Origin: an uncultured Methanosarcinaceae archaeon
GTDB lineage: Archaea > Halobacteriota > Methanosarcinia > Methanosarcinales > Methanosarcinaceae
Direction of reading: 5' to 3'
Assembly (NCBI GenBank): GCA_963847185.1
Contig: CAWJYV010000010.1
Span: 192,001 to 256,000 of the forward strand
DNA length: 64,000 nt
Positions 1-64,000 of this stretch are shown here, piece after piece (within the stretch, counting starts at the first letter, position 1; every line of letters starts with the position of its first letter). The position numbers and the translations under genes are program-made. Under the pieces are notes generated by a model, which had not been told where the DNA came from, ran no database searches, and saw only the letters and a program-made list of their open reading frames with translations.

Positions 1-880
1 CCTGCAGTACAGCGCAGCCCGGCTCTTCATGATGGGTGCAGTCTTTGAACCGACAGTTGCAGGCTTCGTTAGTGATATCGGGAAAAGCTTTTTCGAGGCC
101 GTCTGCGGAATCTCCTAGCTGGATTTCCCTTATCCCTGGGTTGTCTATAAGAATTGCGCCATTTGGAAGCAGGAACATCTGACGGACTGTAGTTGTATGT
201 CGCCCTCTCTCGTCGTCTTCTCGGACATCCGCTGTTTTCTGAACGGCTTCATCAAGTAAAGCGTTGATGAGTGTGGATTTTCCGACGCCTGAGGAACCTA
301 CGAATATCGCTGTTTTCCCAGGGTTGAGATAAGGACTGAGTGCAGAAAGCCCGGTTTTTGAAAGGGCACTTAGGGGAATGACCGGCACGTCCCCTGCAAC
401 AGGTTGTATTTTTTCTACCAGACATGTTGGGTTATCAGTAAGGTCGGTCTTGTTCAGTAAAATTACCGGGCTTGCTCCCGAAGAATACACAACTGTAAGA
501 TATCTCTCAAGCCTTCTCAGATTCAGGTCTTTTCCTGCCGAGGTTACAATAAAGATGGTATCAATATTTGCAGCAATTAACTGCTCCTCGTTTCCATCCC
601 CTGGAGCTCCTCTTGAAAGGCAGCTTTTTCTGGGCAAGATATTTACAATCATGCGTGAGCCCGATTCCGGCTGATTAAGTAAAACGACAAAGTCCCCTAC
701 AACCGGCTGCTTACCAATTCTTCGGAGTGCCCCGGAAATTCCTGCCTGTACTACAGCTCCCGGAATAAGAATCTCACAGACGGTTTTATGCCGGGATGCC
801 ACTCTTCCTGCCAGATAGGGACCTTTATAGGCAGAAAATGCCGATTCTAGCTCTTCATTCCATCCTGGAAGCACATTCAT
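1..880 (-). CDS. rsgA: Ribosome small subunit-dependent GTPase A (3' end beyond window)
   Basis: Manual translation from ATG at 880: [12 protein letters not shown]...QPVVGDFV...AANID...LLNKTD...[12 protein letters not shown]...GRHTT...IDNPGIRE...[14 protein letters not shown]; circularly permuted GTPase motifs and Zn finger; absent from the ORF track. Confidence 0.93.
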
Positions 881-1034
881 TAGTAATGACCTCAACTTTT
901 CATATCAAAGGAAATCTATTGGAAAATCTATTGAATATACATGTCAACTTTGAATGAATAAGTATTTTGGTAATTATCTTTCATCGGCACGAGTTCGCCA
1001 GGCCGATTACAACTGAAGCACAGATGAAACATTC

Positions 1035-2012
1035 GACATCATATGCGATCCTGCATGCGGAACAGCCGGATTCCTTGTATGTGCAGGCGAACACCTGCGT
1101 GAACACTACCCTGATATCCTGCACGACGAAAAGCTGAGACAGCACTTCCACCACGGCATGTTCCACGGTTTTGATTTCGATAACGTCATGCTCCGCATAG
1201 GCAGTATGAATATGCTCCTGCACGGCGTGGAAAACCCCGATATCCGCTACCGCGATTCCCTGGCGCAGGAGAACGCCAGCGACGAAGAAGCCTACACCCT
1301 GGTGCTTGCCAATCCTCCATTTGCAGGCTCGCTTGACTACGAAAATACTGCAAAAGACCTTCTTCAGATCGTCAAGACCAAGAAAACAGAGCTGCTTTTC
1401 CTTGCCCTTTTCATGCGCCTGCTGAAGCCAGGCGGACGGGCTGCCGTTATCGTTCCTGACGGCGTACTTTTCGGCTCAAGCAAAGCCCACAAGGAGCTTC
1501 GCCGCATGCTTGTCGAAGAACAGAAGCTTGACGCCATTGTTTCACTCCCAGGCGGCGTTTTCAAACCCTATGCCGGCGTTTCCACAGCCATTCTCCTTTT
1601 CACAAAAACAAATTCTGGAGGCACAGACCATGTCTGGTTCTACGATGTTCAGGCCGACGGCTGGAGCCTTGACGATAAGCGCAATCCTCTCCTGAGCGAG
1701 GACAAACTGGGCCCTGTTCCCTCAACCGAGCTTAACGAAGACGAGCACGCGAAAAACAACCTTCCTGATGTCCTTTCTCGCTGGCAGGAGCGCAATTCCA
1801 GTGAACTCTCCCGCCCCCGCACAGAACAGAGTTTCTGCGTGCCAAAAGCCGACATCGCATCCCAGGGCTACGACCTTTCCCTCAACCGCTACAAAGAAGT
1901 CGTGCATGAAGAAGTGGAACACAGGCCCCCGAAAGAAATACTCGCAAGCCTCGCAAAACTGGAAGCCGAAATCCAGCAGGAGATGGCAGAACTGGAAGGG
2001 ATGCTGAAGTGA
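1035..2012 (+). pseudogene. hsdM: Type I R-M methyltransferase subunit, 5'-truncated
   Basis: Motif I ([12 protein letters not shown]) lies in frame at ~1041-1076, upstream of the first ATG (1158); motif IV LANPPF present; in-frame TGA at 1014-1016 and no N-terminal domain. Confidence 0.75.
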
Positions 2013-3187
2013 TTTCACAAAGTACTTTCGGTGACGTCTATCCAATCAAACGTCTTGGCGAAATTGTTGAATTTCTTGATAGCAAACGTCGACCTGTTAC
2101 TGAATCTGATCGTCGTACTGGACCTTATCCTTACTATGGAGCAAATGGTCAGCAAGGTACAATTGACGATTACATATTCGATGAGCCTCTTGTCTTGCTT
2201 GCTGAAGATGGAGGTCATTTCGCAACACCTGAACGAGGGATCTCCTATTTAATTTCAGGAAAAACTTGGGTAAATAACCATGCTCATGTCCTGAGACCGA
2301 AAGCTGAAATAGATATTGTATTTCTCTGTCGCGTTCTTGAACACTATGATGTCACGCCATTTGTCACTGGTACAACTCGCGGGAAGTTAACCAAATCAGG
2401 AGCTTCGGAGATTCTGATTCCAGTTCCTCCGATGGAGGAACAAAAAAGAATTGCAGACATTCTGGACCGTGCGGAGGCTCTGCGAGCCAAGCGCAGAGCC
2501 TCCCTCGCTCAGCTAGATGAATTAGTTCAGTCTATTTTTGTTGAGATGTTTGGTGATCCTGCCACAAATCTAAAAAGATGGAAAACAAAGCCGCTTCGCG
2601 AGTTGGTAAGTGAGTTCCGTTATGGAACCTCAAATAAATCGCAAGCTGAGGGAAAGACTACTTTGAGAATTCCAAATGTTATAGGCGGGGTCATTGATTA
2701 TTCAGATCTAAAGTTTGTTCCAGTTGATGCCGCTGAGTTTGAGAGGTTGAAGCTTGTTGATGGTGATATACTGTTTGTCCGCACAAACGGGAATCCCGAT
2801 TTTGTTGGTCGTTGCGCTGTGTTCGACAGAGGCATTGCATTAAAGGCTGGTTATGTTGGTGATGAATTTATTTTTGCCTCTTATCTCATTCGTGCACGAA
2901 TCCAAACAGATCAGATTATTCCGATCTTCCTGCGTGAATTCATGCTTGGAAACGGAGGTAGACGAGAGCTACGTTCTCGATGTAAAACATCAGCAGGGCA
3001 GTTTAACATCAATACTGAGAATCTCGGAGCAATTGCTATTCCTATACCACCCCTTCCCATTCAGAAAGAGTTTGCCTGCCGTTTAGTAGCTATTGATAAA
3101 CTAAAAGAAACGCACAAAGCCTCACTGGCAGAGTTGGATGAGCTTTTTGCCTCTCTCCAGTATCGAGCTTTCAGAGGGGAACCGTGA
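2009..3187 (+). CDS. hsdS: Type I R-M specificity subunit
   Basis: Two TRD/conserved-region units ([29 protein letters not shown]); GTG start overlaps the hsdM stop. Confidence 0.95.
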
Positions 3188-3231
3188 ATGACCCTCTCAG
3201 CCCATGAAACGAATCTCAACGGAGCCGATTT

Positions 3232-6200
3232 ATGACTAATTTCGCCTTTCTCGAAGCCGAATGGCCTTCTTTGTATGAGGCAGCCATTAAAGCCTCAAAT
3301 GCAGTCCATCCTGACCCGCGTACTGCCTGTTTTTACGCAAGGAGAGCGCTGGAGCTTGCTGTGCAGTGGGTATATAAGCACGATTATACTTTGCTCCTGC
3401 CGTATCAGGATAATTTGAGTGCTCTTATTCATGAGCCTACATTCAAGAAAACTGCGGGAGAGGCGGTTTTCAACAAAGCACGAGTCATTATCCGGCTTGG
3501 AAATGAGGCTGTGCACAGCAACAGTACAATTCTGGAATATGATTCATTGACGGCTGTCCGTGAGCTTTTCCACATAAACTACTGGCTGGCCCGCACCTAT
3601 GCAAGGCAGGAGAAGCCTGAATCTGGGCTGAGTTTTGATCCGGAGGAACTGCCAGAAACAACTGTCCCGAAGCAGACGATAGAGCAGCTTCAGAAACTTG
3701 AAGCCAGCCTTCAGGAAAAGGACGAAAAACTCTCGGAGCTTCTGGCCGACAAATCCTCTCTGGACGAAGAACTTAAACGCCTGCGGGCCGAGGTTGCAAA
3801 GGCAAAAGAAGCTTCAGCCTTACAGCCGGACACACACGATTATTCCGAAGCTGAAACCCGCGACTACTTCATTGATCTTCTGCTTAAAGAAGCCGGCTGG
3901 GTTCTGGACAAAGTTCAGGATCGGGAATTTGAAGTCTCAGGCATGCCAAACGACAAAGGGATTGGCTTTGTAGACTACGTACTCTGGGGAGACGACGGCA
4001 GGCCTCTTGCGCTGGTCGAAGCAAAAAGAACAAAACGTGATCCTCGGGTTGGCCAGCAGCAGGCAAAACTCTATGCCGACTGCCTCGAAAAACAATTCGG
4101 GCAAAGGCCTTTGATTTTCTACTCAAACGGCTACGAGCACTGGATCTGGGATGATAACAACTATCCTCCAAGGCAGGTTCAGGGCTTCTACAAAAAAGCC
4201 GAACTTGAACTGCTCGTCCAGAGGAGGAGTACTCGAAAACCTCTTGCTGAAGCTGATATTAACTCAAAAATAGCCGGCCGCCACTATCAGACCCGTGCCA
4301 TCCGCCGCATTGCAGAATCCTTTGAAAAAGACAGCAGCCGGAAAGCTCTGGTAGTAATGGCAACAGGCGCAGGCAAGACGCGAACCGTAATTGCACTCTG
4401 CAACCTGTTAATGCGCTGCAACTGGGCAAAACGGGTGCTCTTCCTGGCTGACCGCGTGGCTCTTGTAAAACAGGCGGTAAACGCCTTCAAGCAGAATCTG
4501 CCCGATTCTTCACCTGTGAACCTTGTCACGGAAAAAGATACGGAAGGTAGAGTATTCGTTTCTACCTATCCGACAATGATGAAACAGATAGACGAAATAA
4601 ACAATGGGCAGAGGCGCTTTGGAGCTGGACATTTTGACCTTGTAATCATCGACGAAGCCCATAGATCCGTCTTCAAGAAATACCGTGCCATTTTTGAATA
4701 CTTCGATTCCCTGCTTGTAGGACTTACAGCGACGCCCAAAGACGAAATTGAAAGGAATACCTATCGCCTCTTTGACCTAGAAAACGGCGTGCCTACAGAC
4801 GCTTATTCTCTGGACGAAGCGATAAAGGACGGATTTCTTGTTCCTTTAAAAGCAGTATCAGTGCCCCTAAAATTCCAGCGTGAGGGGATTAATTACGATG
4901 AGCTTCCTGACGATGAAAAGGATCAGTGGGATTCTCTTGAGTGGGATGAAGAAGGAGAAGTTCCTGACCGGATAGAAGCCGAAGCTGTCAACAAATGGCT
5001 CTTCAACAAAGATACTGTCGATAAAGTGCTTGAACATATGATGATCCGGGGGCAGAAAGTTGCTGGAGGTGACCGTCTGGGCAAAACTATCGTCTTTGCA
5101 AAAAATCAGGCTCATGCTGAGTTCATTGCTGAAAGATTCAACATCAACTACCCTCATTTCAAAGGCGAATTCGCCAGAGTTATCACTTTCAAAACCGAGT
5201 ACGCTCAGGACCTTATAGACAAATTCTCAGACAAAGAAAAAGCTCCCTATGTCGCCATCTCAGTTGACATGCTCGATACGGGCATAGACGTACCGGAAGT
5301 CCTGAACCTTGTTTTCTTCAAACTGGTGCGTTCTAAAACAAAGTTCTGGCAAATGATAGGACGTGGTACCCGCCTCTGTCCCGACCTGCTTGGACCAGAG
5401 CAGGATAAAGAGTTCTTTTATCTCTTTGATTACTGCCAGAACCTTGAATTCTTCAGCCAGAACCTCGAAACTGTCGATGGCGCCCTTGCGGAATCACTCG
5501 GTACCCGCCTTTTCAAAACCAGGCTTGAATTAATCTCTGAACTTGACAGGAAACTCGATGCTGGCGCTGAATGCCATATAGGCAGGGACCCAAAGGAAAT
5601 TTACGGAGAACCGGCAACAGAAGCCGAAGTTCGCTTCTCGTTTGCCATAATGCTCAACAGAGAAGTTGCTTCCATGAACCTGGATAACTTTATCGTACGA
5701 CCAAAGAGGAAGCTCATAGAAAAATACTCAAAACACGATACATGGATCAGGTTGTCTAGCGAAGAACTGGCTGAACTGGCCCACGAAGTCGCAGGTCTAC
5801 CATCAGAACTGGAACCGGAAGCAGAAGAAACGAAACGTTTTGATTATCTGATACTGAATATTCAGCTGGCTTTACTGCGTTCCGAACCCTCCTATGAGCG
5901 TCGGATTAACCAGGTAAAGGATATTGCCGGCCTCCTTGAAGAAAAATCAGCCATTCCGATGGTACGCGACCAGATGCTACTGATTCAGGACGTGCAAACT
6001 GATGAGTGGTGGCAGGATGTCACAATTCCAATGCTGGAATCTCTTCGAAAATGTCTGCGTCTCCTTGTAAAACTGATCGAAAAACAAAAAAGGAAGCCTA
6101 TATACACCGATTTTGAAGATGAAATTGGCAGTGAAATAGACGTAGAGTTGCCAATCTTCGCTGGAGCTGGGGATTTTGAGAAATTCCGCATGAAAACCAG

Positions 6201-6669
6201 GACCTATCTTCTTCAGCATCAGGACAACATAGTTATCCACAAGCTTCGGATGAATATAGCATTGGCCTCATCCGACCTTGATGAGCTCGAAAAAATGCTT
6301 TCCGAAAGCGGTGTAGGAAAACCTGAAGATATAATTCGTGCTAAAGAGGAATCAAAAGGTTTAGGCCTGTTTGTACGTTCCCTGGTGGGGCTTGATCGTG
6401 AAGCTGCAAAACAGTCGCTTGCTACATTCATATCAGGCAAAACCCTAACAGGAAACCAGATCGATTTCATAGACATGATTATAAACCACCTTACCGAACA
6501 TGGAGCAATGGATGCGGCTTTGCTGTACGAATCTCCATTTACTGACCTTACACCACAGGGTCCTGATGGACTTTTCACCTCGGCTCAGGTGGATGAGTTA
6601 ATAACAGCACTGGAACAGATAACAGCAGCAGCATTTGTGTCCCCCGGTTCGCAGCAGATTATTGCATAA
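3232..6669 (+). CDS. hsdR: Type I R-M restriction subunit (EcoAI/EcoEI-like DEAD-box translocase)
   Basis: VDYVL..VEAKR nuclease motif, MATGAGKT, IIDEAH, GLTATP, QMIGRGTR helicase motifs. Confidence 0.95.
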   Translation: MTNFAFLEAEWPSLYEAAIKASNAVHPDPRTACFYARRALELAVQWVYKHDYTLLLPYQDNLSALIHEPTFKKTAGEAVFNKARVIIRLGNEAVHSNSTILEYDSLTAVRELFHINYWLARTYARQEKPESGLSFDPEELPETTVPKQTIEQLQKLEASLQEKDEKLSELLADKSSLDEELKRLRAEVAKAKEASALQPDTHDYSEAETRDYFIDLLLKEAGWVLDKVQDREFEVSGMPNDKGIGFVDYVLWGDDGRPLALVEAKRTKRDPRVGQQQAKLYADCLEKQFGQRPLIFYSNGYEHWIWDDNNYPPRQVQGFYKKAELELLVQRRSTRKPLAEADINSKIAGRHYQTRAIRRIAESFEKDSSRKALVVMATGAGKTRTVIALCNLLMRCNWAKRVLFLADRVALVKQAVNAFKQNLPDSSPVNLVTEKDTEGRVFVSTYPTMMKQIDEINNGQRRFGAGHFDLVIIDEAHRSVFKKYRAIFEYFDSLLVGLTATPKDEIERNTYRLFDLENGVPTDAYSLDEAIKDGFLVPLKAVSVPLKFQREGINYDELPDDEKDQWDSLEWDEEGEVPDRIEAEAVNKWLFNKDTVDKVLEHMMIRGQKVAGGDRLGKTIVFAKNQAHAEFIAERFNINYPHFKGEFARVITFKTEYAQDLIDKFSDKEKAPYVAISVDMLDTGIDVPEVLNLVFFKLVRSKTKFWQMIGRGTRLCPDLLGPEQDKEFFYLFDYCQNLEFFSQNLETVDGALAESLGTRLFKTRLELISELDRKLDAGAECHIGRDPKEIYGEPATEAEVRFSFAIMLNREVASMNLDNFIVRPKRKLIEKYSKHDTWIRLSSEELAELAHEVAGLPSELEPEAEETKRFDYLILNIQLALLRSEPSYERRINQVKDIAGLLEEKSAIPMVRDQMLLIQDVQTDEWWQDVTIPMLESLRKCLRLLVKLIEKQKRKPIYTDFEDEIGSEIDVELPIFAGAGDFEKFRMKTRTYLLQHQDNIVIHKLRMNIALASSDLDELEKMLSESGVGKPEDIIRAKEESKGLGLFVRSLVGLDREAAKQSLATFISGKTLTGNQIDFIDMIINHLTEHGAMDAALLYESPFTDLTPQGPDGLFTSAQVDELITALEQITAAAFVSPGSQQIIA

Positions 6670-6843
6670 GAAATTTAGAAATAATAGGTTGCTCATTCAC
6701 ATTTTTATTGCACTTTATTGTCACCTCATAGTGGTGGCAATTTAATGAGTAAATTGTCTACTTAGTGATATGAAAGTTAACTATTGTTTCAACTTATTCT
6801 GAAAATCACTCTTTCGACTGTATTTTTTCCTTTTTTGTGGAGG

Positions 6844-6866
6844 CGCCGCCAGTCAAGCTGGCGGAG
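6844..6866. repeat. REP-like hairpin repeat, copy 1 (CGCCGCCAGTCAAGCTGGCGGAG)
   Basis: 23-bp identity with 8189-8211; stem CCGCCAG/CTGGCGG, loop TCAAG; weaker similarity extends ~50 bp on either side. Confidence 0.85.
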
Positions 6867-7353
6867 GCACTTTGTAAAATCTAACTGAAAAATGGCTTCC
6901 AGGGTAAAAATATGTTATTTTACAGTTTCTATAAATTGCTTTTTGGAAGTATAATTAATTATGAATTTATATTTAATTCATTAGTGAACTTATTTAGTGT
7001 TTATTAGTGTTTATATTGCAGATAGAGGGCTTTAGGGGGCTAATTTAAGATCTAAGTCCAGGGCTGATTTACAAACTAATCTAAGACTTTATAATATAAA
7101 TGTGGATTTATAATTACTGTTTTATACTACTAATGCGTTTGTTCTCTAGACGTATGTTTACGTTACATCTTCGAATGGCTGATTTTTCGGCATACAAAAA
7201 CGTACTTGAAGATACAGTGCTATTCCGGCGTCTGGAAGGACTAAATACTCAAAATAAAGCGCTTAAGGCTGAAAAACAGTACTCGTCTTATCCATGATTT
7301 AGCAGACAAACTTCTTTTACATCAAAAATTGTCATTTTTCGGGGAATAAACTA

Positions 7354-7911
7354 ATGAAAACTGGACTGTTATTACTGATAATCACATTGACAGTGTTGAC
7401 CTTTTCGACTGCGGGTTCTGCCCAGGAAAACACTACAGATAATGCCACAGACAACACCACAAGTGCCATAGCTGTCTTGAGGGACGCAGAGAATAATACT
7501 GTAGGATTAGCTACCTTTAACGAGGATGTCTTTGGCCTGGTTCACATACAGGTTCTCGTTAGCGGCCTGACACCGGGCTTGCATGGCATCCATATTCACG
7601 ATAACGCGAACTGCACCGAGCCGTCCTTTACTTCTGCAGGCGGGCACTACAACCCTCTGGGTAAAGAACATGGCCTCGCAAATCCAAAAGGCCCTCATGC
7701 CGGTGATCTGCCCAACCTTGTAGTGGGCTATGATAACACGGGATATATGGCTGTCGTCACCAACCTTGTGACGCTGTCACCCGGACCGACCACGCTACTC
7801 ACAGACAACGGCACTGCATTTGTCATCCATTCAGGCCCTGACGACCAGATGACAAACCCTGCTGGCAACAGTGGAGAACGGATTATCTGTGGGGCCATCG
7901 AGAAAAAATAA
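7354..7911 (+). CDS. sodC: Secreted Cu/Zn superoxide dismutase
   Basis: Signal peptide; GLHGIHIH, GGHYNP, HAGDLPN, GNSGERIICG motifs. Confidence 0.95.
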   Translation: MKTGLLLLIITLTVLTFSTAGSAQENTTDNATDNTTSAIAVLRDAENNTVGLATFNEDVFGLVHIQVLVSGLTPGLHGIHIHDNANCTEPSFTSAGGHYNPLGKEHGLANPKGPHAGDLPNLVVGYDNTGYMAVVTNLVTLSPGPTTLLTDNGTAFVIHSGPDDQMTNPAGNSGERIICGAIEKK

Positions 7912-8188
7912 GTTTTATACACTACGTAAAAAATAACGCAGAAGTAAGCGATTGAGAATTCCAGTAGAATGAAAGTCATTTAAGGCTTTTCATAAGGCTT
8001 TTCTCATTTTGCTGGAAAAAATATTTTTTTTTCAAAAGGCTTTTTTGGGTTCTATCTGCTTATAACTGCCTCTTCAATCTTCAGACTCCATCCAATTTAC
8101 CTGAATTATTGCCCGTAAAAAAGGAATTTATAGTCTCTATTCTTGAGAAATTACTCTTTTTTAAATCTAATTTTTCTTTTAGATGAGA

Positions 8189-8211
8189 CGCCGCCAGTCA
8201 AGCTGGCGGAG
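8189..8211. repeat. REP-like hairpin repeat, copy 2
   Basis: Identical to 6844-6866, same orientation. Confidence 0.85.
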
Positions 8212-8518
8212 TCTATTATCAAAATCGGATTGAAAAACTGCATATTAGCTAAGAAATACCTTTGATTGATCAGATGGCATTAGGCATTTTACAAATTTCT
8301 ACCAGCTTTCAAAAATCTCAATTTTTTTCTAAACTATAAAAATCTCTATTTCCAAATTTATTTACGAATCTCATTTTTGCCCAACATATTTATATTTTTC
8401 ATTTTTTATTATAAACTTTTAGAAAATTATATATATTATTATACGGAAACAACTTACCGTATTCCGATTTATGGAAGGCAAATGCAGTTATATTGAGATG
8501 TAGACAAGGACAGAAAAA

Positions 8519-9163
8519 ATGGCAGATATAGAAGCGTTACTGAGTGAGGTTGCTGATGCGGTAATCTCCTGTAAAAAAGATAAAGTGCTTGAGGCAGTAG
8601 CAAAAGCGAAGGCAGAGCTCCCGCCGGAAGAGATCATAGAAAAAGGGCTATCTGTTGGCATGAATCAGGTAGGAGTTTTGTTTGAGAGAGGGAAACTCTT
8701 CCTGCCTCATGTTATGATGGCGGCAGATGCAATGACTGCAGGCGCAAAAATGCTTGAAGAAGAAATGCCTGCAGGGACGCAGGAAAAGAAGCTTGGCGTT
8801 ATTGTAAATGGCACAGTAGAAGGAGACGTGCACGACATTGGCAAGTCAATCGTCTCAACTATGCTTCAGTCCGCTGGTTTTGAAGTGCATGACATAGGCA
8901 GGGATGTCCCGGTCAGGAATTTCATAGAAAAGGCAAAAGAAGTCGACGCCGACATGATCGGAATTTCTGCTCTCATGACCACAACTCTTCAGGGGCAAAG
9001 GGAAATCATTGACCTGCTCAAAGAAGAGGGCCTCAGGAACAGGATAAAGGTCATGGTAGGAGGCGCTCCTGCAACCCAGGCCTGGGCTGACAAAATCGGT
9101 GCTGACTGCTACGCCGAAAACGCAAGCGAAGCCGTGGCAAAGGCAAAAGAACTGCTGCTCTGA
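8519..9163 (+). CDS. mtbC: Dimethylamine corrinoid protein
   Basis: B12-binding DVHDIGK...SALMTTT...MVGGAP motifs; directly upstream of mtbB. Confidence 0.93.
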   Translation: MADIEALLSEVADAVISCKKDKVLEAVAKAKAELPPEEIIEKGLSVGMNQVGVLFERGKLFLPHVMMAADAMTAGAKMLEEEMPAGTQEKKLGVIVNGTVEGDVHDIGKSIVSTMLQSAGFEVHDIGRDVPVRNFIEKAKEVDADMIGISALMTTTLQGQREIIDLLKEEGLRNRIKVMVGGAPATQAWADKIGADCYAENASEAVAKAKELLL

Positions 9164-9190
9164 ACCCCACAAGTCAGTTAAAAAATGTAA

Positions 9191-9292
9191 ATAGCTGATC
9201 TAAACCCCAATAATCAATCCTGAACCCCACGATAGCTATTCTGAAATCAAATAATAAATTCAGAAACCTCCAATAGCTATTCTGAACCCTAT
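9191..9292. repeat. Imperfect 41-bp tandem repeat (~2.5 copies) in the mtbC-mtbB spacer
   Basis: ATAGCT(G/A)..CT units start at 9191, 9232 and 9273. Confidence 0.7.
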
Positions 9293-9367
9293 TATGGCTC
9301 AAAAACGAAATAATCACTCGATAAATCAACCCCAAAAACCAAAGAATTTGAAGGAGGAAACTAAAAA

Positions 9368-10771
9368 ATGGCAACTGAATATGCCCTGAGGATGGGCGAT
9401 GGCAAAAGAATCTACCTCACGAAAGAAAAAATCCTCAGTGAGATTGAAACCGGATCTGGAAATGCTTCCGATCTCGGGGAAATCCCGGACCTGAGTGCTG
9501 ATGAACTCGACAAGCTTGCAGAAATCCTTATGATGCCCGGAAAAGCTGTCAGTGTCGAGCAGGGTATGGAAATTCCTGTAACTCACGACATTGGTACCAT
9601 AAGGCTTGATGGTGACCAGGGAAACAGCGGTGTAGGTATTCCTTCAAGCCGGCTTGTTGGCTGTATGACGCATGAGAGGGCATTTGGTGCAGATACCATG
9701 GAACTCGGGCACATTGACTACAGTTTCAAGCCCGTAAAACCTGTTGTTTCAAACGAGTGCCAGGCAATGGAAGTCTGCCAGCAGAATATGATAATTCCTC
9801 TTTTTTATGGCGCAATGCCGAACATGGGACTTTACTATACTCCAGATGGACCTTTTGAAAATCCGGGCGACCTTATGAAGATGTTTAAAATCAGCAAGGC
9901 AAGGGAGTCCATGGAGCATGCTGCCGATCACCTTACCAGGGATACTGTCTGGGTTATGCAGAAACTCTTTGCCTCAGGGGCAGATGGAGTTAACTTCGAT
10001 ACAACTGCTGCAGCCGGAGACGCTGACATGTACGGTACTCTCAGCGCTGTGGAAATCCTGAGGGCTCAGTTTCCGGAGATGTATATCGAAGTAGGCATGG
10101 CAGGAGAAATGGTACTTGGCATGCACGGAGAGCTTGAATACGACGGAGTCAGGCTTGCCGGGCTCTGGCCGCATGAGCAGGCTCCTCTGGTTGCAAAGGC
10201 TGGAGCAAACGTTTTTGGTCCTGTGTGCAACACAAATACCAGCAAGACTTCAGCCTGGAACCTTGCCCGTGCAGTTACTTTCATCAAAGCGACAGTTGAA
10301 GCTTCTCCAATTCCCTGCCACGTAAACATGGGTATGGGAGTTGGCGGAATTCCCATGCTTGAAACTCCTCCTGTCGATGCAGTTACCAGAGCTAGCAAGG
10401 CAATGGTCGAGATTGCAGGCGTAGACGGCATATAGATCGGGGTCGGCGACCCTCTGGGTATGCCGATCTCGCACATAATGGCTTCAGGTATGACCGGAAT
10501 TAGGGCTGCAGGTGACCTTGTTGCAAGAATGGAATTCTCAAAAAACATGCGGATTGGAGAGGCAAAAGAGTACGTGGCAAAGAAATTCAATGTTGACGTC
10601 CTTGACCTTGTAGATGAACATGTCATGCGTGAACTGCGCGAGGAACTCGATATAGGTGTCATAACTTCAGTTCCTGGGGCTGCAAAAGGTATTGCTGCAA
10701 AGATGAACATCGAGAAGTTGCTCGGTGTCAGGATCAACTCCTGCGAACAATTCAGAGGACAGCTTGCCTGA
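9368..10771 (+). CDS. mtbB: Dimethylamine:corrinoid methyltransferase, pyrrolysine at in-frame TAG 10433-10435
   Basis: [15 protein letters not shown]-terminus; ...[22 protein letters not shown]... continues in frame to TGA at 10771. Confidence 0.96.
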
Positions 10772-10800
10772 GAAGGAAATCTTGACAAAAAGGTGATTTT

Positions 10801-12318
10801 ATGGACCACGATCATACCTCTGACTCTCAAATCGACTGGCAATATGCTGAAGAATGTAGCAGGGGGAGCTGCGACTTAAAAGAGCTTACAAGAAGCATTG
10901 ATTGGAAACAGGGACTTGCAATTGCCCTCGGTGTTCCTTTACTGATTCTGCCTTCAATAGGTTACTTTACAAACTATGTCTGGGCTTTTTCAATAATTGT
11001 CTGGGGCCTGACAATTCTACTTGGCTTTTTCCAGAACCTTGCATTCGGAGAACTTGCAACTGTCTTTCCAAAAGCTTCAGGGCTTCCTGGTTATACCCAG
11101 ACGGTCTTTGGTTCAAATTCCAATAAAAACAATCAAGGGAAATTCAAATTCGGAAAATTTATAGGTGGCTTCAGTGCCTGAAGCTACTGGTTTGGCTGGA
11201 GCCCTGTGCTTGCAATCTATGCAATCCTGATAGGAAGCTACATTAAAGGCCTTGTCCCGTCTTTTGCCGATTTTCCGGATACCCTGCTCTCCTTGATTGT
11301 CGGAGCCGTAATTTTCGGATCTCTTGCAGTTATAAACTCAAAAGGGCTGAAGAACGGAGCAAGAGCCGGATACTTCCTGGCTGTGATCTCGCTTATCCCA
11401 CTTATAGTTATTACCATTGCGCCTTTCCTTACAGGAGATTTCCACCTTGTCAATATAACGGGTTCCTGGTTCCCTGCGGACTGGACCTGGGATTTGGAAC
11501 ATATCTTAATTCTCTTTGGAATATTTGCAATGGCGGAATGGAGCGCCTGTTCCTGGGAGACTGCAGCAATTTACGGGCCCGAGTATAAGAATCCAGATAC
11601 CGATACTCCAAAAGCCCTGCTGGTATGCGGAGTAATATGCCTTGTGCTCTATTTACTTGTCCAGACATCAATAATCGGCACTCTCGGAGTTGAAGGAGTA
11701 CTTTCAGAACCTATATCCCCTATGCTTCCGGTTGCTAATCTTACACTTGGCACGCTTGGAGCTTCAATTGCGATCGTTATGCTTGTCGGAGCAATGCTTC
11801 TCATTATCCAGACTGCATTTCTCTCCTCTGCAAGATCAATATATTCAATGTCAGCCGAAGGTAATCTGCCTTCATTCCTGAGTAAACTGAACTCTCACGG
11901 GCATCCGATGAATGCAATGATTGCAGACGCCCTGTTTAACATGTGCCTGATCCTTTTAGGGACCCCGACTGCAATTCTTGCAGCTTCTGCAATAGGATAT
12001 ATCTTTGCAAACGGAATAAGCCTCTATACCTATGTCAAGGTTAGAAATGACCCTGAACTCTCAAAATTGAAAAGACCTTTCAAAGCTCCTGATGGCTGGC
12101 AAACCGTAGCAATGCTAACTGCAATATTGAATATTCCTTTCTTCCTTGTAGGTATTATCTACCTTAACAGCCTCGAACTGGGCTGGGCTACGACAGGTGT
12201 CGGCTTCTTCGTACTCTGTCTCTATATTCCACTCTGGTTCTATTCCCAGAGAGAAGCAAAAAAAGTAACAGAAGCAAAGAAAGAAAAAGCTGCAGAAAAA
12301 GATGTAGCTCTGAATTAA
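10801..12318 (+). pseudogene. mtbP: APC-family (di)methylamine permease interrupted by one in-frame TGA at 11179-11181
   Basis: ORFs 10801-11181 and 11206-12318 share a frame: GGFSA-TGA-SYWFGWSPVLAI; multi-TM APC motifs (FGELATVFP, ETAAIYGPEYKNP). Confidence 0.75.
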
Positions 12319-12390
12319 TTTTCAGCATGAGTTCCAGAATATAGTTGCCTGGAACAAAGATATAATCAGCAAAAATCAACAAGAAGAAGT

Positions 12391-12440
12391 TCCGGAACAC
12401 TACAGTTCCGGTTTTTTCTTTTTGTTTTTCCTTTTCAAGT
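12391..12440 (+). terminator. Hairpin plus T-tract after the permease
   Basis: CCGGAAC-ACTACA-GTTCCGG followed by long T runs. Confidence 0.55.
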
Positions 12441-12517
12441 CTTAATTCTACTTTATTTTTCCAGTCTTAAGGCAAAAGTTAAAGGGTTAAGAGTTAAAAG
12501 AAAGAAGAAAAGGAAAG

Positions 12518-13825
12518 TTATTCCAGCATCCATCTCCATACTGATTTAACCATTATTTTTTTCTTCCCGCCCTCGCCTTCAATTTCCAGAATTTCGTCGT
12601 CGTCCATAGTTAGAATAAGCCCTTCGGAAAGCCCATAGTTTTCCATAGCTTCCATAAGTCCGAGAATTTCCCTCTCCCTGGATGTCGGGGTTCCAAAGTA
12701 GATTGAGACCTGAATTGCAGCCGAAACTTCCTGGCTGTCTTTTTCCTTGATAAGAAAGTCGCATTCCCTCTGACCCTGGAAATAGAATACCTGTTTTTCC
12801 TGCCTGAGCAGTTCAAGAAATACAAGGTTTTCAAATCTCAGTCCAAGGCTGTCAGGATAATTGGGATATACCGCCTTAAAGAAACCCGTATCTCCTGTAT
12901 AAACTTTACAGGGAATTTCTGCTTTTTCTTCACTTATAGGAAGGTGATTGAGTTTAGGAACCCGGTAAAGAAGAAAAATGTCTTCCAGATAATTCATATA
13001 GCTGCGGATAGTTTCTTCATTTTCGATTCCACTTACCTTTTTTAAAGTATCAAAAGAGTATTCCGAGGCCATATTCGAGATAAGGAATATGGCAAGTTTT
13101 TTTAATTCACTGCTGTCCTGGATGTTATTTCCTGCAGCAGTTCCTTGCCGCAGAATTTCCCCAAAATATTTCTGAACAAGCCTGATATCCCCGTTCTTGA
13201 TTACAGCCGGAAAGCCACCATTTTCAAAGTACTGCAGGAACATGCATAGCATTTCATCACATCGAGAAGGAGTAAGAAAGTTTGGTTTTGGTATTCTGGC
13301 ACCTTTCAGGAGAAGGTATTCTTTGAAAGAGAAGGGAAGAAGCTTTAAAATTTTGCTTTTACCTTCAAACCTGGAAGAATAATCTCCTGCTTGCAGAATT
13401 GAACTAGAAGAAGTTATGAAAATGCCTGTCGCCTGCCTGTATAGCTTTTCAACCCAGTTATCCCAGCCAGGGACATTCTGTATTTCATCTAAAAAATAGT
13501 AAGTCTTTGCTTTTTCGTTTATTTCGTTTCTCTCAAGTTCCTCTTTGTAAATTTCGGCTGCAACCTCCTCGATGATCTGGAAACCTTCCTTGCCTGATTC
13601 CTGAATTTTGTTATCATCAAAATTAATATAAATTTTTACACCCTGCAGCCCGGCGGCAAGCTGGCTCAGGAGGGAGGTTTTGCCTGCACGTAGAGACCCG
13701 GAAATAAATGTGATTTCATTTTTTTCCAGACAGGCAGGAAGAGAAATACGGGAAGTTAAATCGGAGGAATTTTGAAAAAGAGTTTGATGAGTTCGCATCA
13801 GGGGGAGAAGTTCAGATTCTTGCAT
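12518..13825 (-). CDS. AAA+ ATP-binding protein (AAA_14/DUF4143 type)
   Basis: Walker A GSLRAGKT, Walker B YFLDEIQ, GGFP, FENLVFLEL, ECDF nuclease-like tail. Confidence 0.88.
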   Translation of the reverse strand: MQESELLPLMRTHQTLFQNSSDLTSRISLPACLEKNEITFISGSLRAGKTSLLSQLAAGLQGVKIYINFDDNKIQESGKEGFQIIEEVAAEIYKEELERNEINEKAKTYYFLDEIQNVPGWDNWVEKLYRQATGIFITSSSSILQAGDYSSRFEGKSKILKLLPFSFKEYLLLKGARIPKPNFLTPSRCDEMLCMFLQYFENGGFPAVIKNGDIRLVQKYFGEILRQGTAAGNNIQDSSELKKLAIFLISNMASEYSFDTLKKVSGIENEETIRSYMNYLEDIFLLYRVPKLNHLPISEEKAEIPCKVYTGDTGFFKAVYPNYPDSLGLRFENLVFLELLRQEKQVFYFQGQRECDFLIKEKDSQEVSAAIQVSIYFGTPTSREREILGLMEAMENYGLSEGLILTMDDDEILEIEGEGGKKKIMVKSVWRWMLE

Positions 13826-14121
13826 ATTATCGAAATAATTTGTGAGTTTAGACTATATAGTTATTCTGGCACAAATAAAAATTTTTAGTGGATAGTAGAC
13901 CCTGATCGACCAGATATAAAAAACTATTGCAGATTACTAATCCACATTTTCGGGAACGCAAGGGACTCCATTGTAATATTCAGTATAATTTAACATCAAT
14001 AAAAATAGGCCTGAACGAATTTTACAGAAACATATAAATAAAGGAGTAAATATAATCTCTAGGAAAAAATAAGGGCACATTAGCTACCTGAGATTATATA
14101 ATTCTAAAAACTATCAGGGAC

Positions 14122-14319
14122 TTAGTCTTTTTTTGGCTCATAAACTGTTTTCTTTTTTCCGCATCTTGAGCATACAAAATACTTTTCTTTTACATTTGAA
14201 GAATATATGTTCAAACCACCACTTCTCTCCCATTTATGAAATCCAAAGAAGCACAAAATTCCTCTCCTTTTACTTTTTCCACAAATACGAAATGGAGCCC
14301 TATAATTCAATGATTTCAC
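14122..14319 (-). CDS. Small Cys/His zinc-ribbon-like protein (DUF1660-like)
   Basis: LCFFGFHKW...CSRCGK pattern; GTG start. Confidence 0.55.
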   Translation of the reverse strand: MKSLNYRAPFRICGKSKRRGILCFFGFHKWERSGGLNIYSSNVKEKYFVCSRCGKKKTVYEPKKD

Positions 14320-14336
14320 CGCTTTTGATAATTACG

Positions 14337-14455
14337 GAGCTTATCCCTAAACAGGTTCTGATTCCATAGTAAAAGTTTCGGAGCTGTTTTTGTAATCAGA
14401 AACTCGATTTGTTATTAATAATTTGAGATTCAGAGAACTAATTTTGGGTTTAAAT
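14337..14455. mobile_element. MITE-like element, diverged copy
   Basis: Left end GAGCTTATCCCTAAA; internal similarity to 50555-50684 and 53896-54028. Confidence 0.5.
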
Positions 14456-14505
14456 ATTAGCTTATTAAATGATAAAGTGATTATTGAATTACTCAATCAC
14501 TCAGT

Positions 14506-15129
14506 TTAATCAGTTTGCATAGCTATAACAGTTTCATTTACTACAGCTCTGTCTCCCTGGAGCTCATTTCCAGAATAAGGGTCAAATAACATGGTATAGT
14601 TGACATAAGCAACTTCACCAGGCAATAACATATCCCCATTGTTAACTTTAACCAGACCAGCCCTGTTTAAGTCATCAAGATCAATGTACGTATTTCCGTT
14701 AGTATTACTGTAGAGATTAATGATGTTAACATTATTATATTTAATTTCAGTTATCTGGATCCATTTACTAATGTCAGTTTCCCCTCTCCTGGTACCTGGT
14801 TCGTTAGTTATCCCACTGTTAATTTCATCATCCCTTTCAGCATCCGTGTCGTCACTGATCTCCTGGTCGGTAACATCAACTTCCAAATAAACATCTTTTG
14901 CTACTACAGATCTGATATTTTCGACATCAATTGATTCTGTCCTGTACGCGCCTGGAGGAACATTCTGAAAGTTAAAACTATGAGAAATACTAATATCCAG
15001 AGTTCCTGCAATAAGTGAATTATCATTACTCGTTTCTGTATCAATAAAATATGCCCACGTTCCGGCACCTGCCAGAATTATAGCTGTGCCTATCATGAAT
15101 AAGCTTAAAATCAATTTTCTATTTTCCAT
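14506..15129 (-). CDS. TasA/CalY-family protein with SipW-type signal peptide
   Basis: GAGTWAYFIDTETSNDNSLIAGTLD signature; C-terminal GNELQGD motif. Confidence 0.88.
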   Translation of the reverse strand: MENRKLILSLFMIGTAIILAGAGTWAYFIDTETSNDNSLIAGTLDISISHSFNFQNVPPGAYRTESIDVENIRSVVAKDVYLEVDVTDQEISDDTDAERDDEINSGITNEPGTRRGETDISKWIQITEIKYNNVNIINLYSNTNGNTYIDLDDLNRAGLVKVNNGDMLLPGEVAYVNYTMLFDPYSGNELQGDRAVVNETVIAMQTD

Positions 15130-15291
15130 CTCATATACCTTCTCTCTTACGCACCTGAATTTAGATTAATTGAATCGTAAAGATAAAATTGCCTGATTTT
15201 TCGTTCTTTATATTTGATGCATACTAGATCTGGCTGAGAACATCCAGATTTTTAGGAGTTGATTTTATAGTCCAAAGAACAGGTTATTTGA

Positions 15292-16332
15292 CTATTTTTC
15301 AAAAGTAGTATCAAAATAAATATACAATATATCATTATGGACAAAGAAATATCTGCAGGTTTCTGCGTCGTGAATTACTCGTTCATTCATATCAACAGCG
15401 GCGTCGACAAGATCCTGTAATGAATGAATATCAATTTGCACAAGGAAATTTCTATCTGGAAGTTTGCCTTTACTAATAAATTCTTTAAATGGCGAATATT
15501 TTTGTTCTTTTTCCAGTTTTTCTATATACTCCTGGTCAACTTTGCTCATTCTCATACAGAAAAATAGCATCCCTACCATAACTGTACTGAAAAGGAACAG
15601 AAATAGAGGGGATCTAACAGCTGGTAATGAAAGATTTTTGTGTACTCTAAATTTTTTATACGTTTCATTAACTTCGTTAAACTCCAGTTCTTCAGGTATC
15701 TGATAATACGAAGGACCAATGATTAGTGGAATAGCAAAATTTGTTTCCCCATTAACATCCTCCCAATTTATTTTTCCTTCATAGTTGACCTGAGTGACAA
15801 TTTCTACCGTTGTGTCTTGAGAATATTGCAACTGATCCTGCACTTTTCTGATTTTTTCCTGTATCTCAGGCACATCAAGGGAAAAGTTGTGAACAAGTAC
15901 CACTTTGTCTTTAATGTCAACAGCATCAATATGTTTCAATGGGAACTTTTTCTGCCAGAAAATTGTTTTGTTTTCCCCTGACCCTTCATGACTGGTTGCA
16001 ACAATCATTGTTTTTCGCTCTACGCTGAGGTCAGCTGAATCGGAAGCATTGAAGGCGTACGTGAATGAGAAGTCGAGAGTAGGAGATACGGCAAAGAAAT
16101 ATGCTGGTTTCCCCATTTCTAATATTGTTCCTTTAGGATAGAGAGGATTTATCTCTGTCACCGGGACCGTATATGTATAATTGCCGCGTTGTGCATATGA
16201 AGAAACCAGTTGCTCCTGGTCTTCGTACGCAGTTTCTCTATATATCCCATAAGTCCAGAAACTAGAAAAGATTGCTATCACTACGAGTAAAAAAATAAGT
16301 ATTTTAGCCCTGGATATCAGGAGATTTTTCAA
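15292..16332 (-). CDS. DUF5305-like membrane protein
   Basis: N-terminal TM, GKPAYFF extracellular domain, second TM, SLQDLVDAAVDMNERVIHD C-terminal motif. Confidence 0.75.
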   Translation of the reverse strand: MKNLLISRAKILIFLLVVIAIFSSFWTYGIYRETAYEDQEQLVSSYAQRGNYTYTVPVTEINPLYPKGTILEMGKPAYFFAVSPTLDFSFTYAFNASDSADLSVERKTMIVATSHEGSGENKTIFWQKKFPLKHIDAVDIKDKVVLVHNFSLDVPEIQEKIRKVQDQLQYSQDTTVEIVTQVNYEGKINWEDVNGETNFAIPLIIGPSYYQIPEELEFNEVNETYKKFRVHKNLSLPAVRSPLFLFLFSTVMVGMLFFCMRMSKVDQEYIEKLEKEQKYSPFKEFISKGKLPDRNFLVQIDIHSLQDLVDAAVDMNERVIHDAETCRYFFVHNDILYIYFDTTFEK

Positions 16333-16519
16333 TTTAAGAAACGCTATTTCAAGCGTTTTAGTCGCCCCCTCATCTAAATTCAGCTTTTAATATGTATGCA
16401 TGTTCAGATATATAATTTTTTAGACAGTTGTTGGCACGTATTATATTAGTTAGTTTTTATATGAAAGAGATAGGAAATAAAGTTAAAGATAATCTCATTA
16501 GAAGAAATCCTTCGTGATT

Positions 16520-17548
16520 TTATTCCAATGAAGTGCTTTTTTCAACTGTATAAACAAATTGTAAAGTTTTGGTTCTTTTCACTTTCCTGCCAATTACTGT
16601 TCTCCGATACCACAAGGGAAAAAGAAATAGGGTAAAAAGGAAGGTGTAAAATACAACTTCGGCAACCGCAGGAAGATAAGGGTTTAATTCTGCCAGTAAG
16701 ATTATCCAGAAAACCGGCAGAATATAAGGCACCGAACTTATCGTTGCAGGGGTGCTTTCTGGAGCAGTGACATGAGTATCACTGTTCCGGGGAATAACTG
16801 CATACCAGGGTTCAACAGAAAGTCTATGCCCGGAATCTTTCAATGTAAGTACATATACAGAAGGAAGAAAACCCGAGTTTTCTATTGTATTTTCTCTTTG
16901 AAGAATTGTAGGCCCATTTTCACCCAAATTATCTATGACAACCCCTGTGAAAAAAAATCCACTTGTTAAAATGACAGCAGCAAGGATTTTTATCCGTATC
17001 GAATAAAAAGTACGTTTTGAGACCTTTTTATTCTTACATTCGATTTTGCGGGCATGGATAGGGTTGGAATAATTGAAAGCTCCCTTAATTTCATCCAGTA
17101 TTATGATGGCTGCAGGAATTATGATTGTAAATAAAAAAATTGTCTTATTTTTTGAGGCTTCAGGCAGATATCCTGCAAAAGGAATTAAAAAAACCAGTTT
17201 TCCAGCTACATCAGATGCTGGAACTTCAAAAAGATCTTCCTCCTCATTTGCATCTCCTTTTGTCTTGAAAACTCGTTCTTCACCTTCTTTAATGTTGATA
17301 ATTCTGTGTGTGACGAATGTATCTTTGCCCCCGGGATCTTTGAAAGCTATTACTTCCCCGACAGTAAGTTCATCTGGACTGATGGCTTCCACAATAATCA
17401 GATCTCCAACCAGCATCAAAGGTGTCATACTCCCACTCAATACGACCAGAGCTCTCTCTGATCCTGTCACGAATGGTATTAAGGTGCTGATCAGGAGTAT
17501 TACAATTAAAGACGCAGTCGCTGTATGAACAGTTTCTTTTTTCTCCAT
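16520..17548 (-). CDS. sipW: Signal peptidase I, SipW/archaeal type, with C-terminal membrane extension
   Basis: VLSGSMTP (Ser), GDLI, VTHRI (His), KTKGDAN motifs. Confidence 0.88.
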   Translation of the reverse strand: MEKKETVHTATASLIVILLISTLIPFVTGSERALVVLSGSMTPLMLVGDLIIVEAISPDELTVGEVIAFKDPGGKDTFVTHRIINIKEGEERVFKTKGDANEEEDLFEVPASDVAGKLVFLIPFAGYLPEASKNKTIFLFTIIIPAAIIILDEIKGAFNYSNPIHARKIECKNKKVSKRTFYSIRIKILAAVILTSGFFFTGVVIDNLGENGPTILQRENTIENSGFLPSVYVLTLKDSGHRLSVEPWYAVIPRNSDTHVTAPESTPATISSVPYILPVFWIILLAELNPYLPAVAEVVFYTFLFTLFLFPLWYRRTVIGRKVKRTKTLQFVYTVEKSTSLE

Positions 17549-17649
17549 GTCCCCCCCTCTACCAAACTTGTTACTTAATGCATCAATTTAAATTTCCACA
17601 ATAACCAAGAGTTTTTGAGTCTATTAATATTCATCAAAATCCATTTCTT

Positions 17650-18198
17650 CTACAAAGTTGCTGTATAATTCTCTACAGTAGACCCATCTCCCATCGTTAT
17701 ATTAACAGTGAACGGGAGATTATCCGAAACTGTATTATTAAAATAAAAAGATATAGTTGGATAGGAGTCTTTCATAAGCAAATAATTTGTCCCATCAATT
17801 ATGTCCCCAGAGAGTCTAATGTCCCCAGAGAGTTCACTGCCATTAAAAAAATCGTCATCACTTTCTATTCCTATTTTTGTTATACATCTGTCTTTGGAGG
17901 AGTTAATCCACGATACCTGAATTTTGTCAATAGTTACATTTCGAAATCCTGTAACTTCAAGTTCCAAAGAAGGTTTATAACTACTTGGTTTCCTATTCGG
18001 CCAGACTTTGCTGTCGGTTATTTCGAGAGAATCGGCTTCACTACCCCATATGCCTGCAGTAAGCATGTTTCCTGTATCATAATCCGAATCGGAAAAATAT
18101 GCTAACGTACTGATGTTTCTGGTGCATATACCATTTAATGATAAAGATGAAGTAAATAATATGCAAAGTAGTATGAATTTAGTTGTTTTCTTCATCAT
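17650..18198 (-). CDS. Secreted protein with SipW-type signal peptide
   Basis: TLAYFSDSDYDTGNMLTAG cleavage/N-terminal motif. Confidence 0.75.
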   Translation of the reverse strand: MMKKTTKFILLCILFTSSLSLNGICTRNISTLAYFSDSDYDTGNMLTAGIWGSEADSLEITDSKVWPNRKPSSYKPSLELEVTGFRNVTIDKIQVSWINSSKDRCITKIGIESDDDFFNGSELSGDIRLSGDIIDGTNYLLMKDSYPTISFYFNNTVSDNLPFTVNITMGDGSTVENYTATL

Positions 18199-18584
18199 TG
18201 TCTTTTCCCATTTCCCATAGATTTTTTTATTTCTTGAATTGACAAGATAACCGCTATATCAAACGAATCTTTCCTGTTCACTACTTGTAGCACAAAATAC
18301 TCGGGAATATGACCAAACTCAGTACTTGCATATACAGACGTCAGATTCATAGGTAACTTCCACATTTTTGTTAATCATTCTCAAAAAATATTAATAGTTT
18401 TACGAAACTGGTAAGTTTTAATTTAAATCATATTTATACCGGTGAATCTGAAGAAGCAAATAATACAAGCCTAATAACATACGCAGCTGAATGTAAAATA
18501 TTCAAATTTATTCTCAGATAAAAATAGTAAATTAAATAGTGAGTATTGACCCACTACTTATACTAGATATACTGATCCATATTA

Positions 18585-19238
18585 TTAATCTAGTTCTTCT
18601 TGTTCAAGCGTATATGTAACATCAAAGCTGACAGTGTCTCCTTGTATTGAATTACCAGTATCCCCTGGAACTCTCCACTTGAAATAGACATCGTATCGAG
18701 CACCGGAATCCATTAATATCAAGGCTTTATCAAAATCATCTCCGTCATAGGAATTTATTGTAGCATAGTAAGTTTCTGCGCTGGGAGATTCAGGAGCTGA
18801 GATAACAGTCCCATCAGATTTCAATATCATATCGTTTTGCGTAAATGTTCCCCCACCATCTACATCGATAAATACTAACATTTCTGCTTCCCCTCCGAGT
18901 TCCCCTGATCCACTTTCTTCATATTCAGTACCTCCTATGCCATTTGTATTTGTGATTGCGGAAAATGTGATATCCAGTTCTCCCTCCAGAGAACCAATAT
19001 TTCTGATTGTCTGATTTTCAGTACCAAAGTCCCCGGGAGCTACACCGTCGGGAAATGGATGTAAAGTTGTACCAACTACAAATGGAGCATTGGTCAAAGT
19101 AAGATCAATTGTTCCTGCAGTAAGAGTATTGTCGTTACTATATTCTGTATCCTGGAAGTATGCCCATGTTGCAGATCCTGCCAGAGCACAAATTATGCCT
19201 ATTATGAGCACACTCATAAATATTTTCTTGTTGAACAT
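18585..19238 (-). CDS. TasA/CalY-family protein with SipW-type signal peptide
   Basis: GSATWAYFQDTEYSNDNTLTAGTIDL; APGD..; GNSIQGD..SFDVTYTLEQ. Confidence 0.9.
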   Translation of the reverse strand: MFNKKIFMSVLIIGIICALAGSATWAYFQDTEYSNDNTLTAGTIDLTLTNAPFVVGTTLHPFPDGVAPGDFGTENQTIRNIGSLEGELDITFSAITNTNGIGGTEYEESGSGELGGEAEMLVFIDVDGGGTFTQNDMILKSDGTVISAPESPSAETYYATINSYDGDDFDKALILMDSGARYDVYFKWRVPGDTGNSIQGDTVSFDVTYTLEQEELD

Positions 19239-19938
19239 TTATTGATGCCTCTTTGAATTGTCAATATTTTTATTGTTGATACGCTGGCGATCATTAAAGC
19301 AAAAGAGAGGAAAGCAGAAAGAAAAGATTAGTAATGCATTGTGGATTATATGTACTTTGATGGATTTTTCTTCGACCTTCCTGTGGATTCCAAAAATATC
19401 AAAACAACTTTACTTACTGAAAGTTCTTTTAACACCAGCCATAAATTACCCCCTGTCACTTGAAAAAACGTATAAAGCCATAGTTTGTAAATAAATTTGC
19501 AGAGCAGATCTTAGATAACTTTGAAAAATTATTTAAAATTATTACAAATTTTTTTACATAGTAATTCACACGTAACTATTTAAATTTATTTAAGAAAGAA
19601 TAAACTTATTTAAGAATGAATAGTAACATAATGGCAATTGATGACTAGAAACATCTAAAAGCGCTTTATAAGTAACGAGTCTTGACATTAAAAGAGAATT
19701 CTCAAGGTTAAAATACGGTTTTTTTAGATCAAACCAAGTTACTTCATGATCTTACACGTTTCGTGGATTGATAATATTTCAAAATAATTGAATCCAAATT
19801 TTGCTTTTTCTTTCCGGTTTTTATCGCTGCCGAGATCAGCCTGCTATACAAACACATAAAGCAAGCAAAGGCCATATTAACGAATGTTATGAAAAAAACA
19901 ATTCACGTATTGGTGGACGACCGGCTCATTGTTAACTC

Positions 19939-20235
19939 TCATTTAATTTTCTTTACATTTTTGTCCTTTTTATACTGCTCTCTGAGTCTCCTGATTTCTT
20001 CTGCTTGATCTTTTAGTTTGAGTACGAAAAAACCGAAACAGGACTTTGTATATCGAAATATAATATTATTCCCTAAAAAGCCAACAGGAGAAGTCTTACC
20101 CAGGAGAGTGATATCCTTTATTTTGTACCCGCCAGGTACAAGGTACATATTCTCCGAATTATCCTCGATAAAACTCTCACACTCTTGAAGAGTAGTATTT
20201 TTTAAAAGGATTTCAAAATCATAGTCTTCAAGCAC
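19939..20235 (-). CDS. Conserved methanogen protein (DUF1894-like)
   Basis: YEILL-type N-terminus, PGGYKI, YTKSCFG. Confidence 0.6.
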   Translation of the reverse strand: MLEDYDFEILLKNTTLQECESFIEDNSENMYLVPGGYKIKDITLLGKTSPVGFLGNNIIFRYTKSCFGFFVLKLKDQAEEIRRLREQYKKDKNVKKIK

Positions 20236-20347
20236 ACTATCCCTTCCTTTTATGATACTTTTGCTGGATCAATCTATAAAAAAGAAGAACAGAGACAAAA
20301 ACAGAAAAACGATTGGAATAAGGGCAATAGGAGCTTAAACCCTTTAA

Positions 20348-20518
20348 TTATTCCATCAAGCGTGAACGGTACATAAATCTTTGACAACTTTCGTAGTCGC
20401 CTTTGCAGTACTTCGATATCAAGTCGGCAGGTAACTTACCCTTTTTTGGGGAAACTTCGCATGTACAGGATTCGTCATTGGAGTTGGGATTCACTGTTAT
20501 AAGATAAGAACAACACAT
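20348..20518 (-). CDS. Unannotated 56-aa Cys-rich protein
   Basis: MCCSYLITVNPNSNDESCTCEVSPKKGKLPADLISKYCKGDYESCQRFMYRSRLME; GAGGTG SD 6 nt upstream of ATG and a TATA-like element further upstream. Confidence 0.7.
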   Translation of the reverse strand: MCCSYLITVNPNSNDESCTCEVSPKKGKLPADLISKYCKGDYESCQRFMYRSRLME

Positions 20519-20658
20519 TCAAAACACCTCTAATATATTACCATCTGAATAATCCGTACATACATAAAACAATATCTCTGCCAGAGAGTTTACGGTTTTC
20601 AATAACTTGCACCACGACCTTAAAAGCTTAAGCGCTTAAAAAAGTGTAACATGGAAAA

Positions 20659-20958
20659 TTACAGCTTTTTATTGTATATGCTAATTTCAATTTCTTTTTC
20701 AAGACATTCGGAAAACAATGGAAATATTTCTTTAAAATGATTGGAGTTTATATGCTTATCGAGACTACTTTCATCGCGCCATTCTTCCAAAAAAGTAAGG
20801 ATTTCTGGGTTATTCGATTCCTGATAAAGCCCATATTCTATGCAGCCTTCTTCTTTTACTGTTTCATCAACAAGTTTTTTACACAAACCTATAAATTCTT
20901 GAATTTTTTCAGGTTTCACATAGCTTTTTGCAACAACTCTTATTGTCAATAAAACCAC
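20659..20958 (-). CDS. Putative quinol monooxygenase (ABM/YgiN family)
   Basis: EEGCIEY..FLEEW..HINSNHF. Confidence 0.85.
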   Translation of the reverse strand: MVLLTIRVVAKSYVKPEKIQEFIGLCKKLVDETVKEEGCIEYGLYQESNNPEILTFLEEWRDESSLDKHINSNHFKEIFPLFSECLEKEIEISIYNKKL

Positions 20959-21018
20959 CAGCTTCTTAATTCTTAATTAACTTGTTTTACTAAAATTTCC
21001 AACTTTTCTTATCTCTAT

Positions 21019-21358
21019 AGGATCTACTGTGGAAAACTTTTTGCATTTTCCTCATTCAAAGTAAGCCGGAAACATAGCCATTTTCTCAGAGCACGTTTTA
21101 ATAACAAATTTGTCTCTTTGAGTGTGTCACATACTATGATACTCTATAACATTTTACCAGTTTTTCCATTGGCAGCCAGTCTAATGGACATAAAAATACC
21201 ATTCATTATTTTTTTCCATTATCTTATTTCGTCTTCCAAGCTCCTTTTTTGGCTTTGTGAGTGGTATTTTATGGTTATGTTTTCTTCTATAATTCATCAG
21301 AGATCTTTGAGGAAAAATGTCATTTCCATGTGAAAGTCCGAGCTCAGTTGTAGATCCA
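21019..21358 (-). mobile_element. Degraded IS5-family transposase N-terminal remnant
   Basis: Minus strand gives ..SDEL..IMNGIF..TGCQWK with stops and shifts; GGATCTAC/GTAGATCC at the ends. Confidence 0.5.
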
Positions 21359-21429
21359 CACTTGAGACGCAGGTACTGTAGGCAGGTGTTTTATGATACT
21401 TCAGTTAAGGCAAAGAGAGATTGTAAAAG

Positions 21430-21563
21430 AACAGATTCTCGGCTAAATAGATGCAGAAGACTGCTTGTACGATGGGAAAAGAAAATAGAGAATTACCCTC
21501 TACACTTCATTTAGCACATGCATGGATAAAACTAAAAGTAGCGGGACTTTTCGGATAAGCTCT
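21430..21563 (+). mobile_element. IS5-family C-terminal remnant with right IR
   Basis: LNRCRRLLVRWEKKIENY; ends TTTTCGGATAAGCTCT. Confidence 0.65.
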
Positions 21564-21926
21564 TAGTGTGCAAAACCAAATAAGATAATTAGCATCCAAA
21601 CAGATAATGGCAGGAAAAAACTTAGAAGTACTACTAACGGATTTTCTCATACTTATATTATGCACAATCATACCCCTATAATGAGATACATCTCGTAAAT
21701 TACAGTGACCGAGATGATATAGGGAATTGGTAAAAATACCAGTGCAGCACTTGCATACAACGCAAATCTTACAGTGCCTTCGTAAATTCCTATTCCTCCA
21801 AGTGCCCTATAAAGAATATTGGCTATTAGAGCTAGGATTAAGAGAGAAACGAATATTACAAAAAGTATTACTCCCACAAGAACAGAAATAAAGCCTGATT
21901 CGGAAAGGCTGAATTTCGAATTGTAT

Positions 21927-23519
21927 CCTTAGTTTGACATTAATATAAAAATAAGTACTCTTATTTTCGTTAATGGTTTGATGAATATACTAACAAAAAT
22001 AAGAGCATTTCCTACAATACCTAACAAGAATATATGTGTTCCTATTGGATCGATGCTTACTGTTCAATACTTTTATGAAAAACTTAATTTTTTTGACATT
22101 TTTAGCAAACACAAAAGTAGAGGTTTAGATCTTAATAGTTTAATAATCGGCTTGGTAAGCTATAAGCTCACCGAGAATTTCAGCATAAAAGAAGCTGGTA
22201 AATGGTTAAATCAGAAAGAAATTCTCGAGATTTTGAATCTCGAGAGTTTCCATGAAAAAGTGCTTTATAGAACTCTTGAGATCATAGGACGTAATAAGGA
22301 GAGAATTCTCTCGGAAATATTAGATAATCTTTTTTCTGTTTATGATTTTGAAGAGACAGACATAAACCTTGACTGGACTAGTATAACTCTTTACGGAACA
22401 AAATCTAATCTTGGAAAGCATGGATATAGCAGAGATTATAGACCTGATAAGCTGCAAATAACAGTTGGAATCAGTGAACTCAAAAAACCAATTAATATTC
22501 CTATTGGAATTACAGTAAATAGAGGAAACGTTCTTGATCTGCAACATTTTCCTGAGACTTATAGCCAGGTAAAAAATAAATTAAAAAAAGAATCTCTTAT
22601 TGTTTTTGATAAAGGCGCTAATACTGTTGACAACATTAAGCTAATACAGGAAGATGAGATGACGTATCTTACTTCCATGAAACTGAATTCAAGCGATGAT
22701 AAAATCATTGAGAATTTTGATTTAAAATTAGCGCAGTTAATAGATCCCGAAAAAAGTATTTATGGGATAAAAATCGTTAAGCCAAATAGCATCAAGTATT
22801 TCTATTTCTCAAAATCATTACAAGAGAAGCAACTGGAAGCTAAAGCAAGAACTATTCTTAAAAAGTTAAAGGAAGCAAAAGAGATACAGGAAATAATAGC
22901 AAAAAACAAAAAGCTTCCTAAAAAATTCAGAATCAATAATGAGTTAATTGAAATTGATTACTCTTTTAAGACTAAGCTCGAAGAGCTTAGTGAGGAAGAA
23001 GCAATAGAACTCTTGAAAAGTTCCATAATTAATGGAAGAGAAGGATTTTTCTGCCTTAAATCAAACAAGAATTTGACACTTGAAAAGGCTTTGGAGATAT
23101 ATCGAGAAAAGGATTCTATTGAGAAAATATTTAACTCATTGAAAAACGAAATACAGATTAAGCCGTTAAGAGTTTGGTCAGATAATAGTATTTATGGGGC
23201 TCTTCTATTGGGATTTATTGCTCAATTATTCATATCGCTGATGCGATATGAATTTGAGGAAATCAAGCACAAATCCACAAAATTCATCAAAAAAAGCTTG
23301 AAGAATTTGACACTTACAATAAAGTTCGTGAAAAATGGAGTCAGAAATTATATTTTTGCTAATTTTGACAAGATCAATAGCTTAATTGTAACAAAAATGG
23401 GCACTATTCCATAGAATTTATTATAAAATTAAATGGATTCATAGCCTCCTGTCAAAACAGTTCGAGCTAAAAATAAGATAGATTTTCAATATCAATTAGT
23501 GAATACTGTCAAATTAGGG
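21927..23519 (+). mobile_element. IS1634-family insertion sequence (1593 bp)
   Basis: IRs CCTTAGTTTGACA / TGTCAAATTAGGG (11/13); 6-bp target duplication TTGTAT at 21921-21926 and 23520-23525. Confidence 0.92.
21978..23414 (+). CDS. IS1634-family DDE transposase
   Basis: LDWTS, GYSRD.RPD..Q, VFDKG, YREKDSIEKIF.SLK motifs. Confidence 0.92.
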   Translation: MMNILTKIRAFPTIPNKNICVPIGSMLTVQYFYEKLNFFDIFSKHKSRGLDLNSLIIGLVSYKLTENFSIKEAGKWLNQKEILEILNLESFHEKVLYRTLEIIGRNKERILSEILDNLFSVYDFEETDINLDWTSITLYGTKSNLGKHGYSRDYRPDKLQITVGISELKKPINIPIGITVNRGNVLDLQHFPETYSQVKNKLKKESLIVFDKGANTVDNIKLIQEDEMTYLTSMKLNSSDDKIIENFDLKLAQLIDPEKSIYGIKIVKPNSIKYFYFSKSLQEKQLEAKARTILKKLKEAKEIQEIIAKNKKLPKKFRINNELIEIDYSFKTKLEELSEEEAIELLKSSIINGREGFFCLKSNKNLTLEKALEIYREKDSIEKIFNSLKNEIQIKPLRVWSDNSIYGALLLGFIAQLFISLMRYEFEEIKHKSTKFIKKSLKNLTLTIKFVKNGVRNYIFANFDKINSLIVTKMGTIP

Positions 23520-24473
23520 TTGTATACTGTTAACACACTGAAGAAGACAATTAGAGATAAAAGCCAGGATATGAATAGTTGATTGCTGCAAAAGTTAGTG
23601 GATCAGCGTATCCTCCAGCAGTTGGCATTTTCATGAAAAATTTATCTGGTTTCAGTATAACCTTTTTCCAGGTTTTGATGTAATCCATAACAATCATACT
23701 CTAAAATATGTAAAAGTTCAATATATAGCCATCACAGAAGTACACCAAGTTCCACCAGTGTACGATTGGATACAGAGTTTTGGATGTGCTGACAGAGGTT
23801 CTGTTTTTCTGTTTCATTGATGCATAGGTTTCTGGTAAAACCTGGGCATTCCACAACCTCCTGCTGGTACATAAATGGGGAGCAAGTCAATTTTTTTAAT
23901 TTTGCTCAAAGTTCGTCTTTTTGTTCTAAAGTTCACCTTGATCCTTTCAAATTAATAGAGATTCATTGTTTCAGCGGATTTCTACAGAGGCACATTTTGA
24001 TATATTTATATTAATTTACTCATACAAAACCGCGTAGAGCCGTAACATTAGTGATGTTTCCAAATACTTTGGCTGATGAGAAAAATGAATTGTTCAGAGA
24101 AAAGAACTCTGAAGTGAGTTCTATTGATATTTGCCTGAAGTTGTATGATAAGCTTCTTCTGAGGACAAACGATCTGCACGATGTAAAAATGCTTCACTTC
24201 GAGAAGCTCTCTTTCTTTAGGATCCGATAGACGCTGTACATAAACCAATGGTGTTGATACAAACTCTTACATTTTAGTAGACAAAAAAAGAAGAACGGGA
24301 CTCTTGTTATTATCTAGGGATAAGATGAAGCTGAAACTATATAGAGTTTAGACCTGCAGTGTTTGAATAAATTTCTCAGAACATATCAAAAGCTCCTCGA
24401 AACAAAAGCATTAAATCTAAAGTTGAGTATTTTGAGAGTTAAGTTCGCAAACACCACATGAGATGAAATCCTT

Positions 24474-26102
24474 ATGCCAGTAATCACCTTGCAGTACGAT
24501 GACCTCGAAAAGCTCACAGGAACGGACAAAGAGACTATCATAAAAAGGGTGCCCATGATAGGAGCCGATATCGAAAGAGTTGAAGACGAATACATCGACA
24601 TCGAGTTTTTCCCTGACAGGCCTGACCTTTACAGCGTAGAAGGGGCAGCCAGGGCAATGCGGGGTTTTCTGGACCTTGAGACAGGGCTTTCCGAATATGA
24701 AGTGAAGCCTTACAGGCTTTCGATCTCTATAAGTGAAGATATTCTGAAAATCAGGCCTTTCCTTGGGTGTGCGGTTGTAAGGGGAGTGAAATTCACGTCT
24801 TCTTCCATAAAATCCCTTATGGATCTTCAGGAAGACCTGCACTGGGGCCTGGGGAGAAACAGGAAAAAAGTTTCCATAGGAGTACACGATCTCTCAAGAG
24901 TTAAGGCTCCTTTCAGGTATATGGCAGTTGACCCGAGTTTTGAGTTCGTGCCTCTGGATTACACTGAAAAAATGAGCATGACTGAAATTCTGGAAAAACA
25001 CCCCAAAGGCACAAGGTTTGCCCACTTAGTCAAAGACTTTGAAAAATATCCGATTATTCTGGATGCAGACAATAATGTGCTGTCCTTCCCGCCCATAATT
25101 AACGGTACACTTACAAGTGTGACAGAAGATACAACTGACCTCTTTATAGATGTAACAGGCCTGGGAGAAGCAGTATACACTGCCCTGAACATAGTTGTCA
25201 CAGCTTTAGCCGAACGCGGAGGACAGATCGAATTTGTAAGGGTTGTAAGGGCAGACGGCGAAGAACTTGTCCTGCCTGACCTGGCTCCAGAAGAAAGACT
25301 TCTTACAAAAGCCGAAGTAAAATCTCTGCTCGGCATGGAGCTTTCCATAGAAGAAATCGTCAAGCAGCTTGAAAGAATGCGCTTTGGAGCAGAAGCTCTT
25401 GATGAAGAAACCGTAGAGGTAAAGGTACCTGCCTACAGGGCTGATATCCTGCACAATTACGACCTGGTAGAAGATATTGCCAAAGGTTACGGCTATGAAA
25501 ATATCAAAGTAAGAGTTCCTGAAACCTATACTGCAGGAAAATCTCATCCAATTTCTCTCCTGCGTTCTTCGGTTAACGAAATTATGGTCGGACTGGGCTA
25601 CTATGAGGTAATGCCCTTTACGCTTACAAGCGAAAAGGTCAACTTTGAAAATATGCGCAGGCAGAAAACTGAGGATGTCACTCATGTGCTTCACCCTATA
25701 AGTGAAGACCAGACAATACTCAGAACAACGCTGCTCCCGAATCTTCTCGAAATCCTGGCCTTAAACCAGCACAGAGAACTTCCCCAGAAGATCTTTGAGT
25801 TCGGAGAGGTTGTTGTCAACGAAATGACAGGACAGCACGTAGCTGCAGTCTCAATTCATCCTCAGGCAAACTTCACTGAGATCTATGAAATTGTAGATGC
25901 CCTCATGAGAGAAATGATGCTTCCCTATGAAGTAAAAGAGTCTGATGACCCGGCTTTTCTGGAAGGCAGGCGGGCAGATATCTATATCAGAGGCAAAAAA
26001 ATCGGAGTCTTTGGAGAATTCCACCCCGAAGTTATAAACAACTTTACCTTGGGATATGCAGTTGTTGGGTTTGAACTTGACTTAAACGACCTTATTTGCT
26101 AA
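24474..26102 (+). CDS. pheT: Phenylalanine--tRNA ligase beta subunit
   Basis: [46 protein letters not shown]. Confidence 0.97.
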
Positions 26103-26326
26103 AAAATATAGGGTAAAAGGAAGAAGAAAGAGAAATCTCTTTTATCAAAATTTCTTTCCTTTAATTACCCTCACCAGTTTCTTCCTTCAATTATTCTCTC
26201 TAGGACTTACGAGTAATGAAAAAGAAGAATGAATGAGATATATTGAAAAATCAGCACATTAAGGTATTGAAAATCTTCTTTCGAGTCTTCTATCTCATTC
26301 TATCATGCATTCAAATCTGTCAAAGG

Positions 26327-27229
26327 TTACTCAGTATTGTTATCCTGTATTTTTACAGGATGACACATTGGACAGGTACATCCTTCCCATTCTCCGTTCT
26401 GTATCGGACATGCAACATCTATTCCAATTATTTCCTGAGAAGAAGGCATGATTTTTTTGAGATCTGCAAGGGATTTTGCTCCGTTTATTTTTTCTCTTTG
26501 AGCAGTAAGTTCTGAGATTCTATCGTTAAGCTGTGTAATATTATCAGTGAGTTCATAGGTTGTACTCTCTATGTAACTTACATTATATTCAATGCTTTCA
26601 ATTTCCTTTTCGAGAGAGTTATCAGCCTGTGTTTTCATATAGGTTAATATAATTTCTTGCAGTTCTGCTGCATTAGAAGTTGTACTTACAGTAGTGGATA
26701 AGTACTCAAGGTTAACGATCCTTTCCCCAAGCTCTTTAACCCTTTCAGTTTCTCCTTCTTTTATAAGATTGATTTGCTCCGCTTTGAGCACGTCAGTTAT
26801 GTTTTCAAGAGAAATAATTATTTTTGGCTGAATCTCAGTGTAATTGTAATCAGTTACGTTTTCAACCTGATAGAGGTCAAATCCAGGTATTCCACAAGGT
26901 TCGTTGCATATTCCGCAAGGTTGCTTGTTAATTCCAGTTGATTCGTATCCATTTGCCGGCATGTGACGTGACAAAACTTCCTGGAGTTCAGATGAATTGG
27001 ACGCTTCACTTACACTATTATAAAAAGTTTGAAGTTCAGTAATCTGTTCACTTATAGAATAAAGTATATTTGCCTGAACATCAGTGAAATTCTCCTCGGT
27101 TACATTTTGTACAGGGGTAAAAGTGGTGTTATTTATTGAAGCAAAAGCTCCTGAGGGAACGATGCATAATACCATTAGCAACACCGCAAAACGGGAAATT
27201 GAGCTTAAAGATTTAGCGTTTGTTTTCAT
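26327..27229 (-). CDS. Secreted hypothetical protein with internal helical repeats
   Basis: Signal peptide; repeated V.NVT..N.T..Q and S.AS N..ELQE segments. Confidence 0.75.
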   Translation of the reverse strand: MKTNAKSLSSISRFAVLLMVLCIVPSGAFASINNTTFTPVQNVTEENFTDVQANILYSISEQITELQTFYNSVSEASNSSELQEVLSRHMPANGYESTGINKQPCGICNEPCGIPGFDLYQVENVTDYNYTEIQPKIIISLENITDVLKAEQINLIKEGETERVKELGERIVNLEYLSTTVSTTSNAAELQEIILTYMKTQADNSLEKEIESIEYNVSYIESTTYELTDNITQLNDRISELTAQREKINGAKSLADLKKIMPSSQEIIGIDVACPIQNGEWEGCTCPMCHPVKIQDNNTE

Positions 27230-27623
27230 TGATACACTTCCGTTACTGATCTTTATTTTCTTCTTTTTTAGGCTGTTAATAACTGACAGTCAGGAAATAA
27301 GAAAACTAAAATATAACATACATACATAAATAAGAAAGTTGTGTTTTACTTACGAAAAAAAGCTTTATTTAATCTTTAAAAATAATCAACTAGTATTTGA
27401 AAAAGTTATAGTAAGAAATAAGAGAAAAAAACAAAAAACTTGTAAATACATTTTTTCTTCCTTACCTGATTTTTTAGATTAAATTAAAAGAGCTGGTATA
27501 ATCAAGATCTTTCAAAGACTATTGAAATAATGTTAGTTTAATGAGATAAATATTTATAGAAAGTATAACTAGTATATATTGAACTACAATTAACAGAAAT
27601 TACAAGAGGTACAAGAAAATAAT

Positions 27624-28031
27624 ATGAAAATTCGAGTAGTCAGTTCCAGAGAAGAAATATTTACATTAAATCCTAATGAACGTATCATTCACCTAGCCTT
27701 CAGGCCTTCAAATAAGGACATTTTCGGACTTGTTGAGACCTGTCCGAAGGTTGAGGTAATCCAGTTACCAAAATCTTACATGGCTACGATTTCAAAATCA
27801 ATAGAAATGTTCCTTGAGATGCAGAGAATTCAGCTGCTTGAAGGAGATGTATGGGGCCACAGAAAAGATATAAACGAATATTACATCATCCCGTCTTCAG
27901 TGATTGAAAAAATAAAAGAAATGAAAATAGAGGGCAAACCCACTGAGGAAATTGAGGCAAAGGTTTCAAGGGAGAGAAAACTTAACCCTGGGATGGTCGC
28001 TTATATCATGACAAAGGAAGCTACAGCCTGA
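27624..28031 (+). CDS. DUF1699 family protein
   Basis: MKIRVVSSREEI..HLAFRPSN..EGDVWGHRKD, typical Methanosarcina paralog family. Confidence 0.9.
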   Translation: MKIRVVSSREEIFTLNPNERIIHLAFRPSNKDIFGLVETCPKVEVIQLPKSYMATISKSIEMFLEMQRIQLLEGDVWGHRKDINEYYIIPSSVIEKIKEMKIEGKPTEEIEAKVSRERKLNPGMVAYIMTKEATA

Positions 28032-28513
28032 AATCAGGCAGTATAGGCAGTATAGTATGTCACTGAGCGATTTGCTGAAGATTAGACCATAGGAAGGTAT
28101 TACTTCTTTCATGATCTGATCTTCAGTTAAATTCTATTTTGTTTTCTTCTATCAAGGATGTCACGAACAAACCAGCTTTCTCGTAAATAATTCCAAGCCC
28201 ATAAGTGCTCATGCTTTTCTTTTCAAGTGCTTGTTTTTTCTTTATTCTCAGTCTGTTAAGCAAAGGACACTTAAACTTCTGGCGTATGCATGTATTTTTC
28301 CTCCAAATTGGAGTAATGTGTAAGAATTTATTTCAAAAGCTGTCTGATTAATTTTAGATTTAAACTGTGAGGTGAAGTAGAATTAAGAAAATCTCCGTAA
28401 GCTGATTCAAAAAACCAAAATTAATTCTCTAATTGTCAAATTGTGGATCATCAAAGATCTTTGGCTATAAAAATAGTTCCAAAACACCTTGAGGTAGGAA
28501 TAAAACTTTTTTT

Positions 28514-29253
28514 GGCATTGGTATCTAAATACTGATATATATTATGAGAACTTATGTCTCTTGATGAACTGCCCAAGATGTAAGAGTCTCGATCACATAA
28601 AGAATGGTAAAGTTGATGGCCGTCAACGCTACAAATGCTCTGATTGTGGATATAATTATTCAGTAGAGCTAAAATCAACTGCTAGCTCCCCTTCTGTTAA
28701 GAGACAGGCTTTACAACTCTATCTTGAAGGATTAGGATTTCGGTCAATAGGGCGTTTTTTGGGAGTAAGTCATGTTTCTATCCAAAAATGGATAAAGAAA
28801 TTTGGTCAGGAGTTAGAAGAACTAAAAAGCGAAAATGAGATCTCTATTGTTGAAATGGATGAGATGCACACTTACATCGGTAACAAAAAAAATATTGCTG
28901 GATCTGGATTGCTGTTGATAGAGTTGGGAAAAAGTTCATCAACTGCTCTTTTGGCAGCAGAGGGACAGAAACTGGACAAAATCTCTGGGAAAAGTTAAAG
29001 GAAAAAGAGATTGAAAAAGTGATGACTGATCACTGGAGGGCATATGCAGAGTTCGTTCCAGATAAAATTCATACTCAATCAAAAGCAGAAACGTATACTG
29101 TTGAAGGATATAACAGCATATTTAGACACTTTCTGGCAAGATTGAGAAGAAAGACAAAGTGTTATACTAAGAGTCTTGAAATGCTAAAGTATTCAGTTCT
29201 TCTCTTAATGAAATACAGAAATAATGAGTTAACTATATTTAGTTAACAATGCC
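28514..29253 (+). mobile_element. IS1-family insertion sequence (740 bp)
   Basis: IRs GGCATTGGTATCTAAATA / TATTTAGTTAACAATGCC (16/18). Confidence 0.9.
28564..29246 (+). CDS. IS1 transposase InsAB via -1 frameshift at A8 (28885-28892)
   Basis: CPRC..CSDC Zn finger and HTH; after the shift KYCWIWIAVDR..TDHW..VEGYNS..RHFLARLRRKT. Confidence 0.88.
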
Positions 29254-29260
29254 TTAAAAA

Positions 29261-29812
29261 TTACATAAACCTCTCAAATCTTTCCTTTTTCGCTTTACAG
29301 ATAGGGCAGACACCTGGAGGTTCATCCATGGCACAGAGATAGCCACAAACCTTACATCTCCATACTGGCTTTGAAAGTTCTCCTGAAAATTCCATAGTTT
29401 CCATCATCTCCGCTCTTTTCTTTTCTTCAGCGCTCTGAACTTCTCTTACTTCGTGAGGAGGACGCCTTTCAGGAATCGATTCGACTTCTCTTTCTCCTCG
29501 AAGAACTTCATCCGAAACATAAAGTGCACAGTAACAGGCTCCGTAGTCGTTCAGATCGGGATCTCTGTAGTAGCAGGGACAGACAATGTCCAGATCTTCT
29601 TCCAGGTTATTAGCAGAAAGCCTGCACGGACAGGACCAGTAGCCATAGCGTCTCTCATTAGCTAGCAGCCCACGTACGAGATCTTTTGTGAATTCAACGT
29701 CAGGATTAAGGTGATAGCCCGATTTTTCAACCTGGTCATTCAAACGCCTGTAAACCTTGTCTACTTCGTCTTCTGTTATGCCTTCTTCGACAGCTTCCTC
29801 TTCTTTTACCAC
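29261..29812 (-). CDS. Ferredoxin:disulfide reductase (FTR catalytic domain plus rubredoxin domain)
   Basis: CPC, CPC, CYC FTR motifs; [12 protein letters not shown]. Confidence 0.92.
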
Positions 29813-29824
29813 CCCAACTCCTCC

Positions 29825-30130
29825 TTATAAGCCAAGAGCTTCACGGATTTCCTTTTCTTTAAAACCCACAATTGCCTTTTCCCCGTTTATGACGGTTGTC
29901 GGAAAAGAAACTGAAGGGTTAAAGCGTTTTATATCCTCAACAGCCTGATCTTCTTCCTCTCCTTCAAGCTTGTCCACGAATACATAATCAAATTCAATAC
30001 CCAGCTCTGTAAGCAGTTTCTTTGTTTTCTTACACCATACGCAGGTGCTCAAACCATACATTAAGACTTTACCCCTATCCATTCCGGAAACGTGATTTCC
30101 TTTATCATTACTCTGATTAAACAGATCCAT
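29825..30130 (-). CDS. Glutaredoxin-like methanoredoxin
   Basis: CVWC active site, SFP cis-Pro motif, co-oriented with the disulfide reductase. Confidence 0.88.
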   Translation of the reverse strand: MDLFNQSNDKGNHVSGMDRGKVLMYGLSTCVWCKKTKKLLTELGIEFDYVFVDKLEGEEEDQAVEDIKRFNPSVSFPTTVINGEKAIVGFKEKEIREALGL

Positions 30131-30308
30131 GTCTAAACTCCCTGACCACTATTGAGTTCTGCAGTGTGCCTATGATTTTCGAAATAGTTTTATAGCTTTA
30201 TATTCAGTCTCTCGGCAGATTAAAGGAGCCACAAACTGCTCGTTCCTTAAGTGTTTATTGTTCCTTAAGTGTAATAAGAGAATGTGGAATTAAAGTATAT
30301 ATAATTTG

Positions 30309-30430
30309 GACATCCCTCCGTGGATGAATGAAAACCAGGAAAACAGCAAAAAATCAAATTCTTTGCGGCCATTCCACCCTGAATGTCGGGTTGTTCGTGA
30401 CCCTCTGCGCTCCCGGTATAATCAATTTTT
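30309..30430 (+). ncRNA. Candidate structured small RNA
   Basis: TATA-like AAAGTATATATAA just upstream; GACAT/ATGTC and GTGGA..ATG/CATTCCAC pairings; GGTTG-TTCG-TGACC hairpin; T-tract. Confidence 0.3.
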
Positions 30431-30561
30431 GAGCATGAATAAAGGAAAGATTAGTGTTTTTCACATTTCTCAGCTAATCTCAAAAGAGTAATCAAAAATG
30501 AGGATTTAATCTCGTAGTAGAGTTTAAACCCTCGTCATTTTTTGCACTAAAGCCTGATTAA

Positions 30562-33500
30562 TCAGCGCACTAACAAAGACCCCCTGGTAGACCAGCTAGA
30601 TCCGCTAAATATTGAGTATACACTTGCCTTTAAGCGCTGAGTTCCAGAAGCTTTTGCCGAAACTTTTACTTTAAGAGGAAGTGTAGTCTCCTCTCCAGCC
30701 CTCAAACTCAAAACTTTTTCAGTCCATGAGAATGAAGGGGATGTATAGGTTCCCCTTGAAGTCTTAAGCGTATCGCCTTCTACTTTGACTTTGAAAGTTT
30801 CGTCAATATTTTGATTATTCTTAATTTTAATTCCTACAGATGCCGTAGTTCCTTTCTTTACAGATTTCGATGCTGGATTCATACTAACGTATGTCTTTCC
30901 TTTAAGCCTGAGAACATGACAGGGAAAGGAACTTTTTATCTTGTTGCCAGCTGCATCCAGAGTAACTACTGGAATAGCGTAGTTCCCGACTTTCGATGGA
31001 GCCTTTATCTGCCCTTCCCATAATTCTCTGCTTTTGTTTTTTGTAAGTGATATGCCGTTTACAGTCACATTTACAACTCCGATATTGTCAGTTGCATTAA
31101 TTGTGACATTAATAATAGAACCAGGCGTCATATTGACAGGATATGAACTAACTGAATTAATTTTCGGTAGTTCAGTATCCTTTGTGGGTGCAGTGTAACT
31201 TGTAGAGTTATTCCACGCAGGATTTCCAGCAGTATCCTTGACCAGGACATTAACTGAATGAGTTCCAGAAATTGCTGTTATTGTCCCTTCCCAAATAGCT
31301 CCACTCAGATGTTTCAGTAAAGATCCGGAAGCTTCAACTGAACTTACTGCAACGTTATCAGTAGCATTAACACTCACCTTTATTTTGTCTCCAGTATTCG
31401 GAGTGGTATCATTCAGGATAATCGAGTTTATTACAGGCTTTTGAGTGTCAGGAGTAGTTGCGGTATAACCTGTAGAGTTATTCCACGCAAGATTTCCAGC
31501 AGCGTCTCTAGCTGAAACATTTACTGAATGAGTCCCGGAAATTGCTGTTTTTGTCCCTTCCCAGATATCTCCGCTTAAATGAGTTAATGGAGAACCGGAA
31601 GCTTCAACAGAACTCACTGCAACGTTATCAGTAGCATTTACACTCACCTTTATTTTGTCTCCAGTATTCGGAGTAGTATCATTCAGGCTAACCGAGTTTA
31701 TTACAGGCTTTTGAGTGTCATTAGTGGTTGCAGCATAACTAGTAGTGGTTGCAGTATAACTTGTAGAGTTATTCCATGCAAGATTTCCTGCATTGTCTCT
31801 GGCTGAAACATTTACTGAATGTTTTCCAGAACTTGCTTTTATTGTTCCTTCCCAGATATCTCCACTCAAATGAGTTAATGGAGAACCGGAAGCTTCAACA
31901 GAACTTACTGCAACGTTATCAGTAGCATTAACACTCACCCTAATAAGGCTACCAGTGTTCGGAGTAGTATTGTTCAGGCTAACCGAGTTTATTACAGGCT
32001 TCTGAGTGTCAGGGGTAGAGGTGTATGCTTTTATACAGAAATTTGAGGCTGGGTAATAGCCTGTCAAATCTGCCCAGGCTGTACCATCGGGACTGAGATA
32101 ACTTTCTCCTGGATTAGCTCTTGCTTTGCTCGAATAACCAGTGATATTGTACTCAGCAGGGAACTTTATATAGGACTCAGAGCTGGAACTAATATTCATG
32201 ACAATCGAGAAATTTTGGCCTGCTTTTAGAGGAACTTTCTGTTCAAGCTCAATTGTATGATAACCTGGCAATCCAAAGCTACCTGAGGTATTGAATATCG
32301 GAGTACCCTCAACTGAAGGGAGGGAGGGATCGCTGTATACATAAACTTTATAGTTGACATCCGGCATTGGTGTGTAAAAACCTATAGCTTTAAGTTCCTC
32401 ATTTGATTTAGCCTTAAAGACATTAGCAGCCCATGAATATGTTAAATTCTTATATCCCACACTGCTCGTCCATCCCAGTGGGTCATATTGATAACTATTC
32501 TCGTAATTTTTTGGGTTTTTGGCTGTGTACACGGCTAAGATAGGAAATTTACTGTCTTTCGTACCAAGGTTCGCATCATAATAAGAAATATAAAAGTATC
32601 CGGACCCGTTAATTCCATTACCTGTACCCCAGCTATTTTTACAGATAAAAGCTCCATCTCCTGGAGGGGTAGAATTGAACTCGTTCCTGCTAAAGTTATC
32701 ATTCCAGCCGACGATACATATCGAATGACCGTTAGCATCACTCGAAGAAAGTACCGGGTTATAATAAGTTACCCACTTGTAGCCGTCTTTTGAGCCAAAA
32801 CAATTCCAGTCCACAACGGTAGATCCATAGACTCCTCCTTTTTCCTTAACCATCTTTTTGATCAAATCGTTATCAGTGAAGTTATTCCGTGGCGGTAAGA
32901 TAACTACTTCCTGAACGTGTTTTTGCACTGATTTGTTGGTGGGGGACACTCCAGAGGAAGGATTATAAGGATCGTCAGATTCGATTACAGGTCCGTTCCA
33001 TCTTGTCAGGTATGCAGCTGATTGCCATGTGTTTCCTCCAGCATCGTGAGCTCTGTCAAATCCTTCCGGATAATCTTCGGAAAGGAGATTTTTCATATTA
33101 TTTTCCGAGAAGTCCCATTGGAGCGAATCAACCGGGGTTAAATATGATTCAAGTGAAGCAAGTGTGGCAAATGCCCAGCAAGCACCTGCAGAGCCCTGAT
33201 CTTTCACAGGAGTTACCTGTCCTTCATCAACAAGGCTAAAGTATGATTCTGATGGATACTGTCCGGTTGACTCAGCACCCGAAGATTTTGCTGGATACTG
33301 TCCGGTTGACTCGGTACCCGAAGATTCTGCTGAATATTGTCCGGCTGACCCAATACTTGGAGTTGAAAAAGAATTTGGACCGGACTCCGGTTCTGGATTA
33401 TAACTATAATAACTATAGTTTTCAGGCCAGTAAACAGAATTGGGGGAAGGAATTATTCCTAAAGTCCTTAGATTTCCATCGGCATCGTAATGATGAGACT

Positions 33501-33789
33501 CCCAATTTTCCGGATGTTTCAGGTAATCCAGAAACTCAGGATCTAATGGAGCCATTTGGAGACTCAGATTTATAGTTATCAAATTTCCATCTGTATCATA
33601 ATAGTAGGGGGTCAAGTTTCCTAAATTATCAGGAAACTCTGGAAATTCAGAATTTAATCTGGATTGTGGGTTTAATTCTGAACTACCTGCACATGCAGGG
33701 TATAACAGCATAATTAAGAGCGTAAACAAAATACAGCTTCTGGAAATGATGTTAGATAATTTTTTATTTTTGAGTTTTTGAATGTACAT
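30562..33789 (-). CDS. Secreted C1A (papain-like) cysteine protease with lectin-like and repeated Ig-like domains
   Basis: QGSAGACWAF, GHSICIVGW, KNSWG; likely start MYIQ at 33789 with GGAGG SD. Confidence 0.9.
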   Translation of the reverse strand: MYIQKLKNKKLSNIISRSCILFTLLIMLLYPACAGSSELNPQSRLNSEFPEFPDNLGNLTPYYYDTDGNLITINLSLQMAPLDPEFLDYLKHPENWESHHYDADGNLRTLGIIPSPNSVYWPENYSYYSYNPEPESGPNSFSTPSIGSAGQYSAESSGTESTGQYPAKSSGAESTGQYPSESYFSLVDEGQVTPVKDQGSAGACWAFATLASLESYLTPVDSLQWDFSENNMKNLLSEDYPEGFDRAHDAGGNTWQSAAYLTRWNGPVIESDDPYNPSSGVSPTNKSVQKHVQEVVILPPRNNFTDNDLIKKMVKEKGGVYGSTVVDWNCFGSKDGYKWVTYYNPVLSSSDANGHSICIVGWNDNFSRNEFNSTPPGDGAFICKNSWGTGNGINGSGYFYISYYDANLGTKDSKFPILAVYTAKNPKNYENSYQYDPLGWTSSVGYKNLTYSWAANVFKAKSNEELKAIGFYTPMPDVNYKVYVYSDPSLPSVEGTPIFNTSGSFGLPGYHTIELEQKVPLKAGQNFSIVMNISSSSESYIKFPAEYNITGYSSKARANPGESYLSPDGTAWADLTGYYPASNFCIKAYTSTPDTQKPVINSVSLNNTTPNTGSLIRVSVNATDNVAVSSVEASGSPLTHLSGDIWEGTIKASSGKHSVNVSARDNAGNLAWNNSTSYTATTTSYAATTNDTQKPVINSVSLNDTTPNTGDKIKVSVNATDNVAVSSVEASGSPLTHLSGDIWEGTKTAISGTHSVNVSARDAAGNLAWNNSTGYTATTPDTQKPVINSIILNDTTPNTGDKIKVSVNATDNVAVSSVEASGSLLKHLSGAIWEGTITAISGTHSVNVLVKDTAGNPAWNNSTSYTAPTKDTELPKINSVSSYPVNMTPGSIINVTINATDNIGVVNVTVNGISLTKNKSRELWEGQIKAPSKVGNYAIPVVTLDAAGNKIKSSFPCHVLRLKGKTYVSMNPASKSVKKGTTASVGIKIKNNQNIDETFKVKVEGDTLKTSRGTYTSPSFSWTEKVLSLRAGEETTLPLKVKVSAKASGTQRLKASVYSIFSGSSWSTRGSLLVR
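31180..32012. repeat. Three near-identical ~87-aa coding repeats (DTQKPVINSV...AWNNSTSYTA)
   Basis: Direct DNA repeats inside the protease gene. Confidence 0.9.
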
Positions 33790-34586
33790 ATCATTATAGC
33801 CTCCAGATGGGTAGGAATTAAAAGTCGGGAAGTTTACTTCATAACATACTTTAATTTTACAATACAAAACTTCGTTTATTGATCCTGATTGTCGAGTTAC
33901 TGCTTCCGAACCGGATTTTAGGGGTATCTTTCTATTTTTTAAAATTTGAGCAGGTAAAAGATTCATAAAATCGTCTTCTCTAAAGCTTTCTCTAAAGCTT
34001 TTAGTACTCGACTTAATGGATGACAGTCTCTGAATGAGGAAAAGTTTTTAAAACTGTCAATATCAACATTAAGAATTTTTTAATAATGTAAAAGAGGCGA
34101 ACTTATATTTATTCTTTAGCAGAGATTTATAAAGGAAAATTATACATTGGAAAAAAGAACAAACTTTTCTTTTTTAACCAGAAGAATTATTTATAAAATA
34201 TTTCCTAAATTTTTTAATTTGTTATCTTGAGGTCTATAAAGCTCAGAATCTATCCTAAATTGACCCTTATGGCTTTTACCACTTTTTTAGGTAGATTTCT
34301 AGTGTCATGGCAAATTAATTACGGAACATATCCTTGATAGCTTCTCACCAGAGAAAATGTAATTAGAGCTTATGATTCAAAACTAATTTGGCTTGACACC
34401 AGGTTACGAAATATCTATCTTTAATTTGTCAGAGAAATCTTTTAAAAAAGTAATGAAAGGACCTGTATTCATAGAAGCCCTTCTTTTAGAACTCTTGACT
34501 TATCGGCAGAATTAATTGTTCTATTCCGTTTTTCAAATATAATCTCAAGCTTTTTTTAAATAAATCGAAGTACTCCTGCCTGATTC

Positions 34587-35255
34587 TTATTCTATCAATC
34601 CTTTCCGGACGTACCAATCATAATCATGGGCAAAGCGTTCTTTATTATATTTTGCCAGCTGGCAAAAATATTCTGTGCACTGTTGATGTAGCTCATCCTG
34701 ATCTGGATATTTGATTTCTCCACGGATTGACTTTACCAGCTTTTTTCCAAGATTCCTTGCAGGGTCCAGAGACCTCTCAAGTGCAGAAGGATCTCTGCCG
34801 AGCACAACTCCAATATCGCCGACAACGGTAACCCCAAGGTTCATGAGAACGCTGTTCATATATTTCAAAACCTCATCCTCGCCGCTTCCTCCTGTTGTGC
34901 ACACTGAACACCCGAATTTTCCGGTCAGCATCTGGCAGTGAATAGCATCTGAAAGTCGATCAAAAAGAGCTTTCATAGGAGCAGGGACAGAATTAACGTA
35001 ATTCGGAGCACCAAGAACAATTCCATCGGCATCCAAAATCTGTTGAAATAACTCTTCGAAATCATCGATTAAAGGACATTCCCCTTTAGCATAACAGGTT
35101 CCACATGCAGTACAGTACTCGATATTCAGTTTGTAGAGATCTACAAGTTCGGTTTCTGCTCCTTCAGATTCAGCACCATTAAGGACAGATTTTACCAGTT
35201 GTAAGGTATTACTTGAATTGCCTTTTGGACTTGCATTAATTCCAATTATTTTCAT
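34587..35255 (-). CDS. Iron-sulfur flavoprotein (flavodoxin family)
   Basis: MKIIGINASPKG..SNT; CTACGTCYAKGEC. Confidence 0.9.
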   Translation of the reverse strand: MKIIGINASPKGNSSNTLQLVKSVLNGAESEGAETELVDLYKLNIEYCTACGTCYAKGECPLIDDFEELFQQILDADGIVLGAPNYVNSVPAPMKALFDRLSDAIHCQMLTGKFGCSVCTTGGSGEDEVLKYMNSVLMNLGVTVVGDIGVVLGRDPSALERSLDPARNLGKKLVKSIRGEIKYPDQDELHQQCTEYFCQLAKYNKERFAHDYDWYVRKGLIE

Positions 35256-35330
35256 AGTTATTTCCTTCGTAAAATACTTCAAAATACAGATTATTGTGCC
35301 GTCTTTTTACCTTCCGAAGGCACTCCGGTA

Positions 35331-36794
35331 TTAACTATCGAACTTTTTTCCCCTCACAAGAGAGGCGAAAATCCCGATTATGCAGAGGATAGTAAACAGG
35401 CTGAAAGCATAATGAAGACTTGAAATGAACTGTGAGTAATAAGCAGGCGTAATTTCCACAGGGCCGATAACGATAGCAAAGATCATCATTGCTATACCCA
35501 TAGAAAGCATCTGGCCAAGAAGTCTCATGGTTCCGTTCATCCCGGATGCAACACCATAGAATCTCTTCTCAACCGAGCTCATGATTGCATTCGTATTAGG
35601 GGAGGAAAAGAGCCCGAATCCTGCACCGAGTACGAGAAGGATGAGAACAAGCTGCCAGAGAGGAGTCGTCTCTGTGAGGAAAATGAGGAAAAAGAGCCCT
35701 ATTGCAGTAAGAGCCATTCCTGTAGATGCAACAATCCGCGGTTCAATCCTATCAGAGAGCTTCCCTGAAATAGGCGAAATAATCGCCTGGACAACCGGCT
35801 GTGCTATCAGGATAAGTCCGGCATGTTCAGGAGTGAAGCCTTTTGTGTACTGTAGATCCAGACTTAAGAGAAAGGTCACTGCAAAAGTTGCACTGTAATT
35901 AATGAGGGCGGCAAGGTTAGAAAGGGCAAAAATCCTGTTATTTGTCAGGAGCCTGATATCAAGAACTGGAGAAGGTATTCTCATCTCATACAGGGCAAAA
36001 ATGCCAACTCCAAGAATTCCCACCCCTAATAGGGCTGCTCCTTTAAAATCAGGAAGAGTTGAGAACCCATACATAACTGCAACAATTGCTGCCCCGTATA
36101 TAACGGATCCTGTAAGGTCAAACTTCTCCCCCCTGCACTCAGCCCACTCTCTTTTTAATTTCCAGAGAATCAGAAGAACTGCTGCAATACCTATAGGGAC
36201 GTTTACAAAGAAAATGCTTCTCCAGCCAAGGTACTGGGTCATTATACCGCCAAGGAAGGGGCCGACAGAAAGCCCTAGATAAACTGCAGTGATATAAGTC
36301 CCGAGAGCTTTTCCGCGTTCTCCGGGAGGAAAGACGGAAGTAACAATAGCAACGCCTGTCCCGAAGATCATAGCACTTCCTAAACCCTGGACTACTCTGA
36401 TTCCTATAAACATTTCAGTTGAAGGGACTATGGTCATTATAAGAGACGCAAGGCTGAAAATCGCAATTCCGTAGAGGAAAACTTTTTTTCTTCCGTATAT
36501 ATCCGCAATTTTTCCAAAAGGAACTAGAAACACTGCCGAAGATAGGAGATAAGCGGTTGCAACCCACGAGAGGGCAATCGCGTTCATATGAAATTCTGCC
36601 CCTATTGTAGGCAGGGCAATATTTACTGCCGATCCATCGAAAGGGGTGATAAATCCTGCAAGTATTGCAATAAGCAATACTACACGTTTTTCTGCGGCAT
36701 GAACAGGAGTACTGGGAGTCTGACAGATCTCGGAAACTTCAGAAATTATTTCTCTATTTTTAGCAGGAGGCCCGGAAGTACTTGTTTCTACCAT
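35331..36794 (-). CDS. MFS drug-efflux-type transporter (DHA2, 14 TM)
   Basis: NIALP, GKIADIYGRK, WRSIFFVNVPIG motifs. Confidence 0.93.
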   Translation of the reverse strand: MVETSTSGPPAKNREIISEVSEICQTPSTPVHAAEKRVVLLIAILAGFITPFDGSAVNIALPTIGAEFHMNAIALSWVATAYLLSSAVFLVPFGKIADIYGRKKVFLYGIAIFSLASLIMTIVPSTEMFIGIRVVQGLGSAMIFGTGVAIVTSVFPPGERGKALGTYITAVYLGLSVGPFLGGIMTQYLGWRSIFFVNVPIGIAAVLLILWKLKREWAECRGEKFDLTGSVIYGAAIVAVMYGFSTLPDFKGAALLGVGILGVGIFALYEMRIPSPVLDIRLLTNNRIFALSNLAALINYSATFAVTFLLSLDLQYTKGFTPEHAGLILIAQPVVQAIISPISGKLSDRIEPRIVASTGMALTAIGLFFLIFLTETTPLWQLVLILLVLGAGFGLFSSPNTNAIMSSVEKRFYGVASGMNGTMRLLGQMLSMGIAMMIFAIVIGPVEITPAYYSQFISSLHYAFSLFTILCIIGIFASLVRGKKFDS

Positions 36795-36907
36795 GTTTAT
36801 CACTTATCAGGAAGGGCATCAGCTGCTATCTCTTTAGGGAAAATGGTAACAGGTTTCTGTGAAAGAATAGAGGTTCGGCGATAATGCTCTTCATAGTTTT
36901 TTTAATT

Positions 36908-36971
36908 ATAGTTGACCTATCAACAATTGTGATATAAACTATTTGTTATAAATAGTATACCGTTCAACTAG
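36908..36971. promoter_or_regulatory. Probable MarR operator(s) between divergent MFS and marR genes
   Basis: Palindrome GTTGA-CCTA-TCAAC (36911-36924) and a related TAGT..TCAACTA site. Confidence 0.5.
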
Positions 36972-37016
36972 TTTTTTAATAGTTCAAAAGATACTGATTT
37001 TTCATGAGTGTGAACA

Positions 37017-37469
37017 ATGAGTGAAGAAACACCTGTCCAGTGGATTGAGGACATAGATATAGTTACTGCGTTGATATCGTTTACATATCGTTCGGTCCAG
37101 AAATATTTTGCAAAAGAATTGAATTCTTACAACATTGGGTGGGGACACTTCGCTATCCTTATGGCTCTGTATGGTAAGGAGGGATGCAGCCAGGATAGTC
37201 TTGCACAGTCAAGAGGATTTGATAAAACGATGATCGCCAAATCCATACTTCGCCTGGAAAAAGAAGACATTGTTTACCGGGAAATCGATGAGGCAGACAA
37301 ACGGATCAAAAGGCTTTACCTCACAGAAAAAGGGAAAAAACTAAAGCCTGAGATGCAGAAGATAGGATTCGAGTTGAATGCTCTTCTCCTTAAGGATTTT
37401 GGAATCGATGAAACTTCAGATGCTATTGAAATTGTCAGAAAGATTGCATTGAACGCTGCCAGACTTTAG
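37017..37469 (+). CDS. MarR-family transcriptional regulator
   Basis: wHTH; RLEKE.IV.R..D..DKR..RLYLTEKG. Confidence 0.93.
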   Translation: MSEETPVQWIEDIDIVTALISFTYRSVQKYFAKELNSYNIGWGHFAILMALYGKEGCSQDSLAQSRGFDKTMIAKSILRLEKEDIVYREIDEADKRIKRLYLTEKGKKLKPEMQKIGFELNALLLKDFGIDETSDAIEIVRKIALNAARL

Positions 37470-37829
37470 TGCCGCAAATTTATACTGTAGTGCCATAAAT
37501 TCGGACTTTTTCCATAAATTCATAAACGTAGACAAAATAATATTTTATTCTCGAGAAGCTTATTCATCTGAAAGAAGAGTTTACTGTATCCTTCAAGCAT
37601 TTCCGGGATTGGAGTATTGAGATTATAGCCCAAACTAAGAGGAGGTTGAAAAACCTTCTTTTCATCAGGTTTAAGTTTATAAAACTTGCATAAATTAGTG
37701 GTTTAAGCAAATTAAACCCATAAAACTGAGTTTACTAAAAATTACGTAATGAGATTAAATTTATAAGAAATTAGTGAATTTAAGCATTCGATTAAGCTTA
37801 TATGAATTTATAGAGGTTATGGACTCACA

Positions 37830-38909
37830 ATGAATGAAATAATTACCTGGATATTGATTGTACTTTGTCTTTTACAGTCAGCTATCTTTTCCGGGATGAC
37901 TATAGGGGTTTTTGGCCTCGGGAGACTCAGGCTTGAAATCGAAGCCGAGGCAGATAACAAAGAGGCTATGAAAATCCTGCAGATCCGGCGGGATTCCAAT
38001 TTCCTTCTTACTACGATGCTCTGGGGAAACGTAGGGATAAATGTTCTTATTGCCCTGCTTACGGATTCTGTGTTTACAGGAGCCTCAGCTTTCCTCTTCT
38101 CTACTTTCGTAATCACCTGTTTTGGAGAGATTGTTCCTCAGGCATATTTTTCCCGGAATGCCCTGAAACTTGGAGCAAAGTTAACTCCTGTAGTCCGCTT
38201 CTACCAGATGCTGCTTTATCCTGTGGCCAAGCCTACAGCCCTTATTCTTGACTGGTGGCTCGGCAGGGAAAAACTTGAACTTTTCAAAGAGCAGTCCATG
38301 AGGATAATGCTCGAAAAGCACATAGAATCGGGAAAAACCGATATTGGGGCTTTTGAAGGGATAGGAGCGCTTAACTTTCTTTCAATAGACGACGTAAGTA
38401 TTTCCGATGAAGGTTCGATAATAGATTCCAGAAGCATAATCTCTCTTCCTGTTGAGAATAATCGTCCGCTTTTTCCTTCATTTAACAGGGATCCATTGGA
38501 TCCTTTTCTACAAAAGATAGAGGCATCAGGAAAAAAATGGGTGGTACTGACCAGCCCTGTCAACGAGCCTGTCATGGTTCTTGATGCGGATCATTTCCTC
38601 AGGGACGCCGTTTATAAGAAAGGCCCAATAATCCCTCTTTCTTATTGTCATTTCCCTGTTGTTGTCAAATCTCCGAAAACCAGGCTTGAAAGAGTAATCC
38701 GGCAGTTTAAAGTATACCCACAGTATCCGGAAGATGACGTGATTGACCAGGACCTCATTCTCTACTGGGGCCATGAAAAAAGAATTATAACAGGTTCGGA
38801 CATTTTGGGCCGCCTGCTCCGCGGAATTGTAGTGGAATGCGAACTGGAATCCGGATGCGAAGCCCCTGTTTCACCCTCAAAACCTGGAATTGTCAAAAGG
38901 AAATTGTAA
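37830..38909 (+). CDS. DUF21/CNNM domain membrane protein
   Basis: FSGMTIG, LLTTMLWGN, FGEIVPQA. Confidence 0.88.
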   Translation: MNEIITWILIVLCLLQSAIFSGMTIGVFGLGRLRLEIEAEADNKEAMKILQIRRDSNFLLTTMLWGNVGINVLIALLTDSVFTGASAFLFSTFVITCFGEIVPQAYFSRNALKLGAKLTPVVRFYQMLLYPVAKPTALILDWWLGREKLELFKEQSMRIMLEKHIESGKTDIGAFEGIGALNFLSIDDVSISDEGSIIDSRSIISLPVENNRPLFPSFNRDPLDPFLQKIEASGKKWVVLTSPVNEPVMVLDADHFLRDAVYKKGPIIPLSYCHFPVVVKSPKTRLERVIRQFKVYPQYPEDDVIDQDLILYWGHEKRIITGSDILGRLLRGIVVECELESGCEAPVSPSKPGIVKRKL

Positions 38910-39353
38910 GGAGAAAAGAAAACAAAGAACCTAAAGGATAAAAGAAAAATCGCTTTGCAATTTGAGACCGAAATTTGAAATTTTAAAGCAATGCGACAAC
39001 TCCCGTTTCTTACGAAATTTTTTGTTAAAATCTTGGTTGATATTAGAAAGATATTACAGGAAGTATTAGAGGTACATGGGAAGTGTTGAGTAACTATTAT
39101 AGGAATTAAAGACCTTTTTATAGAGTCTTTTATCATTTTGAAAAACGAGTTGATTTTTATTAATCATAATATTATAAGTATGTATGATAGCTGAATAGTG
39201 AAAAATATGATCATTAGCCCTAATTAAATAAAGTTAGCTCATTTATATTTGCCAATTGAGCCTTAAAAAGGCAGCTAATGGTGATGTTTTGTATGGGCCA
39301 AATATTTACAAACGTAGATAGATTTAAATTGTAATTCGCCCAATAACTGAAAA

Positions 39354-40664
39354 ATGTCTTATACCTTTGAGATTGTTACCGTCCTTGTTCTTATCGCACT
39401 TAATGGCATCTTTGCCATGTCGGAATTTGCTCTCGTGTCAGCCAAAAAAATCCGTCTCAAACAACAGGCTGAAGAAGGAGATACAAGGGCATCTGTTGCA
39501 CTTAAACTTGCAAATGAGCCTACTTCTTTTCTTTCAACCGTTCAGATAGGAATCACGCTGGTAGGTATCTTTGCCGGTGCATTCGGGGGAGCCACAATAG
39601 CTGAAGGGCTTGCAATCTACTTTAATGAATTTCCTTCTCTTGCCCCATATAGTGATGCTATCAGCATCACTCTTGTGGTACTTGTGATCACGTATATGAC
39701 GTTAATTTTTGGAGAACTGGTTCCAAAGAGGCTGGCTCTCAATAACGCGGAACCAATTGCTTCTTACGTCGCAAAACCTATGTTCTACCTTTCAGTCATA
39801 GCAAAGCCACTGGTAATCATTCTAAGTCATTCAACTGAAGGCGTGCTCAGGCTTATGAGGGTCCGAAAAATCACCGGAGCACCAGTAACCGAAGAGGAAA
39901 TTAAGTTTATGCTTGAAGAGGGAACCGAAGCCGGTGTTTTTGAGAAAGCAGAGCTGAGTATGATAGAAGGTGTGTTCGATATCGGGGACCGTCGAGTAGA
40001 TTCTATGATGACGCATCGTAGTGACATCATTGCTCTTGATCTGGATGACCCAGCAGACGAGAACCTGCGGAAAATGATTGGAAGCGGCCGATCCAATTTT
40101 CCGGCTTATGACAGTGATCTGGATAATATTGTCGGTATGGTATCCGTAAAGGATGTCCTGGCAAGGCTCGTGGAAAACGGCGCAACCGATATGAGAGGTT
40201 CAATCACTAAACCGCTCATTGCACCTGAAGCTATAACAGTCCTGAAACTCCTTGAGCTATTCAAAGAAACTGGAGTGCATATTGCCCTTATAACTGATGA
40301 ATACGGAAGTATTCAGGGCATAGTTACTCTACATGACATCATGGAAGCAATAGTAGGGGACGTTTATTCTCTTGGCGAGCCTGTGGAAATGCAGGTGGTG
40401 ATTCGGGAAGACGGCTCCTGGCTGGTTGATGGAGATACGTCTGTTGAAAAGCTTAAGGATGTCTTATCTGTGGATTCCTTTCCAGAAGAAGAAAAAGGAT
40501 ATTACCGGACCGTTGCCGGAATGATTATGTTTATCTTGCAGAGAATACCTACAACGGGGGACCACGTTGAATTAAGGGGACTGCGTTATGAGGTGGTTGA
40601 TATGGATGGACATAGAATAGACAAAGTGCTGATTACTCGAGTTCCTGTAACCCCTCTGGATTGA
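39354..40664 (+). CDS. Hemolysin-family CNNM-CBS-CorC protein
   Basis: FAMSEFAL, FGELVPK, DEYG..GIVT..D, CorC C-terminus. Confidence 0.93.
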   Translation: MSYTFEIVTVLVLIALNGIFAMSEFALVSAKKIRLKQQAEEGDTRASVALKLANEPTSFLSTVQIGITLVGIFAGAFGGATIAEGLAIYFNEFPSLAPYSDAISITLVVLVITYMTLIFGELVPKRLALNNAEPIASYVAKPMFYLSVIAKPLVIILSHSTEGVLRLMRVRKITGAPVTEEEIKFMLEEGTEAGVFEKAELSMIEGVFDIGDRRVDSMMTHRSDIIALDLDDPADENLRKMIGSGRSNFPAYDSDLDNIVGMVSVKDVLARLVENGATDMRGSITKPLIAPEAITVLKLLELFKETGVHIALITDEYGSIQGIVTLHDIMEAIVGDVYSLGEPVEMQVVIREDGSWLVDGDTSVEKLKDVLSVDSFPEEEKGYYRTVAGMIMFILQRIPTTGDHVELRGLRYEVVDMDGHRIDKVLITRVPVTPLD

Positions 40665-40852
40665 ATGCCGCTTTTAAGGGGGCTGAGAAGGAAACTTAAT
40701 TGATCAGAACCCTATTTTCCGAAATCAGATTGTGAGGCGCCTGTTCTGACCTCTCAGTCCAAAATTGTCAGAAAGAGAGTTTTTAGGGGAGAAAGGCGCA
40801 GGGAAGATAAAGAACAGAATAATGGATGGGAAATAGTAAAGAGAAGATAAAG

Positions 40853-42529
40853 TTACTCTTTGTATGCAGGAAGGGTAATTACGCCTATTTCCTGAAGAGG
40901 ATAACCCACGGCAAAGTGGTAGAGATCCTGGTATTCGAGCCCTTTGAGTCCAATGGCTTCGTGCAGAGGGTCATCGAAAAAGCATCCTATCCCACAGCCC
41001 TTCATGCCTTTTGTTTCAGCTTCAAGGTAAAGAAGCTGTCCCAGGAATCCGCATTCCCATAAAAGATAGGGGTACATCCAGGAGCCGAATTTATTCAAAG
41101 GCTCTTCGAATTCAGAGAGCATGCAGGCAGTAAAACAGGCATCTGCAGCTTTTCGCTGAGAACAGGAAAGCTGGGCTATGAAATCATGTAATTCCTCTTC
41201 CATAAGCAGGTAAAATTCAAGGTTAAATGGGCAATTTTCCGGCTTTTCCCACAGAAAGTCCGGCCTGATAGCGGCTTTAAACTTCTCCTTTTCCCCGGGT
41301 TTTCGAAGAAGTATGTAAAGACCAGGGAGAAGCTCCTTTACTCTATTTACAAAGAGAAGCAGGTGTGTAAAGGGACCAAAACCAAGTGAATTGAAGATTG
41401 GGTTTCTTTCAGGGAGGGTTTTTTGCAGCATCTCATAGAAAACTTCTTTTTCCATATATGCACTGTTATCCATTTCAATGGCACTCCTCCTTTTATGAAT
41501 TATGTTCCTGAGAGAAGCCGGAATTTCCATGTCTGACAGGGAATCGGAATCGCTAACTTTCAGGGGTGGAGCATTCTGTATACCAGGCACAGGTTCCTGT
41601 TTTTTCCCCGGATAGTAACCGGTTTCTCTTTTTCTGACTGCTGATGCAGCTTTTTCGATATCCATCCATTCAACATGCTTCGGACTTAATCTGTCAGGGG
41701 TGCCTTCCCAGGAAAGCTTCCTGAACGCAGGAACTGCACTTGAAGGAATTTTACCCGGAATATCTTTTTCTCCTGCCGGGCAGACCGCAAGCAGACAGGC
41801 AGGTTCTTCCTTTTCGGGCCCTCGTCTTTCGGAAATGCCAAGAAGCTCTGCAATGTTCTCAGTGTTCATGTCTTCAAGAAGGCTTGTCTTCCAGCCAATT
41901 CCGGCAGCAGCAAAAGTCAGAGCGGCAATTGCATGTCCTATATCGTGATTGGCATACCGGAAAGCTCTAAGCCCGTATTTCCAGGAAACTCTCCAGTAAA
42001 TTGAGCTCAAGCCTACAAAGAAAGTGCCTTTCGGAAAGCCGGAACTTAACAGTTCCCAGGTTTCCTGGGGAAATTCGGCTCTTAGCTCAAGGGCGTGAGG
42101 TAAAGGAACGTAATGGCATACAGCCGGATTTTTCAGGAGTCCCTGGACAGGACCTGAAAGAAGATAAACTTCTGTAGGGTGCAGATTTCCGCTTGAAGGA
42201 TTGACGCGAAGAGGCCATTTTGTACCTCCCGCTTTCTTCCAGGCTGAGATTGCAAAACTGTCAAAAAAAAGCCTGGAAATATTTTTCTCACTAAGTTCTA
42301 AAGGCTTGAGTTTTTCAGGAGAAAAAGCCTGCTCATAGGCAGGAAAAACCTCAGCTTCTATTTGCTCTTCACTCCATTTTTCCAGGCTCAGAAGCCGAGC
42401 CCCCTGATAGTTTAGAAATGGATCTGGTTTGATTGGCATATCCAGATGGTGGGGACCTGGCGCATAAGCTTTGAAGTTGTGCTTACTTGCCTGATGATAA
42501 GCCAGTATCTCTTCAAGTTCTTCTTTCAT
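40853..42529 (-). CDS. SagB/ThcOx-type tandem nitroreductase
   Basis: LRVNPSSGNLHPTE, WKYG.RAFRY..HD.GH, GIGCFFDD. Confidence 0.88.
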   Translation of the reverse strand: MKEELEEILAYHQASKHNFKAYAPGPHHLDMPIKPDPFLNYQGARLLSLEKWSEEQIEAEVFPAYEQAFSPEKLKPLELSEKNISRLFFDSFAISAWKKAGGTKWPLRVNPSSGNLHPTEVYLLSGPVQGLLKNPAVCHYVPLPHALELRAEFPQETWELLSSGFPKGTFFVGLSSIYWRVSWKYGLRAFRYANHDIGHAIAALTFAAAGIGWKTSLLEDMNTENIAELLGISERRGPEKEEPACLLAVCPAGEKDIPGKIPSSAVPAFRKLSWEGTPDRLSPKHVEWMDIEKAASAVRKRETGYYPGKKQEPVPGIQNAPPLKVSDSDSLSDMEIPASLRNIIHKRRSAIEMDNSAYMEKEVFYEMLQKTLPERNPIFNSLGFGPFTHLLLFVNRVKELLPGLYILLRKPGEKEKFKAAIRPDFLWEKPENCPFNLEFYLLMEEELHDFIAQLSCSQRKAADACFTACMLSEFEEPLNKFGSWMYPYLLWECGFLGQLLYLEAETKGMKGCGIGCFFDDPLHEAIGLKGLEYQDLYHFAVGYPLQEIGVITLPAYKE

Positions 42530-42555
42530 AACAAGGCACCTGCCAACAACAGATT

Positions 42556-42690
42556 ACTGAGATAAATAACTGAGATAAATAACTGAGATAAATAACTGAG
42601 ATAAATAACCAAGATAAATAACTGAAGATAAATAACTGAGATAAATAACCAAGATAAATAACTGAGGTAAATAACTGAGATAAATAACTG
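42556..42690. repeat. 13-bp tandem repeat (ACTGAGATAAATA) x10
   Basis: Ten units with ACCAAG, ACTGAAG and ACTGAGG variants, directly upstream of the nitroreductase start. Confidence 0.95.
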
Positions 42691-43103
42691 ACTGATATCT
42701 CTTTTCAGCTCAGGGAGTCATATTATGTCTTATATTCTCTTTCATTCTCCAAGAAAGGCTTTCCCGAAAATCTGCTATATTTTTAGAATCTCTACGTGGC
42801 TATAAGACATTCTTCATGCCTTAACTGCCCCTGGGCAATATGAGCAGAATTTTTGTTCCCCTAGCCGATTTCTGTCATCCTGTTCTCCCTCATTTAAGCC
42901 CAAAAAGGAGATAAATACTGGAGTAAACCACTTCTCTATGAAGATATAGCCCTGAAAATATAAATTGATTCTTCTTTTAGAAAGTATTGAATCTGAAAAT
43001 CAAAGAATCAGTTTTATGAAAAAATGGTCTGTAAATCTTATCCATTATATGATTCAAACTATAAATTTCCTCTATACTCAAATTCAAACTATAAGGAAGT
43101 AGA

Positions 43104-44462
43104 TCAAGCTATAAGGAGATAGAGAAATGCTGAAACCCCTGCCCCTGCAAAAGTTGCCACAAAATTGACTCCGCTGTTTGAAAGTATTCCTCTCTTCTGT
43201 AGCGTAGCTCCTAGATAACTGTCTATGTTTGTCCCCATGAAGCCACCTGCTGTTGTAATAAGAACTGTGAGCCAGAAATTGTCAGATACACCCAGTACGT
43301 AGGCAAGGATACCTATTATGGCTGAACCGAAAATTGCAGCAAGCTCCCCAAGTGAGGAAACTGCCCCATCGGCTCCGGGTTCTGAAAGCTTGAGGGTTGT
43401 AATCATCCTTGGCCTTCCTTTTGCCGTTGTCCCTATTTCACTTGCCAGGGTATCTCCTGTTGCTGTTGCAACCGTACCAAGGTATGCATAAATAATCGGA
43501 AGACTGTGTTCCGGAAAAACTCCATATGCAACTGCCAGGACAAGGGCTGCTGTGCTGTTTGAAAACACATTTTCGTAGCTCCGGATTCCGTCTTTAGCCT
43601 GTGCAATCCCTATGGATTCTTTATATGCAAACTTGTATCTGGTAAACCCACCTCCGAGAATAAAAAACGTAAGCAAAAGCAAGAACCAGGACAGCCCGCT
43701 GAAAACAATTATAAGAACTCCAAGAAGGGCGGCACTTAGGAGAGCTGAGACATCAGCAATTTTCGCCTTGTAGGCCAGAAGACCAAGAAAAAATGAAAAG
43801 GCAAGAGCGATAAGCATCTTTTCCGGAGGGACCCAATATCTGAATTCTTCAAAAATCCACATTGTCATTCCTGCGCCCAGAGGCACTGAAATGTTCTTGT
43901 CTATTCTTGAGGGGATTGACTCAAAAAGGGAGCCTGTGACTGCCCCGATTACAGCGATGAAAAATATGAGATTGTATGAGACTGAGAGATTCTGCCAGTA
44001 GACGATCCAGCCTGCCGCAAGGAAAGCTGCAAGAATTCTTATTCCAAGGAAAGCCGAACTCCAGATCATTGAAAAACTTTTCTTTTTAAGCCTGCTCCTT
44101 CTTGATTGAAAATCCTGACCAGAGTCTATTTCCGAAAAAGAAGTTTTATGATTCCCTACTGCCGCAACTGCAAAAGCAGCAAGTACTATGTAAAAAGGAT
44201 ATGTATACGAAAAACTCCCTGAAATTATAGAAACAAATAACATCAGACATAAAGAAAAATAAATACTGATGACTTCCCTGTAGTTTGGAAGAGAACTTCC
44301 CGAAAATCTTAATCCCAGAAAAAGTATGATGGAGAGGAGAAAGAGTAAATTAACTCCTGCAAAAGGGGCTATAAGAATGAGCAGGAAATAGAGAGTGTGC
44401 ATTGCTGGGATCCTATGATCGGTATTCCAGCTTTTTAAATGTCGAGTGGCTCTGTTCATCAT
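43104..44462 (-). CDS. DUF92 (TIGR00297-like) integral membrane protein
   Basis: ENVFSN, GDTLASEIG, DGAVS..GE, DSYLGATLQ, VNF. Confidence 0.88.
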   Translation of the reverse strand: MMNRATRHLKSWNTDHRIPAMHTLYFLLILIAPFAGVNLLFLLSIILFLGLRFSGSSLPNYREVISIYFSLCLMLFVSIISGSFSYTYPFYIVLAAFAVAAVGNHKTSFSEIDSGQDFQSRRSRLKKKSFSMIWSSAFLGIRILAAFLAAGWIVYWQNLSVSYNLIFFIAVIGAVTGSLFESIPSRIDKNISVPLGAGMTMWIFEEFRYWVPPEKMLIALAFSFFLGLLAYKAKIADVSALLSAALLGVLIIVFSGLSWFLLLLTFFILGGGFTRYKFAYKESIGIAQAKDGIRSYENVFSNSTAALVLAVAYGVFPEHSLPIIYAYLGTVATATGDTLASEIGTTAKGRPRMITTLKLSEPGADGAVSSLGELAAIFGSAIIGILAYVLGVSDNFWLTVLITTAGGFMGTNIDSYLGATLQKRGILSNSGVNFVATFAGAGVSAFLYLLIA

Positions 44463-45009
44463 AAGACATCTTTTGTTTTTATACTCCTTCAGGGAAGCTA
44501 GATAAAATATACTTTTCTTTATAAATAGATGGTTGTTTCTTTCTGAGAATTATTACACAATACAAATCAAAATTACACAATGTAGATAAAAAATCTACAT
44601 AGTATTGACAAAAATTTACACGATATAGATCAAAATCAAAATTATCTATTTTACCTTTTTTGGTCTAAAGCTTAATTTAGGCCCTTATAGACCGCTTTTC
44701 ATAGAATATTAAAAAGTTAAATCATTTTTTCTCTATTGTTTTTTCAATTTTTCCCGGCTACTTGAGGTTATGATGAGAATATATTCTCTTTTAATTAGCT
44801 GGAAGCATAGTGATTCTGATCCATAAGTATAACCCAAAATAAGTTCATATTTCATAATCGACAAATCAACCATAAGGGTTACAAGACTGAAACTAATTTG
44901 CTAAACCCATTCAGGTTTTTGATATCTGTTAAGGATTTACATATTATTCAGAGATTCAGGGAAGCATGCAATAGATATAACCAATTTATATTTACTGTGA
45001 GGGGAAAGA

Positions 45010-46440
45010 ATGGAAAATTACGATCTTATTGTAATAGGAACGGGTTCCTCAATGAACTACATAAACCGTATAATCGACTCGAACCCGGAAATGAGAATTG
45101 CTGTTATCGACAAAGACGAACCCGGCGGGATCTGTCTTACAAGAGGATGTATTCCTTCTAAACTTCTGCTCTATCCTGCTGAACTTATACGAGATATAGA
45201 AACTGCATCTCTTTTCGGGATCAAGCTTGAGATCAAAGCCATTGACTTCAGTGTGATCATGGAAAGGATGCGAAAGAAAATAGGAGAAGATATAGAGATG
45301 ATAAGAAAGGGATTGACTGAAAATCCCTATCTTGATTACTATCATGGAACTGCGGAGTTTATCTCTCCATATACTTTGAAAGTAGGCGAAAAAACGCTTT
45401 ACTCAAAGATGATTTTCCTGTGTACAGGCTCAAGACCTGCCATACCTCCTGTTAAAGGACTCGAAGAAGCCGGATATCTTACAAGCGATACCGTGCTTGG
45501 ACTCAAAGAGTGCCCTTCCAATCTTGCTATTCTTGGGGGAGGATACATTGCAGCCGAATACGGGCACTTTTTCTCAGCAATGGGAACGGAAGTCACTGTT
45601 ATCGGAAGAAATTCCCGATTCCTTCCCCAGGAAGAGCCCGAAATCTCCGAACTTGCCAGGATAAAAATGTCGGAATACATGAAGATCCTTACAGACTATG
45701 AAGTCCTGGAGGTCAGAAAAGAAGCTAACGGACAGAAAACTATAATCGGGAAGAATAAAAGTTCGGGAGAAGAAATGAAAATCACTGTAGATGAGATCCT
45801 CGTAGCTACAGGAAGAGTTCCAAATACGGACATCCTCCATCCCGAAAGAGCCGGAATCAAAACGGACATTCAGGGCTGGATTCTGGTAAATGAATATCTC
45901 GAAACTTCACAGCCAAATATCTGGGCTATGGGAGATGCAAACGGGAAATACATGTTTAAGCATGTAGGGAATTACGAGTCCGGAATAGTTTATCTGAACG
46001 CTATCCTGAAAGAAAGAATGAAAGTAGACTACCACGCTGTACCGCACGCAGTCTTTTCCTATCCTGAGATCGCCGGGGCAGGCATGGGGGAGCAGGAAGC
46101 CGTAGAAAAGTATGGAGAAGAAAGAATAGTCATAGGCCTCAAATTCTTTGAAGATACGGCAAAAGGGGCTGCAATGGAGCTCAGAGATTATTTCGTAAAG
46201 GTAATTCTGGATGGCGAGGAAGAGAAAATTCTGGGTGCCCATATTATAGGGCCTCATGCGTCAATTTTGATACACCAGATAATTCCTCTAATGTATACGG
46301 AATCAAGAGGTACGGAACCGATTATGCATGGTATGGTTATCCATCCGTCCCTTAATGAAGTTGTGACCAGCGCGTTTTATTCACGGCTGCCCCTGGAGCA
46401 CTACCATCATTTCTTGAAACATGTGGGCCTTGAGGATTGA
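45010..46440 (+). CDS. Dihydrolipoyl dehydrogenase-family disulfide oxidoreductase
   Basis: GGICLTRGCIPSK, GGGYIAAE, IHPS..E. Confidence 0.9.
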   Translation: MENYDLIVIGTGSSMNYINRIIDSNPEMRIAVIDKDEPGGICLTRGCIPSKLLLYPAELIRDIETASLFGIKLEIKAIDFSVIMERMRKKIGEDIEMIRKGLTENPYLDYYHGTAEFISPYTLKVGEKTLYSKMIFLCTGSRPAIPPVKGLEEAGYLTSDTVLGLKECPSNLAILGGGYIAAEYGHFFSAMGTEVTVIGRNSRFLPQEEPEISELARIKMSEYMKILTDYEVLEVRKEANGQKTIIGKNKSSGEEMKITVDEILVATGRVPNTDILHPERAGIKTDIQGWILVNEYLETSQPNIWAMGDANGKYMFKHVGNYESGIVYLNAILKERMKVDYHAVPHAVFSYPEIAGAGMGEQEAVEKYGEERIVIGLKFFEDTAKGAAMELRDYFVKVILDGEEEKILGAHIIGPHASILIHQIIPLMYTESRGTEPIMHGMVIHPSLNEVVTSAFYSRLPLEHYHHFLKHVGLED

Positions 46441-46567
46441 GTAAAAATTTTCCTTTTCTTCCTTTTCTTAATCTTTTTTTCTTATCTTTTTATTAACTCT
46501 TTTCTTCTTAATCCATTTTTTAACCCTGCCATTCGATCTTTTTTTCTTAATCCTCTCCATTTAATAT

Positions 46568-47398
46568 TTACTTTTTGATCAGGTCAAAAACCCACCTGCT
46601 AATGCCTGGAGCGACGTTTCCGCTGCGTCTGTAAAGTTCCACATCAAGCCCCATTTTTTTGTACTCAGTAATCAGCCCTGGAATCTGGGATTCAGCCTTG
46701 AAGGTGTAGAAATGAACGTATCCATCTTTTCTGACAAGTTTTGAGATTTCATAAAGGAAATGATCCATGCCATAAGGTGTAGGCACAATGGCTCTGTCAA
46801 ACCCATTTTCAGGAACCTGGAGGTTATTAATCTGGGAGATCTCCTCAAAATCTCCCTGAATAACCTTTACTTGCCTTTCAAGCCTGTTGATTCGAAGATT
46901 TTCCTGCAAGTAGGTGCAGGCGTCGGGATTTATTTCGACAGCATACACTTTTGCACCTTTTCCTGCAGCAGGAAGCACAAAAGGGCCTACTCCAGCAAAA
47001 GGAATTATGATGCATTCCCCAGGTGTAATTTTTGAGATAACTCTTTTTCTTTCTGTATACAGACGAGGATTAAAAAAGACTTTTTTTACATCAAGTTTGT
47101 AGGCATAGCCGTTTTCCCTGTGAATGGTTTCTGCAGATTCTCCGAGCAGAAGTTCAAAATCAGCAACTCTATGCTCTCCTTCAAGCTTACTCACCTTATT
47201 AAGTACAGCCCGCGTGTTTCCTCTCATTGAAAACAGTTTTGAGGCAATAACCTCTTTATAAGCCGAAAGTTCTGCAGGAATGGAGATTACTGCCACATCT
47301 CCCACATAATCAAAACGTTTTGGCACCATATGAAGCAGAGGTTCCTCAATTATTCCTCTCATCTCGTCTCGTAAACTCACCCTGTTTCGAAAACTCAT
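46568..47398 (-). CDS. Trm5/Tyw2-family SAM-dependent tRNA-modifying transferase
   Basis: HRENG, FNPRL.TER, FAGVGPF, EINP. Confidence 0.85.
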   Translation of the reverse strand: MSFRNRVSLRDEMRGIIEEPLLHMVPKRFDYVGDVAVISIPAELSAYKEVIASKLFSMRGNTRAVLNKVSKLEGEHRVADFELLLGESAETIHRENGYAYKLDVKKVFFNPRLYTERKRVISKITPGECIIIPFAGVGPFVLPAAGKGAKVYAVEINPDACTYLQENLRINRLERQVKVIQGDFEEISQINNLQVPENGFDRAIVPTPYGMDHFLYEISKLVRKDGYVHFYTFKAESQIPGLITEYKKMGLDVELYRRSGNVAPGISRWVFDLIKK

Positions 47399-47552
47399 TC
47401 AGAATACCTCTGCCTGTCGAACCATAGGCTTTTCAGGATAAATTTTTCAGGATTCTTTTCAGAATATGTTTCGGATAAATTTTCCAGCTTTGCTTTTCAG
47501 GAGTTATTCTAATATATCTTTTTTGTTATAGAAATATAAAATACGGGAAAGA

Positions 47553-47618
47553 AGTAAAGTACAGGGAAATAGGAAATAAAGTACAGGGAAATAAAGTACA
47601 GGGAAATAAAGTACAGGA
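47553..47618. repeat. 15-bp tandem repeat (AAATAAAGTACAGGG), ~4 copies
   Basis: Visible directly in the intergenic region. Confidence 0.85.
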
Positions 47619-47683
47619 ACAGCGGGAAAAATAAAACCAGAAAATTCTCAAAAACATTTCTGGATTATACAGGATTAATTTCA

Positions 47684-48091
47684 ATGAAAATTATTATAGA
47701 GACTCCAAAATACAGTTTTTGGAAGTATTGCAGAACAGAAAAGGGCTATGAAAGATCTTTCTTTTCCCCTCTGCCTGCAATTTTCAATTACGGCTTCATA
47801 GAAGGGACAGAAAGCCCTGACGGAATGGAGGAAGATGTGGTCGTACTCGGACCTCGCCTGCCTAGAGGAAGTACGCTTGAAAGGGAAGATTTTGATGGAA
47901 TAGTAAAGTTCCTGGACGATTCTGTTCGGGACGATAAGAAAGTGGTGTATATCAGCGGGTTTTCTTCTCCTTTTTTGCTTGCTTATTATTTCAGAATTTA
48001 TGCTCTTTTTAAAATCTTCCTCTATGCATGTCGCAAAAGAAAAATCACAGCATGTAAGTTTGAAGGAATTGTGCTAAGAAAATCGCGCTAA
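47684..48091 (+). CDS. Short inorganic pyrophosphatase-family protein
   Basis: IIETPK, NYGFI.GT..PDG...D, DDKK. Confidence 0.75.
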   Translation: MKIIIETPKYSFWKYCRTEKGYERSFFSPLPAIFNYGFIEGTESPDGMEEDVVVLGPRLPRGSTLEREDFDGIVKFLDDSVRDDKKVVYISGFSSPFLLAYYFRIYALFKIFLYACRKRKITACKFEGIVLRKSR

Positions 48092-48208
48092 CAGGTTTCT
48101 AAAAACGCTGAAAAATTATCAGATTCTCTAACCTTTTATTTCTTCTGATAAAACAAGTTAGAAAACTACTAATAATTTAAAGAAGCTTAAAAAAAAGGTG
48201 CTTTTAAC

Positions 48209-49351
48209 ATGCCTTTTCATGTAATGCTGATCCCGACCCTTGGCTGCCCTGCTAATTGCAGTTATTGCTGGAGTTCCGAAGAGAAATCCCCGATAATGAG
48301 TATGGAAACCATAAAAGAAGTGGTTGAATGGCTTAAAGGTTTCAGGGGAGATTCGGTTACTTTTACTTTTCATGGTGGGGAACCTCTTCTGGCAGGTGCG
48401 GATTTTTACAGGGAAGCATTACCTCTACTGGCTGAAAGCTTAAACTCCAGGAGAATAGCCTTTGCGATACAGACCAACCTCTGGAAACTTACTCCCGAAA
48501 TAGCCGAGATTTTTGCCGAATACAATATTCCTATAGGTTCCAGTCTGGACGGCCCGCAGGAACTCAATGACCTGCAGCGGGGAAAAGGTTACTATGAAAA
48601 AACCATGAGAGGACATGAAATTGCCAGGGCTCACGGGCTTGATGTGAGATTCATTACCACTTTTACTTCCTATTCTGTAAAGTTCAGGGAGGAGATTTTC
48701 AATTTTTATCTTGAAAAAGGCTTTACTCTTAAGTTGCACCCCTGCCTGCCTTCTATAAAAGGGGAAAACCCCGAAAAATGGACCCTTTCTCCGGAAGAAT
48801 ACGGAGAACTTTTAATTTATCTTCTGGATAAGTATCTGGAGAACATTGGCAGAATTGAAGTTATGAATATTGATCACCTCTGCAAATGCGTTTTCACAGG
48901 CAGGGGTACTGTCTGTACCTATGTTGACTGCATGGGAGACACATTTGCAGTCGGCCCTGATGGAAGCATATACCCTTGCTATCGCTTTGTGGGCATGCCA
49001 GAATACGTTATGGGAAATGTTTATGACCACCCTACCATGGCAGACCTTGCCCAGTCAGATGCCTGGAAGCTCATGCACAGGTTTAAAGAATATGTGGACA
49101 CAGCATGCGGCAAATGCGCCCATATCAAATACTGCAGAGGCGGCTGTCCTTACAATGCAATAGTTCCTACAAACGGTGAAATAAAAGGTGTAGATCCGCA
49201 CTGCATTGCTTATAAGATAATTTTTGATGAGATAAACAACAGGGTCAACGAGGAAATGTTTGGTTCCTCTGGTATGATGAATATGTTCCAGCCTCAGTCT
49301 ATGGAGCCTTCAAGATCGGGCATAATGTCTCTAATGCTTAAAAAGATCTAA
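48209..49351 (+). CDS. Peptide-modifying-type radical SAM/SPASM enzyme (methanogen TIGR04083-like)
   Basis: CPANCSYC, FHGGEP, SLDG, IYPC..F, CGKC..IKYCRGGC. Confidence 0.88.
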   Translation: MPFHVMLIPTLGCPANCSYCWSSEEKSPIMSMETIKEVVEWLKGFRGDSVTFTFHGGEPLLAGADFYREALPLLAESLNSRRIAFAIQTNLWKLTPEIAEIFAEYNIPIGSSLDGPQELNDLQRGKGYYEKTMRGHEIARAHGLDVRFITTFTSYSVKFREEIFNFYLEKGFTLKLHPCLPSIKGENPEKWTLSPEEYGELLIYLLDKYLENIGRIEVMNIDHLCKCVFTGRGTVCTYVDCMGDTFAVGPDGSIYPCYRFVGMPEYVMGNVYDHPTMADLAQSDAWKLMHRFKEYVDTACGKCAHIKYCRGGCPYNAIVPTNGEIKGVDPHCIAYKIIFDEINNRVNEEMFGSSGMMNMFQPQSMEPSRSGIMSLMLKKI

Positions 49352-49446
49352 AACAGGTTATGTAGCAAATATCTGAAAGCGGGTTAATACTGAAAATTCA
49401 TGAATTAATCAAGCTTTTAATTATCTGGTAATCATACTTTAGCCGT

Positions 49447-49553
49447 GGGTATGAGTTATTGATCAAGTCCGTAAAGCGAGTATATCTACTGCATATTGGG
49501 GAAATGTAGGGAGATTCCTGTGCTTTCAGTTTTCAATAACTCACCCTACTACC
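49447..49553. repeat. ~105-bp dispersed element with terminal IR, copy 1
   Basis: TGAGTTATTGA (49452) / TCAATAACTCA (49543); homologous to 59362-59470. Confidence 0.8.
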
Positions 49554-49716
49554 TCAAATTTCTTGTGCAATATATTGAGAATGCACTAAAAATGCCTTAT
49601 TTTGTATTTAATCGAAACCTCTTTATTCTTGAGTTGCATAAATAGGATAGTGGATTCCGGTTTGTTTGTAAATCAAATAAATAATTATCGGAGATCTTGT
49701 GATCTGGAAGGTTTGT

Positions 49717-49827
49717 ATGGACCATGATGACTTGATACAGCAAAACAGAATAATGAACAAAGTAATGATCTGTACTTTCGGTGTACTGCTTACTTTGTTG
49801 GCGCTAATCGGTTTGTATGGTGTCTGA
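49717..49827 (+). CDS. Unannotated 36-aa single-TM microprotein
   Basis: MDHDDLIQQNRIMNKVMICTFGVLLTLLALIGLYGV; GGAAGGT SD-like motif immediately upstream. Confidence 0.65.
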   Translation: MDHDDLIQQNRIMNKVMICTFGVLLTLLALIGLYGV

Positions 49828-50064
49828 ACTTTATCTTTTAAAGGTTAGAGTTCAGGAGAATGCGGCAATTTAATCGGAAGAATTGCAGGCTTCTCATAAC
49901 CCTGACTTTTCGTAAAGCGCAAATGAAATAAGAGTTTATTTTGGACAAGGAACCGGATTTTTCTTTATGGTTCCAGTTGTTACCTGAAGTTCCCTGGGAC
50001 CTCAGGAAGCCCGGAGTTTTCGGGTTTTCCGCAGGTCTTACAGGAAGGAACATTTCCAGCTTAT

Positions 50065-50284
50065 TGGCCAGCCCGGCAGTGGACGTTGTGGAAAAAATGG
50101 CTGGCTAAAAGAGTGGAAAATAACAACTTCTTAAGTACAATCTCCAGTTTCTTGGCTGGCCCGGCAGAGGACGTTGTGGAAAAAATGGCTGGCTAAAGGA
50201 ACGGAACATAATAACTCATCAACTGCAATATTCAACTCATTAGCCAGCCCGGCAGAGGACGTTGTGGAAAAAAATGGCTGGTTA
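50065..50284 (+). repeat. Three tandem stem-loop units, 88-bp period (candidate ncRNA array)
   Basis: Units at 50065, 50153 and 50241: T(G/A)GC(CA/TG)GCC-CGGCAG(T/A)GGACGTTGTGGAAAAAAT-GGCTGG(C/T)TA. Confidence 0.9.
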
Positions 50285-50554
50285 AAAGAGCGAATATAAT
50301 TTTCTACACTTTATACCAGGTTCTGAAAAAGGCTCCGGAAAGGAGCTTATAAAAGAGGGTTTTAAAATCCTGGAAAAAGGTGTTAAGGACAGGAAGAGAA
50401 CAGGGAGTGTGAACCCTAAAAGAGTAATCGTTGAGACGGCCCTGGGTGATGAGAACAGAGGAGATGAGATCTCCTTTTTTCAAGTTTCAGGGTCACTTTT
50501 TTAAACCAATTTATTTAGGTTCAAGTTTGAGCTTAAAATCTGGTGGCAAAATTA

Positions 50555-50684
50555 TTTTTTTTCAGAAAACCAATTTTATTCTCAAATCAGTAAATATTCA
50601 TAACTATTTTTGTGGTCAGAAACTATATTGATTATTCGGAATACGGGATTTAGAGAAGCGATTTTGAGTTTCGGGATCGACTCT
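50555..50684. mobile_element. MITE-like element, diverged copy
   Basis: Aligns by eye with 53896-54028; right end TTTTGAGTTTCGGGATCGACTC. Confidence 0.55.
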
Positions 50685-50812
50685 TAGAGTAAGATTATCT
50701 TACAATATAGGTAATACTATCTCATAATTCGCGTGAGATTATTTTACAATTCAAGTAAGATTATTTTATGATTTAGGTGAAGTATCTCACAATTGAGATT
50801 GGGTGAAATATT

Positions 50813-51442
50813 TTGAAACCTGGAGCAATGTTGGTCTGGAAGGAAACAAAAGGATACTGTAAATTGAGAAGGAGTAGTCTTTTATTTCTTTCTTTACTTG
50901 CAGGCCGGGTTGCAGCAAAAATTCTTGACCTCTGTGCTCTTCCTGAGATCATGGATTTACTATGGCAGATAATTAAATTCAATACCCGACACCTCACTCC
51001 AATAGAGGAACAGGAAGCTAGAAGCGTATTTGGAGAGAGTATCAATTATTCAAAAATACGTATCGATGAACATTCGCTCATTGCCTGGATAGGAGCAAAA
51101 ATAAACAAGTGTTCGAGTATGGGTGTTACCACTTTCCATACAATTAATTTTAATCAAAAAATCAGGACTGAAACCGGAAACCAAGATATGAAATGGCTTA
51201 TTCACGAGTTAACCCATATTGCTCAAATGGAGAGGTCAGGTTCGAAATACTTTGTTGAATCACTTTATGCACAGGCAACTGAAGGATATGCATACAAGCC
51301 TGGATCCAGACATCATTTGCGTGAGTATAACCGAGAGCAACAGGCATCCCTTATTGCAGATTATTATTTTACACTTATTTCAGGAAGCTCGACTGCAATT
51401 TATGATAGCTATATCGCAGAACTGAAAGCTGGAGAATTATGA
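50813..51442 (+). CDS. HExxH zincin-like protein (DUF4157-like)
   Basis: RHLTPIE..ARSVFG.SINYSKIRI, LIHELTHIAQ, YNREQQA. Confidence 0.75.
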   Translation: MKPGAMLVWKETKGYCKLRRSSLLFLSLLAGRVAAKILDLCALPEIMDLLWQIIKFNTRHLTPIEEQEARSVFGESINYSKIRIDEHSLIAWIGAKINKCSSMGVTTFHTINFNQKIRTETGNQDMKWLIHELTHIAQMERSGSKYFVESLYAQATEGYAYKPGSRHHLREYNREQQASLIADYYFTLISGSSTAIYDSYIAELKAGEL

Positions 51443-51532
51443 GATGTAGAGGATAAATATAAAATAAAGCCACAATTTACTGATAATCTCAAACAATTCA
51501 ATTCATTCATTTCATCCTTTTATTATTTTATT

Positions 51533-52156
51533 TTACCTTTTTATTATTTTCATTACCTCAGCAAGATCCTCAGCAATCATCTCTCGTTTTGATTTCTCGA
51601 TCAGGTAATTCTGCCCAGTCTGCACGTATGAAGGAAAAACTCGCTTGCCCTGATAATAAAATTCATTCTTCCTGATTTTGTATGTAGAGCCGGCTGGAAT
51701 AACGTTTTTGCCGCTCTGCCGCTTGCTGATATAGTTAAAAGCCTTTATCGCAACATCTCCCATTAACAGGTAAACCTCAAGATTCGGAAAGAGAGCAAGT
51801 TCTTTTTCCAGCATAAAAGAACAATTCTTGATTGTTACAGCCGAAACCCCGTATTGAATCTTTGCACATTTTACCGCAGTCGTCAGGTAGAATCCAAGGT
51901 CAAGAATTTCCTGCATGCTGCTCACTGAAACTCCTGCGTCATTGAAAGCCTGAAGAGTTGTTTTCAGGTAAAAAGATTCTTCAGCCCCATAGAAGTAATC
52001 TTTCCGATCCTCAGGCGGAGCTTCGGAAATCATGACTGTTTTGATCTTCTCAGGCTGTATGTCCACAGCAGGTACAAAATATCCTCTTTTGTTTATGTCG
52101 GAACAGGGAAAGTCCTTACATTCAATGTACTCAGAAGGTTTCATTTTGAGACTCAC
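51533..52156 (-). CDS. Uracil-DNA glycosylase-like family protein
   Basis: MISEAPP, TTAVKC, LLMGDVA motifs. Confidence 0.75.
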   Translation of the reverse strand: MSLKMKPSEYIECKDFPCSDINKRGYFVPAVDIQPEKIKTVMISEAPPEDRKDYFYGAEESFYLKTTLQAFNDAGVSVSSMQEILDLGFYLTTAVKCAKIQYGVSAVTIKNCSFMLEKELALFPNLEVYLLMGDVAIKAFNYISKRQSGKNVIPAGSTYKIRKNEFYYQGKRVFPSYVQTGQNYLIEKSKREMIAEDLAEVMKIIKR

Positions 52157-52482
52157 CTTAATTTGACTCCAGCTTACAGGGAATGATTTTTACAGATAAA
52201 TTTGTTATGTTATTTATCCTGAAAAAATTAAAAGATATGTACAAAAATATTCACAAAAGATACATACAAAAGATATGGGCAAATTCAATTCTAAAACTGG
52301 CGAGTAAAAAAGAATAGGCACAAAAGCAGACCAGCTCGAATAGCTCAAAAATTAGACTTGTTTTCTCTTTCTGAGCAATCTGTATCCTCTGTAACAAGGC
52401 AACAGGGAGAAAACAGCCATAACAAGACACAATCTGGCTGATAATATTGACCGCAGCTGTCCTGCAGACTGTTTGTTTAGCG

Positions 52483-52833
52483 TTAACACACTCCCAGGCC
52501 TTTGAGAAGCTGCTTTAAATCCGCCTTTGAGCTCTCAACAAAGACTCCCCTTGTTCCTGAAATTATTATGGTCCAATCGCCGCCGCTGTACATCCAGTTA
52601 TGCTGAGGTACCCAGTTCATTTTGTAGAGCTCAGTATAAGCGCTAGCCAGAGCATCGAACATCATGTTCACGGCTCCGCAGAATTTAGCGGTCATCCGTG
52701 CCATCTCTTCCGGCATCTCACCTTTTGATTTGTAATCCACAAGTTTTCCTTCGGAACTGAAAATTCCGGCTGCCATTACCCCATCAAATTTCAGAAGCTC
52801 ATCTAAAGATAAATTACATTCCTGTCTGTTCAA
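52483..52833 (-). CDS. DUF2173 family protein
   Basis: LDELLKFDGVMAAG.F..GKL..Y; W.P..W.YSGGD. Confidence 0.75.
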   Translation of the reverse strand: MNRQECNLSLDELLKFDGVMAAGIFSSEGKLVDYKSKGEMPEEMARMTAKFCGAVNMMFDALASAYTELYKMNWVPQHNWMYSGGDWTIIISGTRGVFVESSKADLKQLLKGLGVC

Positions 52834-53287
52834 ACCCTAACCCCCCAAATAAGTTAATAATTTCTGGAAATATCCGGAACTGAAGCTTGCAAAGCTTGAG
52901 GGCTTCATGTAAAATTCCCAATATATCCACAGGTTCACAGGCTTTTTTCGTTGTCTGTGTATAAATTGTATTGAGATAATATTATATAAATATATCAAAT
53001 TAAAAGGGGGGAATCGAGTCATATATTAGAAGACCAGTTTTTAGTACCGTAAAAATTTGCAAAACCAGAGATAGAGTCAGTCCACCACTCTGGTATATCT
53101 ACCATTCACTTACTATTGTCCTCTCACCATGTTATTTTAATTGTATAATACTCCTCACCATCATTTGTTCACCAGTATTCGCTTACCAGTCTATTTCACC
53201 AGCACCCGCTCACTGCTATTACTGCATATACGAGAAAATTACAGTATGCACAAAGCTATTATAAAGTCTGACTTACACTAAAATCTC

Positions 53288-53893
53288 ATGAAAAGATGGC
53301 CCTTAAATTCGAAAACTTCGGAAAAAGCATATCCCGAAAAAACAATCCTTGAGAAGACAAATTCAAAAAAACCGCAGGCAAAAATCCCGCAGAAAGGAGA
53401 AGCCGGTTCTTTTTGGGAAGACAGGGGTGACAGATACCACTGCGGGGTTGACCTTTATATCCAAGAAAACACTGAAGTTCTTTCGATCGAAGAAGGGATT
53501 GTTGTGGAAACCGGGCTGATGACCTCTCCTGAGATTTTGCCTTACTGGAACACAACATATTATACAATTATCGAACATAGCCAGGGGTTCTGTAAATATG
53601 GAGAGCTTTCAGGTTTTGCTATCAGAAAAGGTGACAGCATAGAATCCGGACAGCTGATAGGATACGTGGGAACAGTCCTCAATTCCGAAAAAATAAACGA
53701 GTCCTGCCCTTATTATATTCAGAAACTGAAGCATAAAAATCCAAGCATGCTCCATTTTGAGCTATGGGAAAACAGACCCATTACTACTCACAAAAATTAT
53801 CTAGGGGGAAACTGGTTTTCAGAAGAGAAGCCTGAAAACTTAATGGATCCTACAAGGCTGCTGGAGTCCCTATATCTGAAATCCCTATTGTAA
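53288..53893 (+). CDS. M23-family metallopeptidase
   Basis: HCGVD and LHFE zinc motifs; GQLIGYVG. Confidence 0.85.
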   Translation: MKRWPLNSKTSEKAYPEKTILEKTNSKKPQAKIPQKGEAGSFWEDRGDRYHCGVDLYIQENTEVLSIEEGIVVETGLMTSPEILPYWNTTYYTIIEHSQGFCKYGELSGFAIRKGDSIESGQLIGYVGTVLNSEKINESCPYYIQKLKHKNPSMLHFELWENRPITTHKNYLGGNWFSEEKPENLMDPTRLLESLYLKSLL

Positions 53894-53895
53894 TA

Positions 53896-54028
53896 GAGCT
53901 TCATCCCAAAAACAGTTTTGTCCTCGTTTCAATAAGGATTTCAGAACTTATTTTCAGGATCAGGAATTTTATTGATTGTACCTAAATTAGAACTTAAGAG
54001 GATCAATTTTGAGTTTTGGGATTAGCTC
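53896..54028. mobile_element. 133-bp MITE with IS5-like terminal IRs
   Basis: GAGCTTCATCCCAAAA ... TTTTGGGATTAGCTC; resembles the IS5-remnant end at ~21548-21562. Confidence 0.7.
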
Positions 54029-54069
54029 AATAATAGAGAATATAAGATCAGCAGCAGAGGTCTGGTTTT

Positions 54070-55611
54070 TCAATACACGTGCATAGAATATCTGTATACT
54101 TCAAAACCCTGCTGATCGAAATCTTCAGAAAGTAGAGGGTATCTACTGTAGTTTCCGGTAATGTCATTCTTTAAAGCAGCCCGGACAGAAAATACAATTT
54201 CCTCAGATTCGTTATTTGGTGTTATTGTTATATTCAGGGTCTCTTCCTGTTCCTTAAACCATTCGTATTTAACAAGCTCTACGGATGGATATTGTGCAGA
54301 CATTTCTCCGTCTTTTCCCTGGATTAAATTCCCTTCGGAATAAACTTTGATATTGCTACCTGTTCCTTCTACACTTTTTATATTCTTTCCTTCAGGGAAA
54401 GAAACCCATATATAGCCTTCACTTGTGTGTGCTCCCACATTTTTTACGCTTACCGAAATATTTGCAGCTCCCTCTCTAGAGATTTCACTGACAGAGTTAG
54501 CTTTAACGCTGGTAATTTTCGGGAGGGGAGAAATAGCAAATGCAGGTGTAAGTTTTATTATAGCAATATCTGAATTATTAATTGCAGAATTATCCGAATT
54601 ATTCTGGGCGTTATTTGCCGTAAAAACTATTTTTAGTCCATCCGGGCTCCATTTAGGGATAGAATCAGCTATTCCAATATCATCGGTAAGTCTGGTCCTG
54701 TATCTTCCTTCAATATCCATTATCCAGATTTCAGGTTTTCCTCCTTCATCCGATAAATACACTAGTTTCTTCCCATCAGGGCTAAATGAAGGATTCCATT
54801 CACCATATGCTGTGTCTGTTAGTTGAGTCTGATTTGTGCCATACCAGTCTATTACCCACAGATCATCTTTTTCTTGAGAATCTTTAGCACTGTACAGGAC
54901 TCTCAGCCCAAGAGGACACCAGTCCTTTCCCACTCCAATGTTTTCGGAGGTACCCAAGCGAATGCTATTTGTTCCTTCTCTATCAATTCTCCATAGCTCA
55001 GAAGGAGCATCTTTGGATTCCTGAGTGTACACTATTTTTCGTCCCAGACGACACCATGCACCCCAGCCTTCGGATTTATTGTTATCATCTTCAACACGGA
55101 CCACATTTCCATTTTCCAGATTTACAAGGTATAGACCAGATTGAGACTCAATTGATTTGGTTATAATTAACTCTGTTCCATTGGGGTTTATATCGTTAAA
55201 ACCAATAAGATTCCCTTCTCCGACACCTGTCCGCTCTATTTCGCTTCCATCTGTTTTCATTCTATATGAATCAAAACTGCCGGACTCATTTTTTACAGTG
55301 TACATAATATAATTTCCATCTGGAGTCCACACTGGAAACAATTCTGATTCGGTGCTGTTGGTCAAAAAAGTGATTCCTTCTACAAGGCCTTCTGCAGAAA
55401 CTTCCTCTCCAGAGTTTGCAACTTCTCCTGCTGCAACACAACCCAATCCTGTATTTGAGTTAAAATAATAAGAAGAATTCTGTGTTTCGTTCCATTCCGG
55501 TTCCACAGTATTATTGTCATATCCAGAGACTGGATCCGGGTCTGCTAACGCAGGTAAAACAAGAAGCATGAAAGATAGTAATAGAGATAAGCATCTGGAT
55601 TTTACTCTCAT
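54070..55611 (-). CDS. Secreted TolB-like/PD40 beta-propeller protein
   Basis: Signal peptide; repeated P.W(T/S)PDG and PSFSPDGKKL units. Confidence 0.85.
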   Translation of the reverse strand: MRVKSRCLSLLLSFMLLVLPALADPDPVSGYDNNTVEPEWNETQNSSYYFNSNTGLGCVAAGEVANSGEEVSAEGLVEGITFLTNSTESELFPVWTPDGNYIMYTVKNESGSFDSYRMKTDGSEIERTGVGEGNLIGFNDINPNGTELIITKSIESQSGLYLVNLENGNVVRVEDDNNKSEGWGAWCRLGRKIVYTQESKDAPSELWRIDREGTNSIRLGTSENIGVGKDWCPLGLRVLYSAKDSQEKDDLWVIDWYGTNQTQLTDTAYGEWNPSFSPDGKKLVYLSDEGGKPEIWIMDIEGRYRTRLTDDIGIADSIPKWSPDGLKIVFTANNAQNNSDNSAINNSDIAIIKLTPAFAISPLPKITSVKANSVSEISREGAANISVSVKNVGAHTSEGYIWVSFPEGKNIKSVEGTGSNIKVYSEGNLIQGKDGEMSAQYPSVELVKYEWFKEQEETLNITITPNNESEEIVFSVRAALKNDITGNYSRYPLLSEDFDQQGFEVYRYSMHVY

Positions 55612-55959
55612 TGGTTATCACCGTTAACTTAGAAAACTTAATTTTATAAATATATACGATGAATTATATAGTCTATAGAAACTTCAGTCCACATTATGTA
55701 TCTTTAACTAAACTCAGAAATTATGTTTATAGAATTGAATATCAAAACTACCTTGGCTGTAAACCTACTGAGTAGATATCTCAAGAAGAAATCCAAAAAT
55801 TAAAGATTGTTTTTACCCGGAAAAAAAACAAATTGGGGTAAAGATATACTTAAACAAATTTCTTTACTTTGTTTTTTTATTATTACAACCTGCTCTGAGC
55901 TCTTCAGCTGCCTTTTAAGCTACGCTCAAGCTGCTTTTAAGCTACTTTTTAGCCACTTC

Positions 55960-56709
55960 TTAAGCTGCGTTATATCCCTCAGCCAGGTTTGTGTTTACAT
56001 ACACTACAGCTTCATTAGTGTGTTTGTATGCATAGTCGTCAGTGATTTCAGGCAGTTTATCGGCCTCTTCCTGAGAAGTTATAGTTTTACCTGCAGGAAT
56101 ATACTTGCCGTCAGGAATTGTTACGCCAATTACTGCTGATGTCGGCTCAAGTACACAGTTATTTCCAACTTTTGCCTTGAAAACAAAAGCCTGCATACCG
56201 ATGAAAGTATTGTTTCCTACTAAAGCCGGGCCGTGAACCTGGGACTGGTGGGCAAGAGAAACATTTTCTCCGATATAAACGGCATATTTCTTCCCCTCAA
56301 CCTCAACAAGGTTCTTTTCTATGGGTTCGCCTTCCTCATCGATAGTCTCAAGGGCATGAAGAACAACTCCATCCTGGATATTGCTGTTATTACCAACGAA
56401 AATTGGCATTCCTTCATCACTCCGAACAGACGCCATAGGAGAAATCATCACATGGGCACCTATTGTCACTTTCCCTATAACCGATGCCTGTGGGTGAACA
56501 TAGGCTGTAGGGTCAATCACAGGTTCTGTAGATTCTGGATTCCAGGGCGTTATCGGGTTTGCCATGATATTTAAAAACCCGCTCTCATTGGTTGCTTCTG
56601 CATTTCCTGCTTCGGCCCCTTCGCCCTGGGAAACACACCCGCTCACGGCAAGGGACATTAAAAGGGACAAAATAAGGATTATAAAGACCTGCTTTTTGAG
56701 TTTCATCAA
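55960..56709 (-). CDS. cam: Gamma-class carbonic anhydrase
   Basis: SVRSDEG, NIQDGVVLHAL, SLAHQSQVHGP hexapeptide repeats; SGC lipoprotein-like signal. Confidence 0.93.
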   Translation of the reverse strand: MMKLKKQVFIILILSLLMSLAVSGCVSQGEGAEAGNAEATNESGFLNIMANPITPWNPESTEPVIDPTAYVHPQASVIGKVTIGAHVMISPMASVRSDEGMPIFVGNNSNIQDGVVLHALETIDEEGEPIEKNLVEVEGKKYAVYIGENVSLAHQSQVHGPALVGNNTFIGMQAFVFKAKVGNNCVLEPTSAVIGVTIPDGKYIPAGKTITSQEEADKLPEITDDYAYKHTNEAVVYVNTNLAEGYNAA

Positions 56710-56924
56710 CGTCCTCCTTTGACAGTGTAAAGATTATAAATTATATAGACGTTTCTATTTTTATTTGAAAAAAGTGAAAAAAATAAAAATCAAAAAATAC
56801 TGGACATAAAATATATATAAAAAATCGGGCTTCTCCCGCAAAATATCAATTCTAATGTTTTTTACTATATAACATATAATCTGTAATATATAATAAATTC
56901 AAAAAAATCTTATATTTAAAAGAT

Positions 56925-57635
56925 ATGGATTATGTCATGGCATCTATATTTCTAATCACCTGGGAATCCATAGTTACAGACCTGCCTGTTTTTGCAGTTA
57001 TTATAGTCTGGAACTTATTTGTCCTCCTATTTCTATCAAAAAAAATATATCAATACGCTTTAAAAAAGGGAAGGTCGATTAACTCTTCAATATATTTTTC
57101 AAGAAAAGCAATCCATTTCTTCGCGGGTGGATTGACTGCAATGCTACTTCCTTTTGTTGCCCATGAACCTATTCTACCAGCTGCAACTGCTTTTGGGCTT
57201 GCTTTCATGACATATCTGCCTCACAAACTTAACAGGAGAATGTACTGGTTTCAAGATCCTGAAAATATCTATGATGTTGATTTTACCTTAAGCTGGGGAT
57301 TGATAATTCTTTTTACATGGTATATTGACAGTAGTTTCTGGCTTGGAGTGGTTCCAGTGCTCTTCATGGCATATGGGGACGGAATTACGGGAGTAATAAG
57401 GAATCTTAAATATAACAAAAGAACAAAAGCATGGGAAGGCACTGCAGGCATGCTCGCGTTCTGCATAATTATCGGTGCAAAAATGGGGTTTGCCGGGATT
57501 TTTGCAGGAATATTGTGTTCACTTGTGGAACGAATAGAGAATATAGATGACAATATCACAGTGCCAATAACTGGTCTGTTAATCCTGCTCGCTGCTCACT
57601 ATTATTTCCCTTCTTTAACTGTTTCTCTTTATTAA
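56925..57635 (+). CDS. Dolichol/phytol kinase (CTP-transferase) family membrane protein
   Basis: RKAIH, AYGDG, KAWEG, DDNITVP. Confidence 0.8.
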   Translation: MDYVMASIFLITWESIVTDLPVFAVIIVWNLFVLLFLSKKIYQYALKKGRSINSSIYFSRKAIHFFAGGLTAMLLPFVAHEPILPAATAFGLAFMTYLPHKLNRRMYWFQDPENIYDVDFTLSWGLIILFTWYIDSSFWLGVVPVLFMAYGDGITGVIRNLKYNKRTKAWEGTAGMLAFCIIIGAKMGFAGIFAGILCSLVERIENIDDNITVPITGLLILLAAHYYFPSLTVSLY

Positions 57636-57917
57636 TATTTGATCAAATAGAAATTTTCAGGCTATCCCTATTTCTCAATTATTTTCCTCTTTCTAATTTT
57701 TCTCTTTAAATTTACCCTTTTTAAATTTTCTCTTTCCAATTTTCTATTTTGATATTATTTCATCTTTGCACATTTTATATGTACGGCAACAACATAGTAA
57801 AAGTTTTTATACTCTCTGAGGATATACATTTAAACTAAACACATTATGTATGGGGATTTTACTAGATGAATTAAAATTTTCTGAAAGATTTTTTGACCTG
57901 AGGGGGGTTGAAGGTAA

Positions 57918-59300
57918 TTGGATGAAAATACAAAAAATCTTGTAAAGAAATTGGAGCGTTCTGTTTTTGCAGGAAGCAGAATAACTGCTGCAGAAGAACT
58001 TGGAAAAACAGGGGGCTTAGATGCTTTACCTGCCCTTATTGAGGCCCTGGAAGACTCAAATCCCAGGGTAAGGGTTGCAGTTGCAGAAGCTCTGGGTAAC
58101 ATCAATTCAAAGGAAGCTGTTCCAGGCCTAATAATAGTTCTTGAGGATCCTGAAAGTTTCGTTAAAAAGACTGCAATTAGTTCCCTTGAAAAAATAGGTA
58201 CATCTGAGGCAATCTCAGGTATTGTAAAAGGACTTAGTGACCCTGATAAGTTTGTCCAGAAGGAGGCAGTAAAATCTCTAATGCGAATCGGATCAAGAGG
58301 TTCCACAGAAGCTGTCTACTGTCTTGAGAAAGTCCTTAATTCTTCGAATACCTCTTTGAAAAAGAGTTCAATAATAGCTCTTGGAAAAATCGATACTTAT
58401 GAAGCTGCTCTAAGTCTGACAAAAGCTATTAAAGATTCGGATAACAAGGTAAGGCAGTTAGCAGTCGAAACTCTCGGAAAGAGAGGTAAATCTGATGTGT
58501 TTGAAGAATTGTTTAGAATTCTTGGGGATTCCAGAGGGCCTGCACAGGAAGCTGCATCAGAAGCTCTCTGTAGAATCATAAGTGTGTCAACTTCATTATC
58601 TGTTCTCATAAGGGCACTGGAAGTGCCCGACAAGGATGTAAGAAAAGCTTCGATTGAAACTCTCTGGAAGATAGGTACGCCTGAAGCAGTTTCAGGACTT
58701 TTGCAAGCTCTCAATGATGAAGACTGGTATTTAAGAAGCCGTTCAGCAGATGCCCTTGTGAATATTGGTTCACCTGAGGCAGCTCTGGGACTGGTTAGAA
58801 TTTTCAGTACCAGTGAGAGCTCCTTTAAGAAATCAATAATTTGTGCTCTTGGGAAATTTGGGATACCCGAAGCTGTTGACGGCCTGATAAAATCCCTTGA
58901 GGATCCTGACAGTTTAGTCAGGGAAACTGCAGTGGTGAACCTTGGAAAAGCAGGAACTTCTGAGGCTGTCTCAGGCATTTTGCTGGCTCTTCATGATGCC
59001 AAAAGCACAGTAAGAGAAACCGCAGTTATAGTTCTTGGAGATATTAAAGCACAGGAAGCTGTCCCGGAGCTTATTTCTATCCTTGAGGGTGCCGACTGTT
59101 CAATACAAAAAGCTGCGATTTCTTCACTTGAGAAGATAGGTACACCAGAAGCAATCTCAGGACTCTTCAGAGCTACTGAAAATCCAGACCTTCCTGTACG
59201 AAAAGCTGCATTAAAAGCCCTCGAAAAAATTAGTAAATCAAGTCCGTCACCAGTAAAAATTCTCGGGAAAATTGAACTCCATGATCAATACCTATCTTGA
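57918..59300 (+). CDS. HEAT-repeat protein
   Basis: Repeated L.D....VR..A...LG.IG..EAV..L units. Confidence 0.92.
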   Translation: MDENTKNLVKKLERSVFAGSRITAAEELGKTGGLDALPALIEALEDSNPRVRVAVAEALGNINSKEAVPGLIIVLEDPESFVKKTAISSLEKIGTSEAISGIVKGLSDPDKFVQKEAVKSLMRIGSRGSTEAVYCLEKVLNSSNTSLKKSSIIALGKIDTYEAALSLTKAIKDSDNKVRQLAVETLGKRGKSDVFEELFRILGDSRGPAQEAASEALCRIISVSTSLSVLIRALEVPDKDVRKASIETLWKIGTPEAVSGLLQALNDEDWYLRSRSADALVNIGSPEAALGLVRIFSTSESSFKKSIICALGKFGIPEAVDGLIKSLEDPDSLVRETAVVNLGKAGTSEAVSGILLALHDAKSTVRETAVIVLGDIKAQEAVPELISILEGADCSIQKAAISSLEKIGTPEAISGLFRATENPDLPVRKAALKALEKISKSSPSPVKILGKIELHDQYLS

Positions 59301-59361
59301 AGACCTATCTTAAATCCAATATTCCACAGTATTTTTTTCGAAAATCAATAATTTTTGGCAA

Positions 59362-59470
59362 GGGATATGAGTTATTGATCAAGTCTGAAAAAACAAGTAT
59401 GCTTTCCGACATATTGGGAAAATATGGAGATTCTTATGCTTGCAGTTTTCAAAGACTCACTCCCATTACC
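59362..59470. repeat. ~105-bp dispersed element, copy 2
   Basis: TATGAGTTATTGATCAAGTC...CATATTGGG...GGAGATTC...CAGTTTTCAA..ACTCAC, as at 49447. Confidence 0.8.
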
Positions 59471-59893
59471 CATTTACGAGATTCAGCAAAATCAACAAAA
59501 AATATTATCTGGCCGTCCATCTGAAGTTTCAACTAAAGAGCAAAAATTTCCTGTCCCGAGGTAGCTGGCAAATATACTGAATCTCTTCATGAAAAGCTTC
59601 ACAGCGCTCAGGCTGATACTGAGAAAATGAGTCCTGTTTAGAAGATAAGTCCTCTTGCTTTGCTAGCCTTTAGAATAGGTTAATTTAGAGATATTATTAT
59701 TCCCAGGAGACTTACTGTAAGAGCAAGAATTGTTATAAAAACAATTAAAGCCGAACTTTCATTTTCAAACTCTGTGTTGTTCTTATAGTCCATGATACTA
59801 TTATACGCAACTACAGATTAAAACTTTTGTGAGTTTTAATGTATGAAAGTGAGGTTAAGTATCTTTTCTGAACTTTTCCAAACCTGAATTTTT

Positions 59894-61243
59894 TTAGTTT
59901 CCTGCCCTTTTCAAGGCTTTTTCAAACTTCTCAAGTCCGAGGTCAACTTCTTCATCTGTTATTACCAGCGGTGGGGAAAAACGGACTACAGAATCCCCGC
60001 AGGGGAGGAGTAGAATTCCTTCTTTAAAGGCTTCCCTGAGAATTTCATCCCTTCTTAAGGGATCTGTCGATTTGTCGGGTTTTACGATTTCAACGCCTAT
60101 CATGAGACCGAGCCCGCGTACATCTCCAATGAAGGGGAAGCTTTCCTGAAGTTCTCTGAGGTGCTGCCTGATCTGGGATCCCAGCTCTTTCACTCTGTTT
60201 TTCATGTTCTCCTTTTCGAGAAGTTCCAGGGAGGCAAGAGATGCAGCTGAGGCCAGGAGATTTCCCCCAAAAGTGTTAGAATGGACTCCAGGCGGCCAGT
60301 TCATAAGTTCGCTGTCTGAAAGCATTGCGCCCAATGGAAGACCTGCTCCTAGGGCTTTTGCAAGGCAGGAGATTTCGGCCCTGATCCCAAAATTCTCCAT
60401 GGCAAGGAAAGGGCCAGTTCGGAAACAGCCTGTCTGAACTTCATCGGCTACAAGAAGAACATCGTTATCTGTACAGATCCTTCTTACTTCTTCATGAAAC
60501 TCTACAGGAGGGACAATATAACCACCTTCCCCCTGGACCGGTTCGATAAAAACTGCGGCAGTATCCTCAGGGCTCAGTTCCCGCTTGAAGATCAGATTTT
60601 CAATCTCTTTTGCACACTCCACCCCACAGGAAGGATGTTCGAGTTTTAGAGGGCAGCGGTAGCAGTAGGCATAAGGGGAATGAACTGTGCGGATTGCAGG
60701 GAAATGTTCTTTTTGCCTGATTTTTGAACAGGTAAGGGATAAGGAGCCAAGAGTACGGCCGTGAAAGGCATTATAAAATGAAATAAAGTTCTGCCTCTTG
60801 GTTTTCCAGGAAGCAAGCTTGATTGCCGCTTCCACGGCTTCGGTTCCGCTATTGCAGTAAAAGACCTTCGAATAACCTGAAAGTTCTTTCAGTTTATTTG
60901 CAAGTTTTACCGGCGGCTCAGCAAAAAAATCTCCATACCCGCAGTGGGTTATTTTTTCTAGCTGGGCCGAAACAGCAGTTATTACCTCAGGATTGGAATA
61001 ACCTGCATTCATAACGGCAATGCCTGCAATAAAATCGATATATTCTCTGCCGTCAACATCCTTGATTATGGAGCCCTTTGCCCTGTCTACGACAAGCGGA
61101 TAGGGGCGGGCAACGCAGGCAGATACGGTATTACAGTCCTGCTCTATAATTTTCCTGGCTTTAGGGCCGATGATATCAAGCAGTCCGATATTCTGTGCGA
61201 AGAAATCAAGATCATTTGCCTGATTATCCTCTTGATTTTCCAT
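59894..61243 (-). CDS. Class III PLP aminotransferase (4-aminobutyrate/acetylornithine family)
   Basis: NSGTEAVE, FHGRT, EPVQGEGG, ADEVQTG, AKAL, TFGGN. Confidence 0.93.
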   Translation of the reverse strand: MENQEDNQANDLDFFAQNIGLLDIIGPKARKIIEQDCNTVSACVARPYPLVVDRAKGSIIKDVDGREYIDFIAGIAVMNAGYSNPEVITAVSAQLEKITHCGYGDFFAEPPVKLANKLKELSGYSKVFYCNSGTEAVEAAIKLASWKTKRQNFISFYNAFHGRTLGSLSLTCSKIRQKEHFPAIRTVHSPYAYCYRCPLKLEHPSCGVECAKEIENLIFKRELSPEDTAAVFIEPVQGEGGYIVPPVEFHEEVRRICTDNDVLLVADEVQTGCFRTGPFLAMENFGIRAEISCLAKALGAGLPLGAMLSDSELMNWPPGVHSNTFGGNLLASAASLASLELLEKENMKNRVKELGSQIRQHLRELQESFPFIGDVRGLGLMIGVEIVKPDKSTDPLRRDEILREAFKEGILLLPCGDSVVRFSPPLVITDEEVDLGLEKFEKALKRAGN

Positions 61244-61334
61244 CCTTCTTACCTTTCCTATACTTTTAATTTTCCTGACCAGACTACATTCTCAATTTTC
61301 TTTATCCATAATATGCTTTTCCCAAACTTCTAAT

Positions 61335-62813
61335 TCATTCCGCATCTATCTGGGCTTTCTGCAGCTTGCCGCTGTAGTCTATATATACGGCTTTTACCTC
61401 CGAAAACTCCTTAACAGCATCTGTCCCGGCTTCTCTGAAACCGTTTCCTGTTCCTTTTACGCCTCCGAAGGGGAGATGAACTTCCGCACCTATAGTAGGA
61501 GCGTTAACGTACGTGATTCCAGCCTCAATTTTTTCAATTGCCTTGAAAGCATTTCCGACATTTCCGGTGTAGATTGCGGAAGAAAGCCCATATTGAGTAT
61601 TGTTGGCAACTTCTATTGCTTCATTAAGGTCTGAAACCGCGATGACACTCAGTACTGGCCCGAAAATTTCTTCCTGAGCAATCCTCATATCCGGCCTGAC
61701 ATCCGTAAATATAGTGGGTTCGAAGAAATAGCCCGGAAGGCCAGGATCTATGGCATTTCCTCCCAAAAGAAGAGTTGCCCCTTCATCTTTTCCTATCTTC
61801 ACATACCGTTCGATTTTTTCAAGCTGAGCTTTATTAATTACAGGGCCTATATCTGTCTCAGGCAAAAGTCCGTTTCCTATCTTGAGAGACTTTGTTTTTG
61901 CAAGCAGCCTTTTTATGAATTCTTCTTTTATTTTTTCATGCAAAATCAACCTGCTTGTGGCCGTACAGCGCTGTCCTGTGGTTCCAAAAGCTCCCCATAG
62001 CACACCTTCAAGAGCCAGTTCAAGGTTGGCATCGTCCATAATAATTACCGGGTTTTTGCCTCCAAGTTCCAGAGAAACACGTTTCATATTCTTTGCGCAT
62101 TCTTCCATTATCCATTTACCTGTTTCAAGGCTGCCTGTAAAGGAAATAGCTTTGATGCGCGGGTGCTGAACTATTGCTTTTCCGGTAACTCCTCCTGGCC
62201 CGGGTAAAACGTTTACGACACCTGGAGGGAGCCCTGCTTCCATAAGGATCTCGACTAGTTTTATGGCAAGAAGGGGTGTGTCGCTTGCAGGTTTAAGAAT
62301 AACTGAATTTCCTGCCACAAGAGCTGGCATAATCTTCCAGCTTGGAATTGCCATAGGAAAATTCCATGGGGTTATCAGGCCCACTACTCCTATAGGCCTT
62401 AACACGGTCATGCAGAATTTTTCCTTAAGTTCGGACGTCGTTGTCTCCCCAAACATTCGCCTCCCTTCCCCTGCGGCGTAATTTGTAATATCTATTGCTT
62501 CCTGCACGTCTCCCCTTGTCTCGAGCAGAACCTTCCCCATCTCTTTTGTCATAAGGATGGCAAGTTCTTCCTTTCTTTCCTGCAAAATCCTGGCAGCCTT
62601 TAGAAGCACTTGAGCCCGTCGAGGAGCAGGAATTTCGCTCCAGACCCTGTACCCTGCCTCTGCAGCTTCAACTGCTCTGTCCACATCTTCGAATCCGGCT
62701 GCCTGTATCGTGGCCAGGTTTTCCAGAGTAGCCGGATTGATGTCATCAAAAACCTTGTCAGTTGACGAGTCTATCAATTCTCCGCCTATAAGCAATTTAT
62801 ACTCAGTAACCAT
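61335..62813 (-). CDS. NAD(P)-dependent aldehyde dehydrogenase
   Basis: PWNFP, FTGS, LELGGKNP, GQRCTA, EEIFGP. Confidence 0.95.
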   Translation of the reverse strand: MVTEYKLLIGGELIDSSTDKVFDDINPATLENLATIQAAGFEDVDRAVEAAEAGYRVWSEIPAPRRAQVLLKAARILQERKEELAILMTKEMGKVLLETRGDVQEAIDITNYAAGEGRRMFGETTTSELKEKFCMTVLRPIGVVGLITPWNFPMAIPSWKIMPALVAGNSVILKPASDTPLLAIKLVEILMEAGLPPGVVNVLPGPGGVTGKAIVQHPRIKAISFTGSLETGKWIMEECAKNMKRVSLELGGKNPVIIMDDANLELALEGVLWGAFGTTGQRCTATSRLILHEKIKEEFIKRLLAKTKSLKIGNGLLPETDIGPVINKAQLEKIERYVKIGKDEGATLLLGGNAIDPGLPGYFFEPTIFTDVRPDMRIAQEEIFGPVLSVIAVSDLNEAIEVANNTQYGLSSAIYTGNVGNAFKAIEKIEAGITYVNAPTIGAEVHLPFGGVKGTGNGFREAGTDAVKEFSEVKAVYIDYSGKLQKAQIDAE

Positions 62814-63403
62814 AAAATCCCCCTAAAAGCATAGCTGCATAAGAAGATAAATATATTCCGTAATTTTTTTTCAGGCAGAATATAGAATACTTTCAGTTTA
62901 GTCATTAAACTCTGTTAATAAACACCAAAAGGAAAGATATAAAATAGAAAAAGCTCGACTTTATTATAAATAAGAGAAATAATAATTACTGAATTTAATA
63001 ATCAATAAGAAAGGCGAGGAGGGGAAGAAGGATAACGCGGAAGCAATCGGAACAAGATAATGGAAAGAAGGCTGGTGCAGGTACAATTGAAATGAGAGGA
63101 GGGAAAAAGGATGATGCGAGTGCAATTAAAAAGAGGGAGTGACGAAAAAGAAGAGGAACCTGAGAGGGGAAGTGACGAAATAAGTGAAAAAATAATAGAT
63201 CAGGCTGAAAGAGAAAGCAATGAAAAGTCTGGAAAGCCAACACAAACTTGTGAGGGAGAGGAACTTCCAGCAAGGGGAAGTGACAGAAAAAAGGATTATA
63301 TCGAAAGGGGAAGTGATAGTAAAGAAGATTTTCCTGGAAGAGGGAGCGGTTGATAAATAGAAAAATCAGGGGTAACAAATAAAAGAATTAAGAAGGAGTT
63401 ACG

Positions 63404-63505
63404 GGGAGAAGAGAGTGGCTAAAAGATAAAGGAGTTGAGAGGAGTCACTGGGAGAAGAGAGTGGCTAAAAGATAAAGGAGTTGAGAGAAGTCACTGGGAG
63501 AAGAG
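63404..63505. repeat. 46-bp direct repeat, ~2.2 copies
   Basis: GGGAGAAGAGAGTGGCTAAAAGATAAAGGAGTTGAGAG.AGTCACT at 63404, 63450 and 63496 (partial). Confidence 0.85.
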
Positions 63506-63654
63506 GGAGTGACTCATAGACAGAAAAATTACGGAAAAAACTGTAAATAAGGTCAAAAACAGCATCATGGAAAAAGACAATTTTAGATTTAAAATGAGAC
63601 CGGCTCAAATATTATATTGATTCTAAATTCAAACCTTATCTTATAAACAGCTTA

Positions 63655-63890
63655 GAGAAGAAGTGAGAGGTAAAACAGTTTTAGAGAGGGATTTGCCTCT
63701 CACTTCTTTTTGCTTCTGGTTTCAGAACCGAGAAAGAGGAATGGCGAACCTCCTTTCCCGGATCCTTTAAGAAACCTCTCTCGGGCCGAAGACTGAGGAA
63801 TGGCAAAAAACCTCAATCACCTATTCTTCCGTGAGGGGTTCCCTTTCATAGAGGGCTGGGTTGAGGAAATGGCGAACCTCCTTTTCCTTC
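63655..63890. ncRNA. Candidate structured RNA with repeated GAGG-AATGGC(G/A)AA-CCTC hairpins
   Basis: Long stem AAGAAGTGAGAGGTAAA/TTTGCCTCTCACTTCTT plus three related short hairpins. Confidence 0.4.
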
Positions 63891-64000
63891 CTCTATCGTT
63901 TTCGCTAAATGCTACTCATGAACCCCATTCAATATTAGCATTTAGAACTACATGTTATAGAACATCTGTCATATATAAAACATAAATGGAAATGATTTTT

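Follow-up and report, generated by a model that had tools for sequence, protein, structure and literature searches.

The tandem stem-loop array found in the window (the whole 64,000-nucleotide stretch of DNA that has been analysed) is a lineage-specific tripling of a single hairpin, here designated H1, and forms part of a module of about 0.85 kb (49638-50503). The module is a real, conserved and probably expressed structured RNA, which would add a previously undescribed case to the dual-function or small regulatory RNAs of archaea. In the preferred reading, to which a probability of roughly 55% is assigned, it is a dual-function RNA in which the mRNA of a microprotein is joined to a regulatory 3' domain presenting repeated loops. 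To our knowledge, only a small number of regulatory RNAs have been understood in archaea, where Methanosarcina serves as their main model. At this locus, a conserved RNA of about 0.8 kb without an Rfam match combines a clear domain structure with a linked, unannotated, putatively membrane-bound microprotein; the natural copy-number series of H1 (1, 2, 3) provides a ready-made test of whether valency matters.

The tandem array and the H1 hairpin

Tandem Repeats Finder places the array at 50055-50300, with a period of 88, 2.8 copies, 81% matches and a score of 308. The 23-nt loop motif CGGCAGNGGACGTTGTGGAAAAA has three matches in the 64-kb window, all on the + strand (50074, 50162 and 50250) and spaced by exactly 88 bp, with 0 mismatches among the copies; it appeared in 0 of 100 shuffled windows and nowhere else in the 4.04-Mb genome, where the H1 locus is single. 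The mean column identity of the three units is 87%; the linkers diverge more than the loop and the 3' stem, both of which hardly vary. The motif matches and the three-unit alignment thereby confirm a sequence-only reading of this DNA, which had described three stem-loops at an 88-bp period with a near-invariant loop of about 25 nt and more divergent linkers; the stem sequences of the units are also as given there. Its 10-bp stem corresponds to the inner part of the helix and is correct as such, but the helix is longer, since outer 5-bp and middle 3-bp helices extend it to 18 pairs.

The same reading had excluded a CRISPR array, and this holds because the linkers between the units are homologous to each other. 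Both kinds of array consist of regularly spaced repeats with a palindromic core. In contrast to CRISPR, however, the H1 “spacers” are homologous, there are only three units here and one in most relatives, and the repeat lies within a presumed ORF-bearing transcript; Tandem Repeats Finder takes the whole 88-bp unit as the period, not a repeat with unrelated spacers.

The stem substitutions identify the strand on which the structure is formed. Unit 2 carries a C to T and an A to G change and unit 3 a C to T change in its 3' arm, all giving U-G or G-U pairs on the + strand, while the same three substitutions read on the - strand are A-C mismatches, as had been claimed. The + strand of the 271-nt stretch folds at -79.5 kcal/mol (z = -2.84; 1 of 200 shuffles as good), compared with -60.1 kcal/mol for the - strand (z = -0.10; 97 of 200 shuffles as good).

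A covariance model, R1, has been built from 10 units with a helix of 18 pairs (outer 5, middle 3, inner 10), to which 28 units from 21 loci were realigned. In this alignment, 92.3% of the cells pair and 13 of the 18 pairs have changed on both sides; the alignment was fitted to the model, which favours the latter, and the margin is large. In 500 shuffles, not one of the five measures was attained, and shifting the 3' partners by 1-3 columns lowers pairing to 26-61%. Compensatory changes occur even between the three units of the window, for instance in unit 3 (C-G to U-A and U-A to A-U). G-U and U-G pairs are frequent in H1 (for instance 16 G-U at one pair, 7 U-G at another), a pattern compatible with the + strand alone. 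The loop of about 25 nt is almost invariant over both genera in which H1 occurs, whereas the stems vary. The claim of a structured + strand RNA is thus well founded on the folding z-scores, the G-U pairs and the strong covariation.

The absence of a described family, also supposed in the sequence-only reading, was checked against Rfam 15: cmscan at E <= 10 over 47000-53000 gave eight chance-level matches, none of them over 50051-50301, and the best reached 22 bits against a cut-off of 100 bits.

Distribution and copy number among relatives

The element was present in 23 of the 177 family genomes that were searched at the DNA level, with 15 of the 58 other genomes of the same genus, five of the six of the sister genus, and two weak matches in other genera. 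These weak BLAST matches (genera g13 and g14) were dropped, as the covariance model at E <= 1 gave no confirmation. H1 is present in three copies in three genomes (the window's own, G160 and G148), in two copies in G162 and in one copy at the other 17 loci. The duplication junctions are alike in the four multi-copy genomes, therefore a single origin of the amplification is inferred. The array had earlier been treated as the basic entity; this view is not supported, because 17 of the 21 loci are single-copy and the hairpin itself makes up a single domain within a conserved RNA of far greater length.

With the 881-nt module as DNA query, matches were obtained in 39 of the 177 family genomes. The 5' part (promoter and ORF) is more widely distributed than H1, being present in 29 of 58 genomes of the genus and in 6 of 6 of the sister genus. 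Some genomes possess the ORF and the upstream hairpin H0 without H1, and some of these have a second paralogous ORF downstream.

Organization of the conserved module

Alignment of the surroundings of the 17 single-copy loci revealed conservation over about 800 nt, from promoter to terminator, with H1 in the 3' part of the module. The elements identified are collected in Table 1.

Table 1. Elements of the module in the window, in order of position
Feature	Position	Strand	Remarks
TATA-like box ATAAATAG	49638..49645	+	nearly invariant in alignments of related loci; putative promoter element
Operator-like box GGATAGTGGATTCCGGT (GGAT-N6-TTCC)	49645..49661	+	between the TATA-like box and the RNA 5' end
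Stretch covered by RNA contigs	49667..50399	+	four metatranscriptome libraries, three studies
ORF of the microprotein (36 aa with ATG as start, 42 aa with the GTG at 49699)	49717..49827	+	21/21 H1 loci
Hairpin H0 (GGAACC ... GGTTCC), U-rich loop	49949..49974	+	kept in all aligned loci, including those without H1
H1 unit 1	50051..50124	+	R1 match of 98.7 bits; 18-bp interrupted helix, 26-nt apical loop
H1 unit 2	50139..50212	+	R1 match of 86.8 bits
H1 unit 3	50227..50301	+	R1 match of 86.9 bits
H2 remnant, outer stem CCAGG ... CCTGG retained, loop motif gone	50316..50373	+	compared with relatives
Most conserved block of the module (ACAGGGAGTGTGAACCCT AAAAGAGTAATCGTTGAGA ...; AGGGAGTGTGAACC..AAAAGAGTAATCG)	50400..50445	+	alignment of 19 loci
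Long hairpin at the end of the module (GGCCCTGG ... TTCAGGGTC) with a T-run behind it at 50497-50502	50438..50503	+	RNAalifold consensus of 19 loci; putative terminator

H0 shows compensatory variants in relatives (GGAGCCG/CGGCTCC and GGAATC/GATTCC), and further inverted repeats are located 3' of it. In the terminal hairpin, RNAalifold on the 19 loci indicates a change from C-G to U-A at pair 63-118 in four sequences; this structure encloses a smaller GGAGATC/GATCTCC hairpin with its own T-run (50460-50480). The alignment revealed no conserved A/T-rich TATA-like box between the ORF (or H0) and H1. A scan for bacterial promoters and terminators was set aside as inapplicable to archaea.

In most single-copy relatives, the H2 loop carries GAAGAYGTTGTGG, with the same core as H1. 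All four multi-copy loci (L001-L004) have a degenerate form of this motif, which is also degenerate or missing in the single-copy loci L007-L009, L015 and L022. Because some single-copy genomes also lack the H2 motif, compensation of its decay by H1 amplification is no more than a suggestion, and the idea that two or more loop motifs have to be maintained is weak.

The microprotein gene

The microprotein ORF lies upstream of H1 on the same strand in 21 of 21 H1 loci, with H1 300-420 nt downstream; with tblastn alone, it was recovered at 16 of 24 loci. The encoded product has an N-terminus rich in Q, N, K and M and a C-terminal hydrophobic stretch, MICTFGVLLTLLALIGLYGV, which is predicted to be a membrane helix. 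Pairwise differences over the 21 C-terminal codons amount to 1429, 620 and 1837 at positions 1, 2 and 3, respectively, and this substitution pattern looks like that of a coding sequence. No Pfam family was found for the microprotein. In a collection of 5.8 billion proteins, the window microprotein matches only itself, and the query from a relative matches three unnamed metagenome proteins.

In several relatives, a second paralogous small membrane ORF (e.g. MQQNNVIIGTYGLLFTLVLIIAFLLL) with a copy of the promoter and 5' leader is located behind the module, at about 2073-2200 in L005, at about 1515-1650 in L007 and about 650 nt downstream of the first ORF in L049-L051, which makes the microprotein part of a small family of genes arranged in tandem. 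In L006 (G120), the N-terminal hexapeptide IQHNKM is present in three tandem copies, compared with one in relatives.

Presence of the module in RNA libraries

Six RNA libraries hold part of the stretch, of which four, from three studies, have been compared against 49300-50800. The runs were chosen for holding this stretch, and their contigs carry neither strand nor single-transcript information. The first bases of the contigs are at 49667, 49674, 49693 and 49699, and no loose ends occur at those points. The TATA-like box lies 22-29 nt upstream of the starts at 49667 and 49674, and 22-29 nt between such a box and the RNA 5' boundary is the usual archaeal spacing. One contig of 522 nt covers 49667-50188 and leads through the ORF into unit 2, and others bridge 49957-50156. 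None of the four libraries has contigs over 49300-49656 or 50422-50800, which is a weak hint only, as contigs drop rare molecules. In two runs of one study, the contigs stop at 50399 and then run into adapter letters, which suggests that the RNA often ends near 50396-50399, directly ahead of the most conserved block in the 3' part. Summed k-mer depth is higher over the hairpins than over the ORF in all four libraries, a value inflated by repeats and relatives. The module is present in RNA libraries and is probably expressed.

The promoter region and possible nitrogen control

The box GGATAGTGGATTCCGGT agrees at 13 of 17 positions with the nifH box GGTTACCGGCTTCCGGT of the same genome, which lies downstream of the nifH TATA region and precedes nifH at the same distance; this similarity was picked after looking, and the left half of the module box departs from the nifH palindrome. 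Among 3000 random 450-nt windows, nine reach 13 of 17 positions against the nifH box. The pattern GG.TA..GG.TTCCGG has three matches in 4.04 Mb, namely nifH, the module site and one intragenic site. An equal agreement of 13 of 17 positions was found with GGATAGAGGATACCTAT, upstream of a P-II gene that adjoins an amtB-like gene on contig C8. Six relatives (L047-L052) have in the same place a perfect GGAA-N6-TTCC, which is described as the consensus of the NrpR operator (PMC2723118). Among the NrpR targets in M. mazei are nifH, glnK1-amtB1 and glnA1 (PMC11456600).

The putative promoter of the module looks like the promoters of the nitrogen regulon. Given the likeness of its operator-like box to the boxes of the nifH and P-II promoters, we infer that the module would be repressed by NrpR and induced under nitrogen limitation. 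Nitrogen control is plausible on this comparison, at somewhat below even odds. As a separate observation, the glutamine synthetase gene (G000 C8:324976-325977) has GGTAAATGATTACC (GGTA-N6-TACC) about 366 nt upstream of the Pfam match; GGTA-N6-TACC is the form given for the potential NrpRI operator of sRNA154 (PMC3177094).

Proposed organization and alternative explanations

In the preferred reading, the three stem-loops would be tandem copies of the H1 domain, situated 3' in a conserved + strand transcript about 0.75-0.85 kb long, found in Methanosarcina and one sister genus and probably starting at about 49667. The 5' part of this transcript would encode the 36-aa membrane microprotein, and the 3' part would be a structured non-coding domain, in which H0, H1 and H2 are followed by a conserved block that is single-stranded and by a terminator hairpin. 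One single-stranded motif, AGARGAYGUUGUDGAA, would be presented by both H1 and H2 to a common partner, and in the window lineage H1 would have been raised to three copies and the H2 motif lost. Co-transcription of the ORF with the hairpins is thus presumed, as is the binding of a partner in trans by the loops. With regard to dual function, a conserved ORF with a coding-like pattern, a covarying 3' domain and one contig bridging both, the last being evidence from a contig only, have been found. A more far-reaching version, rather unlikely as it stands, considers the nitrogen-controlled microprotein RNA as an archaeal counterpart of RNAIII or CsrB, whose identical purine-rich loops sequester an RNA-binding protein or drive RNA-RNA self-association, the loop number being tuned by tandem duplication from one to three copies between sister species.

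The main alternatives concern the relationship of the hairpins to the ORF. They may form a small-RNA gene or cassette in their own right, transcribed from a separate promoter, processed into pieces of about 88 nt and only adjacent to the ORF, an option already named in the sequence-only reading; from the contigs, no cutting into 88-nt units is apparent. The higher, albeit inflated, k-mer depth over the hairpins would fit such a gene, as would the genomes that have the ORF and H0 without H1; moreover, a short ORF mRNA could terminate at H0 and its U-rich loop, in which case H1 would be reached by read-through only. However, the alignment shows no conserved TATA-like box from which a separate gene could start between H0 and H1, the 522-nt contig and the other bridging contigs span the gap, and H1 always keeps the same strand and a similar distance from the ORF. 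An independent gene is accordingly regarded as improbable. Alternatively, the hairpins, which occupy the 3' region of what is presumed to be one transcript with the ORF, may act in cis on the microprotein mRNA, through its stability, processing or translation control or through loop-loop kissing by GACGUU, with no partner in trans. The invariant core GACGUU is self-complementary, the GAYGUU of H2 can pair with it, and H1 is amplified where the H2 motif has been lost. Nevertheless, a 6-nt quasi-palindrome in a 25-nt loop is by estimate expected by chance in most loops, the approximately 19 invariant loop positions far exceed the need of a kissing hexamer, inspection of the 5' UTR and ORF revealed no loop complement, and the loci L015 and L022 have one H1 without H2. 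Action in cis alone is therefore considered unlikely.

A DNA-level repeat, such as iterons or the relic of a mobile element, or a repeated coding sequence, in either case without an RNA-structure function, is very improbable. Although the flanking genes vary between lineages and open frames pass through the units, including 36- and 41-aa ORFs at 50086 and 50174, this explanation is largely refuted by the covariation, as the compensatory changes and G-U pairs are specific to + strand RNA. The period of 88 is not a multiple of 3, and in most relatives the loop reads TTGTAG, which places a stop directly after the would-be start codon. A mobile-element origin has been rejected, since the locus, single in its genome, matched nothing in plasmid or phage collections.

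Search for a partner of the loop

Under the dual-function reading, the loop would have a partner in trans, and candidate sites were sought in the genome. Target prediction with the loop gave no target supported by the genome, rRNA-operon or nitrogen-regulon scans. Apart from its A/T-rich end, the loop has no perfect complement of at least 13 nt in the genome outside the antisense strand of the element itself. The wobble-tolerant scan of the genome gave 2187 12-mers compared with 796-6735 for ten shuffled loops, hence no enrichment, and perfect complements were not enriched over shuffled loops either; the longest wobble match (C7:362146) lies inside a longer gene in another frame and was rejected. 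An 11-mer complement in three paralogous STT3-like genes on C8 is inside the coding sequence and attributed to chance. These genes (G000 C8:818900-825400) are three tandem paralogues encoding STT3/AglB-like membrane proteins, at a spacing of about 3 kb.

The best duplex in the rRNA operon (-27.6 kcal/mol) was also discarded; it lies beyond the 3' end of the 5S rRNA and antisense to an ORF of 120 aa, and only one of the two operon copies compared has it (L059, not L060). The best candidate was a site in an amtB-like gene, CCCCACAACGTTACTCTGACC (-26.5 kcal/mol), rejected because it is not kept in other H1-bearing genomes; among 16 loci, amtB orthologues pair at -7.5 to -19.9 kcal/mol in genomes with H1 and at -8.0 to -16.6 kcal/mol in those without it. 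The only other good hairpin with the loop motif in the genome (C1:233180) lies inside a methyltransferase-like ORF, where it encodes EDVVE, and is considered a coincidence. The length and invariance of the loop, together with the missing conserved complement, slightly favour a protein or RNP as partner; the H1-H2 loop differences, mostly transitions (four transitions, two transversions), slightly favour base pairing.

Comparison with known regulatory systems

The closest comparison is sRNA154 of M. mazei, which is controlled by NrpR and involved in nitrogen fixation. It is described as an intergenic RNA conserved in Methanosarcina and predicted to act via two conserved loops (PMC5867862), with a potential NrpR operator and a length of about 130 nt (PMC3177094), and as carrying a small ORF (PMC11456600). 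As far as the cited texts describe it, sRNA154 thus shares with the module the genus, conserved loops and a small ORF, and its reported potential NrpR operator would have a counterpart in the operator-like box, but it differs in length (about 130 nt as opposed to about 0.8 kb), locus and sequence. In the M. mazei-like genomes G118 and G120, the site of the published sRNA154 qRT-PCR primer is 9.4-9.5 kb away from H1; in G115 the distance is 28 kb, and in the window genome the primer maps to another contig. Identity with sRNA154 has been rejected on these grounds. If the nitrogen link is true, the module would be a second dual-function RNA, beside sRNA154, in methanogen nitrogen control. No description of the module or of H1 was found in the literature texts searched, and an orthologue may already be among the approximately 250 M. 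mazei small-RNA candidates.

Staphylococcus aureus RNAIII reportedly encodes a small membrane-active peptide in its 5' part and has 3' hairpins that share one loop motif; its loops are said to be C-rich and to pair with ribosome-binding sites. The layout is alike by analogy only, since RNAIII is bacterial, its loops are C-rich in contrast to the purine-rich loops found here, and there is no sequence relation. The CsrB/RsmZ sponges also consist of repeated hairpins with GGA in the loop and vary in copy number between lineages, and each H1 loop holds GAGGAC or GTGGAC. This resemblance is superficial, as CsrB/RsmZ loops are short ANGGA loops whereas those of H1 have about 25 nt, with a 19-nt conserved motif, in only one to three copies. 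CsrA (PF02599) gave 0 matches in the 99.8%-complete genome G000, in a search whose positive controls matched in 3 of 14 genomes; membership among the Csr-type sponges was rejected, the CsrA/RsmA partner being absent from the genome. Type I toxin-antitoxin systems (hok/sok-like) likewise combine a gene for a small hydrophobic peptide with a long structured untranslated region, and tandem paralogous small ORFs add to the likeness in some relatives of the module. In contrast to these systems, the conserved RNA of the module is on the same strand and downstream, and no antisense or divergent small RNA was identified; the contigs are unstranded.

Neighbouring genes

The sequence-only reading had proposed that the array could form one system with the upstream microprotein and/or the downstream HExxH protein (50813-51442). 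The first part is upheld by the constant presence of the ORF at the H1 loci; the second is not, as tblastn matched the HExxH protein in 1 of 24 loci, the window's own, and did not detect it even in the 96%-identical relative L002. A radical-SAM gene is common only to L002 and the window locus, and the flanking protein genes vary between lineages. Since neither neighbour is conserved, a functional link of H1 to the HExxH or radical-SAM gene has been rejected.

Against Pfam, the five nearest ORFs correspond to radical SAM/SPASM, a pyrophosphatase, UDG and a weak eCIS_core, with none for the small ORF. The eCIS_core match (PF13699) belongs to the HExxH protein and, at 18.2 bits, stays below the threshold of 22. 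A 22-bp tandem repeat at 50688-50768 (3.7 copies, consensus AGTAAGATTATCTTACAATTCA), immediately 5' of the HExxH gene and with a short inverted repeat in each unit, could represent a set of regulator-binding sites. A small - strand ORF (47526..47684) reads CTLFPCTLFPCTLFP in translation, pointing to a 15-bp tandem repeat at about 47540-47620, in the intergenic region upstream of the pyrophosphatase-like gene.
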